Below are positions 1-12,127 of a stretch of 12,127 nucleotides of DNA, in pieces (within the stretch, counting starts at the first letter, position 1; every line of letters starts with the position of its first letter). Location of the stretch: IMG/VR virus record IMGVR_UViG_2645727673_000001, one strand, 5' to 3'. The DNA comes from a virus. Its lineage: Duplodnaviria > Heunggongvirae > Uroviricota > Caudoviricetes. A program made the translations under genes and the position numbers. A model generated the notes under the pieces. The model did not search any database and was not told where the DNA came from. It saw nothing but the letters and a program-made list of their open reading frames with translations.

Positions 1-177
1 GGTATTCCCCTCACTGTCCAGCACCGGTGTACTGTTCAGCAGCACGCTTTTTAATCCATCCACCGGACCTTCAATCGGCCCTTCGCTGATGGCATCGATC
101 ACACTCAGCAACTGCGTGGATTTCAGGTTATCCTTCGCTTCGCGCGGGGTATGCCCCTTACTGCTGCCTTTACCCAT
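1..177 (-). CDS. J: Central tail fiber / tail tip protein J, N-terminal 59 codons only (gene continues beyond the left edge of the window)
   Basis: Reverse-complement translation from the ATG at 175-177 gives MGKGSSKGHTPREAKDNLKSTQLLSVIDAISEGPIEGPVDGLKSVLLNSTPVLDSEGNT, which I recognise as the lambda gpJ N-terminus. GGAG lies 8 nt upstream of the ATG. It follows gene I as in lambda. It is absent from the ORF track because it is truncated by the window edge. Confidence 0.9.
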   Translation of the reverse strand, partial: MGKGSSKGHTPREAKDNLKSTQLLSVIDAISEGPIEGPVDGLKSVLLNSTPVLDSEGNT

Positions 178-190
178 TCGTCATGCTCCA

Positions 191-218
191 TAAACGACAA
201 AACCGCCCGGAGGCGGTT
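191..218 (-). terminator. Terminator-like hairpin in the I-J intergenic region
   Basis: Perfect 7-bp inverted repeat AACCGCC (201-207) / GGCGGTT (212-218) with a 4-nt loop. On the minus strand it is followed by the U-rich run TTTTGTCGTTT, immediately upstream of the J ribosome-binding site. Confidence 0.35.
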
Positions 219-237
219 TCACATAAAACATTTTGCA

Positions 238-885
238 TCAGCGACCAATCACCACAACCTGACCACCGTCCCCTTCGTCTGCCGTGCTGATCTCCTGAGA
301 AACCACCCGCGACCCCACACGCATTTCACCGTACAGAACAGGCAAAACATTGCCCTGAGCAACCATGTTATCCAGTGAGGAGAAATAGGTGTTCTGTTTG
401 CCGTTATCTGTACTGGCTGCCGTGGGCGTCCTGGCTTTCGGTGCCAGCATCTGGGCCACACCACCCAGGATCATACTGGCCCCTGCCGCATACATGCCCG
501 ATACAGCCGCAGCACCCAGCCAGCCCACAGGGTTCCACCATGCCACCGCAATCAGCGCCGCCCCCAGCACCACCTGAAACACACCGCCACTTTTAGCTCC
601 CGCCATACGCGGCACGATGTGAATCACGGCACCATTTTCCAGCGGCTCATTAAGACGGGCAGATAATTCATTTTCTCCCGCATCACGCCCGGCAATGCGC
701 ACCTGATACCAGCCCTCATTCAGTTTCTGGCGAAACGACGGAAGCTGTGTGGCCAGCGCCCGGATGGCTTCAGCCCCCGTTTTCACACGAAGGTCGATGC
801 GGCGGCCAAATCGTTGTAAATCCCCGTAAAGGCAGATGCGTGCCATGCCCGGTGACGCCAGAGGGAGTGTGTGCGTCGCTGCCAT
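238..885 (-). CDS. I: Tail assembly protein I
   Basis: 215-aa ORF with ATG start. N-terminus MAATHTLPLASPGMARICLYGDLQRFGRRIDLRVKTGAEAIRALATQL and C-terminus NGKQNTYFSSLDNMVAQGNVLPVLYGEMRVGSRVVSQEISTADEGDGGQVVVIGR match lambda gpI as I recall it. Gly/Ala-rich hydrophobic middle segment. Lies between K and J. Confidence 0.93.
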   Translation of the reverse strand: MAATHTLPLASPGMARICLYGDLQRFGRRIDLRVKTGAEAIRALATQLPSFRQKLNEGWYQVRIAGRDAGENELSARLNEPLENGAVIHIVPRMAGAKSGGVFQVVLGAALIAVAWWNPVGWLGAAAVSGMYAAGASMILGGVAQMLAPKARTPTAASTDNGKQNTYFSSLDNMVAQGNVLPVLYGEMRVGSRVVSQEISTADEGDGGQVVVIGR

Positions 886-1526
886 TTGTCGGTATACCTC
901 TCTCGTTTGCTCAGTTGTTCAGGAATATGGTGCAGCAGCTCGCCATCACCACAGTAAATGGCGGCATGATTCGGCACCGATGAACCAAAACAGCACAGCA
1001 GCACATCGCCCGGCTGCGCCTCTGTCAGTGCGACACGGTAAAAACCAGTCGCCTCCATATTGTCAAGATAGAGATTCTGGCCGTTACGCCACCAGTCATC
1101 TCCGCGATGAAAATCCGGCATCTCAATTCCCGCCAGATGGTATGCATCCCGGAACAGCGTGTAACAGTCCGTCACCCCGTGCTCAAAGCGCCGCCCGGTA
1201 AGATGTGGCACACAGCGGAACTTGTGAATCGCCCCGCGGCAGACCAGCCACCACGGCAAATCACTCTGCACCTGCAGCCGCCGATCGGCCTCACTCAGCC
1301 AGGGCAGACCACCGGGATGACTGTGGACCAGCGCCACAATCTCACCCTGCATTTCTGCCCGCAGCCAGTCCTCCGGAGCCATCCGGAAATACGCCTCCGG
1401 CTCACCGGAGATATTCACGCAGGGAAAATATCTTTCTCCCTCCGGCATTCTCACCACGAAGCCGCACGACTCCGCTGGCGCACATCGCCGGGCGTGCGCC
1501 AGAATCGCTGATTCTGTCTCTGTCAT
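783..1526 (-). CDS. K: Tail assembly protein K (MPN/JAMM domain plus NlpC/P60 domain)
   Basis: 247-aa ORF with ATG start 5 nt after the L stop codon. JAMM motif HSHPGGLPWLSEAD (HxHx7Sx2D) is present, and a downstream Cys in GVTDCYTLF fits an NlpC/P60 catalytic cysteine. Highly similar to lambda gpK. Its 3' end overlaps the start of I by about 100 nt. Confidence 0.93.
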   Translation of the reverse strand: MTETESAILAHARRCAPAESCGFVVRMPEGERYFPCVNISGEPEAYFRMAPEDWLRAEMQGEIVALVHSHPGGLPWLSEADRRLQVQSDLPWWLVCRGAIHKFRCVPHLTGRRFEHGVTDCYTLFRDAYHLAGIEMPDFHRGDDWWRNGQNLYLDNMEATGFYRVALTEAQPGDVLLCCFGSSVPNHAAIYCGDGELLHHIPEQLSKRERYTDKWQRRTHSLWRHRAWHASAFTGIYNDLAAASTFV

Positions 1527-1531
1527 GGGAT

Positions 1532-2230
1532 TTACTGCGAAAGTTTGTTAATGGAAAGGTAACCGCCAAAGTTGCCGACGTTATTGCGAAACTTACAGCC
1601 GCTAAGGCATTTGCTGCATTTATCCTTCGTGATATCGGACGTCGGCTGGTCATATTCATCCGCGACTGCCGGACCGTGATAACCGCACTCATCACCGCGA
1701 TAGGTCCAGGTGCAGGTGTTGGCCAGCATGATACGCCCCGGAAAAACAGCACCGTCCGTTTCCGTCGGCGTGGACAGTACAAAAGAAGCACTGACCGCAC
1801 TCAGTTCACTGCACTGCTCGATGCGCCAGCTGCTGATCACCTCCTGCTCCTGGTCGGCATCACTGTTTCCGTTGACGAAGTTCACCGCATCCAGAAAACG
1901 GGCGTAAACCTTACGCCGGACCACCGTTCCGCCGACCAGACTCTGCAGATCTTCCGCCATACCGGTGACCATACCGTGCAGGTTAGAAACCGTCAGTGTC
2001 GGACGGGCAGCACTGCCCTTGCCGTTCAGTTCAAATCCTGTCCCCTGAATGGGGTATGCCTGATACTGCCGCCCCTGCCAGGTGACCGGCTCACCTTTTT
2101 CGTTCTGCTCATTACATAAAAAATAACGTTCACCACCGACCTCTGTCAGATCGATTTCCCAGAGCACCACCTGGGCTGACTGAGTGAGGCGTGTCGTCTC
2201 ATGATGTGTTTCCTGTGGAATATCCTGCAT
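1532..2230 (-). CDS. L: Minor tail protein L
   Basis: Translation MQDIPQETHHETTRLTQSAQVVLWEIDLTEVGGERYFLCNEQNEKGEPVTWQGRQYQ ... CSKCLSGCKFRNNVGNFGGYLSINKLSQ matches lambda gpL, including the C-terminal cysteine cluster. Start chosen at the second of two tandem ATGs (2230) because AGGAGG lies 5 nt upstream; the first ATG (2233) is only 2 nt from it. Confidence 0.95.
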   Translation of the reverse strand: MQDIPQETHHETTRLTQSAQVVLWEIDLTEVGGERYFLCNEQNEKGEPVTWQGRQYQAYPIQGTGFELNGKGSAARPTLTVSNLHGMVTGMAEDLQSLVGGTVVRRKVYARFLDAVNFVNGNSDADQEQEVISSWRIEQCSELSAVSASFVLSTPTETDGAVFPGRIMLANTCTWTYRGDECGYHGPAVADEYDQPTSDITKDKCSKCLSGCKFRNNVGNFGGYLSINKLSQ

Positions 2231-2239
2231 CATGGCCTC

Positions 2240-2569
2240 CTATGCCACGACCTGTTCAAAATCTGCCGTTATGGTTACCCACAGCGCCCCCACGCTTGCC
2301 GACCATTTACGACAAACCACCCTAATCGGCTTCCAGTCATAAGGTGGCGTCCACTGAAATGCGCGGACGCCACCGTGCCGTTCCAGAAAGGCTTTTAAAG
2401 ATGGGTGTTCACATTTACGAACACGTATCGTCACGCTGTAAGTCGACAACTGGTTATTCAGTCCCGCCGCACGACGCTGTTCATAACCATCGCCCAGCTT
2501 CACTGTCACCACTTTCGGTTCTGATACCACATTCATATCCGGGCGCACTTTCCAGTGAAACGTCTCCAT
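2240..2569 (-). CDS. M: Minor tail protein M
   Basis: 109-aa ORF METFHWKVRPDMNVVSEPKVVTVKLGDGYEQRRAAGLNNQLSTYSVTIRV ... ADFEQVVA, same length and clear similarity to lambda gpM. Its ATG overlaps the H stop codon (TAATG). Confidence 0.95.
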   Translation of the reverse strand: METFHWKVRPDMNVVSEPKVVTVKLGDGYEQRRAAGLNNQLSTYSVTIRVRKCEHPSLKAFLERHGGVRAFQWTPPYDWKPIRVVCRKWSASVGALWVTITADFEQVVA

Positions 2570-5500
2570 TACCGATATGCTCCACTTAACCGACCACCAT
2601 CACGGGCCTGCTGTTGCATAAAGTCCGCTGCCGCTTTTTTCCCGAGGTCATAAACCACCTTCAGGGCAGCCGGACCTATCTGCCCGTTCGTGCCATCGTT
2701 ATTGATCTCGATGTTGTACTGCGGGGCAAACATCGCCATACCTGAACCACCAATATCCGCCACAACCCCCAGCTTACCGTCAGCACCACGACGCAGTGGC
2801 AGAATGGCTTCAGGTCCAGCTTCCCCCATCACACCTGCACCTTTTGCAAAAGCAAAAAACGTCGGACGGTTAACCACCGTGCCACTGTAGCGACTCAAAT
2901 CAGCAGACTGATAAACACCACCATCAGCATTGGGCGTCACACTGGCAGTTGCTGCACTCCCCCAGCCAAACGCCGAACCAATCCCCTTAACTGCCTGCAT
3001 CATGGACATCTGGGCCATGATTTTTGCCAGATCAGAAAGGAGCGAGGCGGTAAAAGATTTGAAGTTCAGTTTTCCGGTAGTACAGAACGTTGCCAGTGCA
3101 TTACCTGCACTGTTAAATGCCGCTGTAAGCATCTGCTCAGCAGTGCCTGCCGCATTATCCGCATCTGCCGTGAAATTCTGAAACGCCCGCATAGCACCGT
3201 TTTTCCAGTTACCCTGAGCAATTTCAAGCTGTTGCCAGTAACGGCGATTCTCATTCAGTTGTCGGTTCAGGCTCTCCGTCAGCGCCTGCTCGGCCTTTCT
3301 GTAGTCATCCGTGTTATATGTCCCTTTCTGCTCACTATCCCGCCTCAACTGCTCCAGCTGTTGCTGGTATTTCTGGCGAAGACTCAGTTGTACCTGATAT
3401 CGCTGCCGCTGCTGATCACCCATACCCACCGTGGCGATATCCAGGTCATGTTGCTGACGCTGAGCGCGCTCTTCTTCAGCCAGTTGACTGGTCAGCTGAA
3501 TTGTTTTTTTCTTCAGCTCGTTGAGTGCCGTCTGTTTCTGAAGCTCCTGCTGTTTTACATCCAGCAGCGTCAGTGCCTGAATCAGTTCATCTTTACGGGC
3601 CAGCACACTCTTTTCATCTGCCGTCAGTTTTTTCCCGTCCAGGTCGCTGATGCGCTGCTGCAGAGCCAGAAGCTGTTTATGCGCTTCTGTCATCTTTTCA
3701 GTGGCAATGCCTGCTGACTGTCTTGCAGCAGCAATCTGCCCTTCCACCTGTGCCTGTTGCTGACTGTACTGCAGCAATAACCGGGTGGCCTCATCATTAC
3801 GGGTTTCGCGTGTTTTTTTCTTACCGGATGCCAGGGCTTTCTCGTAACGTTCATTTTCACGTTGTATCGCCGCATCCCTGACAGCCTGGTCGGCGTACTG
3901 CATGGCATTAATACGCGCAATTTCACGCTGATGTCGTGCTGCTTCCGTTTCATTCATCCGGTTCAGTGCAGCATTTTCAGCATTACGTCGTTTCTGTTGC
4001 TCCTGATAATTCCGCTCTGCCTGCTCTTTTGCATCCTGCAAATCCTTCTGGCGTTTTTTCTCCTGAAGATCGTTAAGACGCTGCTGATCGTATTCAACCT
4101 GAGAAGATGATGCCGTCCAGGGGAGTCTTTTCGCCCGCGACACTTTCTCCTGTAAAGCGGCAATCTGTTCATCCAGCGAGTCTTCACGACCAATATTCAT
4201 GGCCGCATCCCAGAAACGACTCCACAAATCAGACAGATACTTCAGCGTACTGCCAAGCGCATTGAGGTTATTATCAATATCCGCAGTACGCCGACCGGTT
4301 TCCTCTGCCAGTGCAGACATGGCTATCCGTGCAGCATCACTGGACCGTCCCTGATCCCCAAGGACACGTATCTGCTCAAGCTGAGTGGCAGTAAGAAAAT
4401 GCAGCTCATTGTCCAGAGCCTTCGCGGCATTTACAGGATCATCCTTCAGCCGCTTAAACTGATTTATGGTATCGCTGACCGACTGGCCAACCGATCGCTC
4501 CATCTGTGCGGCAGCTCTCGCCACCATACCGATATCGTTTCCACGAAATGCACCACTCCCCACCACCTGCGCCAGCGCACCGGCTGCAGCATGTTGCGTG
4601 ATACCATTCCCGGAAATAGCACGACTAAGCGTCCACAGCTGCCCGGCAGTGACTCCGGCATAATGCCCCGTCAGCGACAACTGGCGGTTAAATTCTTCCC
4701 CCTCCTTCTGACCGTCATACCAGGCTTTACCCAGACCATAGACGGCCGCGGCAATACCGCCAATAACCCCGCCCAGCATCATGCCTTTCGGTGACATCAG
4801 TGTGTCTATCCATCCGGCACGGTTAGCCAGCGTTATCCCGGATCCCCTCAGCGCACCTAAATTGCCGCGAGCCAGTTCACCTATCAGAACGCCTATCTCC
4901 TGGCGGGCCGCTGCACTTTTCAGACCCAGCGAATGCGTGGCTTTTCCTGCCTGCTCCATTTTGCGGATATACACTTCTGCAGCACTGCTTACCCCCAGTT
5001 GGGCAGCCTTAGCACGAAGCAACTCAGAAGAAGAAAGATTCTGGCGGGTTGCCTGCTCTTTAAGCTGACGGATAAACGCCACTTTCTGTCGGGTAGCCTC
5101 TTCCTCAGCCTGTGTAAGAACACGGGTTTTCGCCGTAACCTCAGAAATCAGCGCCAGATAATCCTGCTGACCAATCCCGCCACTGTGTCTGGCCTGTCGG
5201 ATCTGCTGCTGAATACGCTGTAATTCCTGCAGCCCCGCACTGGCCTGTTTCACACTGTCAATCTGACGATAAAACGCAGCAGCCGCTTTATCCTGAGCCT
5301 CCGCCAGAGCCATGGCCTGCGCCTGTTCATCGCGCATTTTCTGGCTCAGCGCCTCCATGCGCTGGCGGGTTTTCTCCACCTCGCGAGCCATGCGTTCATG
5401 AGCCTGTGCGTTCTTCTCCACCGTCTGCGCATGGACGGAGGCGGCTGTTGCAGCCGAAGAAGCCGCCTGCGTTGTCTGCCGGGCGGCCTGAGTCTGACGC

Positions 5501-5643
5501 TCCATAAAACGCTGCATACGGGCAGAAGACCGTTCTGCATCGCTGGCGGCACCATTCAGAAGGTTTTTGATACGGGGAATTTCATTTTTAAACTCTGCCG
5601 CATCAATCCCCAAATCAATGACCAGGTTGGCTATCTGGTCCAT
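2569..5643 (-). CDS. H: Tail tape measure protein H
   Basis: Long ORF with a Q/A/E/R/K-rich central coiled-coil-like region. N-terminus MDQIANLVIDLGIDAAEF and C-terminus NNDGTNGQIGPAALKVVYDLGKKAAADFMQQQARDGGRLSGAYR align with the lambda gpH termini. Start set at the ATG at 5641-5643 (GGAGGT 7 nt upstream); the track start at 5673 is a TTG extension. About 1024 aa. Confidence 0.95.
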   Translation of the reverse strand: MDQIANLVIDLGIDAAEFKNEIPRIKNLLNGAASDAERSSARMQRFMERQTQAARQTTQAASSAATAASVHAQTVEKNAQAHERMAREVEKTRQRMEALSQKMRDEQAQAMALAEAQDKAAAAFYRQIDSVKQASAGLQELQRIQQQIRQARHSGGIGQQDYLALISEVTAKTRVLTQAEEEATRQKVAFIRQLKEQATRQNLSSSELLRAKAAQLGVSSAAEVYIRKMEQAGKATHSLGLKSAAARQEIGVLIGELARGNLGALRGSGITLANRAGWIDTLMSPKGMMLGGVIGGIAAAVYGLGKAWYDGQKEGEEFNRQLSLTGHYAGVTAGQLWTLSRAISGNGITQHAAAGALAQVVGSGAFRGNDIGMVARAAAQMERSVGQSVSDTINQFKRLKDDPVNAAKALDNELHFLTATQLEQIRVLGDQGRSSDAARIAMSALAEETGRRTADIDNNLNALGSTLKYLSDLWSRFWDAAMNIGREDSLDEQIAALQEKVSRAKRLPWTASSSQVEYDQQRLNDLQEKKRQKDLQDAKEQAERNYQEQQKRRNAENAALNRMNETEAARHQREIARINAMQYADQAVRDAAIQRENERYEKALASGKKKTRETRNDEATRLLLQYSQQQAQVEGQIAAARQSAGIATEKMTEAHKQLLALQQRISDLDGKKLTADEKSVLARKDELIQALTLLDVKQQELQKQTALNELKKKTIQLTSQLAEEERAQRQQHDLDIATVGMGDQQRQRYQVQLSLRQKYQQQLEQLRRDSEQKGTYNTDDYRKAEQALTESLNRQLNENRRYWQQLEIAQGNWKNGAMRAFQNFTADADNAAGTAEQMLTAAFNSAGNALATFCTTGKLNFKSFTASLLSDLAKIMAQMSMMQAVKGIGSAFGWGSAATASVTPNADGGVYQSADLSRYSGTVVNRPTFFAFAKGAGVMGEAGPEAILPLRRGADGKLGVVADIGGSGMAMFAPQYNIEINNDGTNGQIGPAALKVVYDLGKKAAADFMQQQARDGGRLSGAYR

Positions 5644-5965
5644 AACGCACACCTCCGGAAATACCTTCTCCAAGATGCATCAGTTCTTCGTCCGTTCGCT
5701 CCGGTATCCCGTTCTCTTCCGGTAAAAGGCTGAAATCAGCCACCGCAGCATCACTGCTGCCGGACACCATTCTCACGATCAATGCCTTCAGCGAGGCAAA
5801 CTGCGCATCCATCCACACATCACTGAAGCTCTGCATCCGGAAATAATCGCCCCACTCACCAAGCTCAGTGGCCGACATTTCCGACAGCATCCGCCGCCAG
5901 TCTGCCCGCCGGAACTCCCGGGCAAGCCGCATGACAAACTGCATTTCCCGCGTCAGGACTTTTCC
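5615..5965 (-). CDS. T: T segment of the tail assembly chaperone G-T, expressed as a -1 frameshift extension of G
   Basis: The ORF at 5615-5944 lies in the -1 frame relative to G and overlaps the G 3' end. That frame is open upstream through the heptamer GGAAAAG (minus strand, about 5959-5965), one base different from the lambda slip site GGGAAAG as I recall it. Position between G and H matches lambda. The 5' boundary is approximate (slip site). Confidence 0.75.
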   Translation of the reverse strand, partial: GKVLTREMQFVMRLAREFRRADWRRMLSEMSATELGEWGDYFRMQSFSDVWMDAQFASLKALIVRMVSGSSDAAVADFSLLPEENGIPERTDEELMHLGEGISGGVRYGPDSQPGH

Positions 5966-6342
5966 GGCGTCAGCGCCTCATGCTCATCATCCCCGGCATT
6001 ATCAATGGCCCCCATACCGCTCAGCGACAGAACCATCTCCGCCCCCGCACCCAGGGCATCATACGACCATGTTGTAATAACGGATGCGCAAAGCGTCTCT
6101 ACATCCTTAGACTGATCCGCATTCCACAGTGAGCGGGAAACCAGCCAGGCATTGATATCCATCCCCATCCGCAGAAAAGCAATCTGTCGTTCAGCCTCCG
6201 GCAGTTCTCCCTCCCCGGCATCAAACTTTGCCGTTCGCTGCTGAACAAACGCCAGATATTCAATTCTCTGCAGCCCGGACAGCTCACTGAGCACCACGGA
6301 CTGTTTTTCATAATTAAACGTGCCCTGTTTCAGAAACATCAT
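5953..6342 (-). CDS. G: Tail assembly chaperone G
   Basis: ORF ending EHEALTPEKS-stop, located between V and T/H as in lambda. Start set at the tandem ATG ATG (6337-6342) with GGTGGAG just upstream; the track start at 6381 is a TTG that runs through the upstream hairpin. Confidence 0.85.
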   Translation of the reverse strand: MMFLKQGTFNYEKQSVVLSELSGLQRIEYLAFVQQRTAKFDAGEGELPEAERQIAFLRMGMDINAWLVSRSLWNADQSKDVETLCASVITTWSYDALGAGAEMVLSLSGMGAIDNAGDDEHEALTPEKS

Positions 6343-6355
6343 GTTCTCCACCTGC

Positions 6356-6379
6356 AAAAAAGCCCCGAATAACCGGGGC
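6356..6379 (-). terminator. Rho-independent terminator-like hairpin between V and G
   Basis: Minus strand reads GCCCCG-GTTATT-CGGGGC (perfect 6-bp GC stem, 6-nt loop) followed directly by TTTTTT, then the G ribosome-binding site and start 13 nt later. Confidence 0.5.
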
Positions 6380-6391
6380 AAATGATGAGTA

Positions 6392-6760
6392 TCATCCTGT
6401 TAACCTGCGGCGCTGACAGCCACCGTATTTGATACGAAACGCGCAGACTTCACCGGAGTCGAACAACTGAACCAGTTTTTTCTGCCCGCTGTCACCCGGA
6501 CGCCAGGCCAGCGTCGCCGAAGTATCACCGACGGATTTCTGCCCCTGGGTTGTCGTTTTCCAGTCTGCATCTTCATCATCGAGATAAGTGTCATCTTCTG
6601 CATCAGCGGTCATTTCGCCAGGTTGCAGATCCTTCACCATCGCAAGACGCAGCCAGTCAGTGTCCGATAAAGGGTTCGCAAACGCATCGCCCTTGCCGGT
6701 GTACATCCAGAACGTCGTTCCCGCACCTTTCGTTTTTGCCAGTGGATTTGGTGTGGTCAT
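6392..6760 (-). CDS. V: Major tail tube protein V homologue, short form (122 aa): N-terminal domain only, possibly truncated
   Basis: [86 protein letters not shown] aligns with the first ~110 residues of lambda gpV. After FRIKY the sequence diverges ([10 protein letters not shown]) and stops. AAGGAGGT ribosome-binding site 4-5 nt upstream of the ATG at 6758-6760. Confidence 0.8.
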
Positions 6761-6770
6761 TGCCACCTCC

Positions 6771-7172
6771 TTAATTCGTGTACGTGATCTGGTACGTGAT
6801 TTCCGCCATCGCCCAGGTGGCCATCTCATTATCACGTTGATAGTTAAAACCGAGTGGGATCAGGGTGTCGATGAGTCCGGAAAGTGCCGGTACATCATTC
6901 AGGGCCGGGAAAATGGTGCTCTCCATCCACATATCCAGCTCTGAATCCGGTGCCTGTGCCCGGATGAAGACAGCAATATGCAGAACAGCCTGCCAGTCAT
7001 CTTCATCCGTCATTTTTCCGGTGTACTGAGCATCACTCAGCCACACCGCCACGGCAGGCAGTTCCTGCGCATCAACAAATGCCGGAAGCCCGTCAAAAAA
7101 CGTGGCGCTGTCTCCACACTGTTCCCGAAGGCGTGCCAGTACGGCCTGGCGGATTTGTGTATGTCGGTTCAT
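6771..7172 (-). CDS. U: Tail terminator protein U
   Basis: [52 protein letters not shown] ... matches lambda gpU (ATFFDG, PAVAV, PDSELD-WMES motifs). Start chosen at the ATG at 7170-7172, which overlaps the Z stop as ATGA; an in-frame ATG 4 codons upstream (7184) is the alternative. The stop codon lies inside the V ribosome-binding site. Confidence 0.9.
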
Positions 7173-7747
7173 CGGGTCAGCCATAACCTCAGTTGTTGTT
7201 TCAGTGCATACCCCAGCTGTTTCGGCATTTCCGCAGCAATGATGCGGTCGCGGGCATCTTCAAATGCCTGTGTCAGCGGTCCGGACAGCGGGATTTTCAC
7301 CACATCAATGGGGTAACGATTTTTGCCATCAATACGCCGCATCACATGCCAGCGACCATTCGCCAGTTGCTGAATAAACGCATCCCGGAAAAGATATTTA
7401 CCCACCTTCAGCACACTGCCACGGTACTGCAGTTTTCCACCACGCCGGGCCAGTCTGACCCGGGCTGTCCCCAGCTTAATGGCGGGCAGATTGCCCCGGT
7501 TAACGCGGATCCTGGCCGTCATTTTTCCTGACGGACTGGCTTTAAACACCCGGACACGCTGACGTACCAGTTTCAGGGGGATCCCTTTCACCTGGTTATC
7601 TCCCGCAACGGTATTCCCGGCAACCTGCCGGGTGGCAACCGAGACCGCTTTCTGTGCCACACGGTTTATCGCCCATGCGCTGGCCTGTGGCACCATACGG
7701 GTATCAAGGCTGTTCAGATTGCGGATGGCATTCTCAAGCCCCTTCAT
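7169..7747 (-). CDS. Z: Tail completion protein Z
   Basis: 192-aa ORF MKGLENAIRNLNSL ... [63 protein letters not shown], same length and strong similarity to lambda gpZ. AGAGGTG 5 nt upstream of the ATG. Confidence 0.93.
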   Translation of the reverse strand: MKGLENAIRNLNSLDTRMVPQASAWAINRVAQKAVSVATRQVAGNTVAGDNQVKGIPLKLVRQRVRVFKASPSGKMTARIRVNRGNLPAIKLGTARVRLARRGGKLQYRGSVLKVGKYLFRDAFIQQLANGRWHVMRRIDGKNRYPIDVVKIPLSGPLTQAFEDARDRIIAAEMPKQLGYALKQQLRLWLTR

Positions 7748-7758
7748 CCCACACCTCT

Positions 7759-8034
7759 TTACTCAATAAAGATCATTGGCTTACCGTTAAAGCGTTCATG
7801 CCGTGTGACCGTCCATTGTTGTCCGTCATAAACAACGCGATCCCCGCGCCGTGGGCGGTATCCCGAAGAAAACACCACCAGAGATACCGCAGGTCCGGAC
7901 AGAGCATTCAGCTCTGCCAGTGTTTCTCCCGGGATCACAGTCATATCGACATCATTAATCGAGGCTGTCTTTCCCATCTTTCTGACCGTGATCGCATCCA
8001 TACGCGCTGCCAGCCGGGAAAAGGGATCAGACAT
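7759..8034 (-). CDS. Small head-tail joining protein occupying the lambda FII position (not lambda FII-like in sequence)
   Basis: 91-aa ORF with ATG start, tightly packed between the DUF2190-like gene and Z. Function assigned from position and size; the sequence does not resemble lambda FII as I recall it. I believe homologues are often annotated as head-tail joining protein, or misleadingly as ATP-binding sugar transporter-like protein. Confidence 0.6.
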   Translation of the reverse strand: MSDPFSRLAARMDAITVRKMGKTASINDVDMTVIPGETLAELNALSGPAVSLVVFSSGYRPRRGDRVVYDGQQWTVTRHERFNGKPMIFIE

Positions 8035-8350
8035 TGAGTTTTACCGGCACTTCTTCTGCACTGGTTCCGGCATCTGCCCAGACAACCCCGACCAGCGGAT
8101 CAGAGCCGCTGTTAGTCAGCTGAACTTTTCCGGACTTCAGATAAACCTTCTTACCCGTTTTCATGTCATCCGTTTTCAGCTTAGGCAGCATAAACACACC
8201 TTCGGTCAGGCCGTCGCCTGTTTCACCCTGTGGAATATCGGTCAGTGCCACCGCAAAAACATCACCCACCTGCACCAGATCTCCGCTGCTGATGGCTGCA
8301 CTGGCAACAATCGCCACCGTTTTTCCTTCTTCTACAAAATTCTTTGCCAT
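8027..8350 (-). CDS. DUF2190-like small head protein (putative decoration/cement protein)
   Basis: 107-aa product MAKNFVEEGKTVAIV...VQVGDVFAVAL...GETGDGLTEGVFMLPK...GKKVYL fits the pattern I associate with DUF2190 proteins encoded just after major capsid genes. GGAGA 5 nt upstream of the ATG at 8348-8350; the track start at 8395 lies inside the upstream terminator and is rejected. Confidence 0.6.
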   Translation of the reverse strand: MAKNFVEEGKTVAIVASAAISSGDLVQVGDVFAVALTDIPQGETGDGLTEGVFMLPKLKTDDMKTGKKVYLKSGKVQLTNSGSDPLVGVVWADAGTSAEEVPVKLNV

Positions 8351-8363
8351 AACTGTCTCCGCA

Positions 8364-8382
8364 CAGCCCCGTTCAGGGGCTG
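8364..8382 (-). other. Stable hairpin upstream of the DUF2190-like gene start (possible RNA stability/processing or pause element)
   Basis: Perfect 7-bp inverted repeat CAGCCCC / GGGGCTG with a 5-nt loop, 13 nt upstream of the start codon, with no following U-tract. Confidence 0.3.
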
Positions 8383-8393
8383 ATTTCAGGTAC

Positions 8394-8413
8394 AAAAAAA
8401 GCCCTTACGGGCC
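8394..8413 (-). terminator. Terminator-like hairpin just downstream of the capsid gene
   Basis: Minus strand reads GGCCCGTAAGGGCT followed by TTTTTTT (plus-strand A-run 8394-8400). Short GC stem with a GTAA tetraloop, about 25 nt after the capsid stop codon at 8437-8439. Confidence 0.45.
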
Positions 8414-8436
8414 ATCAGAGTTGTTGTCTGCGACGT

Positions 8437-10467
8437 TTACGCCGTACATTTCACCAGACCGCGGTGATCAACTGGCGCGACACCGGCGTCAATACGCACT
8501 TTCGTTGTCACGCCATCCACACTGAAGCCCTCCATCTGATCAATATATGGCGTATCCACACCGTTGAGATAAGCCACTTCAATAGTATCGGAGCCTTTTG
8601 ACGCAGCCAGGTAGAAGGTGGTCTGGCTGTTATCATCAAGACGAGGCTCTGCAATAACGGTCGCAAAATCTTTCACCGGGTTAATAATACCGGCGTTAAT
8701 GTCAGCCCCCTTGACACTTGAGGAGCGAATGACCTGGTTAGCAACAGACTCCATCGCCGTCGGTACCAGTACGAACGCAGGACGAATATTCAGATGACGC
8801 TCCCCCTCTTTCTGAACGCGCATCAACTGGCGGGCTTTATCCAGCGATGCCACGTCCATTGCAGCGCTCTCCAGTACGTTTGCATGTTTTGCTTTATCGA
8901 ACAGACTTACATTATCTGTGGAGATTTTCGGGTTAGACGTCAGAATGGCATAAACCAGATCGGCAATAGTGGATTTCGCCGCACGGCCCAGTTTCATCGG
9001 GACATCGGTCAGCATATTCAGATCATCATTGATAATGGCCTGACGGGTGATACTGAACAGCTCGCCATAGGTCGCCAGTGCAATAGTGGCCTGTTTATCT
9101 CCGGTGGTGACGTATTTATATTCCGCCCCTTCACGCACCTGACGCAGAGCACTGAAGCCCCCCATACCCACACGATGGGCAATTTTAAAATCAGACAACT
9201 GACCTTTCCGCGTCCACTGTTCATAGGTTTCAGGGGCATCTTCCCAGCCCTGCAGAATGGCTTTGTTCGCAACATCCAGCAGAATATTACCGAAGTCAGA
9301 CGTACTGTGTGTGAACGCCGCACCGACCATCTGCATCGGGTTATAACTGGAAACCCCAATACCCCGTTCAGTCAGTGACATACGGGCATATTCACGCAGG
9401 GTCATCCCGTTGTAGACATTATCACGTTCGGTTTTTTCAAATCCGGCACGCGCCATCAGCGCCTGGCGGATCCCGTCCCCCACAAAATTACCGTTACCGG
9501 CATAAATATGAGCCGGGGTATTTTTATTGGATGGCGTGGACTCGCGCCCCATCTCGTTCAACAGCTTTTCGCGGGCCTGCTCCAGCGAACATTCAGGATC
9601 GGCAAGACACTGAGCCTGCAGCGTCTGATAACGCCCGCCAAACATGGCAAACAGATCATTAATACCGTTTACACGCGCTTTTTGCTCTGCCAGTACCTGC
9701 GCACGGATACTGTTTTCATCCACCACGGGTGCTGCTGCCTGCACTGGCGTCCGGGAGGCTGCAGGTTCATCATCCTGTACGCGTGGAGCACTGTTGCGTG
9801 GCGGAGTAATCATGTTTCGAATGGATTCCGGCATCTTTTTAAATTCCTCTGTACGTTTTGACTGAATACATGCCATTGCCTTAACGGCTGGCGTCACCTG
9901 ATCAGCAAATCCCTGTGCCAGACATTCGGCACCGGACATCCAGGTCTCATCCGCCAGCATGGCAGCAATTTCATCGGTGGTTTTCCCGGTTTTCTGTGCA
10001 TAAGCGGGTAACAGAACCGCCGCCTCAACTTTATCGAGCAGGTCGGCATAGGTGCGCATGTCCTCCGCATCACCGCCCGTAAAGCCAAATGGTTTATGAA
10101 TCATCATGAAGGAGTTTTCCGGCATAATGACCGGGTTTCCCACCATCGCAATGACCGACGCCATTGACGCCGCCACACCGTCGACATAAACGGTAATGGA
10201 CGCACCATGTGTTTTCAGTGCATTAAAAATGGCGATGCCTTCAAAGACATCGCCACCCGGTGAATTAATATGGAGATTAATGTGGGTGATATCGCCCAGT
10301 GCATTCAGATCACTGATAAACTGCTTCGCCGTAACACCCCAGAAACCAATCTCGTCATAAATATAAATATCCGCGTCACTCTGGTGACCTGCCTGCATCC
10401 TGAACCAGGAATTATTCTTCGGACTGGTCGTCGGTGTACTGCGGCTACTGTCGTTTCGTTGCGGCAC
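8437..10467 (-). CDS. Prohead protease (ClpP/S14-type) fused in one ORF to the major capsid protein
   Basis: The N-terminal region carries ClpP signature motifs INSPGG, GVAASMAS (catalytic Ser) and MMIHKPFG (catalytic His), close to E. coli ClpP INSPGG / QAASMGA / MIHQPLGG. A linker follows, then about 400 aa that I interpret as an HK97-fold major capsid domain from position and size. Start proposed at the GTG at 10465-10467, with AAAGGAGG 5 nt upstream, overlapping the portal 3' end by 23 nt. Alternatives are the ATG at 10398 (weak ribosome-binding site, would remove the conserved SWF segment) and the TTG at 10659. Confidence 0.85.
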   Translation of the reverse strand: MPQRNDSSRSTPTTSPKNNSWFRMQAGHQSDADIYIYDEIGFWGVTAKQFISDLNALGDITHINLHINSPGGDVFEGIAIFNALKTHGASITVYVDGVAASMASVIAMVGNPVIMPENSFMMIHKPFGFTGGDAEDMRTYADLLDKVEAAVLLPAYAQKTGKTTDEIAAMLADETWMSGAECLAQGFADQVTPAVKAMACIQSKRTEEFKKMPESIRNMITPPRNSAPRVQDDEPAASRTPVQAAAPVVDENSIRAQVLAEQKARVNGINDLFAMFGGRYQTLQAQCLADPECSLEQAREKLLNEMGRESTPSNKNTPAHIYAGNGNFVGDGIRQALMARAGFEKTERDNVYNGMTLREYARMSLTERGIGVSSYNPMQMVGAAFTHSTSDFGNILLDVANKAILQGWEDAPETYEQWTRKGQLSDFKIAHRVGMGGFSALRQVREGAEYKYVTTGDKQATIALATYGELFSITRQAIINDDLNMLTDVPMKLGRAAKSTIADLVYAILTSNPKISTDNVSLFDKAKHANVLESAAMDVASLDKARQLMRVQKEGERHLNIRPAFVLVPTAMESVANQVIRSSSVKGADINAGIINPVKDFATVIAEPRLDDNSQTTFYLAASKGSDTIEVAYLNGVDTPYIDQMEGFSVDGVTTKVRIDAGVAPVDHRGLVKCTA

Positions 10468-11920
10468 TGCTGCCTCCTTTATCACTGGCCGGATCGGTAT
10501 CAAATACCAGGTCCAGCTTGCGGTTTTCATCAATTTCGGCCTTGCGCCGACGTTTGACATCATCCGGATTACGACCACCTGCACGTACCCAGTCTGATTC
10601 TGTCGCCGCTCCACCACGAATCTGGATTTTCCAGGCCTCAGCCTCCTTAACAGGGTCAATCCACGGCATCACCGGTCCGGAATACACCGCGGTATACAGT
10701 GAAGAACGGTCAAGATCGCGGGGTAGCCTGATAACACCGGATGCCACAGCCTGTTTCAGCCAGGCACGATACATCGGGCGGGTGACGGCACCAATAAACC
10801 AGTCCTGCAGGATCAGGTAGCCATCAGTGGATTCAACCAGCTCCTGACGCTGGGCGCTGTAAGTGCCGTTATAGTTGCGCGCTGTACTGGAAAAACTCAG
10901 ACGACTGCCCGCCGCCACGGCACGCAACTGAGCATTACGAAAAGTTTCAAGGTTAGGATTTGGGCGATCCGACTTCACCATTCCGATTTCTTCGCCGGGT
11001 TTCAGATCGTCGTAAATAATGCCTGGCTGAATGGTAAGCTCGCGTTCATTCTCCTTGCTGTCATTACCATCCGTTTCATAGCTCTGTCCGTCGCCTTTGC
11101 GGATGTACATCCCCAGAGCAGCGGCGACCCTTGCTGCAGTCAGCTCAGAATCTTCATACTCTTTCAGGGCGCTGAGGCGGATCAGCACACCGGACAATAA
11201 AGACGTCCCGCGCATCTGGTGCAGACGGCGAACAAATTTAAGATGCAGCATTCGCTCTGCATCCACTTCTTTGGTTTCCATCTGCCGTCCGGATACAGGA
11301 CGACTTTTATACACCAGATATTTTTCGGGACGCCCCCAGTCATCAACAAACACGCCCTGATTCAGCCTGTTGCTCTCATCACTGGTCATGGGAATAAAGT
11401 CCGGCTCGAGCGCCTCCAGCCAGAAATGAACACCGGCAGAAGGCGTCAGGCTGTTTATGCGCCCGGAAACCATCTGGGCAAACACCTCACCATCGCGCAG
11501 CCAGGTACGCAGCATCAGACGTTCCAGCATCGGACGGGTAAACTGCCCGGTGACCTCCGGACTGACAGACCATTCACTCCATCGGGTACGTATCTCCGCT
11601 GCCAGATCACGGGCAATGGCCCCATTGCGTAATACCGGATGTGGCTCGACAATAATCCCGTTTTTCCCCACCACCCGTTCTTCCAGCTTGTCAAATACAC
11701 CAATGACCAGATCGTGGTTGTTATCAAGGTAACGGGCCTGCTCACGTAACGACACGGCCCCGTACTGGCTTAACTGGTCGGCAGTTCGGTTCTCCCGTCG
11801 GGCTTTGTGTGTCCGCGTCGTTTTTACGGCCTCATAAGCCTGGATCACCGCACGGGAACGCAGCCTTGCCGCTTTCCATCCTGGTGAAAAAACGCCAATC
11901 ACATCATCAAGAATTGCCAT
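10445..11920 (-). CDS. Portal protein
   Basis: 491-aa ORF from MAILDDVIG, immediately after the gpW-like gene and before the protease/capsid gene. Its ATG overlaps the W-like stop (TGATG), with GAGG 5 nt upstream. Size and position are typical of a portal; family (lambda B-type versus other) not resolved by eye. Confidence 0.85.
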   Translation of the reverse strand: MAILDDVIGVFSPGWKAARLRSRAVIQAYEAVKTTRTHKARRENRTADQLSQYGAVSLREQARYLDNNHDLVIGVFDKLEERVVGKNGIIVEPHPVLRNGAIARDLAAEIRTRWSEWSVSPEVTGQFTRPMLERLMLRTWLRDGEVFAQMVSGRINSLTPSAGVHFWLEALEPDFIPMTSDESNRLNQGVFVDDWGRPEKYLVYKSRPVSGRQMETKEVDAERMLHLKFVRRLHQMRGTSLLSGVLIRLSALKEYEDSELTAARVAAALGMYIRKGDGQSYETDGNDSKENERELTIQPGIIYDDLKPGEEIGMVKSDRPNPNLETFRNAQLRAVAAGSRLSFSSTARNYNGTYSAQRQELVESTDGYLILQDWFIGAVTRPMYRAWLKQAVASGVIRLPRDLDRSSLYTAVYSGPVMPWIDPVKEAEAWKIQIRGGAATESDWVRAGGRNPDDVKRRRKAEIDENRKLDLVFDTDPASDKGGSSAATKRQ

Positions 11921-12108
11921 CAGAACCTCGCCAGCCGGTACCCGGGATGCCCACGTCGTCGTGTAATCAGAGCCGCAAGGCGGCGCTCCCACTCCTGCCG
12001 CCCCTGCCGGATCTCAGATAAGTTTTCCATGGTCATCTGCTGACCATTAAAAGTGACGGATTTTCCGTCCAGCACCGCCATTTCAGCTTCCGTATAACGC
12101 TGAATCAT
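11920..12108 (-). CDS. W: gpW-like head-tail connector protein (true start may lie at or beyond the right edge of the window)
   Basis: C-terminus ITRRRGHPGYRLARF resembles lambda gpW ...TQRRRGPAGFYV, and size and position before the portal match. The reading frame stays open upstream of the ATG at 12106-12108 to the window edge, and alignment with lambda W suggests a few more N-terminal residues. Confidence 0.7.
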   Translation of the reverse strand: MIQRYTEAEMAVLDGKSVTFNGQQMTMENLSEIRQGRQEWERRLAALITRRRGHPGYRLARF

Positions 12109-12127
12109 GGCTTCAATATCATTCTGA

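Follow-up and report, generated by a model that had tools for sequence, protein, structure and literature searches.

The segment at positions 1532..2230 on the minus strand of the DNA analysed here (the window, 12,127 nucleotides) is an ordinary, intact lambda-type gene L in an Escherichia coli prophage. Very probably, its product represents the gpL/BHP1 hub protein of a lambda-like prophage, carrying a [4Fe-4S] cluster on the cysteines C173, C182, C205 and C212. The annotation of L should accordingly read iron-sulfur protein, with these four residues named as ligands. The iron-sulfur cysteines of gpL are already known biology and the exact sequence of L is already deposited in RefSeq.

The identity of L as tail-tip protein, or baseplate hub protein 1, of 232 amino acids is established by several comparisons. 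A search of all PDB chains aligned L without any gap over residues 1–232 to the lambda protein (8iyk_L, E 6e-145), with 212 of 232 residues identical (91%), and the same 212/232 identity was confirmed on the lambda reference DNA. The chains termed "Tail tip protein L" of lambda that were matched by L belong to the entries 8IYK, 8IYL, 8K35, 8XCG and 9E7M. The Pfam family Phage_tail_L (PF05100) is matched with 319.9 bits, the cut-off being 25, over all profile positions (1–206 of 206). Furthermore, the product is identical to WP_046660124.1 from the prophage of E. coli WAT, to which RefSeq gives the name "phage minor tail protein L", and the gene shares 96–99% identity with its counterparts in several lambdoid coliphages, among them PhiR40_1, cdtI and mEp460. 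Judged by those marks of the gpL family that a sequence can carry, namely the profile match, the ligand cysteines, the full-length architecture and the gene context, L is a member of this family.

The open reading frame on the minus strand spans 1532-2233 and comprises 233 codons with the N-terminus MMQDI, offering two candidate ATG codons at 2233 and 2230; its stop codon lies at 1532-1534. The second ATG (2230) yields 232 amino acids, as in lambda gpL, and corresponds to the RefSeq start of the identical gene of E. coli WAT. Therefore, the interval 1532-2230 given by the first-pass annotation is the exact coding sequence of L including the stop codon. Upstream, a strong Shine-Dalgarno sequence AGGAGG, read directly from the DNA, is located at 2236..2241 (minus strand) and overlaps the stop codon TAG of gene M (2240-2242). 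It is separated by 5 nucleotides from the ATG at 2230 and by 2 nucleotides from the alternative ATG at 2233. Two open reading frames on the plus strand, 1205-2119 and 1710-1907, were rejected as genes, since they run antisense to the conserved and annotated L.

L contains seven cysteines, which in lambda numbering are residues 39, 140, 173, 182, 205, 208 and 212. The last five are held by the motifs CTWTYRGDEC and CSKCLSGC, and five of seven within one stretch of 40 residues corresponds to a binomial P of 0.002 if this stretch had been chosen beforehand. The first-pass annotation had quoted CTWTYRGDECGY (residues 173-184) and CSKCLSGC (residues 205-212) and had claimed that L retains the C-terminal cysteine motifs of lambda gpL. 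Both motifs are indeed present, and all five cysteines align with cysteines of lambda gpL. An alignment with lambda gpL had also been proposed there as a check, and in this alignment the four reported ligand cysteines occupy identical positions, with no misalignment seen.

The conservation of these positions is a stronger argument than the probability of their clustering. For its assessment, 263 relatives from the database were placed in a query-anchored HMMER alignment, in which residues 170-213 are covered by 215 rows. It took the place of a MAFFT alignment of the 120 nearest database proteins, in which fused, partial and frameshifted entries had caused distortion (1,469 columns). The word-indexed homologue search delivered only relatives of at least about 66% identity, while the representative search reached 34–50% identity. 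Within the distant set, consisting of 71 relatives with 34–60% identity to L, the positions 173, 182, 205 and 212 are cysteine in 71 of 71 proteins. The rare other residues found at the four ligand positions stem mostly from singleton, fused or partial entries. On the contrary, position 208 is a cysteine in only 4 of the 71 relatives below 60% identity, being arginine in 38, threonine in 13 and serine in 8, whereas nearly all relatives of at least 60% identity, the enterobacterial lambda-like L proteins, have a cysteine here. Due to this difference (71/71 versus 4/71), C173, C182, C205 and C212 are taken as the ligand set and C208 as a clade-specific extra that does not belong to it.

On the minus strand of the window, the inferred cluster ligands are encoded by the codons TGC at 1712..1714 (Cys173), TGC at 1685..1687 (Cys182), TGC at 1616..1618 (Cys205) and TGT at 1595..1597 (Cys212). 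The codon of the lineage-specific fifth cysteine, Cys208, is TGC at 1607..1609. In lambda gpL, the replacement of any of the four ligand cysteines reportedly abolished activity. There is a slim chance that Cys208 could serve as an alternative or transient ligand during cluster insertion, repair or oxidative loss of iron. If this were true, members of the lambda clade would deal with their cluster in another way than the other proteins of the family.

For the lambda tail tip, cryo-EM revealed a density amid Cys173, Cys182, Cys205 and Cys212 that was modeled as an iron-sulfur cluster, with Cys208 not listed among the surrounding residues (PMC10721106). The first-pass annotation had regarded all C-terminal cysteines of the two motifs as ligands. 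This holds for C173, C182, C205 and C212, but C208 lies outside the reported ligands and is poorly conserved. The lambda structure paper (PMC10721106) refers to biochemical work in which an oxygen-sensitive [4Fe-4S]2+ cluster was demonstrated in the gpL homologues of lambda and N15, and another article attributes to Tam et al. [quoted passage not shown] The 4Fe-4S domain of lambda was found on the outside of the tip, in contrast to an earlier proposal of a buried position (PMC10721106). A cluster held by four cysteines was furthermore seen by cryo-EM in the homologous domain of RcGTA, roseophage R4C and T1. The iron-sulfur reading put forward by the first-pass annotation is thus supported by homology, with all four ligand cysteines kept in a protein of 91% identity to lambda gpL, and that the tail tip of this prophage carries a [4Fe-4S] cluster is well supported on the same grounds.

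The two-domain plan of the lambda protein seems to be retained in L, since it is matched over the full-length alignment to 8iyk_L. Here, the N-terminal hub domain I (HDI) with its tail-tube-like fold would comprise residues 1-153 (1772..2230, minus strand), a boundary transferred from lambda (PMC10721106) via the gapless alignment. The C-terminal domain of lambda gpL has been defined as residues 154-232 (PMC10721106), and this boundary was likewise transferred, placing an iron-sulfur-binding domain of about 80 residues at 1535..1771 (minus strand). The 20 substitutions between L and lambda gpL are distributed unevenly, 18 being located in residues 1-153 and 2 in the C-terminal domain (S185H and F224Y), while residues 135-184 and 186-223 are unchanged. 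On DNA level, L and lambda L are 90% identical with an overall dN/dS of 0.17, and for the C-terminal domain a value of 0.075 was obtained from 3 non-synonymous and 10 synonymous changes. L is under purifying selection relative to lambda L.

Transferred to the present protein, the lambda structures suggest how L may work in the tail tip. Three L and three J chains would form a pseudo-hexameric cone under the hexameric ring of gpM, to which L would contribute HDI (residues 1-153) as well as the 4Fe-4S domain (residues 154-232), the latter lying on the outer face of the tip. One [4Fe-4S] cluster, coordinated by Cys173, Cys182, Cys205 and Cys212 and presumably inserted in the cytoplasm by the Fe-S assembly machinery of the host, would hold the small C-terminal domain together. 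By rigidifying a domain that is poor in regular secondary structure, the cluster would allow L to assemble with J. Once the tip opens upon binding to LamB, the 4Fe-4S domain is expected to swing outward unchanged, together with HDII, HDIII and HDII-ins1 of J. A structural role of the cluster, as a brace of the small domain, is the most economical reading and the most likely one. Because L differs so little from its already studied lambda counterpart, this copy does not help to explain what the cluster is for.

Three other readings of the cysteines have to be weighed against a structural iron-sulfur cluster. The four cysteines could bind a single zinc ion in the manner of a Cys4 zinc knuckle, since Cys4 sites of similar spacing often bind zinc and the metals are indistinguishable from sequence alone. 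Nevertheless, no result of the present analysis speaks for zinc, the density in the maps of lambda, RcGTA, R4C and T1 comprises several atoms and was modeled as an iron-sulfur cluster, the biochemical study cited for all four structures is described there as reporting an oxygen-sensitive [4Fe-4S]2+ cluster, and L shares 91% identity with lambda gpL, which leaves zinc as a highly improbable ligand. Disulfide bonding was rejected as the role of these cysteines, given the cluster density in four independent structures and the fact that phage tails assemble in the reducing cytoplasm. A more far-reaching idea is that the cluster acts as a redox or oxygen sensor, gating assembly or opening of the tail tip beyond a purely structural brace. 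This would fit to the oxygen sensitivity ascribed to the cluster in the citing literature and to the movement of the domain during tip opening (PMC11101478), and the authors of the lambda structure call the function of the cluster still to be characterized (PMC10721106). However, in the LamB-triggered opening the 4Fe-4S domain keeps its shape and moves as a rigid body (PMC11101478), virions are stable in air and the tail-tip literature examined reports no redox-dependent phenotype. A sensor function is therefore unlikely, and the structural brace remains the preferred reading.

A different question is whether L is still in use, and here the state of the prophage becomes relevant. The gene of the major tail protein, V (6392-6760, minus strand), carries a frameshifting deletion of 383 bp relative to the WAT prophage, with the junction at 6426/6427 and a 2-bp TA microhomology. 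The truncated V consists of 112 native and 10 out-of-frame residues of a protein of 247 amino acids. When 5,426 complete E. coli genomes were searched with a 40-nt probe of the deletion junction, none of them matched. With a 120-nt probe across the deletion, genomes with and without it are indistinguishable, as BLAST joins both flanks. Probably, this leaves the prophage with a defective tail, unless the deletion arose as an artefact of assembly. A real deletion would leave the prophage without a tail tube, and L would be intact but perhaps outside of any virion. With V truncated by a frameshift, L may have lost its place in the virion, and it is doubtful that an L-containing tail tip from this locus reaches one.

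From this it could be argued that L is an inert relic of a defective prophage, in which the cysteines persist for no other reason than that there has not yet been enough time for decay. The loss of all but 112 native residues of V points in this direction, and the absence of the junction from the genomes searched suggests that the lesion is recent. On the other hand, L itself is intact and does not differ from its copy in the WAT prophage, where V is intact as well. Such a relic status is possible but has a less than even chance. It concerns the present-day use of L and neither its identity nor its binding of a cluster, so that it is compatible with the explanation preferred here, an intact lambda-type L with four cluster ligands.

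The surroundings of L correspond to this identity. The window is 99.9% identical to prophages of the E. coli strains WAT and MB06171, and the genes follow the canonical lambda order M-L-K-I-J, as judged by Pfam matches and the RefSeq annotation of the WAT prophage. All are located on the minus strand. Gene M (2240..2569) encodes the distal tail protein, whose ring sits on the L/J hub, and was identified by PF05939 (E 1e-39) and by its RefSeq annotation. Gene K (783..1526) encodes a tail assembly protein of 247 amino acids with JAB/MPN and NlpC/P60 domains (PF14464 and PF00877; C40 family peptidase in RefSeq), followed by gene I (238..885) for the lumen or plug protein of the tail tip (PF06805, E 5.5e-24). 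At 1..177, the 5′ end of gene J is found, which encodes the central fiber or hub protein 2, the partner of L in the trimeric cone (RefSeq "phage attachment tail tip protein J"; locus position 3177 equals window position 177), and runs off the end of the window.

Some features of the neighboring genes are worth recording in their own right. K comprises 247 amino acids here, with a full JAB/MPN domain in addition to NlpC/P60, and lambda K is annotated with 199 amino acids. In the corresponding lambda DNA (NC_001416, 14133-14875), a gap of 1 nt is present at nucleotide 135 of the K gene described here (GGAGGC-TATTTCC). Owing to this missing base, the first 45 codons of lambda K are not in frame, which accounts for its annotated length of only 199 amino acids. 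The genes G (5953-6339) and T (5615-5944), both on the minus strand, are arranged as in lambda. At their junction (5940-5975, minus strand) the GGGAAAG heptamer of the lambda type is absent; a −1 slip at GAA-AAG just before the stop codon of G would read in frame into T (…VLTREMQFVM…). According to the RefSeq annotation, the head module at approximately 8437-10464 (minus strand) contains a major capsid protein to which a ClpP-like prohead protease is fused. The lambda head, in contrast, is encoded by the separate genes C, Nu3, D and E. Due to this protease-capsid fusion, the prophage is regarded as a mosaic of a lambda-type tail and a non-lambda head.

Compared with hub proteins of other systems, L shows a graded similarity. 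The hub proteins of RcGTA (gp13) and roseophage R4C likewise contain an ion-binding domain with an iron-sulfur cluster and four conserved cysteines, as in the family of L. Unlike L, they possess a clip domain, and their ion-binding domain is interrupted by an inserted oligosaccharide-binding domain. Closer in sequence are three divergent hub proteins of solved structure (25vf_7, 23gd_C and 9l9p_J), which L matches with E values from 7e-39 to 3e-12 and in which the four ligand cysteines are aligned with those of L. Their architecture is described as HDI followed by the 4Fe-4S domain. In the first of these, the baseplate hub protein 1 of the F2-pyocin (25vf_7), residue 208 is an arginine and C173 is followed by an insertion of 4 residues. 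The other two are the hub protein gp21 (23gd_C) and 9l9p_J, a chain of 260 amino acids, which is the length reported for gp36 of T1.

The closest relative among the well-studied systems is lambda itself. Lambda gpL has the same length (232 amino acids) and the same neighbors M, K, I and J as L. It contains eight cysteines, seven of which are shared with L, including the four ligands and C208, while Cys12 of lambda is a threonine here. A further difference is found at the M-L junction, which in lambda consists of an overlapping TGATG, whereas in the prophage (2228-2242, minus strand) the TAG of M lies inside the AGGAGG and is followed by two consecutive ATG codons. Nothing in L departs from the known lambda protein. 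The finding is correct but ordinary, of little importance beyond the correct annotation, and confirms a tail-tip module of the lambda type in this prophage.

Follow-up and report, generated by a model that had tools for sequence, protein, structure and literature searches.

The window, the whole stretch of 12,127 nucleotides of viral DNA that was analysed (IMG/VR record IMGVR_UViG_2645727673_000001), is the minus-strand late morphogenesis operon of a lambdoid Escherichia coli prophage of the mEp460/cdtI type. It is 97.5% identical at the DNA level to mEp460 and 99.9% identical to a prophage of E. coli WAT; with cdtI included, these relatives span 97–99.9% DNA identity and share the genes and junctions of the window. 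W, portal and protease, followed by Z-U-V-G-T-H-M-L-K-I, are collinear on one strand in the order found in lambda, and Pfam or NCBIfam models match portal, Z, U, V, G, T, H and L. Rfam and tRNA scans of the window found no RNA genes. A lambda-like late operon would be read as one transcript, through internal terminators, from a Q-antiterminated promoter; that promoter and Q fall beyond the window. Within it, three promoter-like sites are present, against 8.5 expected from shuffled sequences, and there are two terminator-like hairpins. The coding regions are listed below.

11920–12127, minus strand: W, head-tail adaptor at the gpW position, truncated 5' at the edge of the window (comparison with mEp460 and WAT)
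10445–11920, minus strand: portal, 491 aa, terminated early by a TAG (Pfam Phage_portal_2, E = 2e-82)
8437–10467, minus strand: ClpP-like prohead protease/major capsid fusion, 676 aa, GTG start (NCBIfam, Pfam)
8027–8350, minus strand: DUF2190/Phage_cement_2 head decoration protein, 107 aa, starting at ATG 8350 (Pfam PF09956)
7759–8034, minus strand: Gifsy-2 family protein (PF13856) at the FII position, here called joining (Pfam)
7169–7747, minus strand: Z, minor tail protein Z (Pfam PF06763, full length)
6771–7172, minus strand: U, tail terminator, 133 aa (Pfam profile positions 1–130 on residues 2–131)
6392–6760, minus strand: V, tail tube protein, 122 aa, shortened (383-nt deletion; Pfam)
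5953–6339, minus strand: G, tail assembly chaperone, 128 aa (Pfam PF06894, full length)
5615–5977, minus strand: T reading frame, C-terminal part of G-T (Pfam Phage_tail_T)
2569–5643, minus strand: H, tape measure protein, 1024 aa (TIGR01541, E = 6.5e-93)
2240–2569, minus strand: M, 109 aa, the length of lambda M
1532–2233, minus strand: L (TIGR01600)

Gene content

The tail module is lambda-like, with U and V being 53% and 62% identical to their lambda homologues, and the lambda head genes C/Nu3, D, E, FI and FII are replaced by a single protease/capsid fusion, a DUF2190 cement protein and a Gifsy-2 family protein. The fusion scores 979.7 bits with NCBIfam NF045540 (cut-off 475), which places it in this family, and consists of a Pfam CLP_protease domain (residues 31–192) and a Phage_capsid_4 domain (residues 376–673). 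In the DUF2190 protein, profile positions 1–103 of PF09956 fall on residues 6–105. The joining protein covers PF13856 profile positions 1–97 with residues 1–88 and matches PDB 2PP6 (E = 1e-19). Because it has no sequence similarity to lambda FII, its label derives from gene position and the Gifsy-2 family, which together suggest a role in head-tail joining.

The protein W matched no family in the Pfam search. It is annotated with 70 aa in mEp460 and WAT, where there is a 4-nt overlap between its start and the stop of the terminase gene, and on this basis the W start lies about 5 nt outside the window (at ~12132). The ATG at 12108, where the range given in the initial annotation ends, is internal and simply the first ATG within the window.

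The V gene carries an out-of-frame deletion of 383 nt at 6426/6425, so that the match to Pfam Phage_TTP_12 ends at profile position 95 of 135. The deletion is private to the window in comparison with mEp460, cdtI and WAT, and was found in none of the 153 loci that cover the site. A prophage copy with a broken V cannot build a normal tail tube; attempts to obtain virions by inducing this strain are unlikely to succeed, though late proteins would remain measurable.

The T frame lies in the -1 register with respect to G and opens at 5977, which leaves only 22 nt of it before the G stop. This short stretch contains a shift-prone A AAG within a candidate -1 slippery heptamer, G GAA AAG, that differs from the canonical X XXY YYZ pattern. 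The position of this candidate site is shared with the G/T frameshift of lambda, where the site reads G GGA AAG.

Start sites

The initial annotation preferred short reading frames to the longer TTG- or GTG-initiated ORFs of the ORF track, a choice that is borne out by several lines of evidence. Alignments with lambda set the starts of U (7172), V (6760), G (6339, the ATG to which M1 of lambda G aligns) and H (5643, where lambda H aligns within one residue); the N-termini of U from ASU11 and Pmp14 also align to 7172. For portal, the N-terminus of lambda B has diverged too far to be of use in placing the start. The ends of the Pfam profiles are consistent with the chosen starts, and the Shine-Dalgarno (SD) energies favour them as well, against a background with a mean dG of -3.5 in which an energy of -8 or below occurs at 5.5% of positions. 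The PGAP annotation of the 99.9% identical WAT prophage agrees on these starts and shows a 23-nt portal/protease overlap.

The long ORFs have open reading frames in the sequence as their sole support, and we give virtually no credence to their being real genes. Their SDs are weak (TTG 10659, -5.4; TTG 8395, -4.9; TTG 6381, -4.1; TTG 5673, -3.0; GTG 6835, -2.4), and the lambda N-termini match the short starts instead. For DUF2190 and G, the extension to TTG traverses a terminator hairpin, with TTG 8395 falling in the T-tract itself. Phage ASU11 reads TCG in place of TTG 10659, a substitution silent in portal, and in many species the protease frame is closed 20–35 codons upstream of a conserved block.

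For the protease/capsid fusion, comparison across 74 species supports GTG 10467 as the start. An AAGGAGG SD (10473–10479; dG -11.6 kcal/mol) lies within portal, 5 nt before this codon, in a site whose predicted accessibility is in the 92nd percentile, and is conserved in ASU11, mEp043 and Enterobacterales loci. When the start with the best SD is taken, portal and protease overlap in 70 of the 74 species, and in 55 of them the overlap is unavoidable. The deposited annotations of mEp460, cdtI and mEp043 use a later ATG (10398), which would abolish the overlap and leave a spacer of 46 nt here and 13 nt in mEp460. This placement agrees with distant ClpP-type phage proteases, which align from around that residue, and with the NCBIfam profile, which starts nearby. 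We nevertheless consider it very unlikely: the position holds Ile, Leu or Phe rather than Met in 33 of the 74 species even though the upstream SW[FY] block is conserved, the SD is weak (-2.6 vs -11.6), and PGAP picks GTG 10467. In Pasteurella phage Pmp14, the equivalent codon is ATC and the sole start of the protease ORF precedes the restored portal stop by 61 nt. Protease may also be made from both starts.

The 23-nt overlap between portal and protease that had been described is present in the window, but its length results from the premature portal TAG, a minority allele. In the common allele, as in mEp460, this codon is GAG and translation continues to TAA 10414–10412, giving a portal of 502 aa and an overlap of 56 nt. 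Among 85 loci, 63 carry GAG, 11 carry TAG and 11 fit neither pattern. Searches of viral contigs (protease/capsid protein, U alignment and joining alignment) returned 97–100% identical loci only, which served for allele counts and are unsuited to divergence tests; the divergence comparisons drew on a genome-contig scan and hand-picked phage records.

Gene junctions

All six stop/start junctions that the initial annotation had reported are present on the minus strand as described. Together with the other features located between or within genes, they are as follows.

11918–11922, minus strand: W/portal junction TGATG, 1-nt overlap (sequence)
10445–10467, minus strand: portal/protease overlap of 23 nt, from portal TAG 10447–10445 to GTG 10467 (sequence)
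10473–10479, minus strand: AAGGAGG SD of protease, inside portal
8393–8413, minus strand: terminator-like hairpin GGCCCGTAAGGGCT followed by a T-tract, in the 86-nt capsid/DUF2190 spacer (terminator scan)
8027–8034, minus strand: DUF2190/joining overlap of 8 nt, ATGTCTGA, with stop TGA 8029–8027 and ATG 8034 (sequence)
7169–7172, minus strand: Z/U junction ATGA, 4-nt overlap (sequence)
6765–6773, minus strand: U stop TAA (6773–6771) fused to the V SD GGAGGT (6770–6765), TAAGGAGGT
6356–6379, minus strand: terminator-like hairpin GCCCCGGTTATTCGGGGC followed by a T-tract, in the 49-nt V/G spacer (terminator scan)
5959–5965, minus strand: candidate slippery heptamer G GAA AAG for the G-T fusion (frame analysis)
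5615–5643, minus strand: T/H overlap of 29 nt (sequence)
2567–2571, minus strand: H/M junction TAATG, 1-nt overlap (sequence)

The short overlaps are real, but the extensive coupling that had been read from them is overstated, as they account for four of the 11 junctions between 2230 and 12108. Two further junctions are long overlaps in which the downstream gene has its own strong SD. Another three are spacers of 6–11 nt, each with an SD that is strong at V and L and moderate at Z, and the remaining two are the spacers of 49 and 86 nt with the hairpins. Measured by distance, genes overlap or are separated by no more than about 6 nt at W/portal (-1), DUF2190/joining (-8), Z/U (-4), H/M (-1), M/L (+6, or +9) and L/K (+5), and lie far apart at capsid/DUF2190 (+86) and V/G (+49).

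The hairpins, at 8413–8400 and 6379–6362, occupy the only two long spacers of the operon. The one after the capsid gene is a rho-independent terminator in the mEp460 annotation, and its type recurs in 68 of 80 species, compared with 1.7% of control segments. The one after V is the top-ranked terminator-like site of the window and is likewise an annotated terminator in mEp460. The capsid/DUF2190 and V/G junctions hold these terminator hairpins and cannot be coupled.

The initial annotation had taken this close packing as typical of phage late operons, and lambda indeed shows similar overlaps from A/W through K/I (A/W -4, W/B -4, B/C -20, Z/U -4, T/H -8, H/M -4, M/L -1, K/I -103). The ATGA at Z/U is identical in lambda and the window, H/M and W/portal are short overlaps in both, the protease start lies inside portal in both, and both have a K/I overlap of 103 nt; the lengths differ at H/M (-1 in the window vs -4), W/portal (-1 vs -4) and T/H (-29 vs -8). 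As evidence for start sites, for which the junctions had also been used, the overlap motif is poor, because about a third of the stop triplets of the strand have it: 35% of coding-strand stop triplets form part of an ATGA or T[GA]ATG. The starts themselves are right. The density of short junctions was also considered as an unusual property and dropped, because six of the 13 junctions of the operon fall in the -8 to +6 nt class, compared with 24% of co-directional E. coli gene pairs (PMC10666635), and the enrichment is not significant (binomial p = 0.06).

What goes beyond chance is the conserved geometry among diverged relatives. The -8 overlap of cement and joining genes is found in five lineages with three stop codons, from Escherichia to Pasteurella phages (TGA in ASU11, TAG in Pmp14 and TAA in mEp043). 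Z/U, W/portal and H/M stay within -11 to +2 nt in most comparators. At W/portal, ASU11 and K279 have an overlap of 1 nt and lambda, Gifsy-1 and mEp043 one of 4 nt; at H/M, the overlap measures 4 nt in lambda, ASU11 and mEp043. Z/U is an ATGA (-4) in lambda, -4 in mEp043, -1 (TAATG) in Pmp14 and -11 in Vibrio K279. The exceptions to this range are ASU11 and Gifsy-1 at Z/U: the genes are 12 nt apart with a separate SD in ASU11 and split by an IS in Gifsy-1, so any coupling between Z and U is dispensable. At the next junction, the annotated RBS of Gifsy-1 covers the U stop. Geometry, start sites and conservation are thus real, but amount to ordinary and already annotated lambdoid gene packing.

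Probable modes of translation

The SD energies vary among the starts of the operon. Strong SDs precede protease (-11.6), V (-13.4, 5 nt before ATG 6760 and the strongest of the operon), H (-10.8, a GGAGG 8 nt upstream of ATG 5643), L (-10.2) and I (-9.3). L starts at ATG 2233 or 2230, leaving a spacer of 6 or 9 nt, and the M stop TAG is fused to its GGAGG. Portal has a GAGG 5 nt upstream of its ATG (-7.1), Z follows joining after 11 nt with its own GAGGTG (-7.1), and DUF2190 has a GGAG 6 nt upstream. Joining has no usable SD (-3.0), the nearest SD to U is 12 nt away, M has a weak one (-5.6, spacing 10 nt), and K, which starts 5 nt after the L stop and just beyond the range of the initial annotation, has none (+0.7).

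Based on these data, the operon is packed in the manner of lambda and probably translated by three modes. Only the SD-poor starts of joining (-8), U (-4), M (-1) and K (+5) look like candidates for termination-reinitiation, in which a start located -8 to +5 nt from the upstream stop, and lacking a usable SD, would be translated by ribosomes that have just terminated; this would link the output of these genes to that of the upstream gene. The portal start (-1, with a moderate SD) may use both reinitiation and independent initiation. Independent initiation at strong SDs would serve V and L directly after a stop, Z with its moderate SD, and the starts that lie 23–103 nt inside the upstream gene (protease/capsid, H and I), permitting an output quite unlike that of the neighbour. 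In the third mode, a hairpin with a U-tract after the capsid gene and after V would leave DUF2190 and G uncoupled, each with its own moderate SD. A dependence of downstream genes on upstream translation along the operon is what the sequence would predict under this scheme, and our literature search found no expression, N-terminal or ribosome-profiling data for mEp460-type phages.

Published systems provide precedents for the first mode. According to PMC10666635, reinitiation coupling in E. coli reporters requires an overlap or a very short distance and is nearly lost at about 20 nt. The pairs described by Huber et al. (2019, 2023) have overlaps of -4, -1 and -8, the three commonest configurations in E. 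coli and the same classes as in the window, with an SD contribution that varies from pair to pair; coupling was measured there by reporters and is only predicted here, and the overlaps of -23/-56, -29 and -103 fall outside this class. In phage f1, an inherently defective SD-less start at V/VII is rescued by a nearby upstream stop (Ivey-Hoyle and Steege 1989, cited in PMC12548453). This pair is a model for joining, U, M and K by mechanistic likeness only, since both phage and genes are different.

The overlaps could instead be a by-product of compaction or drift, with each gene initiating by independent 30S binding and no coupling at all. We regard this as unlikely but worth weighing, given that the motif occurs at so many stop triplets and the enrichment is not significant, that adjacent proteins such as U and V are needed in very unequal amounts, that Z and U are unlinked in ASU11 and Gifsy-1, and that the SD-poor starts are unoccluded. 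Sampson et al. in 1988 (PNAS) reportedly attributed the relative rates at which lambda late genes are expressed to individual initiation efficiencies. What compaction leaves unexplained is that four starts without a usable SD each lie within 8 nt of an upstream stop, and that the -8 geometry is retained while the stop codon varies between TGA, TAG and TAA. In addition, 13 of 14 similar overlapping pairs (five from E. coli and nine from H. volcanii) were strictly coupled (PMC6728339), which speaks against a complete lack of coupling.

Coupling might also arise if upstream ribosomes melted RNA structure that masks the downstream RBS, one of the two accepted models of coupling (PMC12548453). The H start, which lies 29 nt within the T frame, is relatively structured (13th percentile of unpaired probability) and would suit this mechanism. 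In the other starts, the predicted unpaired probability of the -15 to +5 region indicates open RNA (joining, M, K, protease, V and I, 79th to 98th percentile) or an average value (U), leaving H as the only low one. Structure-mediated coupling, unsupported by this RNA-occlusion analysis save weakly at H, is accordingly rather improbable as an explanation for the operon. The folding data reveal no occlusion of the SD-poor starts and are neutral with respect to reinitiation.

A stronger form of the three-mode scheme, in which joining, U, M and K would be obligate reinitiation sites that fix subunit ratios and the portal nonsense allele would measurably alter protease/capsid initiation, appears doubtful. 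If true, cement to connector, Z to U, H to M and L to K would be ratio modules, with the strictly conserved -8 overlap ATGNCTRR as the clearest case of reinitiation, and the recurrent nonsense allele, by shortening the overlap from 56 to 23 nt, would change initiation at the GTG. The biological stakes are small, as overlapping and abutting lambdoid late genes are textbook knowledge and the NCBI pipeline already annotates the starts.

The practical value lies in annotation hygiene. The protease/capsid starts deposited for mEp460, cdtI and mEp043 are about 23 codons too late, and the RefSeq record of mEp460 starts U at an earlier in-frame ATG (7184). Starts are likewise placed too late for the joining gene in the mEp043 record and for U in that of Vibrio K279.

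Identity of the operon

All long ORFs of the window lie on the minus strand, and the plus-strand GC skew is negative throughout. The window (12.1 kb) shows 97.5% identity to phage mEp460 and several further phages, including cdtI, and over positions 5900-10700 (4.8 kb) a prophage of E. coli strain WAT matches it at 99.9% identity. Family searches confirmed a portal of the lambda family, a fusion of ClpP-like prohead protease and major capsid protein (NCBIfam NF045540, 980 bits), a DUF2190/Phage_cement_2 decoration protein, a Gifsy-2 family protein, and the tail genes Z, U, V, G, T, the tape measure H, and L. Gene order and junction pattern are the same as in the lambda late operon, in agreement with the initial annotation, which regarded the overlaps as typical of phage late operons. 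The head module, by contrast, differs from that of lambda in its single protease/capsid fusion gene, DUF2190 cement protein and Gifsy-2 family protein, and is an already catalogued family. The phage type has been sequenced and annotated before, and its junction pattern is ordinary and known.

The fusion (8437-10467, minus strand; NF045540) combines protease, scaffold and major capsid protein in 676 aa, with no separate capsid gene, and is mislabelled in several public records as 'head maturation protease', 'terminase protein' or 'Nu3'. Names given to the joining protein (7759-8034, minus strand) are likewise misleading, both 'DNA breaking-rejoining protein' (PGAP) and 'ATP-binding sugar transporter from pro-phage' (Pfam Gifsy-2/PDB 2PP6). 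No sequence similarity between this protein and lambda FII was found, so its head-tail joining role is assigned by gene position only.

Junction geometry

Every junction of the operon was recomputed from the sequence, and the six overlaps and near-overlaps originally listed are all present with the geometry described.

Junctions of the operon (negative values, overlap in nt; positive values, spacer in nt between upstream stop and downstream start)
11922-11918 (-), W/portal, TGATG
Portal TAG 10447-10445, protease GTG 10467 (-), portal/protease, 23-nt overlap
ATG 8034, TGA 8029-8027 (-), DUF2190/joining, 8-nt overlap
7172-7169 (-), Z/U, ATGA
TAA stop of U joined directly to GGAGGT, which lies five bases upstream of V ATG 6760 (-), U/V
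2571-2567 (-), H/M, TAATG
Capsid/DUF2190, +86, within 2230-12108
Joining/Z, +11, within 2230-12108
V/G, +49, within 2230-12108
T/H, -29, within 2230-12108
M/L, +6 or +9, within 2230-12108
L/K, +5, just outside this range
K/I, -103, just outside this range

The range 2230-12108, proposed for the coupled genes, needs correction at its upper end, as comparison with mEp460 and WAT identifies 12108 as an internal ATG of W. The gene has 70 codons in both, starting about 5 nt past the window edge with a 4-nt overlap with the terminase stop. At L/K (1526-1534, minus strand), the 5-nt spacer is accompanied by no Shine-Dalgarno sequence (SD) at all, which adds K to the candidates for coupling; K begins 148 nt later in the RefSeq record of lambda, though the same ATG exists there. 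The K/I overlap of 103 nt (783-885, minus strand) has the same length in lambda and contains a strong SD (-9.3 kcal/mol) within K, while the mEp460 annotation of I uses a GTGA start at 786 that lacks an SD.

Start sites

The starts initially chosen over longer TTG- or GTG-initiated ORFs are all upheld by alignments, profile ends, SD energies, terminators and PGAP, whose annotation of the WAT prophage has identical starts throughout. By alignment to lambda, U begins at 7172, V at 6760 and H at 5643, and G begins at 6339, the latter of two neighbouring ATGs. The U start is also confirmed by ASU11 (MKHREIR) and Pasteurella phage Pmp14 (MKIHSQIR), and Pfam profiles match joining, Z, U and G end-to-end from the chosen starts. 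With the longer TTG starts, DUF2190 and G would cross the window's two highest-ranked terminator-like hairpins, both of which are annotated rho-independent terminators in mEp460, and TTG 10659 is TCG in ASU11, a synonymous change in the portal frame.

Anti-SD pairing energies (kcal/mol) at the chosen start and at the long-ORF start
Protease, -11.6 and -5.4
V, -13.4 and -2.4
H, -10.8 and -3.0
DUF2190, -6.6 and -4.9
G, -6.4 and -4.1

A different protease/capsid start, the ATG equivalent to 10398, past the portal, is deposited for mEp460, vB_EcoS-569R4 and mEp043, whereas PGAP uses the upstream GTG with AAGGAGG. The two were compared in 80 loci from different species (49-99% identity), 74 of them scorable. 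The residue at the 10398-equivalent position, immediately downstream of a conserved SW[FY] block, is Met in 41/74, Ile in 23/74, Leu in 9/74 and Phe in 1/74. The last in-frame start codon before this block is still within the portal in 55/74, and the best-SD start overlaps the portal in 70/74, most commonly by 56 nt. AAGGAGG-N5-GTG is kept in Enterobacterales, ASU11 and mEp043, and in Pmp14 the sole start codon of the protease ORF aligns with the window GTG. Judged by these comparisons, GTG 10467 is the correct start, and the deposited ATG (L001 3160-3230; L328, mEp043, 4200-4320) lies about 23 codons late.

The 23-nt portal/protease overlap is present here, but is allele-specific. A premature TAG (10445-10447, minus strand; GAG in mEp460) removes the final 11 residues of the portal and shortens the overlap from 56 to 23 nt. 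Among 85 loci, TAG is a recurrent minority allele, found in 11, including E. coli WAT, with GAG in 63 and neither pattern in 11. In the Pmp14 record (L085 5700-5985), the annotated portal stops short; homology at its C-terminus extends in another frame as far as a TAA near 5983, suggesting either a frameshift or a sequencing error in the record.

Conservation of the junctions

The overlap motif alone is not beyond chance, with 35% of stop triplets in all frames of the coding strand sitting within ATGA or T[GA]ATG. Junctions of the -8 to +6 class are similarly unremarkable in density, at 6/13 against the 24% of E. coli co-directional gene pairs reported in PMC10666635 (binomial p = 0.06). The non-random aspect is the conservation of the junctions. 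ASU11 (57% protein identity), mEp043 and Pmp14 (30% identity) all retain the -8 cement/joining overlap, and the sequences found in this comparison, ATGTCTGA, ATGCCTAA and ATGTCTAG, place all three stop codons in one register. The Z/U junction has the form ATGA in both lambda and mEp043; Pmp14 has TAATG, and in Vibrio phage K279 the two genes overlap by 11 nt. In ASU11 they lie 12 nt apart, and U has its own SD. W/portal and H/M alternate between -1 and -4 across relatives.

Two deposited starts at these junctions are late, that of U in K279 (L329 7492-7570) by about 26 codons, the true GTG overlapping the Z stop by 11 nt, and that of the joining gene in mEp043 (L328 6641-6674) by 11 codons, the true ATG overlapping the cement stop by 8 nt. 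In Gifsy-1 (L327 6262-7392), an IS transposase lies between Z and U.

Probable modes of translation

Four starts have no usable SD, namely joining (-3.0), K (+0.7), U (nearest SD 12 nt off) and M (-5.6, 10-nt spacing), and all four lie -8 to +5 nt from the upstream stop. PMC6728339 and PMC10666635 describe reinitiation by the terminating ribosome as demonstrated in E. coli for starts adjoining a stop, with coupling gone at a distance of about 20 nt. The geometry of the SD-poor starts is of this kind, and they are probably translated by reinitiation. Independent initiation is likely for the strong-SD starts lying deep within the preceding gene (overlaps of -23/-56 at protease, -29 at H and -103 at I) and for those that closely follow a stop (V and L, as well as Z, whose SD is moderate), and agrees with neighbouring genes, U and V for example, being required in very unequal amounts. 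The two long spacers with hairpin and U-tract would be unable to couple. Coupling through RNA unfolding is at most weakly supported, at T/H only, because local structure prediction finds the H start alone relatively structured and the SD-poor starts not hidden. A literature search found no expression data, and we infer the whole sorting into three modes from the sequence. The extensive coupling initially proposed is a plausible reading at some of the junctions, and is proven at none.

Hairpins, candidate frameshift site and V deletion

Terminator-like hairpins with U-tracts lie at 8393-8413 and 6356-6379 (minus strand), directly after the genes for capsid and V, which are the virion's two proteins of highest abundance; in lambda, comparable hairpins follow D and E. 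A terminator-like hairpin follows the capsid gene in 68/80 species with unrelated stem sequences, compared to 1.7% of control coding segments, which suggests a conserved partial terminator or mRNA-stabilising 3' structure.

V (6392-6760, minus strand) carries a 383-nt out-of-frame internal deletion at 6426/6425 with 2-nt microhomology, leaving 122 aa with a frameshifted 10-residue end, compared to 247 aa in mEp460. No copy of the deletion was seen among 153 loci spanning this position; the ten best E. coli matches listed also lack it, each giving a two-piece alignment over the junction. The truncation and its absence from relatives indicate that this copy of the prophage probably has a defect in tail assembly; an assembly artefact is also possible. 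In the putative programmed -1 frameshift region of G/T (5959-5977, minus strand), the T frame becomes open just 22 nt before G terminates, with G GAA AAG as a candidate slippery heptamer; lambda has G GGA AAG.

What the first reader, a model, noticed from the sequence alone, without database searches (positions are those of the whole stretch)
5944..5980. G-T programmed -1 frameshift with a variant slippery heptamer (GGAAAAG)
T lies in the -1 frame relative to G and overlaps its last codons, as in lambda. The only heptamer positioned to give a G-T fusion is G GAA AAG, nine nt before the G stop. After a -1 slip the P-site Glu tRNA would re-pair with GGA using a G-U wobble and the A-site Lys tRNA would re-pair AAG to AAA. 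A GGGAAA sequence does occur nearby but lies downstream of the G stop codon, so it cannot be the site.
Basis: partly seen in the sequence, partly recalled or inferred. Interest (0 to 1): 0.45.

Follow-up and report, generated by a model that had tools for sequence, protein, structure and literature searches.

The report
Known phage tail G-T frameshift site
This is the ordinary lambda-type tail-chaperone G/GT programmed -1 ribosomal frameshift of an E. coli mEp460/cdtI-like prophage; it uses the heptamer GGAAAAG, a variant already annotated as the slippery site in phages N15, phi80 and LLS.

Summary
A lambda-G homologue (5953..6342) is followed by a lambda-T homologue in the -1 frame (open 5977..5615). 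The two frames overlap for only 25 nt. The one shift-prone in-frame heptamer there is G GAA AAG (5965..5959), and the GGGAAA nearby lies after the G stop. The frameshift reading is well supported by comparison. T-frame protein homology to Gifsy-1/-2, Fels-1, N15, phi80 and lambda starts at the residue right after the heptamer, upstream of any conserved start codon. The heptamer occupies the same position as lambda's GGGAAAG. It is unchanged in 66 of 73 distinct homologous junctions, while neighbouring synonymous sites vary freely. Its first base is G after five different preceding codons.

It is not new. GenBank records of N15, phi80 and LLS mark GGAAAAG as the -1 slippery sequence, and Gifsy-1/-2 T is annotated as a frameshift product. 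The module sits in about a third of complete E. coli genomes, where G and T are annotated as separate genes. No downstream RNA structure was found. A Shine-Dalgarno-like GAGG 10 nt upstream recurs in the closest sub-clade and may stimulate the shift; this is untested. The neighbouring tail-tube gene V carries a 383-bp frameshifting deletion.

The parts
5953..6342 (-). G-like tail assembly chaperone ORF (129 aa from the ATG at 6342; 128 aa from the second ATG at 6339, which PGAP uses). Stop TGA at 5955..5953.
   Evidence: Pfam PF06894 Phage_TAC_2, E 1.8e-39; ORF list; PGAP 'phage tail assembly chaperone G' in a 100% identical E. coli locus.
5959..5965 (-). Slippery heptamer G GAA AAG (G-frame phasing), the proposed -1 shift site.
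   Evidence: Same heptamer at the homologous position in Gifsy-1, Gifsy-2, Fels-1, N15, HK225, phi80, LLS and mEp043. Annotated as the slippery sequence in N15, phi80 and LLS. Present in 66 of 73 unique homologous junctions.
5615..5977 (-). -1 frame (T) open reading frame. After the shift it is translated from 5959 (GTC = Val) to the stop at 5617..5615. The GT fusion is join(6342..5959, 5959..5615), 242 aa (241 from the second ATG).
   Evidence: Pfam PF06223 Phage_tail_T, E 5e-15; frame analysis; fusion sequence; T-frame homology from the first residue after the heptamer.
5978..5980 (-). TGA stop in the -1 frame; it sets the upstream limit of the window in which a productive shift can occur.
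5976..5979 (-). Shine-Dalgarno-like GAGG, 10 nt upstream of the heptamer (GAGGTG in the commonest allele of close relatives). Possible stimulator; inferred only.
   Evidence: An SD-like 4-mer lies 9-12 nt upstream in 5 of 6 divergent lineages of the 'stop one codon after the heptamer' group. Background is 0.04-0.16 per position. It is absent from most N15/phi80/lambda-type junctions.
5942..5944 (-). ATG used as the T start in the mEp460 and PGAP annotations. It is not conserved (Leu in all six compared phages) and lies directly after GGGAA.
   Evidence: annotations; alignment column 6 is M only in the window.
5943..5949 (-). GGGAAAT, the decoy lambda-like sequence. It lies downstream of the G stop and is not a shift site.
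2569..5643 (-). Tape measure gene (lambda H-like), whose start overlaps the end of T. Context that defines the G/T position.
   Evidence: Pfam TMP_2, Tape_meas_lam_C, TMP_4.
6392..6760 (-). Truncated V-like major tail (tube) gene upstream of G. Context only.
   Evidence: Pfam Phage_TTP_12; 383-bp deletion relative to mEp460.
6362..6379 (-). Intrinsic-terminator-like hairpin followed by a T-run, between V and G.
   Evidence: annotated as a rho-independent terminator in mEp460.

Best explanation
Ribosomes translating the G tail-assembly-chaperone gene mostly stop at UGA (5955..5953) and make gpG. A small fraction slip back one nucleotide on G GAA AAG (5965..5959), with tRNA-Glu in the P site and tRNA-Lys in the A site. 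tRNA-Lys re-pairs perfectly from AAG to AAA. tRNA-Glu re-pairs from GAA to GGA with a G-U at the middle position. Translation then continues in the T frame and yields a roughly 242-aa G-T fusion (...ALTPEK-VLTREMQF...). By analogy with lambda, the G part binds the tape measure protein and the T part recruits the tail tube protein, and a high G:GT ratio is needed for tail assembly.

Shown here: the gene identities, the frame geometry, the single possible site, positional homology with lambda's GGGAAAG, and strong conservation of all seven bases, including three synonymous positions.

Inferred: that slippage actually happens, its efficiency, tandem rather than A-site-only slippage, and any role for the upstream GAGG.
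For: (1) Pfam identifies G and T between tube and tape measure genes.
(2) The overlap is 25 nt and holds one shift-prone heptamer.
(3) In Gifsy-1, Fels-1 and Gifsy-2 (68-70% nt identity) the C-terminus of G is hypervariable with indels, yet CCG GAA AAG YCC TGA is retained.
(4) In the T frame, GGA AAA GTC aligns with lambda GGG AAA GTG. Across 16 named phages the homologous site is GGAAAAG (9), GGGAAAG (3), AAAAAAG (2) or CCCAAAA (2), so slipperiness is conserved and the encoded dipeptide is not.
(5) Of 73 unique junctions from 262 loci, 66 carry GGAAAAG. Flanking G-frame third positions have 1.4-1.9 bits of entropy. The base before GAA is G after GCG, GTG, CCG, CTG and GAG codons. Coding cannot explain this; P-site re-pairing can.
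(6) T-frame homology begins at the residue after the heptamer. Invariant E5 and F8 precede any conserved start codon, and the window's ATG is Leu in all six other phages.
(7) GenBank curators mark this heptamer as the -1 slippery sequence in N15, phi80 (joined gpG-T CDS) and LLS, and annotate Gifsy-1/-2 T as a frameshift product.
(8) A_AAG is the most shift-prone tetramer in E. coli (Sharma 2014, PMC4066793). The lambda G/GT biology is summarised in PMC5009743 and PMC3296357.
Against: I found no direct protein evidence for a GT product made from GGAAAAG in any phage. In a reconstituted E. coli system G GAA AAG served as the poorly slippery control: it gave mainly 0-frame product under conditions where G GGA AAG gave more than 70% -1 product at low EF-G (Peng 2019, PMC6924986). 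The A_AAG tetramer without a stimulator is barely above background in vivo (about 0.15% against 0.11%) and needs a pseudoknot to reach 5.6%. No significant or conserved downstream structure exists here (z = -0.75 and -0.10; consensus -3.45 kcal/mol with no covariation). Efficiency may therefore be well below lambda's roughly 4%. The heptamer itself is not statistically rare in the window. This prophage copy has a disrupted V gene, so the site may no longer be under selection in this genome.
Confidence: 0.85

Rival explanations
1. T is made as a free protein by independent initiation, or by termination-reinitiation, at the ATG at 5944, 8 nt after the G stop. This is how mEp460 and NCBI PGAP annotate it. 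No frameshift would be needed.
For: An ATG exists at 5944..5942, close to the G stop, and is used as the T start in mEp460 and in RefSeq E. coli genomes.
Against: That ATG is Leu (CTG or CTT) in Gifsy-1, Fels-1, Gifsy-2, N15, phi80 and lambda. Invariant T-frame residues (E5) lie upstream of it. The only purine-rich stretch (GGGAA) abuts the ATG with about 0-1 nt spacing. Free T would not explain conservation of the heptamer's synonymous positions. In lambda the function requires G and T fused (review PMC5009743).
Confidence: 0.07
2. The frameshift occurs, but by slippage of tRNA-Lys alone on A AAG (A-site-only, or P-site slippage while the next codon waits). The first three bases of the 'heptamer' would play no part. 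The product is identical.
For: tRNA-Glu re-pairing to GGA needs a second-position mismatch, which Peng 2019 regard as unfavourable. A_AAG alone supports -1 shifting, and IS3 uses it with a pseudoknot.
Against: The base before GAA is G in all but one of the GAA AAG junctions surveyed, after five different codons. This is a synonymous site in G and is never decoded in the T frame, so it is best explained by P-site re-pairing. Related phages replace the site with canonical tandem-slip heptamers, not with bare A AAG.
Confidence: 0.15
3. Transcriptional slippage by RNA polymerase on the A4 run deletes or adds a base in a fraction of mRNAs and so gives the fusion.
For: The site contains a run of four A.
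Against: From established knowledge, productive transcriptional slippage needs runs of roughly 7-9 or more identical bases; four is far too short. Conservation of the flanking G bases and of AAG over AAA fits a ribosomal mechanism.
Confidence: 0.01
4. In this copy the site is a relic. The prophage is defective and G/T are no longer expressed or selected.
For: The adjacent V gene has a 383-bp out-of-frame deletion that removes residues 113-247.
Against: G, the heptamer, T and the tape measure gene are intact and 99.8-100% identical to viable phage mEp460 and to many E. coli prophages. This rival concerns current use, not what the element is.
Confidence: 0.3

Closest known systems
Phage lambda G / G-T programmed -1 frameshift (G GGA AAG; Levin, Hendrix and Casjens 1993; Xu, Hendrix and Duda 2004, 2013, 2014)
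   Same: Same Pfam families (Phage_TAC_2, Phage_tail_T). Same gene order V-G-T-H. T is in the -1 frame. The shift site is at the same aligned position (T frame: GGA AAA GTC here, GGG AAA GTG in lambda). A-site codon AAG and tRNA-Lys are shared, and there is no evident downstream structure.
   Different: Base 3 of the heptamer is A, not G. The P-site codon is therefore GAA (Glu), and re-pairing has a middle-position G-U instead of a third-position wobble. The G stop follows one codon after the site here and five codons after it in lambda. T is shorter (113 against 144 residues after the site).
N15 genes 14/15, phi80 gpG-T and phage LLS genes 11/12, whose GenBank records mark GGAAAAG as the -1 slippery sequence
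   Same: Identical heptamer, identical phasing (G GAA AAG), homologous position and the same gene family.
   Different: G proteins are only about 35-45% identical. The upstream peptide context is EPVT(A/V)EK rather than (A/D/T/M)-(L/T)-TPEK. The G stop is five codons downstream. There is no SD-like motif 9-12 nt upstream.
Salmonella prophages Gifsy-1, Gifsy-2 and Fels-1 G/T (Gifsy T is annotated as part of the chaperone 'by translational frameshifting')
   Same: Closest divergent relatives (68-70% nt identity). Same ...ACN CCG GAA AAG YCC TGA junction, and an SD-like 4-mer 9-12 nt upstream.
   Different: Different hosts, a hypervariable G C-terminus, and no ATG at the position PGAP uses as the T start here.
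E. coli dnaX -1 frameshift (A AAA AAG with an upstream SD-like element and a downstream hairpin) and IS3 (A AAG plus pseudoknot)
   Same: A-site AAG to AAA slippage of tRNA-Lys. A possible SD-like element at the dnaX-like spacing of about 10 nt.
   Different: No downstream hairpin or pseudoknot. The P-site codon is not fully re-pairable. The SD-like element is only 4 nt in this allele and is untested.

Membership tests
Lambda-type tail assembly chaperone G/GT with conserved -1 programmed frameshift | Two ORFs located between the major tail (tube) gene and the tape measure gene | tested here: met
   Gene order is V' (6392..6760), G (5953..6342), T (5615..5977), H (2569..5643), all on the minus strand. 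Pfam assignments are; the matching RefSeq annotation is.
Lambda-type tail assembly chaperone G/GT with conserved -1 programmed frameshift | Sequence homology to gpG and gpT | tested here: met
   PF06894 E 1.8e-39; PF06223 E 5e-15. 33% identity to lambda G and 37% to lambda T.
Lambda-type tail assembly chaperone G/GT with conserved -1 programmed frameshift | The downstream ORF is in the -1 frame, overlaps the end of the upstream ORF, and lacks a conserved start codon of its own | tested here: met
   25-nt overlap. The start codon is not conserved, and homology extends to the heptamer.
Lambda-type tail assembly chaperone G/GT with conserved -1 programmed frameshift | A slippery sequence in the overlap, in the correct phase, conserved among relatives | tested here: met
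   G GAA AAG at 5965..5959; present in 66 of 73 unique homologous junctions; positional homologue of lambda's GGGAAAG.
Lambda-type tail assembly chaperone G/GT with conserved -1 programmed frameshift | Production of a minor G-T fusion protein (a few percent of G) that is required for tail assembly | not testable with these tools
   Needs protein expression, mass spectrometry or genetics. No published measurement for GGAAAAG was found.
Canonical X XXY YYZ tandem-slippage heptamer | The first three bases are identical, so the P-site tRNA re-pairs at positions 1 and 2 | tested here: not met
   The first three bases are G-G-A. The P-site re-pairing GAA to GGA has a second-position G-U (sequence; discussed in PMC6924986). 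The site works like a tandem-slip site but is not a strict X XXY YYZ motif.
Canonical X XXY YYZ tandem-slippage heptamer | The A-site codon YYZ re-pairs cognately to YYY | tested here: met
   AAG to AAA. Both are read by the single E. coli tRNA-Lys.
dnaX-type stimulated -1 frameshift | An SD-like sequence about 10 nt upstream of the shift site | tested here: inconclusive
   GAGG at 5979..5976 with a 10-nt spacer. It recurs in 5 of 6 lineages of the sub-clade against a background of 0.04-0.16, but the spacing window was chosen after seeing the data, the region is rich in Glu and Asp codons, and the lineages are related.
dnaX-type stimulated -1 frameshift | A stable downstream hairpin or pseudoknot 5-9 nt after the site | tested here: not met
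   Folding z-scores are -0.75 and -0.10. The alignment consensus is -3.45 kcal/mol with a covariation term of -0.04.

The most novel reading that the evidence does not exclude
The GGAAAAG clade compensates for a heptamer that is intrinsically poor in vitro. In the TPEK sub-clade (mEp460, cdtI, Gifsy-1/-2, Fels-1) it would do so with a dnaX-like Shine-Dalgarno element 9-12 nt upstream, which has not been described for G-T frameshifting. Alternatively, these phages assemble tails at a much lower GT:G ratio than lambda. Either case would show how the frameshift set-point is tuned across lambdoid tails.
Probability: 0.2. Interest if true: 0.35.

Novelty: already known. Interest (0 to 1): 0.12.

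Why it matters
It matters little as a discovery. The G-T frameshift is a textbook recoding event, and the GGAAAAG variant is already annotated in N15, phi80 and LLS.

There are two practical points. First, the module occurs in 1,846 of 5,426 complete E. coli genomes. There, and in the mEp460 and cdtI phage records, T is annotated as a stand-alone gene starting at a non-conserved ATG, so the true product, the GT fusion, is systematically missing from protein databases. Second, a heptamer that biochemists use as a 'non-slippery' control (PMC6924986) is the one nature uses most often in this family. This makes it a convenient natural system for asking how much P-site mismatch a low-efficiency programmed frameshift tolerates, and whether flanking sequence compensates.

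Tried and rejected
(1) The genome-contig scan with the G protein returned only 7 near-identical loci, so it gave no diversity.

(2) The first viral-contig scan with an alignment returned 80 loci at 95-100% identity. Diversity came only from re-querying with the N15, Gifsy-1, Gifsy-2, Fels-1 and L263 G proteins.

(4) Downstream stimulatory RNA structure: single-sequence folds are not better than shuffles, and the 16-sequence consensus shows no covariation. Rejected.

(5) Exact look-up of the predicted GT fusion in the protein collection found nothing. The phi80 gpG-T positive control was also absent, so the result is uninformative.

(6) Literature: Xu et al. 2004 is not held. Full-text searches for GGAAAAG with frameshift, slippery, tail or bacteriophage found no open-access paper describing this heptamer in tail genes. 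Only Peng 2019 treats it, as a control.

(7) Transcriptional slippage and +2 shifting were considered and rejected on first principles.

(8) The downstream GGGAAA was rejected as the site: it follows the stop, is out of phase, and is followed by T.

Full report
**What is there.** The genes around the finding run on the minus strand. ORF 5953..6342 (129 aa; 128 aa from the second ATG) is a lambda gpG homologue (Pfam Phage_TAC_2, E 1.8e-39). The -1 frame, open from 5977 to 5615, encodes a gpT homologue (Phage_tail_T, E 5e-15). These two lie between a lambda-type tail tube gene (6392..6760) and a tape measure gene (2569..5643). The region is 99.8% identical to phage mEp460 and about 99% identical to phage cdtI. 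The G-T segment is 100% identical to prophages in many E. coli chromosomes, and 1,846 of 5,426 complete genomes carry a copy.

**Checking the observation.**
- The reverse complement of 5944..5980 reads TGA GGC GCT GAC GCC GGA AAA GTC CTG ACG CGG GAA A in the T frame.
- In the G frame it reads ..GAG GCG CTG ACG CCG GAA AAG TCC TGA.
- The T frame is closed by TGA at 5980..5978, and the G frame ends at 5955..5953. Any fusion-forming -1 shift must therefore occur within 25 nt.
- Of the seven in-frame heptamers there, only G GAA AAG (5965..5959) lets the A-site tRNA re-pair cognately.
- GGGAAAT (5949..5943) lies after the G stop. The predicted junction is ...ALTPEK-VLTREMQF....
GGAAAAG is not rare in itself: the window has five copies against 1.7 expected. 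Its position and conservation carry the weight.

**Comparative evidence.** The Salmonella prophages Gifsy-1, Fels-1 and Gifsy-2 are only 68-70% identical at the DNA level. Their G C-termini are hypervariable with indels (DDSGSEKDTTTPEKS, DDDTSEQDALTPEKP, SDSGNESEDMTPEKS). All of them still keep ACN CCG GAA AAG YCC TGA, with T open in the -1 frame.

I anchored 16 named phages of the family on the T frame and read the homologous site:

| Heptamer | Phages |
|---|---|
| GGAAAAG | window/mEp460, Gifsy-1, Gifsy-2, Fels-1, N15, HK225, phi80, LLS, mEp043 |
| GGGAAAG | lambda, PhiR12_5, an Stx2a phage |
| AAAAAAG | two Stx phages |
| CCCAAAA | two Vibrio phages |

The encoded dipeptide changes (E-K, G-K, K-K, P-K), but the site is always a shift-prone motif ending in a Lys codon preceded by A.

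A wider survey covered 262 loci from IMG/VR and named phages, giving 73 unique junctions. The sample is biased toward the queries I used. It gave GGAAAAG 66, GGGAAAG 3, AAAAAAG 2, AGAAAAG 1 and GGCAAAG 1. Nine loci of one lineage were first scored by a second candidate, GGCAAAA, but they also carry in-phase GGAAAAG.

G-frame third-codon positions flanking the heptamer carry 1.4-1.9 bits of entropy. That table was computed on junctions already selected for GGAAAAG, so the invariance of the heptamer's own three synonymous positions rests on the 66 of 73 count.

The base before GAA is G after five different codons: GCG, GTG, CCG, CTG and GAG. That base is synonymous in G and is never decoded in T. 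Its conservation therefore argues for P-site re-pairing of tRNA-Glu onto GGA, that is, tandem slippage.

An alignment of T-frame translations that start at the last base of the heptamer shows homology from the first residues. E5, F8 and L12-E15 are invariant across the window, Gifsy-1, Fels-1, Gifsy-2, N15, phi80 and lambda. The window's ATG (residue 6) is Leu in all the others. T cannot have a conserved start of its own, so ribosomes must enter its frame at or just after the heptamer.

**Already known.** GenBank marks GGAAAAG as the 'slippery sequence for -1 translational frameshift' in N15 (NC_001901, 10027..10033) and phi80 (FN582354, which also has a joined gpG-T CDS). In LLS (PQ299149) it is marked as the 'minus-one programmed translational frameshift site GGAAAAG'. 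Gifsy-1 and Gifsy-2 T are annotated as parts of the chaperone made by translational frameshifting, with the cdtI proteins cited as similar. The conserved G-T frameshift of tailed phages is reviewed in PMC5009743. The mEp460, cdtI, Ayreon and RefSeq/PGAP records annotate G and T as separate genes. That is an annotation gap, not new biology.

**Mechanism and open points.**
- In E. coli, A_AAG is the most shift-prone tetramer. Without a stimulator it is barely above background (0.147% against 0.112%), and with the IS3 pseudoknot it reaches 5.6% (PMC4066793).
- In a reconstituted system G GAA AAG served as the unfavourable control because tRNA-Glu must accept a second-position mismatch. It gave mainly 0-frame product, whereas G GGA AAG shifted readily at limiting EF-G (PMC6924986). 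Efficiency here may therefore be lower than lambda's roughly 4% (PMC3296357), or flanking sequence may help.
- I found no downstream structure. Folds of +1..+120 and +8..+66 do not beat shuffles (z = -0.75 and -0.10). A 16-phage consensus fold has -3.45 kcal/mol and no covariation.
- Upstream, GAGG lies 10 nt before the heptamer; it is GAGGTG in the commonest allele. An SD-like 4-mer sits 9-12 nt upstream in five of six divergent lineages of the sub-clade whose G stop follows one codon after the site. The codons differ between lineages (catGAGGcg, aAAGGAc, caGAGGAc, cGGAGGct, gCAGGAc). The per-position background is 0.04-0.16.
- The motif is absent from most N15/phi80/lambda-type junctions. 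The spacing matches that of the dnaX stimulator, but the spacing window was chosen after seeing the data, the region is rich in acidic codons, and the lineages are related. I treat it as a hypothesis.
- Both slipping tRNAs (Glu and Lys) carry mnm5s2U34. This is the modification shown to set the lambda G:GT ratio. That it matters here is my inference.

**Rivals.**
- Independent initiation or reinitiation at ATG 5944 is unlikely as the main route. The start is not conserved, no spaced SD precedes it, and the heptamer's synonymous constraint would go unexplained.
- A-site-only slippage gives the same product. The invariant G at heptamer position 1 argues against it.
- Transcriptional slippage on four A residues is implausible.
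- This copy may be a relic, because the neighbouring V gene is broken (see below). That does not change what the element is.

**Verdict.** The novelty rating is 'already known', and interest is low.

Noticed in passing
window 6392..6760 (minus), deletion junction at 6426/6427: The V-like major tail (tube) gene is truncated. Relative to mEp460, 383 bp are missing. The protein is identical for 112 residues and then runs 10 residues out of frame ([10 protein letters not shown]), against 247 aa in mEp460. The listed top E. coli genome matches to the junction are all two-piece and span 504 nt, so those copies are undeleted. This prophage copy is probably tail-defective.
   Followed up: partly
window 5976..5979 (minus); the same spacing in L003, L004, L005, L253 and L269-L274: An SD-like GAGG/AGGA/GGAG lies 9-12 nt upstream of the heptamer in the TPEK sub-clade (mEp460, Gifsy-1, Gifsy-2, Fels-1) despite different codons. 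It is absent from the N15/phi80/lambda group. It may be a dnaX-like stimulator.
   Followed up: partly
window 6362..6379 (minus): An intrinsic-terminator-like hairpin (GCCCCGG TTAT TCGGGGC followed by TTTTTT) lies between V and G. mEp460 annotates it as a rho-independent terminator. It could lower G/T/H transcription relative to V.
   Followed up: no
window 5942..5944; RefSeq locus L268 6899..7228: NCBI PGAP and several phage records annotate T as a separate 109-aa protein starting at a non-conserved ATG. No slippage join is given, although the module is present in 1,846 of 5,426 complete E. coli genomes.
   Followed up: yes
L158 (heptamer at 1299) and L152: Two viral contigs carry variant sites at the homologous position: AGAAAAG (GCA GAA AAG) and GGCAAAG (GCG GCA AAG). 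These may be tolerated weaker sites, defective phages or sequencing errors.
   Followed up: no
L254-L262 (heptamer at about 1275): A distant lineage (G about 35% identical to Gifsy-2 G) has GAG GAA AAG CCG CTG GCA AAA TAG. It carries GGAAAAG and a second possible shift site, G GCA AAA, just before the stop. The AGAGGA here abuts the heptamer with no spacer.
   Followed up: no
window 7324..7472: This stretch does not align with E. coli strain 602354 (L268) but matches mEp460 at 99.9%. It is ordinary lambdoid mosaicism in the tail-completion gene region.
   Followed up: no

Follow-up and report, generated by a model that had tools for sequence, protein, structure and literature searches.

A 122-codon remnant of the major tail tube gene V, probably left by a 383-bp frameshifting deletion, in an mEp460-like prophage of Escherichia coli Pa1s

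The window analysed here, a stretch of 12,127 nucleotides, is contig LBBD01000096.1 (assembly GCA_000987535.1) in full; positions 2437–12127 are an exact match to 9,691 bases of that contig. The strain, E. coli Pa1s (LBBD00000000), belongs to ST410 and originated from a human sepsis in Italy in 2012. All the genes of the window are on the minus strand and make up the late morphogenesis (head and tail) block of an mEp460/cdtI-like lambdoid prophage. Their order is portal, ClpP-protease/capsid fusion, two small genes for head completion, Z, U, V, G, T, H (tape measure), M, L, K and I. Both ends of the contig fall within prophage genes, the left end upstream of I/J and the right end in a small gene before the terminase; such breaks are typical for repeats that are common to lambdoid prophages.

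Lambda has the same gene order, Z-U-V-G-T-H, and its major tail protein gpV (NP_040592.1, 246 aa) belongs to the same family as the V product of the window. The window's V gene, here called V′, lies between U and the G/G-T chaperones and upstream of H, so that homologues of U, G, T and H flank it in the lambda order. The features at the locus are as follows.

6771–7184, minus strand: U, tail terminator, intact (Pfam Phage_tail_U, E = 7e-61).
6392–6760, minus strand: V′, truncated and frameshifted major tail tube gene of 122 codons plus TGA, from the ORF list and its translation (ATG at 6760, TGA at 6392–6394).
6425–6760, minus strand: authentic V coding part, codons 1–112, from alignment to mEp460, E. 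coli WAT and lambda gpV.
6425–6428, no strand assigned: deletion junction, with 383 bp missing between 6425 and 6426, from alignment with mEp460 and E. coli WAT.
6400–6425, minus strand: 3′ end of native V that remains, with the native stop TAA (6400–6402); its own frame reads TVAVSAAG and stop.
6395–6424, minus strand: ten out-of-frame codons, made of the last 23 coding nt of V, TAA and the next 4 nt of the spacer, read in the wrong frame.
6356–6379, minus strand: native V-G hairpin resembling an intrinsic terminator (GCCCCGG, TTAT, TCGGGGC) with T6, from a terminator scan, RNA folding and relatives.
5953–6342, minus strand: G, tail assembly chaperone, intact (Pfam Phage_TAC_2, E = 1.8e-39), of the same length as in relatives.
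5615–5944, minus strand: T frame, entered from G via a −1 shift at GGAAAAG; Phage_tail_T is matched by the homologous gene of related loci.

V′ keeps a strong ribosome-binding site (AAGGAGGTGG) and its start codon. A sequence-only reading of this DNA had described its product as 122 residues long, diverging after FRIKY into unrelated residues, and the ORF at 6392–6760 agrees with that description: residues 1–112 match mEp460 V and lambda gpV residue for residue, and the final 10 align with nothing. Up to the junction, V′ is identical to the V gene of E. coli WAT and one base off that of mEp460. Codon 112 is TAC in the window and TAT in the relatives, which gives tyrosine either way.

The closest known counterparts are the intact genes of mEp460 (AFM76047.1, 247 aa) and E. 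coli WAT (WP_089551435.1). Identity to the window is 99.9–100% over codons 1–112, the upstream ribosome-binding site, the final 26 nt of V, the hairpin and the genes U, G, T and H on either side; relative to both genes, the window lacks 383 bp (codons 113–239), is frameshifted and encodes 122 aa instead of 247. At the junction, the window reads ...CGTATCAAATA directly followed by CGGTGGCTGTCAGCGCCGCAGGTTAA, whereas the relatives have 383 more bases between these two halves, with TA at both edges. The TA at 6426–6427 is thus a 2-bp microhomology that leaves the breakpoint ambiguous by 2 nt. The same arrangement was seen by BLAST against a related locus (L002), where window positions 1–6427 correspond to 102–6528 and positions 6426–12127 to 6910–12608, and the 383-bp gap recurs against eight further loci, in addition to mEp460 and E. 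coli WAT; V has 247 aa in all of these. As 383 equals 3 × 127 + 2, the reading frame of V shifts. No direct or inverted repeats bridging the two breakpoints were found beyond the 2-bp TA. The event looks like an illegitimate recombination at this microhomology.

The frameshift can also be read from the window itself. The 67-aa ORF at 6400–6603, which had been set aside as unrelated to V, is for the most part an out-of-frame (+1) reading of V, and its last eight codons and stop (TVAVSAAG and TAA) are the true C-terminus of V; the alignment gives ...ATVAVSAAG as the end of mEp460 V. On its own, an ORF that ends in this way betrays a frameshifting deletion. The statement that neither of the other frames encodes the missing part of V was accurate, and the 383 bp of DNA are themselves absent in comparison with all relatives. 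Where a deletion or a replacement had been proposed, the deletion stands, with 383 bp lost right after codon 112, and the replacement is not supported, since the odd residues are encoded by V and spacer DNA with nothing foreign among them.

We consider it very probable that V′ is the remnant of a normal 247-codon V gene, belonging to a lambda-like prophage that is common in E. coli, that was cut by a 383-bp frameshifting deletion, and that its function has been lost. V would have lost the 383 bp by an illegitimate deletion at the TA microhomology, removing codons 113–239 and shifting the frame. Translation would then run in the wrong frame through the last 23 coding nt of V and past the native TAA, stopping at a TGA 5 nt past it, so that the frame ends 8 nt downstream of the native end, counted between the last bases of the two stop codons. 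The predicted product has the first 112 residues of V and 10 nonsense residues.

To see whether V′ is a natural variant that recurs, the relatives and the junction were surveyed at several levels. Seventeen close phage records, including mEp460, cdtI, HannyBb, Tritos, Ayreon and phi458, match a 1.4-kb V query at 97.7–99.9%, and V is 247 aa long in all 17. The same query is matched over at least 80% of its length by 1,833 complete E. coli genomes; among the matches listed, each consists of two pieces that span ∼1,784 bases for the 1,401 bases of the query, and a search with the whole window repeats this two-piece gap pattern. One intact locus, for example, is NZ_CP012380.1 2933178–2934961. Some 1,800 complete E. 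coli genomes have a full-length match, and V has 247 aa in all the rows listed for them. A tape-measure protein identical to that of the window was found on 66 blocks of the assembly collection, and at all eight distinct places shown when the 24 longest of these contigs were read it is adjoined by a 247-aa V.

The junction itself was found nowhere else. Neither the 5,426 complete E. coli genomes nor the 50,697 phage records searched contain a match to a 40-mer centred on it, and a 24-mer of it had no exact match in the GTDB species representatives, IMG/VR or the JGI metagenome contigs. The exact 122-aa V′ sequence was absent among ∼15 billion recorded proteins. An identical short V in many phages, which had been named as the finding that would make V′ a natural variant, was therefore found neither in the phage records nor in the other collections searched.

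On either side of the junction, the window stays close to its nearest relatives: the left 6.4 kb differs by 1–3 SNPs and the right 4.8 kb by 1–7 SNPs plus a single 3-bp indel. The flanks are 99.8–99.98% identical to loci with an intact V. With flanks nearly identical to such loci and a junction seen nowhere else, the deletion is private and recent. V′ also has the properties of a pseudogene: its frame is disrupted relative to intact orthologues, its flanks are near-identical to theirs and its product is unrecorded in the source assembly, where the record of the Pa1s contig lists no protein for the stretch from U to G.

The uniqueness of the junction can be read in a second way, namely that the real V of Pa1s is full-length and the gap arose when a prophage region rich in repeats was assembled de novo. 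The junction is known from one short-read draft (MiSeq 2×250 reads, Newbler, 237 contigs), which at 60× is the least covered of its set. A private 3-bp insertion is also found on the contig, and several related lambdoid prophages are often present in E. coli genomes, all of which is compatible with a misassembly. However, the two sides share only the 2 bp of TA, with no repeat across the breakpoints, and since overlap and k-mer assemblers need long exact overlaps, the reads themselves should carry the junction. Moreover, the flanks are collinear and match the same relatives at 99.8–99.98%, which argues against a chimera of two prophages. An assembly or sequencing artefact is therefore unlikely, and we rank it below prophage decay as the cause of V′.

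We then considered what the deletion would mean for the protein. The N (tube) domain of lambda gpV comprises residues 1–156 and the Ig domain residues 157–246 (PMC8718954; PMC10721106), and the N-domain constructs with solved structures in the PDB have 152–156 residues. Intact mEp460 V aligns over residues 1–245 with lambda gpV structures (PDB 6P3E, 8IYK and others; E = 1.5e-86; 2K4Q and 2L04 are further gpV entries), and V′ corresponds only to residues 1–112 of the 156-residue N-domain. The Pfam family PF16461 (Phage_TTP_12) matches residues 18–112 of V′ with E = 3.1e-45 and 153.8 bits, against a cutoff of 26.1. This match covers profile positions 1–95 of 135, whereas intact mEp460 V covers positions 1–135, so the tube domain of V′ is incomplete. 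Big_2 (PF02368) is matched by residues 161–241 of mEp460 V and has no match in V′.

The missing part of the fold was located on an AlphaFold model of a protein that is identical to intact V over residues 1–160 (mean pLDDT 64, ∼80 over residues 81–130). The low-confidence stretches of the model mostly overlap loops that were reported as flexible by NMR. In the intact N-domain, the model places strands at residues 16–20, 36–46, 80–86, 106–111, 117–127 and 137–144, and a helix at 91–102. As the V-derived part of V′ stops at residue 112, the last core strands of the tube β-sandwich (117–127 and 137–144) are lost, together with the C-terminal arm and all of the Ig domain (Big_2). From the missing strands, V′ is predicted to be unable to assemble the hexameric rings of the tail tube. 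The earlier suggestion that the deletion could disable the tube is thus supported by the mapping onto domains and structure. On induction, the prophage would be expected to yield tailless heads at best, unless another prophage supplies V; related E. coli genomes have a median of three places matching the window, and a compatible V in trans might exist.

Short V proteins do occur naturally, which bears on the proposal that V′ is a minimal V still able to form a tube. When the Ig domain alone is removed from gpV, lambda tails still form, although with 100-fold lower activity (PMC8718954; PMC10721106), and V proteins that naturally lack this domain are known from Morganella (P0055, 175 aa), Proteus (P0059, 173 aa) and Xenorhabdus (P0065, 166 aa). 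Like V′, these are short and have no Big_2 domain. Unlike V′, they retain the full tube domain through ...GRPxLAEE (∼residue 153); V′ ends 40 residues earlier, with its V sequence stopping at residue 112 and followed by frameshift residues. One cluster of Ig-less V proteins is present on 141 contigs, whereas V′ was found once. The Ig-less variants are thus marked by a full N-domain, an in-frame natural C-terminus and recurrence, and V′ has none of these. With the full-length gene in every one of the 17 close phage records and no second occurrence of V′ in the collections searched, a functional minimal V is highly improbable.

A new role for the product can be envisaged instead, in which V′ would be a dominant-negative subunit that poisons the tails of co-resident or superinfecting lambdoid phages, capping or blocking assembly of the tail tube; if so, the host would gain some protection from such relatives. 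V′ keeps the strong ribosome-binding site and start codon as well as the loop with the conserved DD motif, and the corresponding residues of lambda gpV, D61 and D62, are important at the ring-ring interface (PMC8718954). However, nothing points to selection for this private and very recent allele or to its spread, its frameshift tail is an accident, and, judging from the AlphaFold model, a β-sandwich without its last core strands would more likely be misfolded and degraded. We regard a poison subunit, too, as highly improbable.

Many equally short V homologues were retrieved and rejected as counterparts of V′. On inspection they were partial sequences at contig ends, homopolymer frameshifts or other deletions, and none of them ends like V′. 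One candidate for the same break at FRIKY, P0090, is from a contig of 507 bp, and its N-terminal stretch as well as its C-terminal tail look like reverse-strand readings of V; the tail matches a plus-strand ORF at 6550–6774 of the window. We took P0090 to be a fold-back artefact and not the V′ junction.

Other decayed V alleles (P0003, P0005, P0033 and the 123-aa products) resemble V′ in being independent lesions of the same gene, but their breakpoints differ and the FRIKY junction is in none of them. In P0003, which is on seven contigs, residue 158 of V is fused to out-of-frame tape-measure H; in P0005, residue 122 is fused to out-of-frame G; and P0033 has an in-frame internal deletion of V. 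Near an A6 run inside V (6476–6481, minus strand), the frame changes in many public 123-aa V fragments, among them P0015, P0018, P0019 and P0021; some of these fragments are from Shigella. The change is either a frameshift that has inactivated V repeatedly or a sequencing error that recurs. The independent deletion alleles suggest that V is often a casualty of decay in this mEp460-like prophage family.

The hairpin and the long spacer between V and G had been taken as further signs of a junction. Both are present as described: the spacer is 49 nt long (from the V′ stop to the first ATG of G, at 6342), and the hairpin, which reads GCCCCGGTTATTCGGGGC followed by TTTTTT, has a stem of seven pairs, six of them GC, at 6362–6379, with the T6 at 6356–6361. 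The lambda spacer of 15 nt and the gpV length of 246 aa, as given there, also agree with the lambda record. Nevertheless, neither the hairpin nor the spacer marks the deletion, as hairpin and spacer are base-for-base the same in the intact-V loci of mEp460 and E. coli WAT. The lambda spacer has no hairpin, whereas mEp460-like phages have a spacer of 57–60 nt with a terminator-like hairpin, and the 49 nt of the window are explained by the V′ stop sitting 8 nt further downstream. On this comparison, the hairpin and the long spacer are native to mEp460-like phages and not a scar.

In a terminator scan of 1.4 kb, one other site was found against 1.1 expected by chance, so the terminator pattern on its own is weak. 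The hairpin is annotated as a rho-independent terminator in the GenBank record of mEp460 (JQ182728), and we refer to it as a putative V-G intrinsic terminator. Since the hairpin, the ribosome-binding site of G, G itself and the G-T arrangement are all intact, no polar effect on the downstream genes is expected.

V′ is therefore very probably a private loss-of-function lesion of an ordinary and already known kind, prophage decay, and not a new kind of tail protein. It adds one more private allele to this well-known pattern, in which V has been hit repeatedly in public assemblies. The mEp460-like prophage of Pa1s probably gives no infectious tailed particles, a point to consider when prophage mobility in this strain is estimated; outside Pa1s the lesion is of little importance. 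For annotation, the case shows that a frameshifting deletion can lie behind an unusual C-terminus beside a terminator hairpin, and that a hairpin with a long V-G spacer, absent in lambda, is normal in mEp460-like phages.

Three other features of the window were noted. A −1 shift simulated at GGAAAAG (5959–5965, minus strand), close to the 3′ end of G, gave an unbroken G-T fusion that continues in the T frame (MQFVMRLAREFRR...). The site is the counterpart of the programmed G/G-T frameshift of lambda, where the slippery heptamer is GGGAAAG, and thus differs from it in the heptamer. The private 3-bp insertion lies at 10017–10019, in the ClpP-protease/major-capsid fusion gene. It is a duplication of GCG that adds one alanine (VEAAVLL), so that the fusion protein has 676 aa in the window and 675 aa in the relatives; the exact 676-aa product is recorded on LBBD01000096.1 only. 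Finally, a 91-aa head-tail gene is found at 7759–8034 on the minus strand, and in related loci it has a Pfam match to Gifsy-2 (PF13856). RefSeq labels its homologue in E. coli WAT a ‘DNA breaking-rejoining protein’, a label that is probably misleading.

Follow-up and report, generated by a model that had tools for sequence, protein, structure and literature searches.

Within the window, by which we mean the whole 12,127-nt stretch of DNA that was analysed, a complete coding sequence (8437..10467) encodes a ClpP-like prohead protease, a scaffold-like linker and a major capsid protein as one polyprotein of 676 amino acids, followed by a TAA stop at 8439-8437. This gene and every other feature located below lie on the minus strand. 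Translation from the GTG at 10467 runs through 676 codons without an internal stop, inside an open frame that spans 8437..10659 in the ORF table of the window. The preliminary description of this DNA had read the protease and the capsid protein as a single polypeptide, and both domains are indeed found in this one unbroken frame. Upstream lies a portal gene of the lambda family (10445..11920; Pfam PF05136, E 2.3e-82; TIGR01539, 458.6 bits) and downstream a head-decoration (cement) gene (8027..8350; Pfam PF09956, E 3.6e-20; PHROG 122 'head decoration'), the PGAP coordinates of both being transferred from the related locus L003. Just past the stop codon of the fusion gene, before the decoration gene, a terminator scan finds two hairpins (8364..8413; RNA fold -35.3 kcal/mol, z -2.26). 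Hairpin 1 (8413-8394) reads GGCCC-GUAA-GGGC followed by U7 and is terminator-like; hairpin 2 (8382-8364) reads CAGCCCC-UGAAC-GGGGCUG. The record of phage mEp213 has a rho-independent terminator annotated at the same place.

The order of the genes is portal, fusion, decoration and head-tail connectors. The fusion gene sits in a head module, flanked by portal, decoration, Gifsy-2/FII-like and gpZ matches, and its relatives show the same order. The protein is a member of the NCBIfam family NF045540 (scaf_prot_MCP1), 'ClpP-like prohead protease/major capsid protein fusion protein': its score is 979.7 bits with a cutoff of 475, and the alignment pairs aa 32-675 with positions 2-651 of the 652 in the profile. 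PHROG 133 matches the protein end to end. At the nucleotide level the gene is more than 99% identical to those of phages phi458 and cdtI and 98.7% identical to that of mEp460, and the sixteen closest phage records, these three included, range from 98.6 to 99.4%. PGAP gives this CDS the same product name and start in an E. coli prophage with 99.9% identity. The protease-linker-capsid fusion gene is an ordinary prophage gene that is already catalogued. Its layout already has a name and a description and so is no discovery. With a published account, a curated family model, a standard RefSeq name and relatives in the thousands in databases, the fusion finding has nothing new to add.

The capsid domain, the linker and a candidate internal start

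The capsid-sized C-terminal part that had been noticed in the frame of the protease is an HK97-fold major capsid protein domain (aa ~328-676; 8440..9486), so that the polyprotein has the C-terminal half of an NF045540 member. Pfam Phage_capsid_4 covers aa 376-673 of it with an E value of 4.3e-55. The Pfam Mu-like gpT model (PF10124; E 4.1e-8) also scores above its gathering cutoff (33.4 versus 20.1 bits), with an alignment limited to aa 536-608, and PF25209 fits the domain better than PF10124. By sequence, the closest solved capsid relatives are of the Mu gpT type (PDB 8rkc and 8rkx; PF10124; E 2.5e-4), which are stand-alone proteins of ~300 aa whose protease and scaffold come from other genes.

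The linker (aa ~201-327) is part disordered and part helical in an AlphaFold model based on a 67-sequence alignment with 42-99% identity. An earlier model from 23 sequences that were 75-99% identical had a mean pLDDT of 35.5; its alignment was shallow and it was discarded. A Pro/Ala/Thr/Gln-rich hypervariable stretch (aa 222-250; 9718..9804) is disordered (pLDDT <50) and differs in length and sequence among relatives. It is followed by a conserved three-helix scaffold-like module (aa 251-308; 9544..9717; helices 251-274, 281-289 and 295-308; pLDDT ~70-89), which shows weak collinearity with the Nu3/scaffold portion of lambda gpC (E 1e-4 and a probability of 57% in hhalign). A second disordered stretch (aa 310-325; 9493..9540; pLDDT <50) lies directly before the capsid domain and ends in a conserved AGNGN motif, with A323-N327 invariant within the close subfamily. 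This second stretch is most likely the zone in which the maturation cut would fall.

At the boundary between protease and linker lies a junction element with a candidate internal translation start (9832..9861) that consists of an AAA, a GAGGA and an ATG. The AAA codes for Lys204 (9858-9856), the GAGGA (9849-9845) begins with the GAG codon of Glu207 (9849-9847), and the ATG codes for Met212 (9834-9832) and is followed by Pro213. Met212 is found in 76 of 78 relatives and Pro213 in 77, down to 43% identity. An AGGA is present 7-10 nt upstream of Met212 in all but two of 52 representatives, both from Aeromonas (L072 and L085), one of which has ATT in place of the ATG while the other retains the ATG. 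The AGGA/GAGGA is kept though the residues encoded by it vary (EE, ED, QE, KD, KE). The third base of codon 207 is G in 98% of the sequences, the highest value among 43 comparable columns; Lys204 AAA and Glu207 GAG are two of the three frozen codons among 410 columns, and the synonymous variation of the junction window is the lowest in the gene. The mRNA within 30 nt on either side of the Met212 ATG has a median at the 2.4th percentile of structure, that is, at the least-structured end, and in 45 of 51 representatives it ranks within the least-structured decile. No similar signal was seen at eleven control positions, whose medians were 0.27-0.86. For the model NF045541 and for PHROG 4523, homology sets in at aa 210-221, which points to a module boundary there.

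These properties are consistent with a gene that, in addition to the polyprotein, makes a 465-residue protease-free scaffold-capsid protein from Met212, a possibility that we take seriously while rating it somewhat below an even chance. The full-length form would then account for a share of the subunits and for all of the protease. The shorter product would resemble an HK97 capsid protein whose delta domain is long, and it would be a counterpart of lambda Nu3, which is nested in frame in C and offers a precedent. A more specific version is more tentative still: in the enterobacterial, Pseudomonas and Shewanella branch there may be two nested genes, with AAA..GAGGA..ATG (9858-9832) driving the Met212 product and the ratio of the two starts setting the number of protease copies per prohead, a lambda C/Nu3 strategy extended to the capsid protein.

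Several observations weigh against an internal start. Distant fused relatives (30-50% identity) have Ile, Val, Ala or Thr at position 212 and, near it, only Phe209 and Pro213 persist. The conservation is therefore partly that of a protein motif, and an internal start cannot be family-wide. The Shine-Dalgarno-like motif is modest (about -6 kcal/mol), and the A/U richness could stem from a peptide rich in Lys, Glu, Phe, Asn and Ile. The start of lambda Nu3 was rejected as a positional homologue of Met212, since hhalign places Nu3 Met239 opposite aa ~152-156, inside the protease domain. Apparent stand-alone scaffold-capsid proteins of 410-480 aa, several with a Met-Pro N-terminus, were considered as well. 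All four that were checked lie 15-103 nt from a contig end, and in the two whose upstream sequence was read the frame is open to that end. Because they stop at contig edges, these proteins are truncations and give no evidence for an unfused gene. The analysis nonetheless suggests the Met212 site as the only lead beyond the known layout. If the start is real, these phages would tune the protease:capsid ratio by translation, and many public annotations, those of most E. coli genomes included, would miss a product.

The start codon inside the portal gene

The GTG start codon (10465..10467) is preceded by the Shine-Dalgarno sequence AAAGGAGG (10473..10480), read directly 5 nt upstream with the spacer CAGCA. 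It pairs with the 16S 3' end at -11.6 kcal/mol, and the motif is conserved in related loci. As the portal stop TAG is at 10447-10445, the portal and fusion genes overlap by 23 nt. The homologous start has the strongest Shine-Dalgarno in 62 of 65 related loci (41 GTG, 20 ATG and 1 TTG), and 60 of these 62 starts fall within the portal ORF, at its 3' end; PGAP agrees, annotating the homologous GTG in E. coli WAT. A start at this place had been thought probable beforehand, and the GTG at 10467-10465 is now the best-supported one.

Public records differ on the start of this gene: the RefSeq record of cdtI uses the Met24 ATG and that of phage Tritos a site further upstream.

A start at the Met24 ATG (10398-10396), downstream of the portal gene, would give 653 residues and no overlap (652 residues in cdtI, which is without an extra Ala codon). 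In its favour, ATG outranks GTG as a start codon, a RefSeq record uses this one, the NF045540 alignment begins only at aa 32, and in two Providencia loci this ATG has the best Shine-Dalgarno and lies past the portal stop. We nevertheless consider this start improbable. Its Shine-Dalgarno is weak, -2.2 kcal/mol here and a median of -2.8 kcal/mol in relatives, in contrast with that of the GTG. Of 78 relatives, 22 have Ile, Leu or some other residue at position 24, among them those from Pseudomonas, Shewanella and Sodalis, and two more have a gap there. Furthermore, Trp21 is kept in 73 of the 78, which indicates that codons upstream of Met24 are translated. For annotation, the value of the comparison is that it settles the disagreement among public records in favour of the portal-overlapping GTG.

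The protease domain and the integrity of the fusion

The N-terminal part is a ClpP-fold serine protease domain (aa ~20-200; 9868..10410). Pfam CLP_protease covers aa 31-192 with an E value of 7.8e-35, which, together with the Phage_capsid_4 match, provides the profile evidence on both halves that had been proposed as a check; chance can in no way account for either match. The three motifs read earlier, INSPGG, AASMAS and MIHKP, are all present in the translation, within HINSPGGDV, GVAASMASV (with Ser101, 10167-10165) and MMIHKPFG (with His124, 10098-10096). Ser101 and His124 are essentially invariant (77/78 and 78/78 relatives, respectively), giving the protein the catalytic Ser and His of an N-terminal NF045540 protease, and Glu174 (9948-9946) occupies the site of the catalytic Asp of ClpP. 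The model for the cellular ATP-dependent ClpP (TIGR00493) reaches 56 bits against a cutoff of 308.6, and all ClpP equivalog and subfamily models score the fusion protein far below their cutoffs. Judged by its sequence, the domain has the ClpP fold but is no cellular ClpP. Nor does the fusion protein belong by sequence to S49/SppA, the lambda gpC/Nu3 type; NF045542 classes the domain as a head maturation protease.

A Glu in the third position of the triad, where cellular ClpP has Asp, and the failure of every cellular ClpP equivalog cutoff could be taken to mean that the domain is a dead enzyme that serves only as an internal scaffold, with maturation carried out by another protease. This is very unlikely, as the invariant or nearly invariant Ser101 and His124 lie within canonical ClpP motifs, the head module has no other protease gene in the window or in annotated relatives, and the NF045542 class is that of a maturation enzyme.

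The fusion is conserved well beyond this locus. Its relatives comprise 79 loci from other genomes with 43-99% identity, found in Enterobacterales, Pseudomonas, Shewanella, Aeromonas, Salinicola and Pasteurella. Matches extend from the first ~21 query residues through the C-terminus in 73 of them, the other six being N-terminally partial. A search with the linker and capsid half alone finds 10,624 cluster representatives (E <= 1e-3), and among the best 150 of these a length of 620-790 aa predominates. The damage elsewhere in this prophage and the plainly erroneous chimeras held in databases, such as 1159-aa portal-protease-capsid ORFs, might favour an artefact in which a recent mutation or an error in sequencing fused separate protease and capsid genes, but this reading, hardly credible, is already refuted by conservation in relatives, given the same unbroken frame in the 79 loci over several bacterial orders and in sequenced, plaque-forming phages, a length typical among thousands of representatives, and a curated NCBIfam model that covers the fusion. 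The sequencing error or unnoticed frameshift named at the outset as a way for the single gene to fail is thereby ruled out. The 1159-aa proteins were also considered as products of programmed frameshifting and rejected: the switch point differs in each (P0005, P0006, P0012 and P0043), which indicates errors or decay.

Proposed head maturation and comparison with known systems

We regard it as highly probable that the gene serves head assembly in a lambda-like E. coli prophage of the mEp460/cdtI/phi458 type, that it starts at GTG-10467 and that its product is a polyprotein which would mature itself. Under the strong AAAGGAGG site in the last portal codons, the frame that begins with the GTG gives a 676-residue polyprotein made up of a ClpP-fold protease, a linker with two disordered stretches and a three-helix module, and a Mu gpT-related HK97-fold capsid protein. 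The steps that follow are modelled on how the heads of HK97, lambda and Mu mature. Around the portal, the capsid domains would build a prohead with its protease and scaffold parts turned to the interior, where crowding would activate the protease. The protease would then cut within the disordered stretches, the likeliest place being near aa 310-327, and the N-terminal two-fifths would be digested. A capsid subunit of roughly 350 residues would be left to expand and bind the decoration protein. Autoproteolytic release of the capsid protein can reasonably be inferred from the family; where the cuts fall and what becomes of the N-terminal part are guesses. For cleavage sites and virion proteomics of the fusion family, the literature searched yielded only the bioinformatic description of phage MD8 and actinobacteriophage genome notes, and no N-terminal sequence, virion mass spectrometry or protease mutant was found there for this gene or its close relatives. 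The tail-tube gene (gene V) of this prophage has a frameshifting deletion, so the copy in the window may never build a virion.

The head genes of lambda (B, C, Nu3, D, E) share the same order and logic. The preliminary description had set the locus apart from lambda. For the fusion the contrast holds: the lambda capsid gene E is separate and follows D, and gpE is not cut from a polyprotein. For the start it does not, as lambda C also begins with a GTG, after GAGGAGG and 20 nt inside the portal gene B. The lambda gpC protease is of the same ClpP/SppA fold clan, and aa 40-326 here are weakly collinear with gpC 105-426; it is an S49 protease, whereas the domain here is S14-like. HK97 encodes its gp4 protease, a member of another family, in a gene of its own, and the protease is present in far fewer copies than gp5, whereas here each full-length subunit would carry a protease. 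An always-attached protease would amount to about 400 proteases per shell.

The same protease-capsid fusion idea is seen in the actinobacteriophage 'major capsid and protease fusion protein' and in NF045541 (scaf_prot_MCP2). The window's protein scores 399.9 bits over aa 221-673 against the NF045541 cutoff of 525 and is not a member; the PHROG 4523 match starts at aa 210. The N-terminal ~175 positions of the NF045541 profile (~190 of PHROG 4523) have no match to the protease region here.

The gp5 of Pseudomonas phage MD8 was described bioinformatically in 2021 as one gene of ~690 aa for protease, scaffold and capsid protein (PMC8508860). Pseudomonas phage vB_Pae_CF145a has a protein that is 56% identical over 97% of the length, with a GGAGG-N5-ATG start inside its portal gene. 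Both are more divergent and have no Met at the position of Met24. The phages of NF045540 (mEp460, cdtI, phi458, Ayreon, Tritos and mEp213) encode the same protein end to end with the same portal and decoration neighbours, the mEp213 protein being 73% identical to that of the window. The differences from these phages are at the allele level only: the gene here has an extra Ala codon (GCG GCG, 10023-10018), and the portal gene that overlaps it ends 16 codons earlier than that of cdtI.

One reading frame for protease, linker and capsid

On the minus strand a single frame is open across 8437-10659, and translation from the GTG at 10467-10465 gives 676 residues with no internal stop before the TAA at 8439-8437. 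The preliminary description had proposed that 8437-10467 encodes head protease and major capsid protein as one polypeptide. The uninterrupted frame bears this out, and the INSPGG, AASMAS and MIHKP motifs on which it drew were all located in the translation (HINSPGGDV, GVAASMASV and MMIHKPFG). Profile searches on the two halves, which it had called for, identified both: a Clp protease domain at aa 31-192 (Pfam, E 7.8e-35) and Phage_capsid_4 at aa 376-673 (E 4.3e-55). The Mu-like gpT family of Pfam was also matched, more weakly, and PHROG 133 was matched end to end. NCBIfam NF045540, the [quoted passage not shown], scored 979.7 bits over aa 32-675 against a cutoff of 475, and every testable defining feature of that family was found in the gene. 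The protein also passed the cutoff of the domain model NF045542 ("head maturation protease, ClpP-related") and, in the NCBIfam profile search, fell far under every cutoff of the cellular ClpP models. The protein belongs neither to the cellular ClpPs nor to the S49 gpC type, and it falls outside NF045541, a second protease/major capsid fusion family.

An AlphaFold model from an alignment of 67 sequences (42-99% identity; mean pLDDT 76.9) has a disordered N-terminus (aa 1-19), a confident alpha/beta domain (aa 20-200), short helices (aa 204-220), a disordered Pro/Ala/Thr-rich stretch whose length differs among relatives (aa 222-250), three helices (aa 251-308), a second disordered stretch (aa 310-325) and a large C-terminal domain (aa 328-676). 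All 78 relatives keep His124 and 77 of them keep Ser101; in the column aligned with the ClpP catalytic Asp, where this protein has Glu174, 72 have Glu and 5 have Asp. The ClpP-fold protease is apparently active. One frame between the portal and decoration genes thus holds the protease, a linker made of a helical module between two disordered stretches, and an HK97-fold capsid domain.

By analogy with HK97, lambda and Mu, the capsid domains would build a prohead with the N-terminal parts inside, and the concentrated protease would cut the disordered stretches, removing itself and the scaffold and leaving a capsid subunit of ~350 residues. The final cut would most likely fall near aa 310-327, beside a conserved AGNGN motif. 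The literature search retrieved no experimental study of a fusion-family member.

In a helix of the protease domain, a GCG GCG duplication (10018-10023, minus strand) adds one Ala (KVEAAVLL vs KVEAVLL), which accounts for the 676 residues of the protein against 675 in every close relative examined. The extra Ala is probably neutral.

Translation start and portal overlap

The proposed Shine-Dalgarno (SD) sequence, AAAGGAGG, was read directly at 10480-10473 (minus strand), followed by the spacer CAGCA and the GTG, and the portal stop TAG at 10447-10445 leaves an overlap of 23 nt; the signal lies within the end of the portal gene, as had been described. Public records differ in the start they use: GTG in the PGAP annotation of E. 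coli WAT and in the mEp213 record, the ATG of Met24 (10398-10396) in RefSeq cdtI, and a site farther upstream in Tritos. For 65 related loci carrying the anchor motif YDEIG, we compared in-frame starts by their pairing energy with the 3' end of 16S rRNA. The strongest start lies at the homologous position, 33-58 codons upstream of YDEIG, in 62 loci, with a median of -9.3 kcal/mol (-11.6 in the window). These starts comprise 41 GTG, 20 ATG and 1 TTG, and 60 of the 62 fall within the 3'-terminal part of the portal ORF. SD pairing is weak for the Met24 ATG (median -2.8 kcal/mol). Of 78 relatives, 22 have Ile, Leu or some other residue in place of Met24 and 2 more have a gap there; the upstream residue Trp21 is kept in 73. 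The GTG start at 10467 is therefore well supported, and the comparison settles the conflict in start-codon annotation among public records, which is part of the residual interest of the gene. A difference from lambda in gene layout had also been suggested; it does not extend to the start codon, since lambda C likewise begins with GTG, after GAGGAGG and 20 nt inside portal gene B.

Two Providencia loci (L047 and L049) have their strongest SD at the counterpart of the Met24 ATG, 37-44 nt past the portal stop; this lineage seems to have lost the upstream start that overlaps the portal gene. The portal TAG of the window stands where cdtI reads GAG; the portals of cdtI, mEp213 and 1720a-02 continue past this point to a TAA, for another 16 codons in cdtI. 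The overlap is 71 nt in cdtI and 56 nt, the commonest length among relatives, in mEp213. Because E. coli WAT has the same short portal as the window, the last 16 residues appear dispensable.

Distribution of the fusion

The DNA of the fusion gene is 98.6-99.4% identical to sixteen phage records, phi458, mEp460, cdtI, Tritos and Ayreon among them; the prophages of E. coli WAT and MB06171 match the whole window at 99.9%, and 4485 of 5426 complete E. coli genomes hold something similar to it. A scan of one genome per species gave 79 loci at 43-99% identity in Enterobacterales, Pseudomonas, Shewanella, Aeromonas, Salinicola and Pasteurella. The match runs from the first ~21 residues to the C-terminus in 73 loci; the other six are N-terminally partial. 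With aa 205-676 as sole query, 10,624 cluster representatives were retrieved (E <= 1e-3), the best 150 of which are mostly 620-790 aa long. Full-length loci in such distant relatives, together with these long representatives, indicate that the fusion is an old and widespread architecture and not an error. A sequencing error or split ORF, which the preliminary description had named as fatal to its reading, did not apply, as the fusion recurs across these loci. Since phage records hold ~1600 stand-alone ClpP-type head proteases and only 80 full-length fusions, the fusion is a minority design, though a familiar one.

The finding is correct, carefully read and already known. The 99.9% identical copy in E. 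coli WAT bears the same name at the same coordinates in its PGAP annotation, and genome notes on actinobacteriophages routinely use the label "Major capsid and protease fusion protein". In an hhalign comparison, residues 1-326 can be aligned, weakly but collinearly, to lambda gpC across its protease and scaffold parts (probability 57%, E 1e-4). A single gene for protease, scaffold and capsid protein was published in 2021 for Pseudomonas phage MD8, and the HHpred result reported for MD8 gp5 agrees with this gpC-like alignment (PMC8508860).

More than ten database ORFs of 1135-1159 aa (P0005-P0017, P0043, P0044) join portal, protease and capsid in one frame. Programmed frameshifting was rejected for these, since the switch position differs in each one examined, which marks them as sequencing errors or decayed prophages. 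Four "short" representatives of 468-480 aa (L087-L090) were looked up, and in each case a contig end lies 15-103 nt from where the protein begins. Breaks within the fusion gene seem to be frequent in metagenome and short-read assemblies, perhaps because several co-resident prophages have the conserved protease half in common.

A candidate internal start at Met212

In lambda, Nu3 is nested in gene C. Met212 (codon 9834-9832) could similarly be an internal start for a 465-residue protease-free scaffold-capsid protein, a reading that we consider plausible but somewhat less likely than not; it forms another part of the residual interest. In its favour, the Met212-Pro213 pair lies at the protease/linker boundary, with Met in 76 and Pro in 77 of 78 relatives, and aa 210-221 is also a module boundary because homology to NF045541 and PHROG 4523 begins there. 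Of 52 representatives of <90% identity, 50 have AGGA or GAGGA 7-10 nt upstream of the ATG; the exceptions are the Aeromonas loci L072 and L085, one of which has ATT for ATG while the other keeps ATG. The motif is retained though the encoded residues vary (EE, ED, QE, KD, KE). The final G of codon 207 is present in 98% of sequences, the top of 43 comparable Glu/Lys/Gln columns, and of 410 degenerate columns only three use one codon throughout, Lys204 AAA and Glu207 GAG being two of these. Synonymous variation reaches its minimum for the gene in the nine-codon windows centred on aa 203-208 (0.49-0.60; mean 0.89, sd 0.06). The mRNA within 30 nt on either side of the ATG ranks, by median, among the 2.4% of windows with the least structure, and 45 of 51 representatives place it in the least-structured decile; for eleven control positions, other conserved Met codons included, the medians were 0.27-0.86. 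However, relatives at 30-50% identity have Ile, Val, Ala or Thr at position 212, and of the residues around it Phe209 and Pro213 alone are retained. The strength of the SD-like motif is modest, peptide composition could explain the A/U richness nearby, all four of the apparently stand-alone scaffold-capsid proteins looked up in the databases are contig-end truncations, and Nu3 of lambda starts at a position that is not aligned with Met212.

Lys204 AAA (9856-9858, minus strand), present in all 48 representatives with Lys there, lies 8 codons upstream of Met212 and outside GAGGA. It may be an A-rich initiation enhancer or part of another RNA signal.

Neighbouring features

Between the fusion and decoration genes, at 8364-8413 (minus strand), two hairpins sit in the middle of the late operon, the first terminator-like and followed by U7, the second GC-rich; a rho-independent terminator is annotated at the same spot in the mEp213 record. 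The hairpins may act as an attenuator or mRNA stabiliser that raises the capsid-gene message relative to downstream genes. The major tail (tube) gene V (~6392-6760, minus strand) carries a 383-nt frameshifting deletion, with its junction at 6426/6427, relative to the E. coli WAT and MB06171 prophages (99.9% identical). Of its 247 residues only the first 112 are retained, and 10 codons read out of frame come after them; this prophage copy probably cannot build a tail. The eight best-matching E. coli genomes among the matches listed align in two pieces over ~12.5 kb, and the deletion is absent from all of them.
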